A stretch of DNA of 62,225 bases from an uncultured Legionellales bacterium (GTDB lineage: Bacteria > Pseudomonadota > Gammaproteobacteria > JAHCLG01): the NCBI GenBank assembly GCA_964352985.1, contig CAYGUK010000006.1:1-62225 (forward strand), in the 5' to 3' direction. The position numbers and the translations under genes were made by a program. Below, one piece after another: positions 1-62,225 of the stretch. Position 1 is the first letter of the stretch; the number at the start of each line of letters is the position of its first letter. The notes beneath the pieces are model-generated. The model did no database searches. It saw only the letters and a program-made list of their open reading frames with translations, and was not told the origin of the DNA.

Positions 1-2
1 CT

Positions 3-2231
3 GTAAACCAATGTCTCGAACTAGGAAAGGAAGATATCTCGATTGCGACTAATTTAATGGAAGCAAGAATTTTATCAGGCGAAGTTAATATATTCGAACA
101 ATTACAACAATTGGTCGCACAACAAAACTTTTGGACTAGTAAAGATTTTTTTCAAGCCAAACTTGATGAACAAACAGAACGATATAAAAAATTTAATAAC
201 ACAGAATATAATTTAGAACCAAATATTAAAAATGGGCCGGGAGGATTACGTGACTTGCATGTCATTTCTTGGGTCGCCAAACGACATTTTCATACTCACA
301 CCTTAAAAGCATTAATCTCACCCGGGTTTATCACAGAAAAAGAATATAAAACCTTAATGCAGGCTGAACTATTTTTATGGAATGTTCGGTTTGCATTACA
401 TAGTATCGCTAATCGACCAGAAGATAGACTTTTATTTGATTATCAAAAACAATTAGCTAAATTATTTCTCTATGAAGATCAGCCGGGCAAACTGGGTATC
501 GAACAATTCATGCAACAGTTTTATCGTCATGCTGAAAAGGTAAGAAACTTAAATGAATTATTGCTACAACTATTTTTAGAAGTCATTGTTGAAGCCAATC
601 AATGTAGTCAAACAACACAAATTCATCCTAACTTTAATGTAGTTGATGATTATATCGAAGCAATTAAGCCCGATTTATTTTTAAATAATCCGAGTTCTTT
701 GTTTGAAATCCATTTAATTCTTGCAAAAAATTTAGCAATTAAAGGGGTCAGAGCAACAACAATTCGACAAATCCGCGAATCTCTACATAAAATTAATGAT
801 GACTTTCGAAAAGATGAAATTAATAAACAATTATTTCTGACTTTATTACAACAAAAATCAAATATGGTCGCACAATTAAGACGTATGAATCGTTATGGTA
901 TTTTAGGTCGCTATTTACCCGTTTTTGGTAAAGTCATCGGTCAAATGCAATATGATTTGTTTCACGCATATACAGTTGATCAACATACACTTATGGTATT
1001 AGGAAATATAGAATTATTTTTAAATCCACAAGAAAATAATAAATTTGCCTTGTGTAGTAACGTGATCAATAAAATTAAACATACTGAATTTGTTTATATC
1101 GCTGCTTTTTTTCATGATATTGCTAAGGGCCGCGGTGGTGATCATTCACAACTTGGCGCAATCGATATTGAAAAATTTTGTGCCGATCATCATATTAATG
1201 CAGAAGATACCATTGATTTATGTTGGCTAGTTGAACATCATTTATTAATGTCAACGACAGCTCAACGACGCGATATCTATGATGAGCATGTCATCGCCGA
1301 CTTCACTGATAAAGTTAAAACACCAGAACGCTTAAACATGCTTTACGTTTTAACCGTTGCTGATATTAAAGGCACCAATGATAAATTATGGAATGGCTGG
1401 AAAGATTCTATTTTAAAAGATTTATACCGGATTGCCCAAAATAAATTTTCCAAGCAACCCAGACACCAAGTCGAAAATATAAGACTGCGTAAACAAATTG
1501 CTTTAGATAATCTCACTGTTTTAGGTTTTAGTGAAGAAACTATTCAAGCACTGTGGCATGATTTAGGAAATAATTATTTTTTAAATAATGATTCAAAAGA
1601 AATTATTTGGCATAGCGAACATATTTTAAATCATCAAACACAAAAACCTTTAGTACTCATTAGCAATCACATTACTGAAGATTCCACCTCAGTATTTATT
1701 TATACTCAAGATAAAAAAGCCCTGTTTGCAACGGCAGTGTCTGTTTTTGGCAAATTATGTCTAACCATTCATGAAGCCCGAATTATTACCTCAAAAAATG
1801 GATATACTTTAGATTCATTTCAAATTTTAGATCAAAATAATCAACCGTTAATTGATGAAGAACAAATAGCCATTCTTAATCTGCAATTATGTAATGCGCT
1901 AGAGCGAGGTAAACCCGTTTCAATAAAACGTCGTCGCTCTCAACAATTAAAGCATTTTTCTTTACCGACAGAAATTCAATTTACCCTTGATTACAAAAAT
2001 AATAGAACTTATATGGAATTAACAACACTCGATCAACCCGGTTTATTAGCAAAAGTTGGTTTAGCATTTGTCGAACTTGGGATTAAAGTGCAAACTGCCA
2101 AAATCGTTACGTTGGGTGAGCGTGCTGAAGACGTATTTTACATTACGGATAAACATAACCAAGCAATTGAAGATCCTACCCTGCAAGATAAGCTAAAAAA
2201 TCGAATCATTGAATTACTCGCACAACCCTAA
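3..2231 (+). CDS. glnD: Bifunctional [protein-PII] uridylyltransferase/uridylyl-removing enzyme, 5'-truncated by the window edge
   Basis: Motifs LEPNIKNGPGGLRD, QYDLFHAYTVDQHT, HD domain HDIAKGRGGDHS, two C-terminal ACT domains (DQPGLLAKVG, TLGERAEDVFYI). The frame is open from position 3, upstream of the called ATG at 57. Confidence 0.97.
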   Translation, partial: VNQCLELGKEDISIATNLMEARILSGEVNIFEQLQQLVAQQNFWTSKDFFQAKLDEQTERYKKFNNTEYNLEPNIKNGPGGLRDLHVISWVAKRHFHTHTLKALISPGFITEKEYKTLMQAELFLWNVRFALHSIANRPEDRLLFDYQKQLAKLFLYEDQPGKLGIEQFMQQFYRHAEKVRNLNELLLQLFLEVIVEANQCSQTTQIHPNFNVVDDYIEAIKPDLFLNNPSSLFEIHLILAKNLAIKGVRATTIRQIRESLHKINDDFRKDEINKQLFLTLLQQKSNMVAQLRRMNRYGILGRYLPVFGKVIGQMQYDLFHAYTVDQHTLMVLGNIELFLNPQENNKFALCSNVINKIKHTEFVYIAAFFHDIAKGRGGDHSQLGAIDIEKFCADHHINAEDTIDLCWLVEHHLLMSTTAQRRDIYDEHVIADFTDKVKTPERLNMLYVLTVADIKGTNDKLWNGWKDSILKDLYRIAQNKFSKQPRHQVENIRLRKQIALDNLTVLGFSEETIQALWHDLGNNYFLNNDSKEIIWHSEHILNHQTQKPLVLISNHITEDSTSVFIYTQDKKALFATAVSVFGKLCLTIHEARIITSKNGYTLDSFQILDQNNQPLIDEEQIAILNLQLCNALERGKPVSIKRRRSQQLKHFSLPTEIQFTLDYKNNRTYMELTTLDQPGLLAKVGLAFVELGIKVQTAKIVTLGERAEDVFYITDKHNQAIEDPTLQDKLKNRIIELLAQP

Positions 2232-2380
2232 CGAAGTATTATTTGATAATACGCAGAGGTTAACATAGTACTACTTTATCGCCTGTTATTGTCAAGTAAT
2301 TCTTAGCTCACTATTCTCCACCACAGATTATTGTTTAACGAAGATTAAAATAAACGTCATTAAGTAAGGTATTAAAAATC

Positions 2381-2938
2381 ATGTTAATTATTATTCAAGT
2401 TATCGCCATTTTCTTTATTTCAGATTTGGTCGCAGGTTATGTTCATTGGTTTGAAGATAGTTATTTTTCAATTCACACGCCGATCATTGGTCCCTTATTT
2501 ATAGTGCCAAATTTAAATCATCATGAGCGACCCTTTGAATTTGTTCAAAAATCTTGGTGGGCAAGTTCGTGGGATTTATGTGTTATTAGCAGTGTATTGT
2601 TAACAGTTAGCATCATTTATCATTGGTGTAGTTGGCAATTAATTTTATTCCTTTTAATCAGCATCAATGCCAATCAAGTTCATAAATGGGCACATAGTTC
2701 TCGTCAACAATGTCCGCGAATCATTCAGTTTTTACAAAAAATAAATCTACTCCAATCACCTCGTCATCATGCAAAACATCATCGATACCCCTTTCGATCA
2801 CATTATTGTCCCATTACGCCATTTGTGAACCCTCTACTTGATAGCATGGGATTTTGGCGAGGAATAGAATGGTTTAATCAAAAATTATTTGGTGTCACTT
2901 GTCGAGAATTTGAAGAACGAAAAATTAATCACATTTAA
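2381..2938 (+). CDS. CarF/TMEM189/FAD4-like His-rich membrane lipid desaturase
   Basis: His boxes GYVHWFEDSY, NHHERP, NQVHKWAH, RHHAKHHR..HYC; hydrophobic segments. Confidence 0.85.
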   Translation: MLIIIQVIAIFFISDLVAGYVHWFEDSYFSIHTPIIGPLFIVPNLNHHERPFEFVQKSWWASSWDLCVISSVLLTVSIIYHWCSWQLILFLLISINANQVHKWAHSSRQQCPRIIQFLQKINLLQSPRHHAKHHRYPFRSHYCPITPFVNPLLDSMGFWRGIEWFNQKLFGVTCREFEERKINHI

Positions 2939-2956
2939 AAAAAACTTGACATAAAT

Positions 2957-2996
2957 TGATAGCCGTTTTCAATTTTTTTAACGGCTATCAGCTTTT
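2957..2996. terminator. Probable intrinsic terminator between convergent genes
   Basis: 11-bp perfect inverted repeat tgatagccgtt (2957-2967) / aacggctatca (2980-2990), followed by gctttt. Confidence 0.65.
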
Positions 2997-3009
2997 AACT
3001 TTTTGTCAT

Positions 3010-3747
3010 CTAAAGTGCTGTTTCGAAATCAAGATTTGATTTTTTACTGTTAAACTGTTGATTGCGCCATTCCACTTCTTTGAAGCGTTGCTCTAATTGA
3101 AAATAGTCATAGAAAACTTGCAACTGTTCTAAATCAATTTGCGCACTCAAGGTTTTATTTAATACTTCAGTATAAGCTTGCTGCAGAGCTAGATACGCTG
3201 TTGACGATGATGTATTTTTTTGTTCCCCCATTGCTTGTAGTTTCTTTTTTAATATTTGTATTTGTAAGCGGTCTTGTTCTAAGATTGATTTTGCTTGATG
3301 AAATTGTTCCCGCACTTCTTTTGGTGATTGCGTCATCAATGACGTATCCAACGCACTTAATGAATAGTAACGATTTTTCTGAATAAGATTAAGAATCTCT
3401 AATCCACGTTGTAATGCGTCTACTTGATCTGCTAAAAATGTTATTCTGGCATCGAGTGATTTATGATGTCGATCACTTTTAAGTAAGGGATAAATACTCT
3501 GCATCACATCTGATTTTTCCAACAAACTATTTGTTTGAATCATGGTGTGATTACCCGTTAAAAACACCACTAACTCTAAACAATTTAATAATCGATTTTC
3601 AGCATGTTGAATTTTATCACTTAAGGATTCATTAACTTCATACCAATGTTCAGACGTTGCCGTGAGAGCGATTTCTAATTGTGTTAAATGTTGGTTGATG
3701 GTGACCAAGGTTTCGTTAAGTTGTTGAAATGTAATTTCGTTCTTCAT
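3010..3747 (-). CDS. Hypothetical coiled-coil protein
   Basis: 245-aa ORF, rich in L/Q/E heptad-like runs; no family motif recognised. Confidence 0.7.
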   Translation of the reverse strand: MKNEITFQQLNETLVTINQHLTQLEIALTATSEHWYEVNESLSDKIQHAENRLLNCLELVVFLTGNHTMIQTNSLLEKSDVMQSIYPLLKSDRHHKSLDARITFLADQVDALQRGLEILNLIQKNRYYSLSALDTSLMTQSPKEVREQFHQAKSILEQDRLQIQILKKKLQAMGEQKNTSSSTAYLALQQAYTEVLNKTLSAQIDLEQLQVFYDYFQLEQRFKEVEWRNQQFNSKKSNLDFETAL

Positions 3748-4080
3748 TGTTGTGATACCATTATCGTTATAAGTTATATTAATTATGGCACATGTTATGC
3801 ATTATTCCAGTTTGTAACTTATTGATTTCTACATTCTCATAGTCAGTTTTCTGCTTCTTTTAATTTCTAAGGCTAACTAATTGAATCTCGGAAAGATAAA
3901 ATTTCCATGAATTTTTTTCATCATCAACGTGAAAATTCGCCATTTAATTTTTGAAAATGCAAATGGTATATTATAACAATCGAATCTAACCCACCGTTTT
4001 ACACTGCTAAATAAGGAACTTTATCTTGATACTGGAAGCATCGGCTAACATGACGGTTTAATTATTTTAAGGTGATATAA

Positions 4081-4923
4081 ATGTTTTCAGCAGAAGATAG
4101 AGAAGTAATAGAAACAATTTTTAAAACAATGAAGTTTCCGCATGAAGGTAAGCTAGAGGATCAATTACAATGGATTCATGATCATCGTAAACTCCTTGTT
4201 GAGGTTAAAAGAGTACCAGCAGGAAAAACAACAATACTAATGCCATCAATGTCACCTCAAAATCATGCTTTAGTTGCCATTTTACATGAAAAAATTGGGG
4301 AAGAAGGTATAACTAAACTCCAAACTGAAGATAGATTCAAAAGTCGCTTAAGCGACCTATTGTATATGTTACCACTTACTAAAGTTTTAACTTCTCAATC
4401 ATCCAGTCAATCAAGTTATGCTGGTATGAGAGAGGTCTTAACAACATCTCAACAAGAAGAACTAGAAAAGAAAAAAGAAGCAGAATACGAAGATACCCGA
4501 AGAGCATTTAAAGAAAGTTTTAAGACCTTGATGTCAGGAATTGAATTAGATGAAGGCGATACAGCTTTATCTGAATTATTTGAACATTTATGGGAAGCAA
4601 TGGATGAAAATGGTTTTACCAATTTTTTTGAACAAAATATTGGTCAAAGGGTAGAAACACTTGAGGTATTTGCCGGAAAAGCCGAAATAGAATTTCTAAT
4701 TCCACAATCATTCCGACAACAAAATAGAAAATTATGTTCAGAATTTATAAAACGAGCATTAGGAAACAATCCAGATCGAATTAAACAATTAGAAGGTACT
4801 CACATGTATCAATCATTGATATCGCATTCCGAACTGCAGCCGCCACAACAAAGGAGTATAACAACACATTCTCCTGACGCTGTCGATAGTAGCGCCGTGA
4901 GTTATAAATCAGTAAAAAAATGA
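4081..4923 (+). CDS. Hypothetical protein (effector-like orphan)
   Basis: 280-aa charged, helical ORF with RBS aaggtg; Ser-rich low-complexity patches and tail. Confidence 0.7.
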   Translation: MFSAEDREVIETIFKTMKFPHEGKLEDQLQWIHDHRKLLVEVKRVPAGKTTILMPSMSPQNHALVAILHEKIGEEGITKLQTEDRFKSRLSDLLYMLPLTKVLTSQSSSQSSYAGMREVLTTSQQEELEKKKEAEYEDTRRAFKESFKTLMSGIELDEGDTALSELFEHLWEAMDENGFTNFFEQNIGQRVETLEVFAGKAEIEFLIPQSFRQQNRKLCSEFIKRALGNNPDRIKQLEGTHMYQSLISHSELQPPQQRSITTHSPDAVDSSAVSYKSVKK

Positions 4924-4932
4924 AAGAAAATC

Positions 4933-5985
4933 TCAACGAAACCCACGTTGAATATCATTTAACGCCTCACTGCCTGGACATAACGCTCCCATATCAAGTT
5001 CTCGCAGTGGGGTTTTTGTGGTATTCATTAATCCATGCATGTCGGGTTGTTTTTCATCGATAAATAGCAAACCTGTTGCTAAACGATTTTTCATTAAATT
5101 TTCCATGACATGTTGATGCGCTTTTTCGCGATTGGTGGGGTCGTAAGTTTTATCAACTTTATGGAGTAATAAAAAACTTCCATCATGTAATTGCACTTTG
5201 GTGGTTGTGCCTTCATCATAATCTGCCTTAATTTTTTCTTTGACAGGAATATAATCTGTCATCACGACTTCTTGAATCGCTTCTCTCACACCATGATAAC
5301 TTAAGGCTGAACTATCATGATTATTAAACGTGACACATGGCGAATAAACATCAAGTAGCGCAAATCCCTCGTGTAATAATCCCGCTTTCATCAAAGGCAC
5401 AAGTTGGGTTTTATCACCGGAAAAACTGCGCCCGACAAAACTGGCGCCTAAATTCAAGGCTAATAAAACGGGATCGATATTATTAAATAAATTAACCAAT
5501 CCTTTTTTCGTTGTCGCCCCCTGTGATGAGGAAGGTGAAAATTGTCCTTTCGTTAAACCATATACCCCATTATTTGCAATAATATATAAAACATTCACAT
5601 TGCGTCGAATTGCATGTGAGAGTTGACCAAGCCCAATCGCCAATGAATCACCGTCACCTGAAATATTCACGTATTTAAAATCTTTATACGCCGCATTTGC
5701 CCCTGTTGTTATCGCAGGTGATCGCCCATGAGCAGTATTAAACCCTTGTGCTTTTTGAACGAAATAAGCAGGCATAATAGAAGAACAACCAATTCCACTT
5801 ATTTTAACAATATGATGCGGTGTGATAGAGAGTTCATAAAATGCTTGAATTAAGGCATAAGCAATCGAATCATGCCCACAACCCGCACACATCGTCGACA
5901 CCAAACCTTCATAATCTTGTGGTAATAAACCTAATTCATTTTTTGGGGTTTTACTGTGAACCACTTCAGGGCGTTTAAATGTCAC
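4933..5985 (-). CDS. 2-oxoacid:ferredoxin oxidoreductase beta subunit (TPP-binding)
   Basis: STMCAGCGH, SGIGCSS, HGR, GDGDS..NNGVYGLTKGQFS, SPCVTFN. Start placed at GTG 5985 after RBS aaggag. Confidence 0.93.
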   Translation of the reverse strand: MTFKRPEVVHSKTPKNELGLLPQDYEGLVSTMCAGCGHDSIAYALIQAFYELSITPHHIVKISGIGCSSIMPAYFVQKAQGFNTAHGRSPAITTGANAAYKDFKYVNISGDGDSLAIGLGQLSHAIRRNVNVLYIIANNGVYGLTKGQFSPSSSQGATTKKGLVNLFNNIDPVLLALNLGASFVGRSFSGDKTQLVPLMKAGLLHEGFALLDVYSPCVTFNNHDSSALSYHGVREAIQEVVMTDYIPVKEKIKADYDEGTTTKVQLHDGSFLLLHKVDKTYDPTNREKAHQHVMENLMKNRLATGLLFIDEKQPDMHGLMNTTKTPLRELDMGALCPGSEALNDIQRGFR

Positions 5986-7789
5986 AAGGAACTCCTTCTT
6001 CATGGTGTAAAATTTGTGGCAACACATCTTCCGTACTTATAGGCATGCTGTTATATTGTAATATAGCAATTAATTGTTGCTTCGTCGCATTCGATTCCAG
6101 TAATAATAAAGATCGTAATTGCGCATCTCGATTTTGTTCTACTACATAAATAGTATCATGTTGTGAAATAAAATCTTCAACTTCTTCACAAAATGGAAAA
6201 GCACGAATACGCATATAATTTAAATGTATATTTTTTTCACCTAATAGATATAACACTTCTTGAATCGCAATATCACTACTACCGACGGCAATAATGGCAT
6301 GTCGATTTTTTTTATCATATTGAATAATAGGTTTTGGTACATGACTTTTAATGGTTTCAAATTTTTTCGTTAACCGATTCATAAAATTGAAATAAGTCGT
6401 TGGTTCTTCTGTTCTAAAGCCCAATTCATTGTGCAAAGTTCCACGTGTCAAAAACGCACCACGTTCGGTAATACCCGGTAATAAACGTGGGCAAATACCA
6501 TCACCATCTCTATCGATATAACGTCCAATTTTTTCTAACGTGTTAATTTCGTCAGTTGATAAATGTTTACCGCGTTGATGTTGGTAATTATCATCAAACG
6601 TTAATTCATCACAAATCCACGCATTCATACCAATATCCAAATCACTCAACACAAACACTGGGGACTGGATCAATTCCGCTAAGTCAAATGCCGCCAAACT
6701 CATTTCAAAACATTCACGCGGATCATGGGGAAATAATACGACATGTTTTGTATCTCCATGAGAACAATACGCACAAGTCAAAATATCACCTTGTTGAGTA
6801 CGTGTGGGCAATCCTGTGGAAGGCCCACCACGTTGAATATCAAAAATGACCATGGGAACTTCAGCAAAATAACCGAGACCAATTAATTCACTCATTAACG
6901 AAATACCAGGACCACTGGTAGACGTAAATGCTCTAACACCATTCCAACCAGCACCAAGCGTAATACCAATCGCCGCCATTTCATCTTCGGCTTGAATAAA
7001 GCAAAAATTATTTTTCTTCGCTTCAGGATCAACACGATATTTTTTACAATATTTTTCAAACGCATCCATTAATGACGTCGACGGTGTAATTGGATACCAC
7101 GCGGCAACTGTCGCTCCCGCATAAACGCAACCAATCGCAGCGGCGGTATTTCCGTCGATTAAAATTTTATTTTTTAACAAATCACATTTTTGTAATTTTG
7201 TGGGTAAAGGATAAGATAAGTTTTCCACAACATAGTCGAAACCTAATTGTAATGCTGCAAAGTTTTTATCAATTAAAGATTCTTTACCGCGATATATTGT
7301 TTTAACTTCGTTTTTCACTAATTCTAAATCAATGGCAAGTAACGCCGCGATTGCCCCCACATAAACAATGTTTTTCATTAAAATCGCTTCACGGCCAACA
7401 TGAAAGTGCGCGGCACATAATGAAGATATCGGCACACCGATGACATTAATATCTTGACGCGTTAATTGCGCCATCGGCCAAGAATTATCATATAAATAAT
7501 AGCCACCAGGTTTTACTTCTTTTTCATCTTCTAATAATGTTTGCGCATTCATCGCAACCATTAAATCAAATTGATTGCGTCTTGCGACAAAGCCTTTTTC
7601 ATTCGCCCGTATTTCATACCATGTGGGTCTACCTTGAATATTGGAAGGAAATAAATTTTTTGTCGAAAAAGGCACGCCCATACGCATGATGGATTTCGCC
7701 AATAAATTATTTGCACTTGCTGAACCCGAACCATTCACTGTGGCAATTTTAATTGAAATGTCATTAATTGATGGCGTAATTTCAGTCAT
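5975..7789 (-). CDS. 2-oxoacid:acceptor oxidoreductase alpha subunit (fused gamma-alpha)
   Basis: NGSGSASAN, YPITPSTS, QAEDEMAA, TSGPGISLM, QRGGPSTGLPT. Start placed at ATG 7789. Confidence 0.93.
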   Translation of the reverse strand: MTEITPSINDISIKIATVNGSGSASANNLLAKSIMRMGVPFSTKNLFPSNIQGRPTWYEIRANEKGFVARRNQFDLMVAMNAQTLLEDEKEVKPGGYYLYDNSWPMAQLTRQDINVIGVPISSLCAAHFHVGREAILMKNIVYVGAIAALLAIDLELVKNEVKTIYRGKESLIDKNFAALQLGFDYVVENLSYPLPTKLQKCDLLKNKILIDGNTAAAIGCVYAGATVAAWYPITPSTSLMDAFEKYCKKYRVDPEAKKNNFCFIQAEDEMAAIGITLGAGWNGVRAFTSTSGPGISLMSELIGLGYFAEVPMVIFDIQRGGPSTGLPTRTQQGDILTCAYCSHGDTKHVVLFPHDPRECFEMSLAAFDLAELIQSPVFVLSDLDIGMNAWICDELTFDDNYQHQRGKHLSTDEINTLEKIGRYIDRDGDGICPRLLPGITERGAFLTRGTLHNELGFRTEEPTTYFNFMNRLTKKFETIKSHVPKPIIQYDKKNRHAIIAVGSSDIAIQEVLYLLGEKNIHLNYMRIRAFPFCEEVEDFISQHDTIYVVEQNRDAQLRSLLLLESNATKQQLIAILQYNSMPISTEDVLPQILHHEEGVPCDI

Positions 7790-9563
7790 TATTATAGTCC
7801 TTGGCAAGTGGTGTCTTTAATAAAAACTTTTGCATATCCCAAGCACCTGTCGGACAGCGCTCAGCACATAAACCGCAATGAACACAAACATCTTCATCTT
7901 TTAGCATCACACGTCCTGTTTGTTTTAATGGTTCACTCACTAACATCGCTTGTTGGCGATTTTCAGCAGGAATTAAAAATTGCTGACGTAAATTATCTTC
8001 TTCATCATTTTTAGTAATAGTTAAACAATCCATAGGGCAAATATCGATACACGCATCACACTCAATACATTCTGGCGCATCAAAAACTGTTTGCATGTCG
8101 CAATTTAAACAACGCTCTACTTCTCGTTTAACTTGTTCAGGCGTTAAGCCTTCTTCAACTTCAACTTGAATATTATTAAAACGTTTTTCTAAGGCAACAT
8201 GCGTCATTTTCTGACGACGAAATTGATCATATTGACTGGAATAACTCCATTGGTGAATGCCCATTTTCCGCGACGTCATTGAAAAATCATCCGCGATACG
8301 TTCGGTTACAGCGCGCCCATGACAAAATTGATGAATCGATATTGCGGCTTGATGCCCATGCTCCACAGCCCAAATAATATTTTCTGGTCCAAAAGCGGCA
8401 TCACCACCAACAAAAACATGCGGCAAACTCGTTGCGAATGTTTTTTTATCAACAATCGGCATATCCCATTCATTAAAATCAATACCAATATCGCGCTCGA
8501 TCCAAGGGAATGCATTGTCTTGGCCAATTGCTAAAATGACATCATCACAAGGAATAATCACTTCATCAATTTTTTTACTCTGTAATTTATTATTTTCATC
8601 TTGTTCATAAGACATCACCGCAAAGCGCATTCCGACTAAGCGACCATTATCGATAATAAATTCTTCTGGCGAATGATTTTCAATAATGTCAATTTGTTCT
8701 TCTTCAGCATCTTCCAATTCCCATGGTGAGGCTTTAAAAAATTCACGGGATTTACGTGCCATAACTTTAACTTGTTTACCACCTAAACGCTTAGAAGTGC
8801 GACAACAATCCATCGCCGTATTACCCACACCAATGACTAATACTTTTTCGCCAATTTTATTAATGTGACCAAAAGCGACGGACTCAAGCCAAGTGATCCC
8901 AATATGAATATTGTCACTGCCTTCTTTTCTACCAGGTAAATTAAGTTCTTTACCTTTAGGTGCACCGGTACCAATAAAAATTGCATTAAAATTTTCACGA
9001 AGTAATTTTGCCATTGAGGTGATGGGCGAATCATAACGAATATCAACACCCATGTTGATGATTTGAGAAATTTCATCTTGCAACACTTCACGCGGTAAAC
9101 GAAATTGGGGAATATTAGAAAGCATTAATCCCCCTGCTTCTTTTTGCGCTTCAAAAATCGTTACTTCATATCCTATCGGCATTAAATCGTTCGCGACTGT
9201 TAATGATGCAGGACCAGCACCAATACACGCAATTTTAAAACCATTCTTTTGCATAGGAATTTTAGGTAATTGCGAAGAAATATCTTCACGATTATCTGCA
9301 GCAACTCTTTTTAAACGACAAATTGCAACGGCTTGCCCATCAACACGAGTGCGACGACAAGCAGGTTCACAAGGTCTGTCACATACTCGTCCCAAGATAC
9401 TCGGAAATACATTTGATTGACGATTTAATAAATAGGCTTCGGTATATTGGCCAAGTGCGATAAGTCGAATATAGTTTGGCACGTCAGTATGTGCGGGACA
9501 TGCCCATTGGCAATCAACCACTTTATGATAATAATCTGGATCGCGAGTATCGGTTGGTTTCAT
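7782..9563 (-). CDS. GltD-like FAD/NAD(P)-dependent oxidoreductase with C-terminal ferredoxin domain
   Basis: CQWACP, GRVCDRPCEPAC, GAGPASL, GVGNTAMD, C-terminal CIECDACIDICP and CVHCGLCAERCP. Confidence 0.92.
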   Translation of the reverse strand: MKPTDTRDPDYYHKVVDCQWACPAHTDVPNYIRLIALGQYTEAYLLNRQSNVFPSILGRVCDRPCEPACRRTRVDGQAVAICRLKRVAADNREDISSQLPKIPMQKNGFKIACIGAGPASLTVANDLMPIGYEVTIFEAQKEAGGLMLSNIPQFRLPREVLQDEISQIINMGVDIRYDSPITSMAKLLRENFNAIFIGTGAPKGKELNLPGRKEGSDNIHIGITWLESVAFGHINKIGEKVLVIGVGNTAMDCCRTSKRLGGKQVKVMARKSREFFKASPWELEDAEEEQIDIIENHSPEEFIIDNGRLVGMRFAVMSYEQDENNKLQSKKIDEVIIPCDDVILAIGQDNAFPWIERDIGIDFNEWDMPIVDKKTFATSLPHVFVGGDAAFGPENIIWAVEHGHQAAISIHQFCHGRAVTERIADDFSMTSRKMGIHQWSYSSQYDQFRRQKMTHVALEKRFNNIQVEVEEGLTPEQVKREVERCLNCDMQTVFDAPECIECDACIDICPMDCLTITKNDEEDNLRQQFLIPAENRQQAMLVSEPLKQTGRVMLKDEDVCVHCGLCAERCPTGAWDMQKFLLKTPLAKDYNND

Positions 9564-9682
9564 AGATAGCGCCTTAATCCCTTATTTGTTTGCAATTATT
9601 ATGTATAGGCGTAATGAATTCAAGCGATAAATAAAAAATGAGTCGTCAATCGGTTAGAAATAAATTTTGTCTCATAAAAAAT

Positions 9683-10036
9683 TTATTTCTCCGCCACAAT
9701 AAAAACACAAGACCGAGGTTTATCATTCACCGCTCGACTAATATGGCCTTGCCCAGTTAAATCATTTAGTAAAACAATATCGCCCGGACCAAATCGTCTC
9801 ACTGTGCCATTGCCAATTTCAATATCGACTTCACCCTTAAGCATTATCATATATTGTTTACATGGCGCATTATGCCAATCATAGTGATAATCTTTTTTTG
9901 TTTCGCGCAAAATCAGTTTATTCACGGCAAGTTCTGAACTTAAAAAGCCAATATTTCCTTGATCATGCAAAGGCACAGAAATTTCTTCAAAATGAGATTG
10001 ATTATCCGAACCGGTATAAAGATGTGTGATATTCAT
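9683..10036 (-). CDS. Cupin-domain protein
   Basis: WHNAP..Q..I.L.G.V.IE..G..R.FGPGD..L..D.TG.GH cupin pattern; ATG 10036 overlaps the upstream stop (ATGA). Confidence 0.8.
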   Translation of the reverse strand: MNITHLYTGSDNQSHFEEISVPLHDQGNIGFLSSELAVNKLILRETKKDYHYDWHNAPCKQYMIMLKGEVDIEIGNGTVRRFGPGDIVLLNDLTGQGHISRAVNDKPRSCVFIVAEK

Positions 10037-10503
10037 TTTGTTGACTTTCTCCATTTTTTGCTGGGAACAAGCTTAGCTTTATTTATTTTAATAAAAACTC
10101 GCAATAGACGACAGTGATTTTTATTTTGTGCATTTGTTAAAACAAATGCTGAACGATGATAAGGTCGTTGTTGAAAATGAAAATTTAATATTATCATAAA
10201 CGGATGAATAAAACTTTCACCACAAAGTTGTGCGATTTCGCATCGTTGATTTGAAAATTCTATTATCCATTTATCATCGACTAAATATTTTATTTTTACA
10301 ATTGATTGGTGGTGAGTAAATAAATAATATAACTTTAATTGTTTGTGAAAATAAAAAATAATAAATACCCATAAACTAATTTTTATATAGAGAGGTAAAT
10401 CAAGGATAAAAACTATAATGCTTCCACCCAAATGACTGAATATAAGAAAAATTAGAATTTGCCAATGCGATTTTATGTGAAGCTCAAGTTGTGTTAACGC
10501 CAC
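10033..10503 (-). CDS. ygfX: YgfX/CptA-like membrane protein
   Basis: Two N-terminal TM segments, C-terminal RLLRVFI motif, position directly downstream of sdhE. Confidence 0.7.
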   Translation of the reverse strand: MALTQLELHIKSHWQILIFLIFSHLGGSIIVFILDLPLYIKISLWVFIIFYFHKQLKLYYLFTHHQSIVKIKYLVDDKWIIEFSNQRCEIAQLCGESFIHPFMIILNFHFQQRPYHRSAFVLTNAQNKNHCRLLRVFIKINKAKLVPSKKWRKSTK

Positions 10504-10735
10504 GGATCATTTCCACCAGTTTATGCAATTGCTCATCCCCTGGTGTTTCGCGCCCGGTTAACCAAACAAATAATTCTTGATCACTAAAAACTAATAATTC
10601 TTTAAATAAAATTTTCCAGTGTAGGTCAACATCATCATATTGTTGAAATAAAAAATTTTCTAATAAAATATCGAGTTCCAACATGCCGCGACGACATTGC
10701 CAAATTAAACGCTTTTTTTCTAAATCGATAGCCAT
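10484..10735 (-). CDS. sdhE: FAD assembly factor SdhE
   Basis: WQCRRGMLELD signature; divergent from ygfZ. Confidence 0.95.
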   Translation of the reverse strand: MAIDLEKKRLIWQCRRGMLELDILLENFLFQQYDDVDLHWKILFKELLVFSDQELFVWLTGRETPGDEQLHKLVEMIRGVNTT

Positions 10736-10808
10736 GAAGTGATTTTCCTCGAGCACGATTTCTGCTACAGTAGTCGACTAATTATTAATACTACTGTAAA
10801 TAAATTTT

Positions 10809-11858
10809 ATGGACAAGACTTGGCAAAACTTTTTAGAACAAAATCACGCTAATTTGCTAAAAGATCGCGTCACTGACTTTGGTCATCCCAAAGAAGAATT
10901 GATTGCAGCGCAAAAAGAATTAGTTTTAACCGATTTATCACACAAGGGCTTAATCAAAGTATCAGGCCCTGATGCAAAAACTTTTTTACAAGGTCAACTG
11001 ACTTGTGATCTCAATGACATTGACGAATCACTCAGTCGGTTAGGTGCACATTGCAATCCTAAGGGGCGGATATTAGCCGCATTTCGACTTTTTAAAATTG
11101 CCAATGATTATTTTTTATTTATGCCAAAATCCATTATTGCTGCCACATTAGCTCAGTTACAAAAATATGCGATTTTTGCCAAAGCAGAATTATCAGACTG
11201 TTCTGATCAATGGATTAGAATTGGCGTTTCAGGCCCAATTGCTGCCACCGTCATTAAAAATATTTTAGATGAAGTTCCACAAAATATTGATCAAGTTCTA
11301 CAACGTCATGAAGTCATCGCCGTTAGAATTAATGGCCCCATGCCACGTTATGTTTTATTTGGACCTAGCAATAAAATGCTAGAAGTTTGGTCTACACTCA
11401 GTGAAACATGTAAATGTGTGGGAGCCGATGCTTGGCAATTACTCAATATTATTGTGGGATCGCCAACAATATATCCCGCCACCATTGGTCACTTCACGCC
11501 GCATCAAGTTAATTATCAATTATTAAATGGTGTCAGTTTTAAAAAAGGTTGCTACACCGGACAAGAAATTGTGGCGAGAATGGAACACTTAGGCAAACTC
11601 AAAAGTCACATGGTTCGTGGCATTATTACGGGTAAAACCATTCCACGCCCCGGTGATGAAATTGTCACAATGAAAAATAATGAAGAAATTGATGTCGGTG
11701 ATATTGTGATTGCCAAACCAGACGGTCAAGGTAGTTTTCAACTCCTTGCTGTGATGAAAGATGCTTTTGTTAAAGATGATTTATGTTACATTAAAAATCG
11801 TCCCGATAATAAAATAAAATTTTTACCCCTCCCGTATCATATTAAAAAACCTGAATGA
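10809..11858 (+). CDS. ygfZ: Folate-binding Fe-S cluster repair protein YgfZ
   Basis: KGCYTGQE signature; G.DA..FLQGQLTCD. Confidence 0.95.
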   Translation: MDKTWQNFLEQNHANLLKDRVTDFGHPKEELIAAQKELVLTDLSHKGLIKVSGPDAKTFLQGQLTCDLNDIDESLSRLGAHCNPKGRILAAFRLFKIANDYFLFMPKSIIAATLAQLQKYAIFAKAELSDCSDQWIRIGVSGPIAATVIKNILDEVPQNIDQVLQRHEVIAVRINGPMPRYVLFGPSNKMLEVWSTLSETCKCVGADAWQLLNIIVGSPTIYPATIGHFTPHQVNYQLLNGVSFKKGCYTGQEIVARMEHLGKLKSHMVRGIITGKTIPRPGDEIVTMKNNEEIDVGDIVIAKPDGQGSFQLLAVMKDAFVKDDLCYIKNRPDNKIKFLPLPYHIKKPE

Positions 11859-14047
11859 AGATTGAAACCTACCATTTATCACTGCATGGCATGCATTCAG
11901 CAAGTGTTGTTAAACAAATTAAAAAAAACCTTCTAGCACTAAATGGCGTGAAACAAGTTAGCATTAATTTTGCCGAACATAGTGCGGTCATCAAAGCTGA
12001 AATCGAATTTCTTTTTATCCAAGAAGCGCTGGAAAAATTAGGTTTTCACGCAGTTTTAAATGAAACTAATGTAGATGAATTGAACAATCGATCCCAAGAT
12101 AAAAAAAGGTATTTGCCTTTGCTACTTAAAACCATTGTTGCTGGGATTATTGGTATAGCCATATTCATGGGTTCACACTTGCATTATTATCCCCCAGCCC
12201 AGCTAACAAATGGCATGTTGATTTGGACATTGATAGCGCTTCTCACCTTAGTTGTTTTAATCTATTCAGCAGGTCATTTTTATTTGGATTTAATCAAAAC
12301 TAAATTTAATACGCCTTACTCTTTATTTATTATTGGTGTGACAATTGCTTTTATCTATTCATTATTAGTTTTATATTGTCCATTACTATTTCCAACACTT
12401 GCAAGACACCTTTATTTTGATGCCATCGCTTTAATAATTGCTATAACGAATTTGGGTAAATTCATTCTAGAAAAAATAAAAACACAATCTAATGCTACCC
12501 TTCAACAATTAATAAATTTACAACCCACACTCGCACAGATTGTCGATAATAAAGGATCCGAAAAAAGCATTACGATTGAAGAGATAAAATTAAACGATAT
12601 ATTACGCATAAAACCTGGCGAACAAATCCCCGTTGATGGCAATATCATATTAGGCGAATCACACATTGATGAATCCATGTTAACAGGCGAATCACATGCC
12701 ATAAAAAAAACCAAAGATGAATATGTGCTAGCAGGTTCGATCAATAAATCCAGCTCAATTTTTTATAAAGCAACTAGAATAGGACAGGATACAACACTAG
12801 CAAAAAAAATTAGCCACTTACAAAAAGCACTGTCGTCAAACTCATCACTTAATATCACACTCGAAAAAATAACAACATTATTTTTTATTCTTGTTTTACT
12901 TTTAATCATTATTTCTAGCGTTTTATGGTATTACGTTGGCCCACAACCAACTATAAATTATGTTATTCCCACAATAATCTCACTACTCATTATTTCAAAT
13001 CCAAAAGGATTTAGACTAAGTGCTAAATTTCCAATTAAAGTCGCTCTAAATAAAGCAGCAAAAAAAGGGATTTTATTTCAACATGCTAATAACTTATTAA
13101 ATACAGCAAAAATTTCAACCGTTATTTTGAATAAAACTGGCACACTGACAAAAGGCACCCCCACCGTTACGAATATTTATGCGTTTAATCAACAAAGCAT
13201 TCACGATATGTTAGCTATCGCTGCGAGTATTGAAAAACATTCAAGTCATCCTATCGCTAAAGCTATTGTTCATAGTGCGCGATTAGAAAAATTATCATTA
13301 TTTGCTACTAAAGATTTTCAATCCTTCGAAGCACAAGGTGTTTATGCGCGAAATGGTGATACGCATTTACGTTTAGGTAATGTCGAATTCATGCAAAATA
13401 ACAATATTCTGGTTTCAAAAGACTGTGAAAATCAAGCAGACTTTTATGCCGCACAAGGACAAACACCATTATATCTGGCTATGAATGAAATTATTATTGG
13501 TATAATCAGTCTGTCTGATCCGATTAAACCCACAGTGATAGAAGGTATTAAATGCCTGCAAAAAAATAATGTTAAAGTGATTTTGCTAACAGGTGATAAT
13601 CAAAAAACAGCTTATAGTATTGCTATGGAAATCGGTGTTGATGATTTTTTTGCTGAACTATCTGCAAAAGCTAAACAAGAAAAAATAACAGAATTTCGTC
13701 ACAAAAATGATGTCATTGCTATTTTAAGTAACAAGCACATAGACTCTACGAATCACATTACAGATATTCGCATTGAGGTTTACAACGAGTATGATAAGTT
13801 GATTAATTCTACAGATATCACATTAATGAAAAATTCATTACTAGCAATTTCTGATGCAATAGATATAGCCAAAACCTCCGTAAAAAAAATTAAGCAAAAT
13901 TTAAGCTTCACTCTAATTTACAATTTATTGTGTCTTGCCGTGGCCGCAGGAATACTCTATCCATTTTGTGGATTATTGTTAAATCCGATTGTCTCAGCTG
14001 TTGCGCTAGTTTTATCATCGCTGCTTATTGTGATTAATTCTATTTAA
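11855..14047 (+). CDS. Degenerate CopA-like P1B-type ATPase (catalytic and metal-binding residues substituted)
   Basis: Architecture retained (HMA fold, PGEQIPVDG, LTGES, HP, TGDN, YN) but GMHSASV, NPK and NKTGT replace GMxCxxC, CPC and DKTGT, and there is no GDGxND. Confidence 0.88.
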   Translation: MKIETYHLSLHGMHSASVVKQIKKNLLALNGVKQVSINFAEHSAVIKAEIEFLFIQEALEKLGFHAVLNETNVDELNNRSQDKKRYLPLLLKTIVAGIIGIAIFMGSHLHYYPPAQLTNGMLIWTLIALLTLVVLIYSAGHFYLDLIKTKFNTPYSLFIIGVTIAFIYSLLVLYCPLLFPTLARHLYFDAIALIIAITNLGKFILEKIKTQSNATLQQLINLQPTLAQIVDNKGSEKSITIEEIKLNDILRIKPGEQIPVDGNIILGESHIDESMLTGESHAIKKTKDEYVLAGSINKSSSIFYKATRIGQDTTLAKKISHLQKALSSNSSLNITLEKITTLFFILVLLLIIISSVLWYYVGPQPTINYVIPTIISLLIISNPKGFRLSAKFPIKVALNKAAKKGILFQHANNLLNTAKISTVILNKTGTLTKGTPTVTNIYAFNQQSIHDMLAIAASIEKHSSHPIAKAIVHSARLEKLSLFATKDFQSFEAQGVYARNGDTHLRLGNVEFMQNNNILVSKDCENQADFYAAQGQTPLYLAMNEIIIGIISLSDPIKPTVIEGIKCLQKNNVKVILLTGDNQKTAYSIAMEIGVDDFFAELSAKAKQEKITEFRHKNDVIAILSNKHIDSTNHITDIRIEVYNEYDKLINSTDITLMKNSLLAISDAIDIAKTSVKKIKQNLSFTLIYNLLCLAVAAGILYPFCGLLLNPIVSAVALVLSSLLIVINSI

Positions 14048-14122
14048 ATAAGTCACTTATCTACATTAATTAAGTGAGTAATAATTTTCATTTTCATATT
14101 TTTTAAAAAATTTAAACATTCC

Positions 14123-14158
14123 AAAAAAAAAAGCCTGCAAAAAAAATTTGCAGGCTTT
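14123..14158 (-). terminator. Intrinsic terminator of htpG
   Basis: aaagcctgcaaa / tttgcaggcttt hairpin (14130-14158) followed on the minus strand by a long U-run. Confidence 0.85.
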
Positions 14159-14177
14159 AAAAGTGAGCTAATATAAA

Positions 14178-16097
14178 TTAAGCCACTTCTAATAACAAGC
14201 CATTTAAGCGTTTAACATAGTTAGCGGGATCAGGTAACTGACCACCTTCTGCTAATACAGCTTGATCTAATAATACAAAAGCCCAATCATCAAAATGTTT
14301 ATTTTCCATATCTTGATGTAAACGTTCGATAACAGGATGAGTGGGGTTGACTTCAAAAATAGGTTTGACGTCAGGAATTGCTTGACCCGCTTCTTTCATT
14401 AAGCGTTGCAATTGCGCACTCATCTCATGATCATCAACAACGATGCAAGCAGGAGAATCCGTTAAACGATGGGTAACACGCACTTCTTTAACACGTTCAC
14501 CCAAGGTGATTTTTAATTTTTCAACCAAATCTGAAAAACTAGTTTCAGTTTTTTTCTGTTCTTCTTTTTCTTGCTCATCATCTAGTTCACCCAGATCTAA
14601 ATTACCTTTAGCAACAGAGACAAATTGTTTGCCTTCAAATTCATTAATGTGCGATGTTAACCATTCATCGATACGATCATAGAATAAAATAACTTCGATA
14701 CCTTTTTTACGGAAAATTTCTAAGTGCGGGCTATTTTTAGCAGCATTGAAATTTTCTGCAGTCACATAATAAATTTTATCTTGTCCTTCTTTCATACGAG
14801 AAACATATTCTGCAAATGAAACGTCTTGTACTTCAGTATCTTTATAAGTCGTCGCAAATCGAATTAATTTTGCGATGCGATCTTTATTAGAAAAATCTTC
14901 AGCAGGACCTTCTTTCAATACTTGACCAAAAGCACTCCAAACTTTGCTGTATTTTTCTTGATCCTTTTCAGCAATTTTTTCTAACATGCCTAATACTTTA
15001 TTTACACAGCCTTTTTTAATGGTTTCAACCATCGGGCTGTTTTGTAATATTTCACGTGAAATATTTAATGGCAAATCATTAGAATCCACTATACCTTTTA
15101 CGAAACGTAAATATAAGGGCAGAAATTGCTCTGCATCATCCATAATAAAAACACGTTGAACGTAGAGTTTTAATCCGCGTGGTGAATCACGATTCCATAA
15201 ATCATATGGGGCATGCGCTGGCAAATATAACAACGTAGTATATTGTTGTTTACCTTCAACGCGATTGTGAGTCCAAGTTAATGGATCTTCAAAATCATGT
15301 GAAATGTGTTTGTAGAATTCTTGATAATCTTGTTCTTTAATATCACTGCGAGGTAAAGTCCACAACGCACGTGCTTTATTTATAACTTCATACTCTGGTT
15401 TTTTCGGTGTTTTTTCTTCTTCATCTTCAGACTCAGCTTCTGGCATTTCCATTTTAAGCATTTCAATTGGCACGCCAATATGATCAGAATATTTTTGCAC
15501 GATGTTTCGTAATCGCCATTCTTCGAGAAATTCAGTGTCTTCAGCTTTAAGATGTAAAATCACTTCGGTGCCGCGAGACTCTTTTTCGATGGTTTCAATG
15601 GTATAGTCACCTTCACCTTTTGATTCCCATAAAATGGCCTCATTATTCGCTAAACCTGCTTTTAAGGTTTTAACGGTGACTAAGTCGGCCACAATAAACG
15701 CAGAATAAAAACCCACACCGAATTGACCAATTAATTTGGCATCTTTCGCTTTATCACCCGTTAGAGATTGTAAAAATTCTTTAGTGCCAGATTTCGCGAT
15801 GGTACCAAGGTGATTAATCACATCTTCACGGCTCATACCAACACCATTATCGCGAATGGTAATGGTTTTGTTATCTTTGTCGATATCAACAACAACTTTA
15901 AAATCCGCATCTTTTGCAGTTAATTCTGGATTTTCAATTGCTTGGAAGCGAAGTTTATCAATCGCATCTGATGAATTAGAGATAAGTTCTCGTAGAAAAA
16001 TCTCTTTGTTACTATATAAAGAGTGAATCATTAATTGTAATAATTGTTTAACTTCGGTTTGAAAACCCAATGTCTCTTTTTGTGCGCTTACGCTCAT
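14178..16097 (-). CDS. htpG: Molecular chaperone HtpG (Hsp90)
   Basis: [47 protein letters not shown]. Confidence 0.98.
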
Positions 16098-16294
16098 TGT
16101 TGGTGTGTCTCCATTGCTTTCTATAACTGCACGATATATAAGGCATAAATGTTTTTTTTCAAGGGTATGAGATAAAATAAATTACTAAATCATTGATAAT
16201 TAGGTGGAACGGCACTATATTAATCAATAAGAGCACTGATTCAAAATGAAAACTAAATAGTAATCACTCAGTAGAACAAAGTAAGGTAGCAGTT

Positions 16295-16900
16295 ATGGCA
16301 AATCGTTTATATGAAATTTTACCCACAGTCCAACTCAACGAAGGGGCACAATACTGTCACCCACCAACTCAGCCTGAAGTGGCTCATATCGATGATCCCG
16401 CCCTAAGCGTAATGACGGACTTCGTGCACAATAATCCAGTTACTATCACCCCTGATGATTACATTCCCAATGCGTTAACTGAAATGAAATCGCATCAGGT
16501 TCATAGTCTGTTAGTAATTGGTAGTGATAAACAAGTTTTAGGTTTGATTACTTCTGAAGATATGTTAGGTGAAAAACCGTTGCAAATAATTCAAGAACGC
16601 CAAGTTCCACGCAATGAAATTAAAGTCAGAGCTCTCACCACGCCGATTAATAAATTATTATTACTCGATTATAATATTATTTCCCACACAAAAGTGGGTA
16701 ATGTGATTCATACTTTAACTGAATTACATCATCACTATGCGTTAGTCACGGAATTCGATAAAGAAAATCACACACATATGATCCGCGGAATCTTCTCTGC
16801 CCGTAAAATCAGTGAACAACTCGGCATTATTGTGAGAGATGAAATTACTGAAGCACACTCAATTGCAGAATTGCAGTCGAAGTTAAAATCGTTAAAGTAA
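16295..16900 (+). CDS. CBS-domain protein
   Basis: DPALSVMTDF...LTEMK..VHSLLV...LGLITSED CBS pair; IRGIFS. Confidence 0.85.
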   Translation: MANRLYEILPTVQLNEGAQYCHPPTQPEVAHIDDPALSVMTDFVHNNPVTITPDDYIPNALTEMKSHQVHSLLVIGSDKQVLGLITSEDMLGEKPLQIIQERQVPRNEIKVRALTTPINKLLLLDYNIISHTKVGNVIHTLTELHHHYALVTEFDKENHTHMIRGIFSARKISEQLGIIVRDEITEAHSIAELQSKLKSLK

Positions 16901-17395
16901 TTAAGCACCATTAAAACGAGTTTGACACGTTTCAAATTGGGTCACAATTTCTGATACTCGAATAAAATTCGAATAAGTCATCGTGTGTAAAATAGGTCGC
17001 ACTTTTAACATATAATTATGATAAGCCGTTGCATATTTTTTAATACACATTAAATTGCCTGATTCACACGCACAATAATTTTCCGTCACTTGTTTCACAT
17101 CAGCAATTAATGAATTCGTATTATCACTAGCAAATCGATAAACCACAATGGCAAGCACCATAACAAATAAAAGTAATATAAAAATTTTAGTAACTATTCA
17201 CCAAATTTAAGCAACAACGTAGAAACGCTGAAAAGAACAGACTTTCCTTACGCGATGGGGATTCTTAAGGGGAGAATCGCGATTTTCCCCTTAAGTGCCG
17301 TTAGCCTGGCTTTGCCAGGTTAGGCAGTACTATCAGGGTAACTATTTAGCATTTATGCTGAATAAGTTACAAATTTTAATTGATATTGCATTCAC
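16901..17395 (-). pseudogene. Small membrane-anchored/exported protein interrupted near its 5' end by a MITE-like element
   Basis: Removing 17190-17378 (element plus one TSD) restores GTG(17395)-NAISIKIFILLLFV in frame with the MVLAIVVYRF... ORF at 16901-17161; RBS agggag upstream. Confidence 0.7.
17190..17370. mobile_element. 181-bp non-autonomous MITE-like element, complete copy
   Basis: Terminal inverted repeats gtaactattca / tgaataagttac; 8-bp direct repeat aaatttta at 17182-17189 and 17371-17378; internal hairpins; second copy at 62145. Confidence 0.85.
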
Positions 17396-17510
17396 GTGGG
17401 TCAGTTACTCCCTGTTACTCTGCTTTATTATGCAATGACCAAAACTACGTGACAAGTCACACGAGCTTTGGCAAAATTGTCAGCACTTGAAACGTTAGTT
17501 TGGAAATAAA

Positions 17511-18632
17511 ATGTTATCACAACAGGAGTTAATACGTTATCAACGTCACTTTAATTTACCTAATGTTGGCATCAAGGGACAAAAAAAATTAAAACAAGCT
17601 AAGATATTATGTATTGGTGCGGGTGGCTTAGGTTCTGCCGTTTTACCTTATTTGGCCGCCGCTGGTGTGGGACATATTGGCATAGTCGATGATGATGTGA
17701 TTGAACTCTCAAATTTACAACGACAAATTCTATATAATGAAGAAACATTACAACAAGCTAAAGTAAATATTGCTGCCGAAAAATTAAAAACTTTAAATAG
17801 TCAAATTACTATCGAAACTTATCAAACCAAACTTCACCATAACAATGCGTTACAACTTATTGAACCTTATGATTTGGTTATCGATGGCAGTGATAATTTT
17901 CAAACACGATATATTGTAAATGATGCGTGCTTTCATCTTGCTAAACCACATATTTATGCCAGCATCTTACGATTTGAAGGACAATGTTCTGTGTTTACAT
18001 TTAAGAATGGTCCTTGCTATCGTTGTTTATTTCCAGCACCGCCGCCACCCGGTGCCGTGCCAAATTGTCAAGAAGGTGGTGTGCTCGGTGTGTTACCCGG
18101 TATTCTTGGAACGTTGCAAGCAAATGAAGCGCTTAAATTAATTTTACAAATTGGCCAACCACTTAGTGGTCAGTTATTATTAGTTAACAGTTTAACCATG
18201 GACTTTAGAAAAACAACCCTGCGAAACGATCCCGCTTGTGTGTTATGTCATGGAAAAACACCTTATGATAAATTAAATTTTCATCAACTGGAGAATTGTC
18301 AAATGACTTTCAATATAGCTCAAGAAATTACTGTCAAACAATTAAAAAAAATGCAAGATCAAAAAGAAGATTTCTTTTTATTAGATGTGCGTAATCCACA
18401 TGAATATGAAATATGCCATCTTGGGGGACATTTAATTCCGTTAGCTGAATTACCCGATAGACTAAATGAAATTGATAAAACAAAACAAATTGTTGTTCAC
18501 TGTAAAATGGGTGGACGTTCTTTACAAGCCGTCCAGTTTTTACAAGAACATGGCTTTAAAAATGTCTACAATTTGCAGGGTGGGATTAATGCTTATGCCG
18601 TTGAAGTTGATCCTAATATTGCGCAATATTAG
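17511..18632 (+). CDS. moeB: MoeB/ThiF-family adenylyltransferase fused to rhodanese (MoeZ type)
   Basis: GAGGLG, SNLQRQ, DGSDNF, CYRC, PNCQEGGVLG, CVLC; rhodanese CKMGGRS. Confidence 0.92.
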   Translation: MLSQQELIRYQRHFNLPNVGIKGQKKLKQAKILCIGAGGLGSAVLPYLAAAGVGHIGIVDDDVIELSNLQRQILYNEETLQQAKVNIAAEKLKTLNSQITIETYQTKLHHNNALQLIEPYDLVIDGSDNFQTRYIVNDACFHLAKPHIYASILRFEGQCSVFTFKNGPCYRCLFPAPPPPGAVPNCQEGGVLGVLPGILGTLQANEALKLILQIGQPLSGQLLLVNSLTMDFRKTTLRNDPACVLCHGKTPYDKLNFHQLENCQMTFNIAQEITVKQLKKMQDQKEDFFLLDVRNPHEYEICHLGGHLIPLAELPDRLNEIDKTKQIVVHCKMGGRSLQAVQFLQEHGFKNVYNLQGGINAYAVEVDPNIAQY

Positions 18633-18795
18633 GAGATTTATTTTATTAGTTAAGCTCTATAAAACTAATAAAGAATTAATGAGATTTAAACTCGTCAATT
18701 TATTCTAAATTAGACGACGAAAATAAATTTTTGTTGCGATATAATTTTAATTTCATCGACGTTTATTTTTTTTAATAATAATTGGCAACAGTAAA

Positions 18796-20031
18796 ATGAA
18801 AGTTGTTTGGTTAGCCGCACTAGGTGGCGCATTAGAATTTTATGATTTCATGATATTTGTTTTTTTAGCAAATATTATTAGCCCATTATTTTTCCCAGCT
18901 GAAAATCATCTCAACTCCATGCTTGCATTATTCGCAACATTTGCGGTGGGTTATTTTGCAAGACCAATTGGTGGATTTGTTTTTAGTCATTATGGCGATA
19001 CTATTGGTCGAAAGAAAACATTTCATGCTTCCATTATTTTAATGGCGATTCCCTCTTTACTGATTGGTCTTTTGCCTGGTTATCACACGATTGGTTTGGC
19101 CGCACCAATTTTATTAGTCGTATTACGTTTAATTCAAGGCATGGCTGTCGGTGGCGAAATCCCTGGTGCGATCACTTTTGTTTATGAACATATTAATTAT
19201 AAAAAATGCGGCAAAATGATTGCGATTATTTTTGTTGCATTAAGCATTGCTATTTTATTTGCTCACATTGTTCTCGTTATTTTACACGCCTTGCTCTCTA
19301 AACAACAATTCATAAATTGGGGATGGCGTATTACCTTCATTATTGGCGCATGCCTGGCATTTGTGGGTGCGATATTAAGAAAAAATTTACAAGAAACCAA
19401 CGCTTTTCAACAATTGTTAATTCAACAAAAAAACGTCAATAAGCCTTTCATATTTTTATTAAAAAATCATTTTAAAGAATTTATTCAGAGTTTTATTATA
19501 GTGAGTTTAGTTGCAATTTGCATGATCATCATTTTAGTCTATATGCCGATTTATATCAGCAATTTTAAAACAAATTTAACGCTCTCTCGAGATTCACTTT
19601 CATCTCTAAGTACGGTTAATTTAATTATTTTTACAATTTCGATGTTTCTTATGGGCACACTATCAGATTTTATTACTAGAAAAAAAATCATTGCGACAGG
19701 TTCTTTCTTCATATTGATCTTTTCCTTTTTATTATTTCATTTTATATTGCAGGGAAATTTCACCACTATGTTTATCGCTCAAACAATTTTAGGGATAATA
19801 TTTTCCATGTCCATTGGCAGTTTTGGTGCGTTATTACCAGAATTGTTTCCCACTCACATTCGATATACGGGAGTAAGTATCACTTATAATCTCGCTTTTG
19901 CTGTAATCGGCGGCACAACGCCATTGGTGGCAACGTTATTAATAAAATTTTTTCATGCGCCATTAGCACCTGCTTTTTATTTAATGTTTTTTGGTTTGTT
20001 AAGTTTTGTTGCCGCGGCTTTCATTAAATAG
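18796..20031 (+). CDS. MFS transporter, ProP/MHS family
   Basis: GGALEFYDF, ARPIGG..F.H.GD..GRK, RLIQG.AVGGE.PGA, ELFPT.IRYTG. Confidence 0.92.
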   Translation: MKVVWLAALGGALEFYDFMIFVFLANIISPLFFPAENHLNSMLALFATFAVGYFARPIGGFVFSHYGDTIGRKKTFHASIILMAIPSLLIGLLPGYHTIGLAAPILLVVLRLIQGMAVGGEIPGAITFVYEHINYKKCGKMIAIIFVALSIAILFAHIVLVILHALLSKQQFINWGWRITFIIGACLAFVGAILRKNLQETNAFQQLLIQQKNVNKPFIFLLKNHFKEFIQSFIIVSLVAICMIIILVYMPIYISNFKTNLTLSRDSLSSLSTVNLIIFTISMFLMGTLSDFITRKKIIATGSFFILIFSFLLFHFILQGNFTTMFIAQTILGIIFSMSIGSFGALLPELFPTHIRYTGVSITYNLAFAVIGGTTPLVATLLIKFFHAPLAPAFYLMFFGLLSFVAAAFIK

Positions 20032-20157
20032 TATTCATTCCATTTTTAAGTCATTTTCCCTGATTTAATCCATTAAATTAACGCATCCTTTTCTTGGGAT
20101 ATAAAATTTTTCTGGTAGATAAGATAATGGCAAAAATTGAAATAATGGAGTTTTTAT

Positions 20158-21582
20158 ATGTTGGGACTATTTGATGATACATTTATTGGGGCAATCCAGC
20201 AAAGTTTTACAGACTACACGAGGTCGCAAGGACAGCGTGCTGGTCTAGTCGATTCTATCTATTTCAACAACCTTATTATAAGCATGAAATCAATTCAGTT
20301 TAATTTCGGAGAAATCCATTTGGATGATTATCCAGAAGCGATATTAAAACTGACTCATCAAGTTGAACATCTTATCATCCAAATATCAAAACATATCGCT
20401 GAATTACCAAATCAGGATTTAAAAAAATTATATCTGGATATGTTACGCGAAATTAAATCATATATAGCGCAAAAACAGCATAAACACTTTTTAACAATTA
20501 AAACAAAATATCAACATTTAAATAAACTAGTACCCTATTCTATTGGCGACAATATTATGCGAGAAGTTGCAATTGAACCTGTAGAAGGTTCTGTTCCACT
20601 AGATCAACACGAAATAAAAAGATGGGACGAAGCTTCTACACCATTTTTTACTGATGACGTAGTCGGAAATATTAAAAGTAGATTAAGTGATCAAGCAAAA
20701 GCTTTAAAACTACATAGTGATTATCTTAATCAAAATACCACAATCAAGTTACTTCAAGGGATAGAGCAACTCAAGATAAATAATAAATTATTACGATGTC
20801 CTCTTTCACACAGAAAAGAAATAAGCCAGTTATTTGCTAAACTAAACACCATATTTCAGTCGATCGATACATCAGTTTTGTCTATTGATTCTGCAGAAGG
20901 TCAACAACAGCAAGATGATCCTACTCAAGCTTTATGGCGCAAAATAAATCAAGAATTACTCGATCGAACTAATCAATTTTTACGTCAACTTTATGAGGAA
21001 ATAATTAATACTCACCAAACATCAATTCCCCAACTGCTATCTGAAAGATTACAAGAAGAAAATATCCGCTTATCACAAGCCCAATTTTATGATCGATTAG
21101 CTTGTTTACTTTATTTTTTCGTCCCATTTCGAAGGGTTTTATCAGGTTTAGGTATACTTAATATTTGCTATACTTTCTTGTGTTGTTTTTGTGATGATGT
21201 GAAAGACTACATTTGTGGTACAGATCATTCTATTTGTTATGAGGGTGATAGTCCGTGGGACGCGCAAAATTTTACTGATTTTGTAGAAAACCGTATCGTA
21301 AATTCAGATGAACCGCTCGATTGCTGTTGCACTTTAACAAGATTTGGTTTATTTACACCTTATAACACAGCCTTAGCCTTAAGACAAAAAGCAACCAACA
21401 TTAAAACGAACCCGATTAATTTAATTCAAGCACAACCAGTAACACTAGAAGAAAGTAGACAAAGTCTTGATTTATTTTTTCAGCAGTCGTCTTTAACGCA
21501 AATTTCATTATATGGTGGGACGACGTGCCAGCCCTCAGCACCACCACGACAGCACATGACCTTTGGTAATACTACCTCATAA
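20158..21582 (+). CDS. Hypothetical helical protein with Cys-rich hydrophobic C-terminal region (effector-like)
   Basis: 474-aa ORF with RBS ggag; CYTFLCCFC, CCC, terminal QPSAPP. Confidence 0.75.
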   Translation: MLGLFDDTFIGAIQQSFTDYTRSQGQRAGLVDSIYFNNLIISMKSIQFNFGEIHLDDYPEAILKLTHQVEHLIIQISKHIAELPNQDLKKLYLDMLREIKSYIAQKQHKHFLTIKTKYQHLNKLVPYSIGDNIMREVAIEPVEGSVPLDQHEIKRWDEASTPFFTDDVVGNIKSRLSDQAKALKLHSDYLNQNTTIKLLQGIEQLKINNKLLRCPLSHRKEISQLFAKLNTIFQSIDTSVLSIDSAEGQQQQDDPTQALWRKINQELLDRTNQFLRQLYEEIINTHQTSIPQLLSERLQEENIRLSQAQFYDRLACLLYFFVPFRRVLSGLGILNICYTFLCCFCDDVKDYICGTDHSICYEGDSPWDAQNFTDFVENRIVNSDEPLDCCCTLTRFGLFTPYNTALALRQKATNIKTNPINLIQAQPVTLEESRQSLDLFFQQSSLTQISLYGGTTCQPSAPPRQHMTFGNTTS

Positions 21583-21797
21583 TTAAGCCTTTAATTAAAT
21601 TGAAAATAATTATTAGTAAAACATGAAGTACAATCAAGATAAATTTATTTTAGAAATTTTATTAATAATTATTACTGACATTCTTAACCACTTTTAACGT
21701 AGAATAATTAGCTCTTATTATTAATCTAAAAATTCATTTCCAAGTATATTACAATATTACATAAACAAAACAATCATTAATATTAATAATAATACAC

Positions 21798-22541
21798 ATG
21801 AATGAAGCAGAATCAATTATTTTGGCATTATTGAGTTATAGTAAATATTGTATTGAAAATAATGACTTCTCAAATGCGAGTTTCTTTTTAAACGGTTTAA
21901 CTAAGCTTTTCGATTTGTATAATGCCAAAACTATTAAGACCATGTCTATTGTAAATTATCCCCTATTTAAAATATTTACCGAAAATAGCGATAAAATATT
22001 AAAAGAATTTTTTCTAGAGTTTTTTCTTAAATTTGATACGACATCTTTATCCAAGCTTGATCGAAAACGTTTATTTACCTTTATACAATTTGTTTTTTTC
22101 TCTTATGATCCCTCCCCTGAACAACGTGATTATAGTTTAGATTATTTCAATGAGATTGAATTATTAAAATTAAATTTCGATATACTCAAACTACATGATT
22201 CCCTAATAGATCTGATAGGACATGAAAATTGCAATAAAGTGTTCGACTTATTAGAATTTGCCAGATTAAAAAATAAGATTTTATTAAGTCATGCAAAATA
22301 TATACTCACCGATGAAGATGAATATTTAAATGAAAATATGCAAGCTAGATTCGATAGTTTATACCTTGATGTCGATCCGATATATTTAGATATGTCACCT
22401 AAGCAGATTGTTCATAGAGCACTGGAAGAGTTGGAGCTGGATATTAGGCTCATATGCTATATTCCCCCGTCGAATGAAGAACAAGATGACACCTTAAGCA
22501 CCCTCACTCCCGAACAACTTAGGATGATGATAGGTCGATAA
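21798..22541 (+). CDS. Hypothetical protein (effector-like orphan)
   Basis: 247-aa ORF, AT-rich, acidic C-terminal region; no family recognised. Confidence 0.65.
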   Translation: MNEAESIILALLSYSKYCIENNDFSNASFFLNGLTKLFDLYNAKTIKTMSIVNYPLFKIFTENSDKILKEFFLEFFLKFDTTSLSKLDRKRLFTFIQFVFFSYDPSPEQRDYSLDYFNEIELLKLNFDILKLHDSLIDLIGHENCNKVFDLLEFARLKNKILLSHAKYILTDEDEYLNENMQARFDSLYLDVDPIYLDMSPKQIVHRALEELELDIRLICYIPPSNEEQDDTLSTLTPEQLRMMIGR

Positions 22542-22566
22542 ATATTATTTTGCTCTATTCAGTTGT

Positions 22567-23727
22567 TTACCACCATACAGCATTTTTCATTGCTAGCATG
22601 GCTTCTTGTACTGTTGGTTTATCTAAAGCATAACAAAGTCGAATTTTCCCTTTACCGCGATTTGCATCTAAATAAAAAGAATTGCCAGGTACAACAGCTA
22701 CTTTAGCATCTTGTAAAAATCGTTTGGCAATCGCCACATCATCTTCAAATCCTAAATGACTAAAATCGACGATGATATAATATGCGCCTTGTGGTGTGGC
22801 AAATTTTAAATTCATTTCAGTAAGTGTATCGGTAACGATACTTCGTTTTTCTAAATAGCCTTGTCGCATATTTTCATAATAATCGTCTTTAATATCAAAG
22901 GCACTAATGACGGCATGTTGTAAAGGTGTAGAAGGACACACATAAACTAAATCTTGCACTAAGGCCATTTTTTGAATCACATTTTTCGGGCCGGTTGCAT
23001 AACCTAAACGCCAACCTGTCATGTTATAGGTTTTTGAAAACCCAGAAATTGTAATCGTGCGTTCTTTGAAATTTTTTAAACTGGCAATTGAAATATGTTC
23101 ATAACCCGGATAGGTAATATATTCATAAATTTCGTCAGTAATGATCGCTAAATTGTGTTTTTCAGCTAATTCACCAATCGCAATTAATTCTTGCTTTGAA
23201 AAAACTTTGCCGCAAGGATTACAAGGCGTGCAAATTATTATTGCTTTCGTTTTAGGATTAATTTGTTTTTCGATATCTTCAATATTGATACTAAAATCAG
23301 CCATATTTATTTGCACCGCTTTTACTTCTACTTGGTAGAGTTTCAAAATATTACGGTGATAACCATAAAAGGGTTCAAACAAAATCACTTCATCGCCCGG
23401 ATTAAAAATACTCATCGCACAAGAAACAAATGAACCTGTCGAACCATGACTAACCATCACTTCAGTATTTGGATCAACATCAATATGATTATAACTATGA
23501 CATTTTTTGGCTATGGCTTCTCTTAAAGCTAAGATCCCTTCACAAGCTGAATATATCGTTTTATTTTCAAGCATGGCCTGATGAGCGGCTTCTTTTAAAC
23601 TATCTTCAACAGGGAGATTACAAATTCCCTGCCCAAGATTAATACCGCCTATTCGAGCACACTCACTACTTGCTGATCTGATACCTGATTGGGTGAGACT
23701 TTTAGTTAATTCACTGGTTTTAATCAT
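22567..23727 (-). CDS. PLP-dependent aminotransferase class I/II
   Basis: INLGQG, P.NP.GK, TDEIYE, SGFSKTYNMTGWRLGY. Start placed at ATG 23727. Confidence 0.95.
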   Translation of the reverse strand: MIKTSELTKSLTQSGIRSASSECARIGGINLGQGICNLPVEDSLKEAAHQAMLENKTIYSACEGILALREAIAKKCHSYNHIDVDPNTEVMVSHGSTGSFVSCAMSIFNPGDEVILFEPFYGYHRNILKLYQVEVKAVQINMADFSINIEDIEKQINPKTKAIIICTPCNPCGKVFSKQELIAIGELAEKHNLAIITDEIYEYITYPGYEHISIASLKNFKERTITISGFSKTYNMTGWRLGYATGPKNVIQKMALVQDLVYVCPSTPLQHAVISAFDIKDDYYENMRQGYLEKRSIVTDTLTEMNLKFATPQGAYYIIVDFSHLGFEDDVAIAKRFLQDAKVAVVPGNSFYLDANRGKGKIRLCYALDKPTVQEAMLAMKNAVWW

Positions 23728-23848
23728 CTCTCTCTCCACGCTTTGTTTTGCCACACTATATACTTATTTTAGCATGCTTGCTAGTCGTGGTATTTTTTTT
23801 TTAGTTGCAGTATTATCTTTACCTAAATCAAGCTGATAGGAGCTTTGC

Positions 23849-24406
23849 GTGAGTTTAAGAAATACCAAAGAAAATTACGGTAGCATTGCAAAATTATTCC
23901 ATTGGCTAATATTCATTTTAATTTTATTTATGATCCTACTTGGTTTTCTAATGGGATACATTGATAACAATTCTTTACGCGGTACCGCATATACTATTCA
24001 CAAATCCTTTGGCTTATTAATTTTATTTCTCATGGTTTTACGAATTATTTGGTTGCTCATCAATCCAAAACCTAGATTACCCGAACACATGAATTCATTT
24101 ATGAAATTTTGCGCCCATGCCATGCATATTTTACTTTACTTAGTCATTCTAATGATGCCGATTGCTGGATTGTTATTATCGAGTTATGCAGGCTATCCCT
24201 CAAGTTTCTTTGGATTATTTTCAGTGATTTTACCTGTTGCAAAAAATCAAGCGCTGTCTAATTTATTTGGTGATATACACGAATATCTTGCTTTTACGAT
24301 TGTGGTATTAGTAATCGTTCACGTGTTAGCCGCCTTGAAACACCATATCATTTATAAAGATAATGTTTTAACTCGTATGATGCCGGGGAAGAAAAATGAA
24401 ATTTAA
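23849..24406 (+). CDS. Cytochrome b561 (CybB/YceJ family)
   Basis: Four TM helices with heme His ligands: FHW, IHKSFG, IHEY, VHVLAALKHH...L.RM.P. Confidence 0.9.
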   Translation: MSLRNTKENYGSIAKLFHWLIFILILFMILLGFLMGYIDNNSLRGTAYTIHKSFGLLILFLMVLRIIWLLINPKPRLPEHMNSFMKFCAHAMHILLYLVILMMPIAGLLLSSYAGYPSSFFGLFSVILPVAKNQALSNLFGDIHEYLAFTIVVLVIVHVLAALKHHIIYKDNVLTRMMPGKKNEI

Positions 24407-25154
24407 CAAAACTTATGTTGGACTATTTATATTAGGATTTGTTTTTTTATTTTCGATGCAACCAAGCTTTGCAAATAACCGCGCAGTTCAAATTGCTCTT
24501 ATCGCATGGTTCCAACAATACCAAGACAATCCTAAACCTGAACAAATTCCCAAGATGCTACAAGATTTCACTAAAAATGAATATTTAAATAAACCTGGTG
24601 CGGCTTATCCCATTACCGCTTTTTTTATGATCATATTTCAAAAATACCCTGATCAAATTAAAATTTGGCTAGAACCTTTAAAAGACTTGTCCCATAATAA
24701 TAAAGCAATTCTCTACACTGCACTGTGGCAATCTAATAATAAAAAAGCCCAGGAATATTTAGAAGAACTCTATCAGCGAGCAGATAAAAAAGAAAAAATG
24801 ATGATCAGCCAAATCCGCTCTCGAAAAATAATTGATCTCATGAAAGTTCATTTTGTTTCAACTGAAATTATTGACATGATGTGGGCCAGTTATTATGCCA
24901 GCGGTGATACAAAATATATTTCACGCGTCTTGGCAATTTTAGAATGGGAAAACCCGCTCGATAAAACCAATGTCAAAAATTTAAATCGCTTTCAAGCACA
25001 ACAAGCCATTATGATCACAACCGCAAAATGGTCTTTGAGTAGTAATGCAAAACATGATGCAAAGGTGAAAGAGTATTTAAAAGAAAAAGAAAAAGACGCA
25101 CCAGAAAAAATTAAAAAACTTTTGAAGCAAATTATTTCTCAAGCAGGTGGGTAA
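24396..25154 (+). CDS. Hypothetical exported protein
   Basis: Sec-type signal peptide ending PSFA; helical; DMMWASYYASGD motif. Confidence 0.75.
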   Translation: MKFNKTYVGLFILGFVFLFSMQPSFANNRAVQIALIAWFQQYQDNPKPEQIPKMLQDFTKNEYLNKPGAAYPITAFFMIIFQKYPDQIKIWLEPLKDLSHNNKAILYTALWQSNNKKAQEYLEELYQRADKKEKMMISQIRSRKIIDLMKVHFVSTEIIDMMWASYYASGDTKYISRVLAILEWENPLDKTNVKNLNRFQAQQAIMITTAKWSLSSNAKHDAKVKEYLKEKEKDAPEKIKKLLKQIISQAGG

Positions 25155-25162
25155 ACAAAATT

Positions 25163-26167
25163 TTATTCGTTAAAAACCATAGCACCAGTTAAGCCATTTG
25201 ATTCCATAATTTCACGTAAAGTTCTTAACGCTTCGACTTGAATTTGTCTCACCCGTTCACGAGTTAAACCGATTTCGCGACCCACTTCTTCTAATGTCGC
25301 TTTTTCATGTCCTCTTAAACCAAAGCGTCTGGCAATTACTTCACTTTGTTTTTCGGTGAGTTGATCTAGCCAAGTATCAAGGTTAGTTTGTAAATTATTA
25401 TCTTGTAACGCTTGGGCCGGTTCCGTATTTTTATCTGCGGAAACAGTATCTAATAAAATTTTATCGCCTTCCAAACCAATCGGTGAGTCAATAGAGGTGA
25501 CTCTTTCATTAAGCGCTAGCATTTTTTTAACATCTTCGATGGGTTTATCTAGCATTTCTGCTATTTCTTCGGCGGAAGGTTCTTGATCAAAGTTTTGTGC
25601 TAATTCACGCGCAGCGCGTAAATAAACATTTAATTCTTTAACAACGTGAACAGGCAAACGAATAGTGCGTGTTTGATTCATGATAGCACGCTCGATGGTT
25701 TGTCTTATCCACCAGGTAGCATAAGTTGAAAAACGAAAACCACGTTCTGGATCAAATTTTTCAACGGCACGTATTAAACCTAAATTCCCTTCTTCAATTA
25801 AATCCAATAATGCCAATCCACGATTACAATATCGTCGTGCAATTTTAACAACTAAACGCAAGTTGCTTTCAATCATGCGTTTACGTCCTTCATCTTCACC
25901 ACGTTGTGCCATTCGCGCAAAATGAACTTCTTCTTCAGGTGTTAATAAAGGGGTAAAACCAATTTCGGATAAATAAATTTGAGTAGCATCAAGTGACGAA
26001 TTAGCACTTCGTTGCCTTTTGCTACCAGAAGATTCTTTACTACTTGAAGATTTGGATTCGTTACCATCATCACTATCATCATCGATATCTATGATATCAG
26101 AATCATCTTCATCCAAGTCACTGTCATCAAAATCTTCTAATTCAGCATCATCTTTTTTATCGGTCAT
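25163..26167 (-). CDS. rpoS: RNA polymerase sigma factor RpoS
   Basis: [55 protein letters not shown]; downstream of nlpD. Confidence 0.97.
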
Positions 26168-26188
26168 GACTTTACTCTTTGGCCCTAA

Positions 26189-26989
26189 TTACTTTCGTCT
26201 TCCTAGTAAACTCAGTGGATTGACTGGTTTTCCATTATGACGTATTTCAAAATGTAGCATCACTTCGTTGCTACCTGTTTTACCCATGAGGGCAATCACT
26301 TGTCCTTTTCTCACTGTTTGTCCTTCACGGACCAGCAGTTTACGATTGTGAGCATAGGCACTTAGGTAATCTGCATTGTGTTTTACTATCAGTAATTTAC
26401 CATAACCTCGTATTCCACTTCCAGCATATACTACCACACCAGGCGCAGTAGTCATCACCGATTGGCCTAATTTACCGCCAATATCAAGACCCTTGTTAGC
26501 TTTAGAATATGTTTTGATAATTTTGCCATTTCTAACAGGCCAATTCCATTGGCTAACATGAGAATATTTTGCATTATATCGGGGTTTATTTGGTAGAGGT
26601 TGTTTTTTTACCACTTTAAGAGAATTAACGTGTGGTTTACTGAGTTTTTGAACTGTTTTTCTAGCCGTATTCTTAATGATGTTTTGTTTCGAGAGGGGCT
26701 TTTTATGCTTAGCAGAAAGTTGAATTAATTCTCCTTTTGCAATTTCATAAGGTGCATTAATATGGTTAATATTAGCTAGCGTTCGATAGTCCAAGCCATA
26801 GCGCCATGCAATCGAATAAAGCGTATCACCAGATGCGACTCGGTAGACATCATGCGTATTATTTACCGCCCAACCATTTACCACAGGTGCTAACTCACCT
26901 GTATCATTGGCACAACTCGCTAAACACAATACTAAGCAAGTAGCAACAAATGTCATAAAAAAGGATTTTAATAACAAAAGCTTTATCAC
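26189..26989 (-). CDS. nlpD: Lipoprotein NlpD (LysM + M23 domain)
   Basis: Lipobox LASC, GDTLYSIAW, YLSAYAHN, LHFEIR. Confidence 0.93.
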   Translation of the reverse strand: MIKLLLLKSFFMTFVATCLVLCLASCANDTGELAPVVNGWAVNNTHDVYRVASGDTLYSIAWRYGLDYRTLANINHINAPYEIAKGELIQLSAKHKKPLSKQNIIKNTARKTVQKLSKPHVNSLKVVKKQPLPNKPRYNAKYSHVSQWNWPVRNGKIIKTYSKANKGLDIGGKLGQSVMTTAPGVVVYAGSGIRGYGKLLIVKHNADYLSAYAHNRKLLVREGQTVRKGQVIALMGKTGSNEVMLHFEIRHNGKPVNPLSLLGRRK

Positions 26990-27014
26990 ATATTTTCAGC
27001 GTTTATAAGCAAAA

Positions 27015-27599
27015 TTATTTATACCATTGCCAAATAATAATGCCAAGCACAATTAGAATGATCAGTCCGATTGCTAACCGATCAATTGTTTTTAATAAAA
27101 AATTTTCAAGTTTTGTGCCACCCACTTTCATCAATATTGCAACTAGAAAAAAACGACCACCTCGACCAATAAATGATGCCATGATAAAAGGAATAATTGG
27201 CATCATTAAACTACCCGCAGCAATTGTAAAAACTTTATAGGGAATAGGTGTAAATCCCGCGACTAACACTGCCCAAAATCCCCATTCATGAAACCAATGT
27301 GATGCTTCTATATAGGCCGCTTGATAGCCAAATTTTATCAGCAAAGGGTGAATCATTTCAAAGAATCCCCAACCGATGATATAACCAAAAATACCTCCAA
27401 TCACAGAAAATAAAGTTGTAATTAAAGCAAATCTTAATGCCTTATCAGGTTTCGCCAATGACATGGGTAATAACATGACATCAGGTGGAATGGGAAAAAA
27501 AGAAGATTCGGCAAAACTCAACCCTGCCAAATACCATGCTGCATGTGGATGACGAGACCAAATCATCACTCGAGAATATAGGGCAGAAAAAAGTTTCAT
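27015..27599 (-). CDS. yqaA: YqaA/DedA-family membrane protein
   Basis: SFAESSFFPIPPD, GFTPIPYKVFTI, GRGGRFF. Confidence 0.9.
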   Translation of the reverse strand: MKLFSALYSRVMIWSRHPHAAWYLAGLSFAESSFFPIPPDVMLLPMSLAKPDKALRFALITTLFSVIGGIFGYIIGWGFFEMIHPLLIKFGYQAAYIEASHWFHEWGFWAVLVAGFTPIPYKVFTIAAGSLMMPIIPFIMASFIGRGGRFFLVAILMKVGGTKLENFLLKTIDRLAIGLIILIVLGIIIWQWYK

Positions 27600-27601
27600 A
27601 T

Positions 27602-28351
27602 TTAAGTGAAATCTCTTATCCAATGAGATATTTTATCAAATGTTTTATAGTTCGTTAAATCAAGCTGCAATGGTGTAATTGAAACTTTATTATTTTTTAT
27701 TGCATGAAAGTCCGAACCTTCACCGCTATCATTTTCTGGCCCCGGTAAACCTATCCAATAAATATCTTTTCCTCTTGGATCTTGGCGCTTAATAATGGGC
27801 TCTGCACCGTGTCTTGTGCCTAGGCGAGTCACCTCGTAACCTTGTAAATCATCAATTGCTACATCAGGTATGTTGATATTTAAAATTGTATCATGGGGAA
27901 GAGGATCAGCATTGAGTTTTGTAACAATTTGCTTTGCAACAAATGCGCCGGTGGCATAATGATTTAATTCACTACCCGCTAAGGAAAATGCGATGGCTTG
28001 AAAACCCATAAAACGCCCTTCAATAGCAGCGGCTACCGTACCGGAATAAAAAACATCATCGCCAAGATTAGAACCCGCGTTAATACCTGAGACAACAAGA
28101 TCAGGTTTTTCTGCCATAAACCCTGTAATAGCAGCATGAACACAATCTGCTGGTGTACCATCAATTGCAATTGATCCATTCTCGAGATGAGTAGCATGAA
28201 GAGGTCTTGATAACGTCAACGCATTACTACTTCCACTACAATTTCTATCAGGTCCAATGATAGTGACATCGCCGAGTTGTTTTAATGCATTAGCTAACAT
28301 ATTTAAACCGATGGCATTTACACCATCGTCATTGGTTGCGAGGATTTTCAA
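27602..28351 (-). CDS. surE: 5'/3'-nucleotidase SurE
   Basis: TNDDG, GTPADCV, SGINAGSNLG, YSGTVAAA. Confidence 0.97.
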   Translation of the reverse strand: MKILATNDDGVNAIGLNMLANALKQLGDVTIIGPDRNCSGSSNALTLSRPLHATHLENGSIAIDGTPADCVHAAITGFMAEKPDLVVSGINAGSNLGDDVFYSGTVAAAIEGRFMGFQAIAFSLAGSELNHYATGAFVAKQIVTKLNADPLPHDTILNINIPDVAIDDLQGYEVTRLGTRHGAEPIIKRQDPRGKDIYWIGLPGPENDSGEGSDFHAIKNNKVSITPLQLDLTNYKTFDKISHWIRDFT

Positions 28352-28400
28352 TGAAGTTGCCTTTTTGATATTGCTTTATAGGGCGATAACTGTACCCTAT

Positions 28401-28877
28401 CTATGAGATTGACTCAAGAAGTGCGACTGCAATCACCGCAATCCCTTCACCTTTACCAATAAACCCCATTTTGTCAGTCGTCGACGCTTTTACACTCACT
28501 TGTGTGATATCAATTTGACTATCTAAAGCAATAATATTGCGCATTGTTTCTCGGTATTCCGACAACCGTGGCTTCTCTGCAATAATAGTGGCATCAACAT
28601 TACTCACGCGCCATCCGTGAGTGCGTATTTGATCAATTACTTTTCTAACAAAAACCCGCGAATCCATATTTTCCCATTCCTTCGTGCCGGGAAAATGTTG
28701 TCCAATATCGCCTAAACCCAGTGCGCCAAGATAAGCATCACAAATAGCATGCAATAGAACATCGCCGTCTGAATGTCCCTCGATACCTAATTCAAAGGGA
28801 ATATGAACACCACCTAATATTAATTTTTGATTTTGTGCAAAACGATGGGCATCAAAACCTTGGCCAATTCGTATCAT
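28401..28877 (-). CDS. ispF: 2-C-methyl-D-erythritol 2,4-cyclodiphosphate synthase
   Basis: RIGQGFDAH, GHSDGDVLLHA, GDIGQHFP, GFIGKGEGIA. Confidence 0.96.
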   Translation of the reverse strand: MIRIGQGFDAHRFAQNQKLILGGVHIPFELGIEGHSDGDVLLHAICDAYLGALGLGDIGQHFPGTKEWENMDSRVFVRKVIDQIRTHGWRVSNVDATIIAEKPRLSEYRETMRNIIALDSQIDITQVSVKASTTDKMGFIGKGEGIAVIAVALLESIS

Positions 28878-28879
28878 TT

Positions 28880-29566
28880 TTACCTCAATATTGTTTCTGC
28901 AATGGTTAAGTCTATTGGATAAGTAATTTTAATATTATCTGCTCGTCCTTGAATCACAGTTATCGGAAAATTAAGTAGTTCCATACTCATTGCTTCATCG
29001 GTAACTGATAGCTTTTGTTTTATCGTATTTGACATAGCTTGCATTAAATCTGCAAAAGGAAAAACTTGTGGTGTCATCGCATGCCATAATTCACTTCGAT
29101 CAACTGTTGTTAAAATTTGATTATCTTTCACTTTTTTAAAGGTATCACGTGCAGGGCTTGCTAAAATTACGCCCGAATAATGACTTTTGGTCTGTGAATA
29201 TAGCTTTAAAATATCTTCACTCGTAATACAAGGGCGTGCCGCATCATGCACCCATACCCAATCCGCTTCATTGGCACCGATTTTTTTTAATTTCATTAGT
29301 CCATTATAAACTGAGTGAGCACGGGTTTCGCCACCCAAAGTCGATAAACATCGAGGATGACTGGATAAAAAAGTTTGATTATAAAAAGTATCTGCAGGAG
29401 AAATAGCGATAATGACTTTCTCAAAAAATTCAACCGATAAAAATTGATTCACGGTAGTTTCTAAAATCGTTTTACCATGACACGATAAATATTGTTTTGG
29501 TTTTTCATTTTGCATTCGCGCACCTAATCCAGCTGCGGGAATAATTAACCAATGTGAACTTGACAT
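28880..29566 (-). CDS. ispD: 2-C-methyl-D-erythritol 4-phosphate cytidylyltransferase
   Basis: PAAGLGARM..PKQY, VHDAARP, TPQ.F, TDEA, NIKITYP.DL. Confidence 0.95.
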   Translation of the reverse strand: MSSSHWLIIPAAGLGARMQNEKPKQYLSCHGKTILETTVNQFLSVEFFEKVIIAISPADTFYNQTFLSSHPRCLSTLGGETRAHSVYNGLMKLKKIGANEADWVWVHDAARPCITSEDILKLYSQTKSHYSGVILASPARDTFKKVKDNQILTTVDRSELWHAMTPQVFPFADLMQAMSNTIKQKLSVTDEAMSMELLNFPITVIQGRADNIKITYPIDLTIAETILR

Positions 29567-29662
29567 AATAAACCTGAATTGAAATAAAGCGATAAAATAC
29601 TATGAATTTCCGTTATTGCCAAGTATCATGTCTTTATTTACAACTCCATTATAGATAATATC

Positions 29663-30700
29663 ATGAATAATACTGAAATTACTTATCAGGACGCTGGCGT
29701 GAATATCACTGCTGGTAATGAGTTAGTGGATTACATTAAACAACACGGTCAAAAAACAACGCAAAAAAATGTATTAAAAGGCATCGGAGGATTTGCCGCT
29801 CTTTATGAATTACCCTTATCTGATTATGAAAAACCCATCTTAGTATCAAGCACTGACGGAGTCGGAACGAAATTAAAACTTGCTATAGAAACTAATCGTC
29901 ACAGTAGCATCGGTATCGACTTAGTTGCGATGTGTGTGAACGATTTAATTCTATGTGGCGCAACTCCTCTTTTTTTTCTTGATTATTATGCAACTGGAAA
30001 ATTAAATCTCAGTATCTCACAAAATATTATTGATGGCATTATTGCAGGTTGCGAACAATCTGAAATGTCTTTAATAGGTGGTGAAACTGCAGAAATGCCT
30101 GGCATGTATCACGAAAAAGATTATGATCTCGCTGGCTTTTCTGTCGGGATTGTCGACAAACAAAAAATTATTGACGGACGTCATGTCAAACCAGGCAATG
30201 TTATATTAGGTCTCGCTTCAAGCGGTCTTCATAGCAACGGATTTTCATTAGTCAGAAAACTCATCACTTTAAATAATATTTCTTTAGATTCTAAAATAGA
30301 AAACACACCATTAATTGATTTATTACTGACGCCGACAAAAATTTATGTTAAATCTATTTTAGCTTTACAAAAACAAATAAAGGTTAATGCTATGGCTCAT
30401 ATAACCGGTGGAGGATTTGTTGAAAATATTCCTCGCGTATTACCCCAAAACTGTAAAGCCATTATCGAGTCTAATAGTTTTACTATTCCACCTATTTTTG
30501 AATGGTTGCAAAAATTAGCGAATCTCTCGAATAAAGAACTTTATAAAACGTTTAATAATGGAATTGGTCTTATCATCATTATTGATGAAGAATATAAACA
30601 ACTTGCAATTGATTGTCTTACTGCCTGTGGTGAAAATGTCGTGCAAATTGGCACGATTGATAAAAGAGAAGATAATCATTCTGCCATTGATATTATTTAA
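29663..30700 (+). CDS. purM: Phosphoribosylformylglycinamidine cyclo-ligase
   Basis: TYQDAGVN, TDGVGTKL, GGETAEMPG, SSGLHSNG, HITGGG. Confidence 0.97.
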   Translation: MNNTEITYQDAGVNITAGNELVDYIKQHGQKTTQKNVLKGIGGFAALYELPLSDYEKPILVSSTDGVGTKLKLAIETNRHSSIGIDLVAMCVNDLILCGATPLFFLDYYATGKLNLSISQNIIDGIIAGCEQSEMSLIGGETAEMPGMYHEKDYDLAGFSVGIVDKQKIIDGRHVKPGNVILGLASSGLHSNGFSLVRKLITLNNISLDSKIENTPLIDLLLTPTKIYVKSILALQKQIKVNAMAHITGGGFVENIPRVLPQNCKAIIESNSFTIPPIFEWLQKLANLSNKELYKTFNNGIGLIIIIDEEYKQLAIDCLTACGENVVQIGTIDKREDNHSAIDII

Positions 30701-30712
30701 TTGAGGTCAGGG

Positions 30713-31318
30713 ATGAAAAATATTGTCGTACTTATTTCTGGGAATGGAAGTAATTTACAAGCTATTATTGCTGCAAAATTAAATCTCAAGATAATTACTG
30801 TGTTATCAAATAATCCAGATGCAAATGGTTTGAATATTGCAAAAAAAGCGGGAATTAAAACCGAAGTTATTGCAGCAGAAGATCCTAGCTTTTTATCTAC
30901 CTTACAAAATTTAGCCCCTGACTTAATCGTCTTAGCTGGATTTATGAAAATATTAAATAAAGAAATCGTTGACGCGTTTCACCATAAAATAATTAATATT
31001 CACCCTTCGTTGCTACCTGCCTACCCAGGCTTAAATACTCATGAACGAGTACTCGCGGGTGAAGATAAATTCCACGGAGTAACTGTTCATGTTGTTGATG
31101 AAAAATGTGATCATGGACCTATTATCGCCCAAACTAAATGTCGAATTCAGCGCCATGACACAGTTGAAAAACTCACAAAACGCATCCAAACATTAGAGCA
31201 CCGTCTTTATCCTTGCGTTTTAAAATATTTTGCGCAAGATAAATTGACGATTGAATCCAATAAAATCATTTTGGATGGTCAACAACTTCCCAGTTCTGGC
31301 ATGCATATATCCTTTTAA
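30713..31318 (+). CDS. purN: Phosphoribosylglycinamide formyltransferase
   Basis: ISGNGSNLQA, LAGFMKIL, NIHPSLLP, HGVTVH.V...D.GPII. Confidence 0.96.
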   Translation: MKNIVVLISGNGSNLQAIIAAKLNLKIITVLSNNPDANGLNIAKKAGIKTEVIAAEDPSFLSTLQNLAPDLIVLAGFMKILNKEIVDAFHHKIINIHPSLLPAYPGLNTHERVLAGEDKFHGVTVHVVDEKCDHGPIIAQTKCRIQRHDTVEKLTKRIQTLEHRLYPCVLKYFAQDKLTIESNKIILDGQQLPSSGMHISF

Positions 31319-31586
31319 ATTCAGAATTTGTTGCTTCAATTGTGCTTATACTCAGAGATAATCGATAAATACATGATAAAAACTCAAATTTTTTCGTAAG
31401 ATTCATGAGTCGAGGATGCTAAATCACTGATAGCCTGCTATATTTATATCAAAGCGACCAAATAGTGGATTCGCACTATGTACTTGAAGATTAAGTAAGA
31501 TTTTTCTAGCGAACGTATTCGAGCATGCATCGAAAACGTTTTTAAGTAAAACAAAACAAGGGGGCAGCGAATCGCTGAAAGTTACG

Positions 31587-31946
31587 ATGATAAAATCAGA
31601 ACTGATAACCTCAATTGCAAATAAACTCAATCATATTCCTGAAAAAGATGTTAGTGATGCGGTAAATTATGTTATCGAACTTATGAGCAATAATTTAGGC
31701 AGTGGCGGTCGTATAGAAATACGCGGCTTTGGTAGTTTCTGTTTACATTACCGGCCACCCCGGAATGCGCATAATCCAAAAACTGGTGAAAAAGTAGTCA
31801 CAACTGCTAAATACAGTCCCTACTTTAAACCCGGTAAAGAGTTACGCGAACGAGTCAACAATAATCGTCATTTACCTTTAAAAGAGATTGATGATCATGA
31901 TGATGATGATGATACAGGTGATTCCGTCTCATCAATGATGTTTTAA
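31587..31946 (+). CDS. ihfB: Integration host factor subunit beta with acidic C-terminal tail
   Basis: [36 protein letters not shown]. Confidence 0.95.
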
Positions 31947-32509
31947 GTTTTAGGCAACGTGACGCCTCGTTGACCTTGATACTTGCCCCCGCGATCACGA
32001 TACGAGGTTTGACACATTTCATCTGATTCGAGAAATAGCATTTGCGCGACACCTTCATTCGCATAAATTTTTGCAGGTAAGGTGGTTGTATTAGAAAATT
32101 CTAAGGTGACATGACCTTCCCACTCTGGCTCTAACGGGGTGACATTCACAATAATGCCACAACGAGCATAAGTCGATTTTCCTAAACAAATGGTTAAGAC
32201 CTGACGTGGGATCCTAAAATATTCAACGGTTCTTGCGAGAGCAAATGAATTAGGTGGAATAATACAAACATCAGATTGCACATCAACAAAACTGCCACTA
32301 TTAAAATTTTTAGGATCAACTATCGCTGAATTAATATTCGTAAAAATTTTAAATTCATTGGCACAACGCACATCATAACCGTAACTTGACGTGCCATAGG
32401 ACACAATTTTTTGGCCGTTAACTTCTCGACATTGTGAAGGTTCAAAAGGTTCTATCATGCCTTCATTCTCAGCCATGTGACGGATCCAATTATCAGATTT
32501 AATACTCAT
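31943..32509 (-). CDS. dcd: dCTP deaminase
   Basis: [44 protein letters not shown]. Confidence 0.97.
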
Positions 32510-32517
32510 GTGCGCTC

Positions 32518-33585
32518 CTATTTATTTTCAACCACAATATTAGGAAATTTATGGGCGTAAGTTTTGTCTTTCATGGCAATTCGTGCCGCTAATTTCAGCG
32601 CTATGTTATTATAATATTGACTTGCAATGCAATCTGGATCCATCGCCACAATTGGCGTACCTTGATCGGCATTATCACAAATCGCTCGGTTTAAGGGAAT
32701 TTGTCCTAGTAAAGGTAGATTAAATTCTTGAGATAATTTTAATGCGCCTTCGGCACCAAATATAGGTTCAGCAAAACCGCACTGAGGACAATGATAAAGA
32801 CTCATATTTTCGACTATCCCTAAAATATCGATATCAACTCGTTGAAACATTTTTATCGCACGTGTTACATCTAATAAAGCAATATCTTGCGGCGTAGTCA
32901 CCACGACACTGCCTACCACCGGAATTTTTTGCGCGGTTGTTAATTGAATATCACCTGTACCAGGTGGCATGTCGAGTAATAAATAATCTAAATCCTGCCA
33001 TTTAGTATCATTCAATAATTGTTGAAGCGCGCGTGTTACCATAGGACCTCGCCAAATCATCGCAGTATCATCTTCGACTAGATAAGCAATCGACATCGTT
33101 TGTAATCCATGACAAATGATAGGAAGAATACTTTTACCATCTGGACTATCGGGTTGACGCATAACACCCAACATATGCGGTTGATTCGGACCATAAATAT
33201 CCGCATCCATAATTCCCACATTGGCGCCTTGTTGTGAAAGCGCAAGCGCTAAATTAACACAAGTCGTTGACTTGCCTACACCACCTTTACCAGACGCTAC
33301 CACAATAATGTTTTTAACCCCCGGTATCGGTTTTAAATTATTTTGAACTTTATGCGAACTAATCTTTTGCAAACAATTTATTGTAAATTGATAATCCGAT
33401 ATCGTTTCTTGAATTTGTTGTTTTACTGTTTCAGCGAAAAGTAAAATAGGTAATCGAAAACATAAATCAAATTGTATTAAATTATTTTTAATATTCCAGT
33501 TTTCGATGGAAGCAACTTGTCCTATATTTATTTCCGTGCCAGGTAATTGAATGTTGTTGATTTTATCTTTGATCGCTTGTTCCAT
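32518..33585 (-). CDS. apbC: Fe-S cluster carrier ATPase Mrp/ApbC
   Basis: [38 protein letters not shown]. Start placed at ATG 33585. Confidence 0.95.
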
Positions 33586-34048
33586 TGGATGAATCTCATA
33601 AATCACTAAAGCGCGAAAGTATAGCATACTAAACAAAAAATCTGTAAAAGAGAAATACTTGGATATTACTAATAGGAATTAAGACCTAAACTGACTTTAC
33701 AAATACTTTTCTACTAAATACCAAAATCATCTCGGATTCTAGTTATCAACTTGGCGTTAGCCTGATTACCTTACCGCTGCTATTTAGTTCTACAGGGATT
33801 GTATTTATACACAATATAATTCATCGTCCTCGCGCTATCGCGCAACTTGTAACAGAATCTAAACATAACCCAAACAAAAGAACAGAAACATTTTCTGATA
33901 ATATTATTCATCATTCAATGAGTAAATAAGTCATCAATCACAAAGATTGAATGCGATTAGCATCATTAAAACATAAAACATTAGAATTCCCATTTCAAAG
34001 TGTGAGTGGTATATTAGCGACAAATTTTCATGAATAACAAGGCTTAAA

Positions 34049-35701
34049 ATGGAGCAACCACGTCGAATCTTAGTCACAAGCGCCCTACCCTATGCCAACG
34101 GCGCCATGCATCTTGGTTATATACTTGAATCTATTCAAACAGATATCTGGGTTCGTTTTCAACGCATGATGGGGAACGAATGCTATTATGTTTGTGGTGA
34201 AGATTCTCATGGCACACCTATTATGTTACAAGCTGAAAAAGAAAATATTTCCCCAGAAGAATTAATTGCTAAAATTAAAGTTGCTCATGAAAACGATCTC
34301 CAAGATTTTTTAATTTCGTTAGATAATTTTTATACGACTCATTCTCCTGAAAATCAGGAACTGTCCTCACTGATTTATCAACGCTTATCTGAAAATGGGG
34401 ATATCAGTAAAAAAACTATTACTCAAGCATTTGATCAAGAAAAAAATATGTTCTTACCCGATCGTTATGTCAAAGGCACATGCCCACGTTGCAAAACAGA
34501 AGATCAATACGGCGATAATTGTGAAAAATGCGGCGCCACTTATTTACCGACGGATTTAATTGATCCGAAATCCGTTATTTCAGGCACAACACCTATCGAA
34601 AAACAATCAGAACACTATTTTTTCGGTTTACCAAATTATCACAATATGCTAACGACCTGGATGCAACATGGACACTTACAAGAAGAAGTCGTGAATAAAC
34701 TCGGTGAATGGTTTGAAGCAGGTTTACAATCCTGGGATATTTCACGTGATAAACCTTATTTTGGTTTTAATATTCCGGGCACAGATGATAAATATTTTTA
34801 TGTTTGGCTCGATGCCCCAATTGGTTACATGGCAAGTTTCAAAAATTTTGCTGAAAAAAATCCTCATATTAATTTTGATGAATTTTGGACAGAAGGTCAT
34901 AATACTGAACTGTATCACTTCATCGGAAAAGATATTATTTATTTTCACGCATTATTTTGGCCAGCAATGTTAACCGGCGCAAAATTTCGAACACCTACCG
35001 CTATTTTTGCTCACGGATTTATTACAGTTAACGGCCAAAAAATGTCTAAATCCCGAGGCACATTTATAAAAGCCAGAACCTACCTCGATCATTTACATCC
35101 AGAATATTTGCGTTATTATTTTGCGGCTAAGCTTAATAGTAAAATTCAAGATATCGATATTAATTTTGAAGATTTTAAACAACGTATCAATAGTGATTTA
35201 GTTGGAAAAATAGTTAATCTCGCCTCACGCTCACAAGGTTTCATCAAAAAAACAGGTGGTCTGCTTGCTAGCGAATTGTTAGATATTGAATGCTTCCAAC
35301 AATTTGTCGACAAAGGTGATGAAATTGCAGAATGCTATGAGAATCGCGAATTTTCTAAAGTCGTCAGACTGATCATCGAATTAGCTGATATCGCTAATCA
35401 ATATATTGATCAAGAAAAACCTTGGGTATTAAATAAAGAAGAAAGCAATAAAGATAAAGTCATTGCGATTTGCACTCAATGTCTTAATTTATTTAGAGTA
35501 TTAATTGCTTATTTAAAACCGATTCTACCTGAGATGGCAACTAACAGTGAAACATTTTTAAATTGTGAACCTTTAACTTGGCAAAATTATAAAACGCCAC
35601 TACTAAATCATACGATAAATAAATTTACGCCTTTAATGCAACGCATTGAAGATGAGCAAATTCAGGCGATGTTAGAACAATCTCAACATGAAAAAAATTG
35701 A
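34049..35701 (+). CDS. metG: Methionine--tRNA ligase (short form without the C-terminal Trbp domain)
   Basis: [14 protein letters not shown], Zn knuckle [29 protein letters not shown]. Confidence 0.97.
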
Positions 35702-36266
35702 AGAAATTGACAATATTCTCCCTCAAACACAATGTGGCCTTTGCGGCTATGACGGTTGCAAACCTTATGCCTCCGCGTTAATCGAAAATAATGAACGTAT
35801 TGATCGATGCCTCCCAGGTGGTATTCCAACACTAAAAAAAATAGGTCAATTATTAAATAAAAATGTTGAACCATTTTTAGCGAGCATGCAGGCAAGACAA
35901 AAACCACCATTGCTTGCAGTCATTAACGATGAGGAGTGTATTGGTTGCACTAAATGTATTCAAGCTTGTCCTGTCGATGCCATTGCAGGTAGCGCTAAAT
36001 CCATGCATGTAATATTAAATACTGAATGCACTGGTTGTGAGTTATGTGTCGAACCGTGCCCGATGGATTGTATCGATATGATTGAAATTTCGCCTGCCTC
36101 GGAAGCCTTGAAAAAACAACAAGCCCAAGTTGCAAAAATGCGTTATACAGCAAAATTAAATCGCACTGAAAAAAAAACCTCGACAAAAACACAAACTATT
36201 TCACAGCGCAAAGATTATATACAACAGGTGTTAGCACGTGCACGGAAGAAATCAGACAATGAATAA
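35688..36266 (+). CDS. rnfB: RnfB/RsxB-like Fe-S protein
   Basis: [38 protein letters not shown]; metG-rnfB-nth context. Confidence 0.92.
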
Positions 36267-36876
36267 AGAAAAACGCATTAAAATTTTTCAACGTTTACAA
36301 AAGGCAACACCACATCCCACTACTGAGTTAATTTACCATTCTCCCTTTCAATTATTAATTGCAGTCATCCTTTCCGCACAAGCCACAGATGTGAGTGTCA
36401 ATAAAGCAACAGAAAAATTATTTCCCATAGCCAATACAGCAGAAAAAATTTATAACCTTGGTGTAACAAAATTAAAATCCTATATAAAAACCATTGGTCT
36501 CTATAATACTAAAGCTAAAAATGTGATTGCCACTTGCAAAATTTTAACAGAACAATATAACGGTCAAGTACCTGAAGATCGTGCTAAACTTGAAGCATTA
36601 CCCGGTGTCGGCCGTAAAACAGCGAATGTTATTTTAAATACTGCATTTGGACATCCCACTATTGCCGTCGATACTCATATTTTTCGCGTTGCAAATCGAA
36701 CTAAGATTGCACCGGGAAAAACAGTATTAGAAGTTGAAAAAAAATTATTAAAATTTATTCCCGAAGAATTTAAAAAAGATGCGCATCATTGGTTAATTTT
36801 ACATGGCAGATATACTTGTGTGGCACGCAAACCTAAATGTGAAAATTGTATTATCGCTGATTTATGCGAGTGGTAA
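36259..36876 (+). CDS. nth: Endonuclease III
   Basis: LSAQATD, LPGVGRKTANV, VDTHIFR, C..RKP.C..C.....C. Confidence 0.97.
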   Translation: MNKEKRIKIFQRLQKATPHPTTELIYHSPFQLLIAVILSAQATDVSVNKATEKLFPIANTAEKIYNLGVTKLKSYIKTIGLYNTKAKNVIATCKILTEQYNGQVPEDRAKLEALPGVGRKTANVILNTAFGHPTIAVDTHIFRVANRTKIAPGKTVLEVEKKLLKFIPEEFKKDAHHWLILHGRYTCVARKPKCENCIIADLCEW

Positions 36877-37080
36877 CATCTTAAACTTTGGGTGAGTTGT
36901 GTCCTTCGAGACGAATTATATTCTCCCCTAAGAACCTCCATAACTATTAAGAAAACGCTAATAAAAAATCTTGAGAAATATTATATCACGTCGAAAACTT
37001 TACTAGAATTTTTCTATATTCATCTTTCTCATTACTACTTTTCGGGCGTTTATGACATAGATTATTTTCTTCATGAGCCT

Positions 37081-37890
37081 TCAGGTCAACTTCTTCACGC
37101 TCAGCTTGATCATAAACTTCGAGGGCTTTATTAATATGTTGTTTTTTTCAGTATTCTTTTGTGTTCCTTGTAACAATTCAATTAAACTTTTTGCCCGAAG
37201 TCTGTGACGACGTATTGTAAAAAAGCCGATTAATGAAGCGTTACTATATTTTCCCATGTCTTCAATAAATTGATTTATATTTTGATCGTCATCTTTAACT
37301 GATTTTTTAGATTTTTTTTCAACATCTTCAACATCTAATTTTTCTTGTTGAAGCTTAATATCATGTTCATCAAATCGTTTAATCTCTTGTTCTTTTTCTT
37401 GAAAACTTTTGTCAATTAATTTTGAGAGTATCAGGTTTTTCAAACGTAATATGCCCATTTTTGTTAATGCAGAGCAGGTAACTAAAATCATACCTTGATC
37501 TGCAAGATATTTCTTCACACTTGCAGCATTTAGCGATTCTTCTTTTAGATCACTTTTTGTTTCCACACAAATGATTTTTTCTTTTTCATTTTGTGGCAAT
37601 CCTACTGGAATATATTTCTTAATATCTGCTATCGATGTATCTTGTGTTGGGTCGTAAACTACAATTTTCAGTTTAGCTTGCGAACTATAATAATTTGTCA
37701 CGATTGAAAATTTATCATATGAGGAACTATCCCAAACTTTAATCTGGTAGTCATTCAATTTAATCATTTGAAAGTCAATACCGATGGTAGGGAGATGACA
37801 ATCGATAAATTTTTTATCACTTAATGCTAGAGCCAATTGCGTTTTTCCAGAACCCCGAGGTCCCAAAACAATCACTTGATATTGGAACAC
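37081..37890 (-). CDS. Eukaryotic-like Rab-family small GTPase domain protein with C-terminal extension (probable effector)
   Basis: G1 GPRGSGKT, PTIGIDF, G3 VWDSSS, G4 TKSD, G5 CSAL. Start GTG 37890 after RBS ggag; the longer called ORF overlaps the divergent permease. Confidence 0.85.
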   Translation of the reverse strand: MFQYQVIVLGPRGSGKTQLALALSDKKFIDCHLPTIGIDFQMIKLNDYQIKVWDSSSYDKFSIVTNYYSSQAKLKIVVYDPTQDTSIADIKKYIPVGLPQNEKEKIICVETKSDLKEESLNAASVKKYLADQGMILVTCSALTKMGILRLKNLILSKLIDKSFQEKEQEIKRFDEHDIKLQQEKLDVEDVEKKSKKSVKDDDQNINQFIEDMGKYSNASLIGFFTIRRHRLRAKSLIELLQGTQKNTEKNNILIKPSKFMIKLSVKKLT

Positions 37891-38017
37891 GTTTAATACT
37901 CCATTTTCTGTGAAACATAAAACCGCAAAGTCTAGAGCAACAGAAAAAATACACTTAGCGTAATATTTTCCCATTTTCAAAAGCGAGTGATATAATCCAG
38001 AATAAATCAGTAACAAT

Positions 38018-39973
38018 ATGTACAACATGTTCGAAAAAATACGCAGACTTATTTTGGGGCCACCTCGTAATCCACTCAATCCTGCAACACGCAAACACAT
38101 TGCGTTAGTTGCTGTCCTTGCTTGGGTAGGCTTAGGAGCTGATGGACTTTCATCTTCTAGTTATGGACCAGAAGAAGCTTTTCTCGCGCTGGGAAAATAT
38201 CACCATTTAGCGCTTTATTTAGCATTGGCTATTGCCGCCACGGTTTTTATTATTTCATACTCCTATAACCAAGTTATCGAACTTTTCCCAAATGGTGGTG
38301 GTGGCTATAAAACAGCGACTAAACTATTAAATCCAACGATGGGATTATTATCAGGCGCCGCTCTCATAGTTGACTATGTTTTAACAATTGCAATTTCTGT
38401 TGCAAGTGGCGTGGGAACAATTTTTAGTCTTCTACCTAGTCAATGGCAATCTTATAGTTTAGAAGCAGATGCGTTAATCGTAATAATTTTAATCGTCCTT
38501 AATCTCCGAGGAATGAAAGAATCGATTAAAATTTTATTACCCATTTTTGCTGGATTTGTTATTACACATATATTTTTGATCACCTATGGTATTTTTTCAC
38601 ATGGTTCTCAATTACCGATTATTGTAAATAACGCCGTCTCTGAAACGCACGTCGTAGCAGCGAAAATGGGATGGATAGTTTTATTAATTTTACTCGTAAA
38701 AGCCTATGCCTTAGGTGGTGGTACTTATACTGGATTAGAAGCTGTTTCCAATAATGTTAATACGCTTGCTGAACCACGAGTAAAAACGGGTAAATGGACC
38801 ATGTTTTACATGGCAGTCTCACTGAGTATCACCGCTGGTGGGATCACCTTTTTATATTTATTGTGGCACGTTCAACCCGAACCTGATAAAACTTTAAATG
38901 CAGTTGTATTTGGATCTATTTTAGCAAATTGGCATTATGGCCATGCGATTTTAATTACTTCTTTAGCATTTGAAACAGGTTTATTATTTGTCGGTGCGAA
39001 TACTGGTTTTCTAGGTGGTCCCGCCGTACTATCCAATATGGCCCTCGACTCTTGGGTACCCAATCGTTTTCGAAATTTATCAAATCGTCTTGTCACTCAA
39101 AATGGTATTATTTTGTTTGGCCTTGCTGCCTTATTTATTTTGACGTGGAGTGATGGTCATGTTTATTATCTGGTTGTGCTTTATAGTGTTTCCGTTTTTT
39201 TAACTTTTTCTATTTCATTGTTGGGCTTGTGTAAACATTGGATTTGTAATCGCCCCGCTAATAGCCGTTGGTTTTTGAAGTTATGTTTATGTTCAATTGG
39301 CTTAATTATTTGCGTGAGTATTTTACTCGTTACATTTTTTACTAAATTTTTTACGGGCGGTTGGTTTAGTGGTTTAATCATTGCCGCTGTTGTTACCATG
39401 TGTATTATGATTAAACGTTATTATCGTAACACAGCCGCTTTATTATCAGCTGCCGATAAAATATTTGCTCAAGAGTTGCCAGAACACGAAGGAAAAGATC
39501 CTGAACTAGATTATGGAGCTCCCACTGCCGTATTTTTTATTAATAAAAGTCGTGGTGCTGGCATGCACACGTTACTCTGGGCACAACGGTTATTCCCCAA
39601 CCAATTTAAAAATTTCGTCTTTGTGCGAGTAGGTGTTGTCGATGTCGAAAATTTTAATCGTGACAAAGAATTAAACGCGATGCAAAAAGATGTCGAAAAT
39701 GAATTAATGTATTTTACAAATTTTTCACACCAACAAGGTATTGCTGTAAAGTGCTATCGGGATTATGGTATTGATCCAGTTGATAAACTAACCACCCTCG
39801 CTGAAAGAATTAACAAAGAGTTTCCCAATAGTATCTTCTTTTCTTGTCAATTACTCTTCAGTAAAGAAAATTGGATACAACGGATTTTACATAATAATAC
39901 AGCAAATAGTTTGCAACGCCGGTTACATTTAGCAGGTATGCAAATGGTTATTTTACCCATGAAGTTATCTTAA
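38018..39973 (+). CDS. APC-family permease (KimA-like K+/amino acid transporter)
   Basis: GADGLSSSSYGPEE, PNGGGGY, DYVLTIAIS, YTGLEAVSN, C-terminal soluble domain with LHN.TA..LQRRL. Confidence 0.9.
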   Translation: MYNMFEKIRRLILGPPRNPLNPATRKHIALVAVLAWVGLGADGLSSSSYGPEEAFLALGKYHHLALYLALAIAATVFIISYSYNQVIELFPNGGGGYKTATKLLNPTMGLLSGAALIVDYVLTIAISVASGVGTIFSLLPSQWQSYSLEADALIVIILIVLNLRGMKESIKILLPIFAGFVITHIFLITYGIFSHGSQLPIIVNNAVSETHVVAAKMGWIVLLILLVKAYALGGGTYTGLEAVSNNVNTLAEPRVKTGKWTMFYMAVSLSITAGGITFLYLLWHVQPEPDKTLNAVVFGSILANWHYGHAILITSLAFETGLLFVGANTGFLGGPAVLSNMALDSWVPNRFRNLSNRLVTQNGIILFGLAALFILTWSDGHVYYLVVLYSVSVFLTFSISLLGLCKHWICNRPANSRWFLKLCLCSIGLIICVSILLVTFFTKFFTGGWFSGLIIAAVVTMCIMIKRYYRNTAALLSAADKIFAQELPEHEGKDPELDYGAPTAVFFINKSRGAGMHTLLWAQRLFPNQFKNFVFVRVGVVDVENFNRDKELNAMQKDVENELMYFTNFSHQQGIAVKCYRDYGIDPVDKLTTLAERINKEFPNSIFFSCQLLFSKENWIQRILHNNTANSLQRRLHLAGMQMVILPMKLS

Positions 39974-40407
39974 TGTTTACTCATCATCGACATGAGTTAA
40001 GAGAACATTATTATCAAGCATGGAAAAAATTTTGCGATCATTTACCGACTGATCCACTTGAGATGCAATTAATTTCTGTAATTAAAATGCATCCAGAATA
40101 TCATTTTATTTTTGAAAACTTCGACAAATACCGAGATAAAGATTTTAATCCTGAACTGGGAGAAACGAATCCATTTTTGCATTTATCCATGCATCAAACA
40201 ATTCGCGATCAAGTACGAACCGACAAACCTGATGGCATGCAAAAAATATATAGTAAACTGCTAAAACGAACTAGCGACAAGCATCAAGTCGAACATATCA
40301 TCATGGATGTCTTAATTGAGATGATGTGGCAATCACAACATCTCAATTTGCCATTCAATGATAAAAAATATCTCCGCCAATTAAAGCAACTTATCAATCA
40401 GCACTAA
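39973..40407 (+). CDS. DUF1841-family protein
   Basis: HPEYH, GETNPFLHLSMH, DQ..TD.P.G. Confidence 0.88.
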   Translation: MFTHHRHELREHYYQAWKKFCDHLPTDPLEMQLISVIKMHPEYHFIFENFDKYRDKDFNPELGETNPFLHLSMHQTIRDQVRTDKPDGMQKIYSKLLKRTSDKHQVEHIIMDVLIEMMWQSQHLNLPFNDKKYLRQLKQLINQH

Positions 40408-40951
40408 TATGACTTACGCGAGTATTTTTATGCTGATGTTTATCACTTATGATTTGATAAACTGAAGATATTTTATGACGTTCTTCAGCAAGATAACTTG
40501 GTGAAATATTCCAACCAGGCACACGCAAACAAATTGCAATTATCTTTGTAGTTTGCTGAACAATTCCCATAATATCATGTTGTAATTTAATATCTGCTTG
40601 GCAAATATCGGCTTGAACATCTTTTTTCAAAAAACTTTTTATTGCGTGACTTCCTGCGCGATGTAAGCTCAATAATTTATCACGGAAATGTTTAACAATA
40701 CTTAATAGATGAAGCGCTAACTCTTCTTTCTCTATTAACTTTGTCGTGTAATGATTTTTTTCTTGATAGCAACAATGCATCAATCGATTAATTTCAGTTT
40801 GTAATTGACGTGCATTGATAGAAGAAATGGTTAATTTATAATTTTCTTTTTTAGAAATCACTTTGATGTCATTTTGTCTTTCTAAAAAAGGAAATCCCAA
40901 TATCACATTGATAATCGTTTCGGCATCGATAGCCGGTTGTTTCGCTAGCAT
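40394..40951 (-). CDS. Hypothetical protein
   Basis: 185-aa ORF with RBS gagg; no family recognised. Confidence 0.65.
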   Translation of the reverse strand: MLAKQPAIDAETIINVILGFPFLERQNDIKVISKKENYKLTISSINARQLQTEINRLMHCCYQEKNHYTTKLIEKEELALHLLSIVKHFRDKLLSLHRAGSHAIKSFLKKDVQADICQADIKLQHDIMGIVQQTTKIIAICLRVPGWNISPSYLAEERHKISSVYQIISDKHQHKNTRVSHISAD

Positions 40952-41480
40952 TGTTTACCTCATTTGTCTCTCGAAATTTAAGTTAGTTAGTTATTCATCG
41001 TTAGTAATCGTAAAATCTAAGTCATTTAGAAAAAAGTGACGTCGTGTCGAGTGAAAAAAAATCTTAGTTAGTAGCGCTATTATATCGTAAATTGTGCCAT
41101 CGGTACACAATTTGTTTTTCATTTATTTCAATAAGTTATAGTTATAATAATTTATTTAATACTAGCTTATATTATAACTAATTGATTTATTTTACTGATC
41201 ATCAAAGATGTTTAAGCCTCAAAATAAGAGTAATAAACAGCAATAGCAAAGTTTTTCGGCTATCAGTCAAAGTATCGAATAAAATAAAATATCATAACTT
41301 ATTTCTTGTGTGATGATTTGCCCATATGTTGACTTTAATAGACTTACATCCCAATTGACACTCTCGCACAGCTTTCACCAATAAAAATCTACGAAGATGA
41401 ACAGGAAATGTATCTGGGATAAATTAGCACCGATTGCGACAATATCTCCAATGATAAAAAACAAAATAAGGGGACTCGTT

Positions 41481-42329
41481 ATGTCAGGTATATTCACACC
41501 CACATATTTAAAGTCAACTAAACGTTGGTCCATTTTTGCAGAAGATGAAGATAGTTTATTTCGTCCGAAGGGTGATAAACGATTAAAAGGAACACTCGCT
41601 AAATTACCAAGCACATCAGAACACGCACCAACTAATCAAAATAAAAAAGATCAGGATCAGATTGACATCGAAATTAGTTGTCAATTTTCATTACGAATTG
41701 TTGTTAAAATTGCAGGAGATTGGTTAAAAAGAGTAAAAACTGGTATTGCGGGCTTTTTATGTGAAGCTGCAAGTGCATTAGTAAATAGCGTTTCAGCTAT
41801 TATTCAAAAGTTTGTTAATCGATCTAAAAGCAAAACCATCGTTTCAGATTTGCCTAAATTAGATGAACCGATAAAAGTTAAAGACGAGCATGATAAACCA
41901 CCACCACAAAAAAAAGCTTCAACTGATTTAACAATCCTCCACAGACAATTTCATCCACCAAAAATAGAAGCCCCTGTTGGCGATTTTGCTAGAAAAGAAA
42001 ATATAAATTATAAATTATTATACGACCATTTAATGGCTTATGCACGACATAATAGAATACCGGGTATTCCACAAATGGAAAATAATCTTTATGTCGATCA
42101 AGTTTTATTAGTAATGAACGCAACAAAAATATTAAAAAATTTCGTGTTCGAAATGGTAAATGGAAGTGATGTAGAAGATACAATTTCAAAGTTTATTGAA
42201 GATTACCCTCAATTCACTTATTTACATGAATTATTACAACATGCAAAATTTTGTTGGGAAAAATTAGTTATTGATCCTAATTTTGATATTAATATTCATC
42301 AAGAATATAGCAGACTTGCGATGAGATGA
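41481..42329 (+). CDS. Hypothetical protein
   Basis: ATG 41481 follows RBS agggga; followed by a strong terminator; no family recognised. Confidence 0.7.
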   Translation: MSGIFTPTYLKSTKRWSIFAEDEDSLFRPKGDKRLKGTLAKLPSTSEHAPTNQNKKDQDQIDIEISCQFSLRIVVKIAGDWLKRVKTGIAGFLCEAASALVNSVSAIIQKFVNRSKSKTIVSDLPKLDEPIKVKDEHDKPPPQKKASTDLTILHRQFHPPKIEAPVGDFARKENINYKLLYDHLMAYARHNRIPGIPQMENNLYVDQVLLVMNATKILKNFVFEMVNGSDVEDTISKFIEDYPQFTYLHELLQHAKFCWEKLVIDPNFDINIHQEYSRLAMR

Positions 42330-42335
42330 TTTTCG

Positions 42336-42369
42336 AAATTCCCCGAGTAAAGTGCCTCGGGGAATTTTT
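42336..42369. terminator. Intrinsic terminator between convergent genes
   Basis: aaattccccgag (42336-42347) / ctcggggaattt (42356-42367) 12-bp inverted repeat ending in a T-run. Confidence 0.85.
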
Positions 42370-42394
42370 GTGAAATGACTTTGATTAAAATTAA

Positions 42395-42919
42395 TTATTT
42401 ATAACGTTCAACACTCGAAATAATTTCTTGATGAGCACTAGCCACATCTTCCCAACCTTCAATCTTAGACCATTTATTAGGCTCTAAATCTTTGTAATGC
42501 GCAAAAAAGTGCGATATCACTTCTAATTTTGATGCCGGTAAATCATTCGGTGATTGAATGTGATCATATTCACGAGATAATTTTGCGGTGGGTACGGCTA
42601 AGACTTTGGCATCCGCCCCTGATTCATCGGTCATTTTTAAAACGCCAATAGGACGCACAGTTATTACCGAACCATGGATTAAAGCGTGTGGTGTGATCAC
42701 TAACACATCAACCGGATCACCATCATCAGACAAAGTTTGTGGCACGAAACCATAATTACAAGGATACTGCATTGCCGTTGCTAAAAATCTATCAACAAAT
42801 AATGTATTTGTATTTTTATCGACTTCATATTTTACTGGTGAAGCATGGGCTGGGATTTCAATAATAACGTTGACTTCTTCAGGAATATTTTTACCTGGTC
42901 CAATTTTGTCATAACTCAT
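42395..42919 (-). CDS. ppa: Inorganic pyrophosphatase
   Basis: [31 protein letters not shown]. Confidence 0.97.
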
Positions 42920-42971
42920 ATTTTAGATTCCTATGGATAAAGGTGGGTGTATTAAAAATTTTGAATATCAT

Positions 42972-43313
42972 TTATTGATGAAATTGTTCATAAGCTTGTA
43001 ATGCTTTTGCCGCATACATTAAAGATGGACCGCCGCCCATGTAAACTGCCATGGCTAACGTTTCCATGACTTCAGCTTCTTTAACATCAAGTTGAACTAA
43101 TTTTTGTACGTGAAAAGCGATACAACCTTCGCAATGAGTCGCAATTGCGATACCTAGTGCAATTAACTCTTTCGCTTTTTTGTCTAAGGCACCATCTTTA
43201 GTTGCACCTGTCATCATCGATTGAAAACCAGTCATGGTTTCTGGAATGTTCTTGTGTAATTTGGCTAAATACTGAGTTAAGTCTTTCGCAAGACCTGGAA
43301 AATCATCAACCAT
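42972..43313 (-). CDS. Carboxymuconolactone decarboxylase/AhpD-family protein
   Basis: GALDKKAKELIAL, CEGCIAFH, YMGGGPSLMY. Confidence 0.92.
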   Translation of the reverse strand: MVDDFPGLAKDLTQYLAKLHKNIPETMTGFQSMMTGATKDGALDKKAKELIALGIAIATHCEGCIAFHVQKLVQLDVKEAEVMETLAMAVYMGGGPSLMYAAKALQAYEQFHQ

Positions 43314-43378
43314 ACTATGCTCCTAATCATCATTATGTGAAAAACAGCAATAGTACAGAAAACTGAGATAAGAAACAA

Positions 43379-43840
43379 TTATTCGCTGATACGTTTTGCA
43401 CTTTCATGAATTCGAACAGCTAATACATGACAGGGTGCACTTTGCAAAATGGCCGCTGCCGTTGAACCCATTAATAGCAATTCAATTTCATTGCGAAAGG
43501 GCGCACCAACAATAACCAAATCACACTCGAACTCTTCAGCCAATTCAGCAACAACCGTTTTAGCTTTACCACGTGCAATGATTTGTTGATCGGATGGAAT
43601 TTGATATTGATTAGCTAATTCTTTAAGTTTAAGAGTTGCAGTATCTTCTAATTGATGTTCGATATTTTCTATTTTCGAAGAAGCGTAAGGTGTGCCATAA
43701 TCGCTTATGGGCTCGACAATATGAACTAAAATCAATTTGGCCGAAAATGTTTGACTATATTCTAAAGCGTATTCGATTAATTCATTATCTTCACTACCAC
43801 GTAAACCTATCGCAACCATGATGATTTTTGGTGTACTCAC
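43379..43840 (-). CDS. Universal stress protein
   Basis: IMVAI, LVHIVEP, DLVIVG...LLMGSTA..IL..APC.VL.V. Confidence 0.92.
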   Translation of the reverse strand: MSTPKIIMVAIGLRGSEDNELIEYALEYSQTFSAKLILVHIVEPISDYGTPYASSKIENIEHQLEDTATLKLKELANQYQIPSDQQIIARGKAKTVVAELAEEFECDLVIVGAPFRNEIELLLMGSTAAAILQSAPCHVLAVRIHESAKRISE

Positions 43841-44029
43841 AATGACGACTCCTCGCTAACAAACATACAATGAATTTATTATTATCTTTAAGAGTATAGT
43901 CAAGTTTGATGAAATCGCTGGTCGATGAAAAATATTTAATTTAAGCTATTGTTGTAAAAATAGAAAAGAGTATAATGTGCTGCCTGAATAGTTTCATTTG
44001 CAGTGCAATATTAAGGATTTCATTTTACC

Positions 44030-44944
44030 GTGAATAAATATACTCGTTGTCTTTCCTGGATTTTATTAGCTATTTTCATAGTTCCCAGTTTTTGCCTAGC
44101 AACAAATTATGCGTTACCTGAAAAAGGATCGAATGTTGTCGGCCATGTTTTCACGATCGATTCACTGCCAAATGATAATTTTGATACCATTGCCAAACGC
44201 TATGATATTGGCTTTTTCGAATTAGCTGAAGCTAATCCAAATATAAAACCTTATGATATTCCACCGCACAGTAAAATAATTATCCCAGCAAAATTTGTTT
44301 TACCCAACACGCATAAAGGAATCGTGATTAACACTGCTGAATTACGTTTATATTATTTTCCACCACACAAAAAAATTGTTGAAACTTTTCCAATTGGTAT
44401 TGGTAAATTAAGTGAAGCAACACCAACTGGACATTATTATGTGTTAGAAAAAATCGTTCATCCTTATTGGCATGTCCCATTATCAGTTAAAAAAGAGTAT
44501 CAAGCGCGAGGCATTCCTATTCCTGATGTAGTTCCACCAGGGCACCCAAATCCTTTAGGTAATTATGCGATGCGCTTAAATATTTGGTCGTATCTTATTC
44601 ATGGTACAAACATGCCTTATAGTGTTGGTAAGCGAACATCAGCCGGATGTGTTCACTTATATCCTAAAGATATCGCTTTTCTCTTTAAACAAGTTAAAGT
44701 TAAAACACCGGTTCAAATTATTGATGAAATGTATAAAGTGGGTTGGCTTGGCAATAAATTATTTTTAGAAGTCGAACAACCTTTATCAGAACAAAAACTT
44801 AATGCACAAGAAAATTTAACCCCTTTAGTGCAAAGAATCAATCTTGTCTTATTTCATCGAAAAAATGTAACAATCAATTGGAAAAAGGCAACTTCGCTTG
44901 CACTTAAACAAGATGGCATTCCAACTGAAATTGGCCAAGACTAA
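44030..44944 (+). CDS. L,D-transpeptidase (ErfK/YcfS/EnhA-like)
   Basis: Signal peptide, LysM-like region, AELRLYY, NPLG..AMRL, IHGTN...SAGC. Confidence 0.92.
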   Translation: MNKYTRCLSWILLAIFIVPSFCLATNYALPEKGSNVVGHVFTIDSLPNDNFDTIAKRYDIGFFELAEANPNIKPYDIPPHSKIIIPAKFVLPNTHKGIVINTAELRLYYFPPHKKIVETFPIGIGKLSEATPTGHYYVLEKIVHPYWHVPLSVKKEYQARGIPIPDVVPPGHPNPLGNYAMRLNIWSYLIHGTNMPYSVGKRTSAGCVHLYPKDIAFLFKQVKVKTPVQIIDEMYKVGWLGNKLFLEVEQPLSEQKLNAQENLTPLVQRINLVLFHRKNVTINWKKATSLALKQDGIPTEIGQD

Positions 44945-45133
44945 TTTTTTACAGTTTTTATTGTTAATGAGAAATAACTAATTATTTCTAAATTAAGTCT
45001 GAAAAAAACTTGACAAAAAAGGTCTTGTCCTTAAAAAAGCTTTGACTCGGGCTAAAAAACGTCCTTGACATCTTGTGATATATTATATCATTACTTATAA
45101 TTATTGATGGGTGTAAGAGTTTGAGGTGTCTCC

Positions 45134-45523
45134 ATGTATCGTTATGGATATCGGTATCGTTTATTAAGTCTAGCTTTCATTTTGTGTGGTGTCTTATTGT
45201 TAATGTTAGCTAACTTGGGCTTTAATCTGCCATTATTTGTTTTAGGTCCATCATTAATTGCTAGTGGTGTTATTATTTTAGGTGCGATTTTAATTCTGAT
45301 TGATCACGGTCAACAAGATAAATACTTAGAGCAAGTTTCATCAAAGTTTGATCAGCTCATGGATTACAAGGAAAAAATATTAGATGAAAGACCTGAAATG
45401 AGTGCAAATGAATTGGAAAAAGAACTCACCTTTTATGCAGATGTTATCAACTTTAAAGAGTTCAAACAATATTTGCGTGATAGAAAACAGGCTCAAAATA
45501 ATCGTAAGCTACATACCGGATAA
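45134..45523 (+). CDS. Hypothetical membrane protein
   Basis: RBS gaggtg; two N-terminal TM helices and a charged tail. Confidence 0.75.
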   Translation: MYRYGYRYRLLSLAFILCGVLLLMLANLGFNLPLFVLGPSLIASGVIILGAILILIDHGQQDKYLEQVSSKFDQLMDYKEKILDERPEMSANELEKELTFYADVINFKEFKQYLRDRKQAQNNRKLHTG

Positions 45524-45753
45524 ATCAAATTTTCAAATCTGATTACAATATTGATTAGCTTAAAATATTTTGTATATTGAGCTAATATGTCATTATTTAA
45601 AAATAGAAATTGATCCATTTTATTAATATAGATTGATTTTCAACACTTCAGTTTTCCGATGAGAAACATTTCAAATTTTATTAAATTCTATCTTACTTCT
45701 AAGACTATTCAACTTATCGAAAATAGTTAAATAATGAGAAAAATAAAATACGG

Positions 45754-46944
45754 ATGGAATTAGACATGGCCGCAGTAGATCGGATCTTACCAGTAGACAC
45801 GTTAATATCGCCCGCATTAATACATGATATTTTGAAGACAATAGATTGTAAATATAATCCTGTTAATAAACCATTTGTTTCTCAACCATCGGCTCCTCCA
45901 AGTGATACTCTATCTGTATCTCCACAACACAATTTGGGAGAAGAAGGACAAACTCAAAACTTATTACCAAGTACGAATGGGATAGAATCAGATAGTAAAC
46001 GTGAAGCAGATAGAGGTGCTCAACAATTATTTAACAGTCAAAGAGAAATTATAGCATCAACATTAAGATCGTTGACATCTGAGTATGCTGATGACAAAGA
46101 CCGTGTATCAAATTTTTATATAGGTATTAAACTTTATTTAGACCATCTAAAAAATATTGTAAAACGGCTTAAGAAAAACAAAGCAACATTTTTAAGCGCC
46201 GCATCAGGACGAACAAGCGATCAATTATTAACTCAATATTCAAGTATGGGATCTCATAAACTTTGTACAGAAACAATGGTAAGAAATTTTGTAGATTTAA
46301 TTTTCTCAGATTTTTCTGAAAGTGATGCTATAAATTTAAATAGCGCTATATTAAGTCACAAAAGGGCCTTTGACACTATTTTGAAAAATATTAATATAAA
46401 CCAATATTCGGATTTAGAACAATATTTAGAGGCTTGTATTAATTGTTTTAGTGAATTAATTAAATATGAAACTAACATTTTAACTAGCATAAGAGATGCT
46501 TCCCCTAATCATATTGATGACTTACTTAGTCATGTTCGTCAGTATCAAGAATTAGATAACATGAAATGTCTAATTTATCTTCATATGGCCTGCTGTCAAT
46601 TACCAGTTAATTTTTTTCAAGGACTAGGTTGTGTGGCATTTGATGTAACCAAATGTGCTATTTGCACACCATTATATCTCGCATTTTGTGGGTGGTGTGA
46701 GTATATTGATGAAAAGGATGAACCGTGCGCAACAGATTGTAAAGGTTGTTGGAGAACGTGGGGACCTTGTAAAATTTCTCACACTTATAATTTTTTTAAA
46801 AATGGGAGTAATTGTGGCGATTTCGGTTCTCAAAATGAAGATCCTGCTCCATGTATACAACCAAGTAATTTTGTAAATAAAAGAAAATCAGATCTAGCTC
46901 AAGAATTACAATTAACGCGACCACAATTACAAAGAATGCAATAA
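45754..46944 (+). CDS. Hypothetical helical protein with Cys-rich C-terminal region (effector-like)
   Basis: 396-aa ORF; N-terminal QPSAPP; many Cys near the C-terminus (CC, CAIC, CGWC, CATDCKGC). Confidence 0.75.
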   Translation: MELDMAAVDRILPVDTLISPALIHDILKTIDCKYNPVNKPFVSQPSAPPSDTLSVSPQHNLGEEGQTQNLLPSTNGIESDSKREADRGAQQLFNSQREIIASTLRSLTSEYADDKDRVSNFYIGIKLYLDHLKNIVKRLKKNKATFLSAASGRTSDQLLTQYSSMGSHKLCTETMVRNFVDLIFSDFSESDAINLNSAILSHKRAFDTILKNININQYSDLEQYLEACINCFSELIKYETNILTSIRDASPNHIDDLLSHVRQYQELDNMKCLIYLHMACCQLPVNFFQGLGCVAFDVTKCAICTPLYLAFCGWCEYIDEKDEPCATDCKGCWRTWGPCKISHTYNFFKNGSNCGDFGSQNEDPAPCIQPSNFVNKRKSDLAQELQLTRPQLQRMQ

Positions 46945-46951
46945 TTTAGTC

Positions 46952-47798
46952 TTATCTTGTTTTAACCCTTCTATCAACTCCAACTTTTATTATTTGTCTA
47001 TTTCTTTTTCCTTTAGATGGTGATGAAATTGTACCTGAAATAAAAGGTAAAGAATTGCTAAAACTTACTGAATATTGCAATTGATTACGCCAAGACTTAG
47101 GATTTGGCCGACCTTTCACCGTTGGTCTACGATTCTGGAAACATCTATTGGCCTTATTCGGAAATAAATTTGGTAATCTATTTTGGTTACATCTACCACT
47201 ACATGTATTTCTCTCTTTACGGTAAAAATAATTTCGTTCAGAAATATCAGTTTTAATTAAATTTCGTAACTTATTTATGGCTTCTTCTAGACTCCGGTGA
47301 CCCATAATGACAAATTTTTACATTTTCTCTCAACCTCAACGGTGGATAAACATGAGTGAAAGTTGGATCATCACGATCTGGTGAAAAGCTATATCCACAA
47401 TCCAGTAACCACAATAATTCTTTGCAAGTCCCCTTACCAATATCAATACTTCCATCACGTTTTTGATAAAATCGAATATCAGTCAATAACATAAACCGAC
47501 GTCTTTCTTTAATAGCACCTGCCCAAAAGGCTTTATTTTTATCGAGCGTCCATCTATTCCCATCAAATTCACGCCAAAGTGCGTTTGGTCCAGTTGCTAA
47601 TACTTGTCCAAACCAAATTGAACGATCACCTTTAGCATGAACATCATCAATCTTCCCTTTTAAACGCAGTTCAGTTAAGGATCCAAAATAAATAGGTCCT
47701 TTACTTTTTTTAGCAAGTTGGAAATCAAACTGGTTTCGAAACTCTTCTAATTCTGCGTCATAGTTAAATAAATCAAAATCTTCTGCAGGCGAGAACAT
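46952..47798 (-). pseudogene. Hypothetical gene, probably frameshifted near 47290-47310 (two overlapping same-strand ORFs)
   Basis: ORFs 47271-47798 and 46952-47305 overlap by 35 nt. The second begins with helix-like SLEEAINKLRNLIK and has no clear RBS. Confidence 0.5.
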
Positions 47799-48494
47799 AT
47801 TCTAATCTCTTAATTATTTTTATTCTTAATAAATTAATTGTAAAATAGATGCTGCACTGAACGACTGTCTTATTACAACTACCTGTTATTTAATTCTTTT
47901 TATTAATACTATGCGGTGAAATTAGATAAACGACGACTAATAGAACAATCCATATTGATAAATTTTTCAGATAAGCAGTCAGAGAAAGTAATTTTCAGTA
48001 TTAATCTTATTTTTCTATTTACAGCTATATTACCAATTTTACTCTTTCCCAAAAACTCGATTTTTCTTTTATATAATAATTATAGATACCCTAACAAAAA
48101 AATTATCTAAGAATAATTATTGCTTATAAAGTAGACTTATTTTAGTATTTAAAAGAAATGGAAAAAATAATACAACCTTCTCTTTTCTATAATAAGAACC
48201 ATAATATTTTCTCGTTATTCATGATTAATTAATCACTAATAAATTCAGAAGCAACGGGAAAGCCTATGGGTAGAAACTGTTAGTTCTATTATCCTAGGTA
48301 TCTTCGACATATAATTTTAATAAAAGTAGTTATTAAATAACGGTTTGCCTTTTGGGTCAGTCATGGAATACCGAAACACTGGAAAATATGACTTTGATTC
48401 TTAGGCAACTCTCACTAAAAGAGCCTACCGCGCAATATAAAATCCACTCTATTCCTATTAATTAAAAGATAACCCATTACCTTTTAATTAAAGG

Positions 48495-48535
48495 TTGACA
48501 GACATGTGATAATGTAATAACGTGATATTACATTA
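48495..48535 (+). promoter_or_regulatory. Sigma70-type promoter overlapped by a palindromic operator
   Basis: TTGACA (48495-48500)-17 bp-TAACGT (48518-48523); perfect inverted repeat taatgtaata-N6-tattacatta (48510-48535). Confidence 0.75.
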
Positions 48536-48546
48536 ATTCAAGCAAT

Positions 48547-48849
48547 ATGACTATTATGAAAACCAATAAAATTGAACAATCCAAATTAAAACATTTATAC
48601 AACGCATTTGCGGCAATTGCCTCTCCCCAGGAAGCTAAATTATTTTTGCAAGATTTGTGTACCCCTGCTGAGTTAGAAGCAATGGCTGATAGATGGGCTA
48701 TCTTACCGATGATTAAAGCAGGCGATGCTTATCGCCATATCCACGAAAAATCAGGTGTCAGCGTCACCACGATTGGTCGAGTAGCGCGCTGTTTAACACA
48801 TGGTTGTGGTGGTTATGAATTAATTTACCAGAGAATAACAATGAAATAG
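48547..48849 (+). CDS. YerC/YecD-family TrpR-like repressor (HisR type)
   Basis: FLQDLCTPAELEAMADRW, YR.IH..SGVS.TTIGRVARCL..G.GGY. Confidence 0.92.
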   Translation: MTIMKTNKIEQSKLKHLYNAFAAIASPQEAKLFLQDLCTPAELEAMADRWAILPMIKAGDAYRHIHEKSGVSVTTIGRVARCLTHGCGGYELIYQRITMK

Positions 48850-48861
48850 AGAACTTACTTG

Positions 48862-50310
48862 ATGTCATCTTCATTTAAAGAATTTTGTAAAGGGCCGGGT
48901 ATTGTGATCACCACAGTGATGTGGGAATTTTTCAGCTTATTCGGCATGCGTGCTTTACTCGTTTTATACTTAACTCAAAAAATTGGCTTTTCAGATCAAC
49001 ATGCTTTTCAAATTTATGCTGGTTATATTTCATTAATTTGGATTTCACCTTTAGTTGGTGGTTGGCTAGTTGATCAATATCTCGGATATAAACGAGGTAT
49101 TTATTTAGGTTGTATTCTCATTATTATTGGCCACATAGTGTTAAGTTTTCCTGAAGTCAATTCACTTTATATTGGTCTAAGTATAATTATCACTGGCATC
49201 GGATTTTTTAAAACAAGCTCAATCTGCTTGATTGGACGTTTTTATCGACAACAACCTGAAAAAATGTCATTTGCGATGGTCTTGTATTATGTCGGGGGTA
49301 ATATTGGTGCAACCATCGCACCAATAATTTGTGCTTTTTTACAAGAAGAATATAGTTATTCCTTAGCCTTTGCAGCAGCGGCATTTGGCATGTTTTTAGG
49401 TTTAACGGTTTTTTGGCTCGGGCGGCATCAATTACCGCAAGATGATATCCCCTGGATTAAAAGTAAAATACAAAACAAAACCCTATTATTCTGTCTAGCC
49501 GTTTTCATTCTCACCATTTTATTTATTACCTGGTTATTAAAATCTGGCTATGTAGGCTATATGCTGATATTAATTTATATTATTGCCATCGCAGGTTTAT
49601 GGAAAAAAATTAAAAATTTAACGCCTCAACAAAAAAAAGATTTGATGATTATTATTGGCGTAACACTATGTGCCATGTTTTTTTGGATTTTAGATCAACA
49701 AGGAAGTAGCTCGATAAGCTTATTTATCCTTCGCAATATTAATCGTGAAGGGATTCCCACAGGTGCGTTTCAAGCAATCAATCCTTTTATTATTATTGTG
49801 TTTGGATTAATTTTATCTGTAATACTCGCAAAAAGAGCAAAGAAAAATGCACCCCACTCTTTAGCTAAAATTATATTAGGGATAAGTTTATTAACTTTAG
49901 GCTATGGTTTTATTACCTGGGGTGCAAAAATCGCGACCCTCTATGGCAAAGGTCCCTTATGGTCGCCAATTATTAGTTTAACTTTAATGGGCATGGCTGA
50001 ATTATTTATCGATCCGGTGATTCTCTCGAAAATTAATCGCGATGTGCCTAATCAATTATTGGGTAGAGTGACAGCAGTTTACTATTTATTTGTTGGCGCT
50101 TTAGCAAATTATTTATCTGGCCTTGTTGCCGATTTATCAACCATTCCTAAATCTATTTCAGAATCGAAAAATTTAATTCAATCATCACACATTTATTTAC
50201 ACGTATTTTCGCAAATAACCTGGGTGAGTTTCGCTTTTTGTTTAATATTAATCTGTTTATTATTTATATCAATGCGAATTCAAATACTAAAAAAAGGTAA
50301 AATTATATAG
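48862..50310 (+). CDS. POT/PTR-family proton-dependent oligopeptide transporter
   Basis: WEFFS.FGMRALL.LY, GGWLVDQYLG, G.GFFK, NIGA, FQAINP, GMAELFIDP. Confidence 0.9.
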   Translation: MSSSFKEFCKGPGIVITTVMWEFFSLFGMRALLVLYLTQKIGFSDQHAFQIYAGYISLIWISPLVGGWLVDQYLGYKRGIYLGCILIIIGHIVLSFPEVNSLYIGLSIIITGIGFFKTSSICLIGRFYRQQPEKMSFAMVLYYVGGNIGATIAPIICAFLQEEYSYSLAFAAAAFGMFLGLTVFWLGRHQLPQDDIPWIKSKIQNKTLLFCLAVFILTILFITWLLKSGYVGYMLILIYIIAIAGLWKKIKNLTPQQKKDLMIIIGVTLCAMFFWILDQQGSSSISLFILRNINREGIPTGAFQAINPFIIIVFGLILSVILAKRAKKNAPHSLAKIILGISLLTLGYGFITWGAKIATLYGKGPLWSPIISLTLMGMAELFIDPVILSKINRDVPNQLLGRVTAVYYLFVGALANYLSGLVADLSTIPKSISESKNLIQSSHIYLHVFSQITWVSFAFCLILICLLFISMRIQILKKGKII

Positions 50311-50386
50311 CACAATCTATTTTAATTAAGTACGAAGAAAAACAACCATACTTTTACATCGTTAGTAGTTTATGTTAATTAGTAAC

Positions 50387-50761
50387 TTAGGGCTTGGCCT
50401 TTTGTAATGTTCTAACAAAATTGTTATATTTATCACAAAATTCCGAGTTTGCCCTCATGTTATCAACAAAAAAACTTAATAAATTTTCATTTTTATTGAA
50501 AAATTCAATTAATGACTTACCTTGATCCTCATCAAATTGCATAATACAATTTGTATATTTTTTCTGGTCATCTTGCGACTCTAAAACAGACATTAATTTA
50601 GCATTCAATTCATCAAATGTTTTTTTATCTGCAGCATCTAAACTCTCGACAAACAACTTAATACCATCAATAGAAGAAAACGGTGCTTGAAAAAATTTAA
50701 TATTCGGCGTAAAAAATTGTATTGCTCGAAATATACGAACTCGATTTGGTGACACAAACAT
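50387..50761 (-). CDS. Hypothetical protein
   Basis: 124-aa ORF; no family recognised. Confidence 0.6.
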   Translation of the reverse strand: MFVSPNRVRIFRAIQFFTPNIKFFQAPFSSIDGIKLFVESLDAADKKTFDELNAKLMSVLESQDDQKKYTNCIMQFDEDQGKSLIEFFNKNENLLSFFVDNMRANSEFCDKYNNFVRTLQKAKP

Positions 50762-50872
50762 AATGATTCTACTTTCTTATTTTAACTGATAAGTAATAAT
50801 ATAACATAAAATGGATTAATTGTTTATAGCCCTATAATTTATAAAAATACTTAGAGAAATAATACTAAGTCT

Positions 50873-52270
50873 TTATTTTTTCTTAACAAACTTCATCAAA
50901 CGCTTTTTACGCCGAATCTGTCTCTCTGTTAATTGATTTTTTCGTCCTTTAAAAGGATTATCACTTGATTTAAATTCAAGGAGTAACGGCGTCCCGATTA
51001 ATTTCAATTTTTTCCGGTAAAAATTCGCCAAAAATCGGCGATAACTTTCCGGTGTTTTTTCAGCTTGAGCGCCGTGGAAAACAATAATTGGTGGATTAGC
51101 ACCACCGCTATGAGCAAATTTTAATTTAATTCTACGACCTCGAATTAAGGGCAATTGATGTTCCGATTGCGCTTGTTCTAACAATTTAGTTAGTACTGAG
51201 GTATTCAATTCACGCGTAGCTGAATCATAAGCTCTTTTGATGGCGGGATATAAATCACCCACCCCAGAACCATGAAGAGCGGAAATCATAAAAATTTCAA
51301 CATAAGATATAAAAGCGAGTTTACGTGCAAGCGTATCTTTGATAACGAATTTTTGATCATTCGTCATATCATCCCATTTATTAACCGCAATCACTAATGA
51401 TTTGCCTGCTTTTAAAACATGACCGATAATATGTAAATCCTGTTCTGCAATTTCTTCATGCGCATTTAACACAATACAAGCTACATGGCATTCATTGATA
51501 GCTTGTAATGTTTTAATCGCAGAAAACTTTTCTAAGGCTTCATTAACTCGAGCGCGTCGTCTAATCCCTGCCGTATCAATTAAAATATAATCTTCATTAC
51601 GATGGGTAAAAGGGATCATGATAGAATCCATGGTTGTTCCAGGTTTATCATAAACAACAACACGTTCTTCACCCAACATGCGATTGATCAGTGTGGATTT
51701 TCCAACATTGGGGCGCCCTACAAGTGCTAATTTTATCGCGTTATCTTTTTTAGTCTCTTCTTCTTCACCGTTAGATTCTGCTTTGAAGTTGGCAAATACC
51801 GTTTCAATTAAACCATTCAATCCCCGGCCATCTCCTGCGGCAATACCAATAATTGGCGCAAATCCAAACTGATGAAAATCAGCCAATGCAATATCAGGAT
51901 CTTGCCCATCAATTTTATTGACGACGAGAAATGTTGGTTTTTTTATTTTTCTTAGTTCTTGGCAAATCACATTATCTGCAGCAGTACTTCCCGCTTTGCC
52001 ATCGACGACAAATAAAATGATATCAGCTTCATCTAAAGCAATTTTAGCTTGCTTGGCACGAAGACTTTCGATTTCATCTTCATCTAATCCCATCCCGCCT
52101 GTGTCAACGACTATAAATTGGTGATCTTTAAAATCAGCTCGCCCGTATTGCCGATCTCGCGTTACACCCGGCTGATCGGCCACAAGCGCATCGCGACTTT
52201 TTGTTAATCGATTAAATAGTGTTGATTTACCAACATTAGGCGCGCCAACGATAACAACGACTGGTAACAT
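50873..52270 (-). CDS. der: Ribosome biogenesis GTPase Der (EngA)
   Basis: Two G-domains GAPNVGKST and GRPNVGKST, DTGG/DTAG, NKID/NKWD, C-terminal KH-like domain. Confidence 0.97.
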   Translation of the reverse strand: MLPVVVIVGAPNVGKSTLFNRLTKSRDALVADQPGVTRDRQYGRADFKDHQFIVVDTGGMGLDEDEIESLRAKQAKIALDEADIILFVVDGKAGSTAADNVICQELRKIKKPTFLVVNKIDGQDPDIALADFHQFGFAPIIGIAAGDGRGLNGLIETVFANFKAESNGEEEETKKDNAIKLALVGRPNVGKSTLINRMLGEERVVVYDKPGTTMDSIMIPFTHRNEDYILIDTAGIRRRARVNEALEKFSAIKTLQAINECHVACIVLNAHEEIAEQDLHIIGHVLKAGKSLVIAVNKWDDMTNDQKFVIKDTLARKLAFISYVEIFMISALHGSGVGDLYPAIKRAYDSATRELNTSVLTKLLEQAQSEHQLPLIRGRRIKLKFAHSGGANPPIIVFHGAQAEKTPESYRRFLANFYRKKLKLIGTPLLLEFKSSDNPFKGRKNQLTERQIRRKKRLMKFVKKK

Positions 52271-52372
52271 ACTTAACCTATTTACAAAGAGCTATGATGC
52301 TTAAACTATTTATTTTAATTTTATTAAAATAAATAGTTAAGATGGATTGATCACTTTTACTAAAAACTAAAT

Positions 52373-53026
52373 TCATGTATTTTTTCCAACCTTAATACTA
52401 CCACCAACATGAACTAATTTCATTTTCAAGATGGGTCGATTAATTTCACCTTTTGGTAATTCTTGTAATGCTAAGCTATAAGCTTCACGTGCTTTTTGAT
52501 CTTTACCCATTGTTTGAAAAATATCACCTTTTATTTCATTGACTGCTGGATAAAAAGATTTATCTTCAATTTTAGACAACACAGCCAAAGCAAGTTCTGG
52601 TTTTTTTTCTTCGACAAGTACTCTAGCATCACGAATTCTAGCTAATTCTTTTAAGATGGTTGATTTACCATGATTAAATGCCCATTGATAATTTATATCT
52701 GCATCAAGATATTTTTTTTGTTCAATTTCTTGTTTTGCTAATATTAAAGCTGCTGCTTGCGAATAAGCTGTCGATGAATATTTATTCATTAAATCTTCAG
52801 TTAAACTTTGCACAGCTGCATTATCTTTACTATTAAAATTTACTAACACTTGTTCATATAAGATAGAGGCTTGTCCCACAATTTTTAAACGATGTGATTG
52901 CCAAAAGCGCCAACCAAATACAATTATGCTCGCAATAACAACACCAGCGATAAGCGGTGCCCCGTATTGTTTCCATAACCGCTTTAATTGATCAATTTGT
53001 TCTTTTTCAGAAATATAAGTATTCAT
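52373..53026 (-). CDS. yfgM: YfgM-family TPR membrane protein
   Basis: SEKEQIDQLKRLWKQYG, TM helix, LARIR.AR, E.KGDI; follows hisS. Confidence 0.9.
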   Translation of the reverse strand: MNTYISEKEQIDQLKRLWKQYGAPLIAGVVIASIIVFGWRFWQSHRLKIVGQASILYEQVLVNFNSKDNAAVQSLTEDLMNKYSSTAYSQAAALILAKQEIEQKKYLDADINYQWAFNHGKSTILKELARIRDARVLVEEKKPELALAVLSKIEDKSFYPAVNEIKGDIFQTMGKDQKAREAYSLALQELPKGEINRPILKMKLVHVGGSIKVGKNT

Positions 53027-54315
53027 CGTTTTTCCTCATTAACAATGCTTGTGAGTTGTTCTATTAAATTCTCAATCGTGATTAATTGTTGGGATGTATC
53101 TTCTCTTAGAGGTTTAATTGAAATTTTATCTTGTCCAATTTCAGTATCCCCTAAAATCAATGCGATTGTTGCACCAGATTTATCTGCTTTTTTGAATTGG
53201 CTTTTGTAACTGCCTCCACCACAATTTGTCACTAAATTTAAACCAGGAACTGCTTGGCGTAATGTTTCAGCTATTTTAATTCCCGCTTGTGTTGCTTTAT
53301 CACTATTTAACACTAAATAGGCGTGAACAGTTTGCTGATAAGACTGACCTAAACTTTCTAGAATTAAGATAAGTCTTTCAATACCGCCTGCAAATCCAAT
53401 AGCAGGTGTCGGTTTGCCACCATGTGTTTCAACAAGTTGATCATAGCGACCTCCGGCACAAACTGTCGATTGCGCACCTAAATGATCACACACCCATTCG
53501 AATACCGTACTACCGTAATAATCTAAGCCACGCACTAATCGAGGATTAATCGTAAATTTAACGCCATTATCCGATAATAAAGATTGTAGTTGTTGAAAAT
53601 GTGAAAGTGATTCTGAACCCAAATAATCAAGAAATGAAGGTGCTTTTTGAATTAATTCTTGCATCGCTTGGTTTTTACTATCCAAAATGCGTAATGGATT
53701 ATTTTCTAATCGCCGATGACTATCTTCATCAAGTAACGAAATATTATCTTTAAAATACTCGACTAATTTTTCTCGATACTGATTTCGTTCCGCTAAAGTG
53801 CCGAGAGAATTTAATTGTAAGTGGACATGCTCTTCTAGATTTAATTCACGCCATAAACGTCTCGATAATAAAATAATTTCAGCATCAATATCCGCACCGC
53901 TAAAGCCATAAGCTTCAATACCAAATTGATGAAATTGGCGATAACGTCCTTTTTGCGGACGCTCATGTCGAAACATTGGGCCCACATACCATAAGCGTTG
54001 TATTTGATTATAGAATAAGCCATGTTGAATACCGGCACGCACACAACTTGCCGTGCCTTCCGGTCTTAAACTTAATTTTTCACCATTTTTATCTGAAAAA
54101 GTATACATTTCTTTTTCGACAATATCTGTTAGTTCTCCAATAGCATGGGTGAAAAGTGTCGTCGACTCAACAATCGGTGTTCTGATTTCTTGATAACCAT
54201 AACTTTCAGCTAATCGTTGAAATACCGATTCAATTTTATGCCAAAAAGGGCTATCACTCGGCAGGATATCATTCATGCCTCTAACCGCTTGAATTTTAGT
54301 CAATCGCTTTCTCAC
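53023..54315 (-). CDS. hisS: Histidine--tRNA ligase
   Basis: RGMND, LRPEGTA, FRHERPQKGRYRQFHQ, LVRGLDYY, AGGRYD. Confidence 0.98.
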   Translation of the reverse strand: MRKRLTKIQAVRGMNDILPSDSPFWHKIESVFQRLAESYGYQEIRTPIVESTTLFTHAIGELTDIVEKEMYTFSDKNGEKLSLRPEGTASCVRAGIQHGLFYNQIQRLWYVGPMFRHERPQKGRYRQFHQFGIEAYGFSGADIDAEIILLSRRLWRELNLEEHVHLQLNSLGTLAERNQYREKLVEYFKDNISLLDEDSHRRLENNPLRILDSKNQAMQELIQKAPSFLDYLGSESLSHFQQLQSLLSDNGVKFTINPRLVRGLDYYGSTVFEWVCDHLGAQSTVCAGGRYDQLVETHGGKPTPAIGFAGGIERLILILESLGQSYQQTVHAYLVLNSDKATQAGIKIAETLRQAVPGLNLVTNCGGGSYKSQFKKADKSGATIALILGDTEIGQDKISIKPLREDTSQQLITIENLIEQLTSIVNEEKR

Positions 54316-54492
54316 TTTTTAAAATAAACAGGGATTGTATTAGGCTCTATCTCAGAGCGCAAGGTTGCTATGTGCTACTCAGAAATCCCTAATTTCATGC
54401 TCACAAACAATCAGACGGGATATTCCTGAGTTTGAATGCCACGAAAGTAACCTTGAAAATAGTCTCCGTCAAAACAAACCAAGGAGTATCAG

Positions 54493-55140
54493 TTAAAAAA
54501 TATGTTCTGCTGAATGTTTCACAACTTTACTGTGTATTTTTGCAATATTTTGTAAGGGTGGATGTTCACTCTCATTGACCACAGCTGTTTGCATTTCTGA
54601 CGAGTTTTTCACTTTTGGTAATTCTAAAGATTGAGACATGTTATCTGTTTTTTGACCTAACTGTGGTGAAATACTAGTTGGTTTAGTCACAACATTTTGG
54701 CTAATAGAATGACTTTGCCACCATACCACTACTAATCCACACAAACAGATAATAATAAATATAGTCGCATAACGAAACCAACGCTCACTTGCAGATTTAC
54801 GTTCGCGATACATTTGTGGTTTGATATTAATATTCGGCGTATGTGGTGCAATATTCAAGGCATGAAAATCTGCCATGATCTCAGTCACCGGTAAATGTAA
54901 GAATTTAGTATAAGTATTTAAATATCCTCGCATAAAAGTAATACCAGGATGTGCGGTAAAGTTATTTTTTTCTATCGCTTCGATAACCCGCTTAGGTAAA
55001 TGTAATTTTTCTGCAACTTCGACTAAACTTAAATTTTGTTTTTGTCGTTCGGTTTGTAAACGTTCACCAATAGATATTTTGGCCTCCAAAAGAGTATCAG
55101 CGGATTCATTCACATTTAATATATCTACATCTTCACTCAT
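54493..55140 (-). CDS. rodZ: RodZ-like HTH membrane protein (short periplasmic part)
   Basis: GERL..ER...LSL.EVA..L.L....IE, FMRGYL..Y.KFL, single TM helix; operon position. Confidence 0.85.
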   Translation of the reverse strand: MSEDVDILNVNESADTLLEAKISIGERLQTERQKQNLSLVEVAEKLHLPKRVIEAIEKNNFTAHPGITFMRGYLNTYTKFLHLPVTEIMADFHALNIAPHTPNINIKPQMYRERKSASERWFRYATIFIIICLCGLVVVWWQSHSISQNVVTKPTSISPQLGQKTDNMSQSLELPKVKNSSEMQTAVVNESEHPPLQNIAKIHSKVVKHSAEHIF

Positions 55141-55904
55141 AATATCTGTGACGCCTTTGCTAGTTTTGCTTCAGCTGATTGCGGAAATTTATTTTCTAAT
55201 AAAAGTGCGTTACTGCCTGCTTGATCTAAATTACCTAATTTTTGATCGACTCTAACACGTAACCAAAGTGATTCAGGTCCAGGAGGCGCTAAACGCGCAT
55301 AAGATTGTAAGTAATCGTTTGCTTGTTGATATTGTTGGTTATCATAGGCAATTTGTCCTAACTCTAAATACGCAAGAACTTGATTAGGATTTTGATCCAC
55401 CGATTTTTGGAAAAATTGCTTAGCTAATGCGCGGTTTGGAATTTGCATAGCACAATACCCTGCATTTTGATAAGCCATATCCGGTGTTAAATAATCAGGA
55501 TCTTTTACAGCGACCATAAAGTGTTGGATGGCATCATTATAACGGCCTTGTCGACATAAAAATGCGGCATAGTTATTTTGCGAGTTACCATTCCTTTCGT
55601 TGAAACTTAATGCTTTTCGATAATAATAATCGGCTTGTTCTGGCTGATCGGTTTTTTCAAGGAAATACCCCATAGCATCATAGGTTTCTTGCATTTTAGG
55701 GCCTTGTTTTAATGCAAGTAACAATTTACGGCGAGCTCGCAAGCGATTACCTTCTTTTAAATATGCCATGCCAAGTTGTACATTATAAGAAGCTGCTTTT
55801 GGATTGACTTTCGCAGCGGGATCAGGAATGGTTGTTGCGGTATTACAACCACCGAGTAGGAATGCAAAACCAACTACAAGCCCAGTATTAATTAATTTTC
55901 TCAC
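55137..55904 (-). CDS. pilW: Type IV pilus biogenesis/stability lipoprotein PilW/PilF (TPR)
   Basis: Lipobox LGGC, NVQLGMAYL, NNYAAFLC, AYQNAGYC; follows rlmN. Confidence 0.92.
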   Translation of the reverse strand: MRKLINTGLVVGFAFLLGGCNTATTIPDPAAKVNPKAASYNVQLGMAYLKEGNRLRARRKLLLALKQGPKMQETYDAMGYFLEKTDQPEQADYYYRKALSFNERNGNSQNNYAAFLCRQGRYNDAIQHFMVAVKDPDYLTPDMAYQNAGYCAMQIPNRALAKQFFQKSVDQNPNQVLAYLELGQIAYDNQQYQQANDYLQSYARLAPPGPESLWLRVRVDQKLGNLDQAGSNALLLENKFPQSAEAKLAKASQIL

Positions 55905-57040
55905 TATGTCTCTCCCTGTTGCCCTACTTCACTCTTAACATTGATTTTCATCATCAATGGATGTTGATATTGTTTTGGCAAATGGCGGATTTTTGTGGTG
56001 ATATTACCAACCAATTGTCCGCAAGCCGCATCAATATCATCGCCCCTTGTTTTGCGCGTGATGGTATTATACCCTGCCTTTTGCAAAAGTTGACGAAATT
56101 TTTCAATCGCCTTTTCACTTGAACATCGATAAATTGTATTCGGAAAAGGATTAAATGGGATAAGATTAACCTTTGCAGGGCATGTTTGTAAAATATTTAT
56201 TAATTGTTTCGCATGCTTAGGATCATCATTAACACCATCTAACATCACATATTCAAACGTGACTAAGCGTTTGGGTTCATTTTTAAAAAATTCGCGACAA
56301 GCAGGTATTAATTCTTCGAGTGGATATTTGCGATTAATCGGCACTATTTTATTACGTAATTCATTATTTGGTGCGTGAAGAGAAACTGCTAACGAAACAG
56401 GTAAGTCTCGAGCTAACTGCGACATTTGTGGGACCACACCTGAGGTGCTAAGTGTGACACGGTATTTAGATAGATTATATGCATTATCATCTAACATCAG
56501 TGCCATTGCTTCTTTTACATTATCATAATTAAGCAGCGGCTCGCCCATGCCCATCATCACCACATTCGAAATAACGCGGTCACGATTAGAATTTTTTGCA
56601 GAAAGTTGCGATACCGCCAACCAAACTTGTCCAATAATTTCAGCGATTGATAAGTTACGACTAAAACCCTGACGTGCTGTCGAACAAAATTGACAATTCA
56701 AAGCACAACCAACCTGGGATGAAACACAAAGTGTCGCTCTATCACCATCAGGAATATAAACTGTTTCGATAGACTGACCATCGAACAATCTCACCAACCA
56801 TTTTATCGTGCCATCTGTAGATTCTTGAGCGTAGGCAATTTCAGGTAATTTAATTTCTGCCTTTTCATTAAGAGCAGTGCGAAGCGATTTCTTGAAATTT
56901 GTCATTTCTGCAAAATCGCTTACACCTAATTGATGAAGCCATTTAATAAATTGCGTTGCGCGATAGGCGGGTTCGCCCAAATCGACAAAAAATTGCTGCA
57001 ACGCTTGTTGGCTTAAATCAGCAAGATTAACCTTAGACAT
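55904..57040 (-). CDS. rlmN: Dual-specificity 23S rRNA/tRNA methyltransferase RlmN
   Basis: CVSSQVGCALNCQFC, MGMGEP, SLHAP, DIDAACGQL. Confidence 0.97.
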   Translation of the reverse strand: MSKVNLADLSQQALQQFFVDLGEPAYRATQFIKWLHQLGVSDFAEMTNFKKSLRTALNEKAEIKLPEIAYAQESTDGTIKWLVRLFDGQSIETVYIPDGDRATLCVSSQVGCALNCQFCSTARQGFSRNLSIAEIIGQVWLAVSQLSAKNSNRDRVISNVVMMGMGEPLLNYDNVKEAMALMLDDNAYNLSKYRVTLSTSGVVPQMSQLARDLPVSLAVSLHAPNNELRNKIVPINRKYPLEELIPACREFFKNEPKRLVTFEYVMLDGVNDDPKHAKQLINILQTCPAKVNLIPFNPFPNTIYRCSSEKAIEKFRQLLQKAGYNTITRKTRGDDIDAACGQLVGNITTKIRHLPKQYQHPLMMKINVKSEVGQQGET

Positions 57041-57041
57041 G

Positions 57042-57473
57042 TTATCTTGTACGTTCACAAATATCTTTAGCGTTAAAGAAGAATGCGATTTCTTGTTTAG
57101 CAGTTTCTAAAGCATCTGAACCATGAACCACATTTTCATCAATTGATTTAGCAAAATCAGCACGTATTGTCCCTGGATTTGCTTCTTTAGGATTGGTTGC
57201 ACCCATCACTTCACGATTAATAGCAACGGCATTTTCACCCGCTAAAACTTGGACCATCACCGGACCTGAAATCATAAAACTTACTAAGTCTTTGAAAAAA
57301 GGTCTTTCTTTGTGAATCGCATAAAATTCTTCTGCTTGTGCTTGACTCAAATGAACCATTTTAGCAGCGACAATCTTTAAACCGGCTTTTTCAAATCGTG
57401 AGTAAACTTCACCGATAACATTTTTAGCCACGCCATCTGGTTTAATGATGGATAAAGTGTGTTCTACAGTCAT
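57042..57473 (-). CDS. ndk: Nucleoside diphosphate kinase
   Basis: [31 protein letters not shown]. Confidence 0.98.
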
Positions 57474-57547
57474 TTATTTTATCTCCAAGACTTTGAGTAA
57501 TAATGGGCCGGTATTATAACATAGTCTGGACATAATGCTTTGTATTT

Positions 57548-58474
57548 TTAATAAGTCTCTGTTTTATTAGTTTGTAATGCAGGCTGAAAACGCGCAACTA
57601 GAAAATCAATAAATAATCGAATTTTTTTTGCTAAATAAGTCGTATTCGGATACAAGATGTGAATATCGATATCATAAGGACAGTATTCCTCTAAAACACT
57701 GACTAACAACCCTTGTTTAATAAAATGCGAAGTCATATAACCTGGGATCATGATAAGACCAATCCCTGAGACCGCCGCATTTTCTAATGCGAGAGAACTA
57801 CTTGCCGAAAAATTCCCACTAACAGGCACCGTGATCTTTTCACCCTGTGGTGAAGTAAACTTCCATTGCTCGCCCATTAATGATGTCGCATGTAATAAAC
57901 AATTATGATCTAATAAATCCTGTGGTACTTTTGGAATCGAATTATTTTTAAAATATTCAGGTGAGCCACACACTAACATCCGATATCGAGATAATTTACG
58001 GGCTTTATAAGACGAATCTTCTAATTTACCTATCTTTATCGTTAAATCGAATTCATTAATTTCACGATTCATGTGTTTAGCCCCGAGGAATAATTTAATT
58101 TTTACTTCAGGATAAATCTTTAAAAAAGCACTGACTGCATTATTTAAATGTAATTGTGCAAAGCTAGAGGGACACGCTAAGGTAATCGTGCCACTAATAA
58201 CATCAGAGTTTTTATCGACATTTTCTAGTAATTGTTCCAGATGTTCATAGAGTTTATCACAATGCGATAAGATAACTTGTCCTTCATCTGTTAAAGTTAA
58301 TCCCTTAGTTGAACGATGAACAATTTGCATTTGTAGCGAGTTTTCTAGACGAGTTAAACGCTTACTTACAATTGATTTATTAACATTAAAATAATTGGCG
58401 GCTTCAGTAATACTTCCTTTTTGCATAATAATATAAAAAGTCATGAGATCGGTGACAAATTTAGGATCGGACAT
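57548..58474 (-). CDS. LysR-family transcriptional regulator (CrgA-like)
   Basis: GSITEAA..NKSIVSKRLTRLE..L..R.T..LT.EG HTH; P..PQDLLDHNCL, GIGL..P. Confidence 0.93.
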   Translation of the reverse strand: MSDPKFVTDLMTFYIIMQKGSITEAANYFNVNKSIVSKRLTRLENSLQMQIVHRSTKGLTLTDEGQVILSHCDKLYEHLEQLLENVDKNSDVISGTITLACPSSFAQLHLNNAVSAFLKIYPEVKIKLFLGAKHMNREINEFDLTIKIGKLEDSSYKARKLSRYRMLVCGSPEYFKNNSIPKVPQDLLDHNCLLHATSLMGEQWKFTSPQGEKITVPVSGNFSASSSLALENAAVSGIGLIMIPGYMTSHFIKQGLLVSVLEEYCPYDIDIHILYPNTTYLAKKIRLFIDFLVARFQPALQTNKTETY

Positions 58475-58479
58475 GTTTG

Positions 58480-58496
58480 GTTTCATTTTTTGCAAC
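58480..58496. promoter_or_regulatory. Putative LysR recognition site
   Basis: GTTTCA-N5-TGCAAC imperfect dyad containing T-N11-A, immediately upstream of the LysR start. Confidence 0.55.
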
Positions 58497-58588
58497 TTCC
58501 TGTTTTGCTTTTTTTATCTACACATTCTAGCTTCTTTTGCTTAACATTTATACCGTAAAATACAAATTAATTTAAGGAGGGTTGTTAA

Positions 58589-58681
58589 ATGTTTTTTAAA
58601 CTTGTAAAAAGCTTTTATTTTAAACCTCGCCATATTTTTCCTAAACCTAGTAAAAAAAGCGATCCCCTAATTTTTCGTTAG
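58589..58681 (+). CDS. 30-aa small ORF or gene remnant divergent from LysR
   Basis: Perfect SD aaggagg 8 nt before ATG; MFFKLVKSFYFKPRHIFPKPSKKSDPLIFR*. Confidence 0.4.
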   Translation: MFFKLVKSFYFKPRHIFPKPSKKSDPLIFR

Positions 58682-58740
58682 TAATTTTATTCATAAAAAC
58701 ATTTAAAAACCTGTAAAATTTAATTTAATGGAGGTAGGGT

Positions 58741-61700
58741 ATGTCCTCAGAACTTCTTACTGCAATAAAAAATAATAATATCGAAAATGCTATGCTCGCT
58801 TTACAACGCATTGCTGGTCGAAGACAGGGATTTAATTATGCTCGATACTTTGCGCAATATTTTCATAATGGTTACCCACTGATTAACTTTGTAAAAAGTC
58901 CAGAAATGTTAACATTACTCGTTACCCATGGAGCAAAGGCAAATGTTAGAGATAATGATGGTAAGTATTTATTTGATTATCTCTTTAAAGGTGCCAATCT
59001 GGATTTATTAAAAAAGTTATTACTACTAGAAAATATAGGGATGAAAGATGAATTAGGGTCTTATGTTTTAACCTTAGTAAAAGAAGAAAAATTTGATCAA
59101 CTTGAAATTATTCTTGCTTATGCCGCGAGAAAAAATATAAACAATCTATTTACTTGGTATAGCACAAGCACAAATTATTTCTCGATTCATTATTTAGTGG
59201 CAAGTGGAAACGTAGAAATGTTGCGTTATTTAGTTTTAAATGGCGCAGACGCAAACAAAAAAATAAATAAAAGTGAACAAACCTGTTTAGATTTAGCCAT
59301 TGAGAAAAATCGAGTTGAGGTAGTCCGATATTTATGCACCATAGATAACATTACCACATCAACACTATTAAAACTTCACATTTACCACGCAATAAAAGCT
59401 CAAAACGGACAAATGGCTAAAATATTAATAGAGTACGCGAAAAAACAAGGAATCGATTATAACTTAGATTATTACTATACCACTAAAAATAATATAAATA
59501 ACTTTGCAATTCATCACACTATTTTAAACGCAGATTATTTCTCTTTAGATTTATTAATAAAAAATAATGCGAATATAAATTTAAGAAATTCAGCAAATAA
59601 AACACCGATCGAATTAGCTTTTGATAAAGCCCATTATTATCTGGCAATAAGATTATTAGAATGTGATGATTTAGAAATAACCCCATTATTACTTCAGGAT
59701 ATAATCGTAGTTGCAGCTAATAATAATAATTTAGAACTATGCCAAGCTGCACTTGCTTTTGCTAGTCGGAAAAACATCCAACTGAATTTAAACTACTATT
59801 ATTACTCAAAAGAAAACAGACTCCCAATTCACAGATTTAGTATTCATTTGGCAAGTGCTCACCAAAATTTTGATATGTGTCGATTACTTGCTGAACGCAA
59901 AGCTAATCCTTATCATACAAGGGAAACAAATCTTAATGCGTTTAATTTGATGAAGTTTGAAATTGATCAAATCATAACTATATCTATAACTTACGATCCA
60001 GATGTTACTGAAGCAACTCTCATTGAGAATATTATACGTAGTCTAAGAGGTCCTTCAGATAAACTAAAAGATTATGCTAATTTCAGAGATGAAAATTTTA
60101 GAGAGAAAAGTATTAATTCACCCGATTTATTGTTATTTTTGCTCAACCATGGTGCCAATATAAAAGGAGCCATATTAAATTTAAATCTAGATGAAGTAGA
60201 TTTTACTCTTTGTGAATTAAATCAAAATCAAATCCAATATTGTTTCTCATTAGGCGTACCGCTAACTAGACTTGGACCTCAAGTTGAAATATTAAAAGAT
60301 CAACAAATAACACTTTATAATATGGTTCAAGTAAAAAATGCGATTGATTTAGGCTTTAATCTCAACAATATAAGAATGCGGAATATTGTCATTTCGACAT
60401 TTGAAGAGCTCGAATCTATTTTAGCTCATCGTGATAATTTACAAGGATTTAAACTTAGCCATGATTTTGATATCTCCACCTTAAAAATTACAGAAAATGA
60501 TTTACTAGCGAAATTACCAACTGATATTTTTTCTTTACAACAATATATTGAATTGATCTCCAACTATTTACCCAATGATATTCGTCCCCCTAAAATCATC
60601 TACGATAATAATATTCCCATAGAGAATTTAACGCTCGATGATTTAAAACAATTTAAAGCTTGGCTACAGCGATATATGTTTAAAATAGCGATGATTAAAC
60701 AAAAAGCAGATCCAACCCCGGATTGCTTGAAATTTAATGTGAAAAATGAAGAACTAAATGCAGATCATCTTAAAAATTTTAAAGATTGGTTAATTTTACA
60801 TAGACAAAAACTCGATTTTTTAAAACCAAACTATTTACAAGATCTTAATTTCACTAACCAAGATTGCAATATCTCGGAATTAACTAATGAAGATTTGTTA
60901 CATTTTAGAAATTGGCTACAAACCACTGCTGAAAAAATAGCACCACTTGGCGATATTCATCCAATAACGATACGTGTCAACCAAGATTTGAGTAAAATAT
61001 CACAAGTTTTCAATGGAGGAATTAATCTCAAACTGATACAAGACTTATTAGACTTATATTTCAAACATTCGCACTCAAAATATTTTTCCTTTGCCCACAC
61101 AGATGGTGTTAAAAAATTAAGACAATTTGTAGCAGAGTTAACTACACAAAAAGTCGATCCCAATGAAACATTATCAAGTGAAAATTTAAATAAACTATAT
61201 AGTATTATCTGTCAACGAGGACAACGCTTAGTGAAACATCCCGACCGTGATTATTTTCATCAACCTTACAAATATACCAACCAACTCTATTTCGTCTTGA
61301 TTTGGCTAATGGGCCGGAATGATGGCTATAAATTTTCAGAAATGATACCAAGTTATGATGAATCAGTTTGGCAACAAATTGCTTTGTCTGGAATTGATTT
61401 CTATTCTGTGCCATTTGCTAAAATGTATCGTGCAAGCTTCCAAAAAAGGGATCATCATCCTATGCTTTATAATGTTGAAGATATCATTCGAAATTTAGTT
61501 GAAACAGGTAAATTGATTCGTGTATATGATCCTGCTGGTGCTAATCATCAAGAGTTTACGGCAAAAGAAACCAAAGAATTATTCGCAACCTGCCCTACTC
61601 TAATCACTACTATGCAAGAAAAACATGAGGAAGAATTAAAACAAAAAGCCAGTCGAGGTGATATTGTTTCTGATAAAACTTTAAATGAACTTTATCGTTT

Positions 61701-62112
61701 TGGTGAAGATTGCTGGAACAATAGCACTGATTCTGGTGGTACTTTTTCTCAAGAAAAAGCCCAAAAAATTCAAGAAAGACTCCGCGATTATATGGAAAAA
61801 ATAAGCAAAGAAGAAAGAAATAAATTAGAAAAAAGCGTTCCACTTTATGTTGAATGTCGACATGGAAAAACAACGATTAAACAATTATTTTCAGAAATGA
61901 CTTATGGTGGTTGCTCAGGACAATTAGGTAAAGCATTTAAGCAATATGTTACTGCTTATCGTGAACATTATGCAAATCGTAATACGACAAAATATTCTGA
62001 ATATCTACAACGCTTTGGTAGTCTCCAATGTAAACAATCTAGAAGTGTCATGGAAGTCCCAGTGACACAAGATATTACTAGTCAACATTTAGCACGGATG
62101 GTTTATGCTTAA
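58741..62112 (+). CDS. Large ankyrin-repeat protein (probable host-targeted effector)
   Basis: RBS ggagg; ankyrin-like units (IHYLVASGNVEMLRYLVLNGADAN, TCLDLAIEKNRVEVVRYL, LLIKNNANINLRNSANKTPIELA, IHLASAHQNFDMCRLL). Confidence 0.9.
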   Translation: MSSELLTAIKNNNIENAMLALQRIAGRRQGFNYARYFAQYFHNGYPLINFVKSPEMLTLLVTHGAKANVRDNDGKYLFDYLFKGANLDLLKKLLLLENIGMKDELGSYVLTLVKEEKFDQLEIILAYAARKNINNLFTWYSTSTNYFSIHYLVASGNVEMLRYLVLNGADANKKINKSEQTCLDLAIEKNRVEVVRYLCTIDNITTSTLLKLHIYHAIKAQNGQMAKILIEYAKKQGIDYNLDYYYTTKNNINNFAIHHTILNADYFSLDLLIKNNANINLRNSANKTPIELAFDKAHYYLAIRLLECDDLEITPLLLQDIIVVAANNNNLELCQAALAFASRKNIQLNLNYYYYSKENRLPIHRFSIHLASAHQNFDMCRLLAERKANPYHTRETNLNAFNLMKFEIDQIITISITYDPDVTEATLIENIIRSLRGPSDKLKDYANFRDENFREKSINSPDLLLFLLNHGANIKGAILNLNLDEVDFTLCELNQNQIQYCFSLGVPLTRLGPQVEILKDQQITLYNMVQVKNAIDLGFNLNNIRMRNIVISTFEELESILAHRDNLQGFKLSHDFDISTLKITENDLLAKLPTDIFSLQQYIELISNYLPNDIRPPKIIYDNNIPIENLTLDDLKQFKAWLQRYMFKIAMIKQKADPTPDCLKFNVKNEELNADHLKNFKDWLILHRQKLDFLKPNYLQDLNFTNQDCNISELTNEDLLHFRNWLQTTAEKIAPLGDIHPITIRVNQDLSKISQVFNGGINLKLIQDLLDLYFKHSHSKYFSFAHTDGVKKLRQFVAELTTQKVDPNETLSSENLNKLYSIICQRGQRLVKHPDRDYFHQPYKYTNQLYFVLIWLMGRNDGYKFSEMIPSYDESVWQQIALSGIDFYSVPFAKMYRASFQKRDHHPMLYNVEDIIRNLVETGKLIRVYDPAGANHQEFTAKETKELFATCPTLITTMQEKHEEELKQKASRGDIVSDKTLNELYRFGEDCWNNSTDSGGTFSQEKAQKIQERLRDYMEKISKEERNKLEKSVPLYVECRHGKTTIKQLFSEMTYGGCSGQLGKAFKQYVTAYREHYANRNTTKYSEYLQRFGSLQCKQSRSVMEVPVTQDITSQHLARMVYA

Positions 62113-62144
62113 ATAAAGGTGAAAATAAGATTATAAAATTTAAC

Positions 62145-62225
62145 GTAACTATTCACCCAATTTATGCTAAAACGTAGAAACGCTGAAAAGAACAGACTTT
62201 CCTTACGCGATGGGGATTCTTAAGG
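62145..62225. mobile_element. Second copy of the MITE-like element, truncated by the window end
   Basis: 81 nt align without gaps to 17190-17270 with 4 mismatches. Confidence 0.88.

Follow-up and report, generated by a model that had tools for sequence, protein, structure and literature searches.

The ORF P0001 (11855..14047, forward strand, stop codon TAA at 14045–14047) encodes a 730-aa homologue of CopA-type P1B-ATPases, in which the phospho-acceptor aspartate and the copper ligands have been replaced. In our estimate, with a probability of roughly two in three, P0001 is a CopA derivative that no longer catalyses, probably still binds nucleotides and was retained once export had passed to a second CopA. 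The gene lies in a window of 62,225 bp, which is the whole stretch of DNA that was analysed. Three species genomes were compared, namely this genome (G000) and those of two other genera of the order (G001 and G002).

Architecture and motifs of the P0001 protein

The P0001 reading frame contains zero internal stops over its 730 codons. A Pfam search revealed an HMA domain (40.6 bits, cut-off 24.8), an E1-E2_ATPase domain (138 bits) and a Hydrolase domain (75.9 bits), the last match spanning only positions 2–146 of the 191 in the profile. The closest structural relative by sequence was the P1B-1 pump CopA of L. pneumophila (3rfu/4bbj; E 1.4e-104 for 3rfu), which was aligned end to end, as was the CopA of A. 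fulgidus (AfCopA; 3j09/7r0g; E 1e-96). Among the NCBIfam models, P0001 scored 358.4 with the copper subfamily TIGR01511, which is below the cut-off of 397, and 404.4 with the general heavy-metal P-type model TIGR01525, which is above the cut-off of 346.25; the G002 orthologue scored 618 and 644.8, respectively. Since P0001 exceeds the TIGR01525 cut-off, automatic pipelines would probably label the ORF as a working transporter, which makes it an annotation trap.

Modeling with AlphaFold 2 led to a structure with a pLDDT of 81.8, in which an eight-helix membrane domain and the A, P and N domains are present, and its best match was the E1 state of AfCopA (7r0g; TMq 0.81, TMt 0.90, rmsd 2.9), although the model leans on an alignment built from working CopAs. 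Hydropathy analysis showed seven hydrophobic peaks above the threshold, with M4 below it.

The losses are as follows (all positions below are on the forward strand). The metal-binding loop of the HMA domain reads GMHSASV (residues 12–18; 11888..11908) in place of GMxCxxC, so that both cysteines are gone, and the beta-alpha-beta-beta-alpha-beta fold is still modelled. The CPC motif of M4 is replaced by N382-P383-K384 (AAT CCA AAA; 12998..13006), a position that was aligned to the CPC of both 3rfu and 3j09; two to three base changes are needed per cysteine codon. The phosphorylation motif DKTGT has become NKTGT, starting at N426 (13130..13144); the lost phospho-acceptor (codon AAT, 13130–13132) was likewise aligned to the aspartate of both structures. 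The Mg2+ hinge motif GDGxND is destroyed and replaced by SNKHID (residues 625–630; 13727..13744). At this site, the ungapped alignment A3 keeps the last aspartate and the 273-row MAFFT alignment places a four-residue insert, and the motif is gone in both. In M6, LVLSS (residues 718–722; 14006..14020) stands in place of MxxSS, the methionine ligand being lost and both S721 and S722 kept. Overall, none of the four conserved sulfur ligands along the copper path is left (Met is replaced by P154, Cys by N382, Cys by K384 and Met by L718). The methionine, glutamate and aspartate of the entry site are now P154, L205 and E337, that is, two carboxylate positions are changed.

The motifs that were kept are the TGES of the actuator domain (from T277; 12683..12694), the nucleotide-binding HP (H465-P466; 13247..13252), the phosphate-binding TGDN of the P domain (from T579; 13589..13600) and the YN of M5 (Y689-N690; 13919..13924). 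The earlier note on this DNA had reported this same division, with key P1B motifs changed in an open 730-aa frame and TGES, HP, TGDN and YN remaining, and both halves of the description were borne out.

Among the 268 nearest homologues, DKTGT was found in 268, CPC in 266 and GDGxND in 267, and P0001 has lost 22 of 62 near-invariant columns. The N domain has kept 20 of its 23 conserved columns. At the nucleotide site, H465, P466, I467, G495, G508, T579 and D581 are retained and one glycine is changed to Ala493. These residues correspond to the ATP-binding residues of AfCopA given in the accessible part of PMC11213822, and ATP would presumably still be bound by P0001.

P-type catalysis is defined by an acyl-phosphate intermediate, which asparagine is unable to form. 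By the established P-type mechanism, the loss of the phospho-acceptor aspartate, the copper-path ligands and GDGxND implies that P0001 should be incapable of both phosphorylation and copper pumping.

The ygfZ locus and its counterparts in related genera

P0001 is the downstream gene of a pair. The upstream gene, ygfZ (10809..11858, forward strand), encodes a 349-aa protein with a GCV_T fold (Pfam 62.2 bits) and the sequence KGCYTGQE at residue 246, which is common to all three genomes. The start codon of P0001 overlaps the stop codon of ygfZ as ATGA (11855..11858, forward strand), as the earlier note had observed, and G001 and G002 have the identical four-base overlap. The divergent neighbour of ygfZ is sdhE of the Sdh5 family (10484..10756, reverse strand), with its synteny kept in both related genomes. 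The arrangement of divergent sdhE, ygfZ and a P1B gene joined to it by ATGA was found in three of the three genomes of the order, within a synteny of glnD, sdhE, ygfZ and htpG common to all of them. Between the stop codon of P0001 and that of the convergent htpG gene lies a terminator-like hairpin (14130..14158) flanked on either side by A and T runs, which is likely to be the end of the ygfZ-P0001 transcript. A promoter scan gave 19 sites, about as many as in shuffled sequence (18.1 ± 4.6). No P-type ATPase adjoined ygfZ at any of 27 loci of other families or among the 80 best metagenome ygfZ loci, and nothing linking YgfZ with CopA was found in the accessible portion of the literature.

The ygfZ-coupled gene of G002 (L003, 1435–3477, minus strand) encodes a 681-aa CopA with intact CPC, DKTGT and GDGINDAP. 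Its identity to P0001 is 41–42%, the highest of any protein found. The two genes are alike in their place, in the ATGA overlap and in being sisters in the tree; the G002 protein differs in having all catalytic and copper motifs, no HMA domain and a branch about five times shorter. In the tree calculated without the G001 gene, P0001 was sister to the G002 copy (support 94/89) with end branches of 2.36 and 0.45, and when the G001 gene was included, the three ygfZ-linked genes formed one clade (95/88).

The G001 counterpart (L034, 4406–6142; 578 aa) is annotated in the source as a hypothetical protein. It resembles P0001 in its place, overlap and open frame, in having Asn in place of the phospho-acceptor Asp (NKNSL), and in the loss of both CPC cysteines with the proline kept; A-to-S and A-to-G changes flanking the CPC site are also common to the two. 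Unlike P0001, it is far more decayed (21% identity), with TGES changed to LGVN and TGDN to NEDN and with the HMA domain and the N-terminal helices deleted. Only the E1-E2_ATPase domain was recognised by Pfam (60 bits), the HAD domain being no longer seen, and the pLDDT of its AlphaFold 2 model was 68.8, below that of P0001. Since this relic is so much more decayed, one conserved function common to both relics is not evident. Its 578 codons are open versus 41–54 stops in its other frames.

Both G000 and G001 carry elsewhere a canonical CopA together with a Cupredoxin_1 gene; the canonical copA that the earlier note had proposed looking for is therefore present. In G000 it is located on contig C19 together with genes for a MerR-type regulator and a cupredoxin-like protein. 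The second CopAs of G000 and G001 are sisters (98/94), and a single match to the query used was found in G002. As to the conservation among orthologues that the earlier note had suggested examining, the linkage to ygfZ holds in all three genomes, and the loss of the aspartate and of CPC recurs in G001 but not in G002, where both are intact.

On this basis, a Cu(I)-exporting CopA translationally coupled to ygfZ would go back to the common ancestor of this small, Legionellales-like order. P0001 would be its positional orthologue, and export presumably moved to the canonical CopA on contig C19. The coupling is older than the loss of catalysis, because the intact G002 pump is coupled as well, so the coupling alone is no pointer to a new YgfZ-linked role.

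This bears on the possibility that P0001 is a dead partner subunit acting by binding, either as a heterodimer with the C19 CopA or as a membrane tether of YgfZ. The four-base overlap in all three genomes would suit such a role, as would the location of the constrained parts in the cytosolic A and N domains, and inactive paralogues are often regulators of their active relatives. A dimeric Zn pump of the P1B type has been published (PMC13677743, in the part available). However, a coupling that precedes the catalytic loss requires no new role, and a co-occurrence in three genomes carries no statistical power, which leaves a binding partner an unlikely explanation.

The number of inactivations was also considered. 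In species trees (HtpG; concatenate of four markers), the three genera branch almost as a star. The gene tree joined P0001 with the G001 relic (99/87), but both are long branches, and the AU test did not reject the pairing of P0001 with G002 (p = 0.085) or that of the G001 relic with G002 (p = 0.115). Of the 32 columns in which P0001 and the relic have both changed, 8 hold a shared derived state (p = 0.02 for the overlap). These data favour neither one nor two inactivations.

Constraint on the reading frame

Retention of P0001 as a non-catalytic protein has to be weighed against slow decay, in which P0001 would be a pseudogene made redundant by the second CopA, its open frame being a leftover or a guard against harmful truncated membrane products. 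Several observations agree with decay: an intact pump occupies this locus in the closest relative, a replacement CopA accompanies the degenerate copy in both genomes concerned, the P0001 end branch is about fivefold that of the G002 orthologue, more than a third of the near-invariant columns are gone, and the G001 copy with its deletions looks like a further stage. In addition, the canonical invariants kept in P0001, grouped by conservation, amount to 0.67, 0.52, 0.54 and 0.50; this gradient of retention is weak, so much of the old constraint has gone.

The state of the frame argues against decay. No stop or frameshift was found in the P0001 frame, versus 31–77 stops in the other five, and the make-up of its codon positions is coding-like. 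Neutral simulations, in which present-day genes took the place of the ancestors and mutation was modelled simply, with indels left out, gave a mean of 6–7 stops at 85% identity when started from the G002 or C19 copA, with 0 of 400 runs stop-free, and 15–17 stops at 67% identity; with only the fast partition simulated, to 62% identity, the figures were 7.3 stops and 0 stop-free runs out of 1000. The second relic is open too, and the ATGA start has been retained in all three genomes despite N-terminal remodelling.

The replacements themselves point in the same direction. Ancestral states were well supported at 238 columns, of which 104 are changed in P0001. The mean BLOSUM62 score of these changes was 0.00 versus −0.66 ± 0.15 for simulated neutral missense changes, and 0 of 500 simulations reached so high a value.

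The constraint also differs between domains. Identity to the G002 protein, given for P0001 first and for the canonical C19 CopA second, was 0.56 and 0.56 in the A domain, 0.40 and 0.38 in the N domain and 0.31 and 0.27 in MA/MB, so that in these parts P0001 is about as close to G002 as a working CopA is. The values were 0.40 and 0.65 for M1–M2, 0.31 and 0.60 for M3–M4, 0.53 and 0.69 for M5–M6, 0.47 and 0.68 for P1, and 0.34 and 0.59 for P2. The Fisher test gave p = 0.68 for the slow partition and p = 3e-10 for the fast one. Partitioned maximum likelihood analysis yielded end branches of 1.26 for P0001 versus 0.44–0.79 for working CopAs in the slow partition, which by this measure is still about twofold accelerated, and of 5.7 versus 0.28–0.40 in the fast partition.

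No close relatives of P0001 were found: there was none above 37% identity in 5.8e9 clusters and none above 36% in 1.84e9 representatives, where roughly 55,000 P1B homologues were seen; a metagenome scan with P0001 returned 0 relatives, and in a scan with the YgfZ alignment of the order the closest YgfZ reached 43% identity. The available relatives are so distant that synonymous sites are saturated. Only two population differences were seen at P0001, too few for an estimate of pN/pS: 11970 T>A (F39Y) and 14034 T>C (I727T), both at low depth in run X3.

Taken together, these results support the view that P0001 is under protein-level selection differing by domain and reject neutral decay, and we regard a slowly decaying pseudogene as improbable. 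Stops or frameshifts, uniform loss of constraint and mutation-like replacements, the hallmarks of a pseudogene, were all absent; loss of catalytic residues, a fold kept in the AlphaFold 2 model and signs of purifying selection were seen, which are three of the four hallmarks of a pseudoenzyme, the fourth being that the protein is made. The core of the earlier note's suggestion, a retained pseudo-enzyme and not a recent pseudogene, thus gains support from the intact frame set against simulation, the conservative replacements, the domain-dependent constraint and the second open, degenerate orthologue in G001. The earlier note had named an intact CopA at this place in the closest relatives together with neutral decay on this branch as refuting it; the former does exist (G002), but neutral decay was not observed.

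It is very improbable that P0001 is still an active transporter with another substrate and an unusual chemistry. The full architecture, the retained TGES, TGDN, HP, YN and SS and the lysine K384 at the former metal site could be cited for it; against it stand the inability of N426 to become phosphorylated, the universal DKTGT of the nearest homologues and the destroyed Mg2+ motif, and the accessible part of PMC9433437 names D426N as one of the AfCopA mutants assayed. An artefact of assembly, binning or sequencing, conceivable for a 242-contig metagenome-type assembly, can practically be dismissed, as contigs from two further DNA runs of the same study show 0 differences at both the NPK and NKTGT sites (X2, 12920–13764; X4, 12976–13243), the synteny is common to G001 and G002, and the hundreds of changes are all in frame. 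In all, the stretch was located in four DNA runs of one biofilm-metagenome study and in no RNA run.

Comparison with known P-type ATPases and significance

With the P1B-1 CopAs P0001 shares the HMA, MA/MB, M1–M6 and A/P/N architecture and the motifs TGES, HP, TGDN, YN and SS. It differs from them in NKTGT, NPK, SNKHID, LVLSS, the HMA domain without cysteines, the altered entry site and the TIGR01511 score below the cut-off. The position neutralised in the engineered mutants AfCopA D426N and ATP7B D1027A (7xuk/7xun) is that of N426, and the P0001 model resembles the structures of ATP7B C983S/C985S/D1027A (TMq 0.79–0.80). However, these are laboratory mutants of working pumps, whereas the change in P0001 is natural and the entire metal path has disappeared along with it. 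For SERCA, tighter ATP binding is reported for Asp-to-Asn mutants.

The non-catalytic CopA derivative is the preferred reading. P0001 would have been kept as a translated membrane protein on which selection is now domain-dependent, with the A, N and MA/MB parts constrained and the ion-path helices and the P domain far more diverged. It would most likely be a non-hydrolysing, still nucleotide-binding membrane pseudo-ATPase made in a fixed ratio with YgfZ. A role as a nucleotide sensor would fit the retained N domain.

A more specific version is that P0001 is a natural "locked" P-type ATPase, with Asn in place of the phospho-Asp and K384 in the former Cu(I) site, which would bind ATP without turnover and, in partnership with YgfZ, an Fe-S repair factor, or with the live CopA, would have taken on a new role in the membrane, sensing nucleotides or stress or providing a docking platform. 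This version is speculative and we give it little weight. If it were true, no functional pseudo-P-type ATPase would have been described before P0001, and the G001 relic would be a further example of a recurrent evolutionary route. No paper on a natural, selected, non-catalytic P1B- or P-type ATPase was found in the literature search, in so far as the sources, including the review PMC10654040, were accessible.

Few membrane enzymes have been studied as thoroughly as the P-type ATPases. The present case has a limited reach, since three uncultured genomes are all that represents the lineage. It nevertheless offers a clean natural comparison, in which one locus with one coupling holds a working pump in G002, a disabled full-length protein in G000 and an eroded open relic in G001, both disabled copies being in genomes with a replacement pump. 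This comparison makes it possible to ask which parts of a pump stay useful without pumping, here apparently the actuator and nucleotide-binding domains.

Sequence and Predicted Structure of the ygfZ-Linked ATPase Homologue

The gene P0001, which encodes a homologue of CopA-type P1B-ATPases (gene position 11855–14047, plus strand), consists of 730 codons without interruption, and its start shares four bases with the ygfZ stop (ATGA, 11855–11858). Pfam matches were found for HMA (40.6 bits) and E1-E2_ATPase (138 bits), together with a partial match to Hydrolase (75.9 bits, profile positions 2–146 of 191). The closest solved structures were the copper pumps LpCopA (3rfu, E = 1.4e-104) and AfCopA (3j09, E = 1e-96), with near full-length alignment. 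N382-P-K384 (AAT CCA AAA, 12998–13006) is aligned with the CPC motif, N426 (AAT, 13130–13132) lies within NKTGT at the DKTGT position, and GMHSASV, SNKHID (residues 625–630) and LVLSS (residues 718–722) stand in place of GMxCxxC, GDGxND and MxxSS, respectively. The TGES, HP, TGDN and YN motifs are retained. Translation and alignments confirmed all of these motif calls of the earlier note, coordinates included, as well as the overlap with ygfZ. In the nearest retrieved homologues, DKTGT was present in 268 of 268 proteins, CPC in 266 and GDGxND in 267, so the losses in P0001 lie outside the ordinary variation of the family. Assembly error was rejected as their source, since contigs of two further DNA runs of the same study span both sites with 0 differences.

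In order to read equivalent ligands by conserved column, an alignment of 273 rows (268 canonical homologues and five focal proteins) was used. The copper-path residues of AfCopA listed in PMC9433437 are M158, E205 and D336 at the entry, C380 and C382 of CPC, Y682, N683, M711, S714 and S715. Their equivalents in P0001 are P154, L205, E337, N382, K384, Y689, N690, L718, S721 and S722; relative to this list, none of the four sulfur ligands remains, and two carboxylates of the entry site are missing as well. Of the ATP-binding residues of AfCopA given in PMC11213822, which comprise the HP motif, three glycines and two residues of TGDN (Thr and Asp), P0001 retains all but one; the exception is a Gly-to-Ala replacement (A493). 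P0001 is without the residues needed to be phosphorylated, to bind Mg2+ and to coordinate Cu(I). Given the established P-type mechanism, the protein would be able neither to form an aspartyl-phosphate nor to move copper, and its N-domain residues indicate that nucleotide binding is probably retained.

K384 is a lysine located mid-membrane in M4 (codons within 12998–13006), at the former Cu(I)-binding second cysteine of CPC. Some other P-type pumps carry built-in charges, which the tethered positive charge at this former cation site resembles. The lysine is not conserved in the degenerate gene of the genome G001 described below, which has Met at this position.

Modeling with AlphaFold2 led to a complete CopA-like fold (pLDDT 81.8, pTM 0.72), including a beta-alpha-beta-beta-alpha-beta HMA domain and an N domain with pLDDT of up to about 90. 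Confidence was lower in M4 (361–390), the former GDGxND region (620–650) and M5–M6. The best superposition was with the E1 state of AfCopA (7r0g; TMq 0.81, TMt 0.90, rmsd 2.9), and the ATP7B mutant C983S/C985S/D1027A was also among the best. Since the underlying 25-row alignment contained mostly working pumps, the model indicates compatibility with the CopA fold and is no independent proof of it.

The ygfZ-Linked Gene and the Second CopA in Three Genomes

The order is represented by three species genomes, one per genus: that of the window (G000; 4.18 Mb, 242 contigs, 99% complete), G001 and G002. In all three, sdhE is divergent from ygfZ and a P1B gene overlaps ygfZ by four bases (ATGA). The glnD gene lies near this block on the same contig in G001 and G002; htpG follows the block in G000 and G001 and is on a separate contig in G002. 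The G002 gene (L003 1435–3477, contig C33) encodes an intact CopA of 681 aa with CPC, DKTGT and GDGINDAP, and the HMA domain is missing altogether from its N-terminus. The G001 gene (L034 4406–6142, contig C23), hereafter the relic, is an open frame of 578 aa that overlaps the ygfZ stop (ATGA). It contains NKNSL, S-L-P-M-G for A-C-P-C-A, LGVN for TGES and NEDN for TGDN, lacks the HMA domain and the N-terminal helices, is 21% identical to P0001 and has a Pfam match to E1-E2_ATPase alone. It is much more eroded than P0001. Its source, which labels the genome a Legionellales bacterium MAG, names it a hypothetical protein, and it is a singleton in a library of 5.8e9 clusters. In its AlphaFold2 model (pLDDT 68.8), the A domain and N/P core were confident and the membrane helices poor. 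An ankyrin-repeat protein (Ank_2, 30.4 bits; L034 6115–7542) is convergent to the relic; such proteins are typical of bacteria living inside eukaryotic hosts. Of the features whose conservation the earlier note proposed to follow, the ygfZ linkage holds in all three genomes; replacement of the phosphorylated Asp by Asn and loss of CPC are also seen in G001 and are absent from G002.

No P-type ATPase was found flanking ygfZ in 27 loci that belong to other families within the class, nor among the best 80 ygfZ loci in metagenomes; such coupling is a peculiarity of this order. A tree without the relic placed P0001 as sister to the G002 pump (support 94/89), with end branches of 2.36 vs. 0.45, and inclusion of the relic united the three ygfZ-linked genes in one clade (95/88). 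Thus, P0001 and a working, ygfZ-coupled CopA are orthologues, and the coupling is ancestral and common to the working pump too. Two large sequence libraries contained no proteins more than 37% identical to P0001, and two scans of metagenomes revealed no closer relatives.

A canonical copA elsewhere in the genome, which the earlier note suggested looking for, is present: the one other P0001 match in G000 is a CopA of 766 aa on contig C19, preceded by a MerR-family regulator and followed by a Cupredoxin_1 gene (gene group at L002 1103–4117). The canonical CopA of G001 is its sister (98/94), is also followed by a Cupredoxin_1 gene (L009 1492–4088) and is set among RND-type and outer-membrane-factor efflux genes. 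Both cupredoxin proteins are small and membrane-anchored (119 aa in G000 and 127 aa in G001). No second P-type ATPase was matched in G002 with the P0001 query at E <= 1e-30. Disabled ygfZ-linked copies therefore coincide with a spare pump.

Across four DNA runs, the population is essentially clonal at the stretch; no RNA run was found to contain it. In run X1, one contig with a depth of 19.4, roughly three times that of the organism, connects position 11275 directly to 14080 and so leaves out P0001 entirely, together with the 3' part of ygfZ. The shorter side has only 20 letters, matched at a lax likeness threshold, and the junction probably stems from a different organism or arose by chance. 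Downstream of sdhE, on the minus strand, are a YgfX/CptA-like membrane ORF (10033–10503) and a small cupin-like ORF (9683–10054), whose Pfam scores of 21.4 and 16.8 bits fall short of the respective cut-offs of 27.3 and 23.5, each overlapping its upstream neighbor by about 20 bases. Three large ORFs without an NCBIfam match (E <= 1e-10), at 20158–21582 (474 aa), 38018–39973 (651 aa) and 58741–62112 (1123 aa), may encode lineage-specific proteins of this Legionellales-like organism.

Neutral Decay and Retention of P0001

The P0001 frame contains no stops, vs. 31–77 in the five other frames (0 vs. 41–54 for the relic), and its codon-position composition is coding-like (GC1 0.415, GC2 0.314, GC3 0.249). 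Neutral drift was simulated from the G002 or C19 copA gene with an AT-biased spectrum, ts/tv of 2 and no indels. Drift to 85% amino-acid identity gave a mean of 6–7 stops (0 of 400 runs stop-free) and drift to 67% gave 15–17; the fast-evolving 350 codons alone, taken to 62%, acquired 7.3 stops (0 of 1000 stop-free).

Replacements were compared in 238 columns where G002, C19, the comparator CopA C24 and the family consensus agree. In P0001 (104 columns replaced) the mean BLOSUM62 score was 0.00 vs. −0.66 ± 0.15 in missense-neutral simulations, none of 500 being as high, a comparison to be read with the preference of aligners for similar residues in mind. For the relic, the values were −0.27 vs. 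−0.83 ± 0.13 (0 of 500), and this preference weighs more on its gappy row.

Identity to the G002 pump was similar for P0001 and the C19 CopA in the A domain (0.56 and 0.56), N domain (0.40 and 0.38) and MA/MB (0.31 and 0.27), and lower for P0001 in M1–M2 (0.40 vs. 0.65), M3–M4 (0.31 vs. 0.60), P1 (0.47 vs. 0.68), P2 (0.34 vs. 0.59) and M5–M6 (0.53 vs. 0.69). When pooled, the slow parts gave 133/304 vs. 127/303 (p = 0.68) and the fast parts 137/350 vs. 219/348 (p = 3e-10). The partitioned ML end branch of P0001 was 1.26 for the slow parts (canonical 0.44–0.79) and 5.7 for the fast parts (0.28–0.40), so even the slow parts are accelerated about 2-fold and the remainder more than 10-fold. In addition, the ATGA start is conserved in all three genomes despite different N-termini, with HMA present in P0001 and deleted in G001 and G002.

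That P0001 is a pseudogene in plain slow decay agrees with its keeping 40 of 62 near-invariant family residues (relic 18, G002 60, C19 and C24 62 each) and with retention weakly graded by conservation (0.67, 0.52, 0.54 and 0.50 in columns with a secure ancestral state). However, the open frame, the conservative replacements, the domain-specific divergence and the preserved coupled start each oppose neutral decay, which makes this explanation improbable and supports the view of the earlier note that the gene is not a recent pseudogene. The frame of P0001 has been kept open under non-neutral evolution, and its actuator and nucleotide-binding domains are as close to the working orthologue as those of a working CopA.

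Possible Role of the Retained Protein

We consider P0001 to be a non-catalytic retained protein with a probability of about 0.65. A particular case of such a protein, in which it partners specifically with YgfZ or the live CopA, is doubtful. The distribution of the genes suggests that the canonical CopA may have taken over copper export, which would have released the ygfZ-linked copy. Copper harms Fe-S clusters, and YgfZ-dependent processes help maintain such clusters; this damage is a plausible reason for the coupling of ygfZ to the pump. The relic does not contain motifs that P0001 keeps, so the functions of the two proteins, if both have one, need not match.

In the open literature, including the accessible part of the review PMC10654040, no P-type or P1B ATPase was found that is described as naturally non-catalytic. 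Within a sparsely sampled uncultured lineage, the ygfZ-linked gene represents a clean natural series of three states, namely working (G002), disabled (P0001) and eroded (G001).
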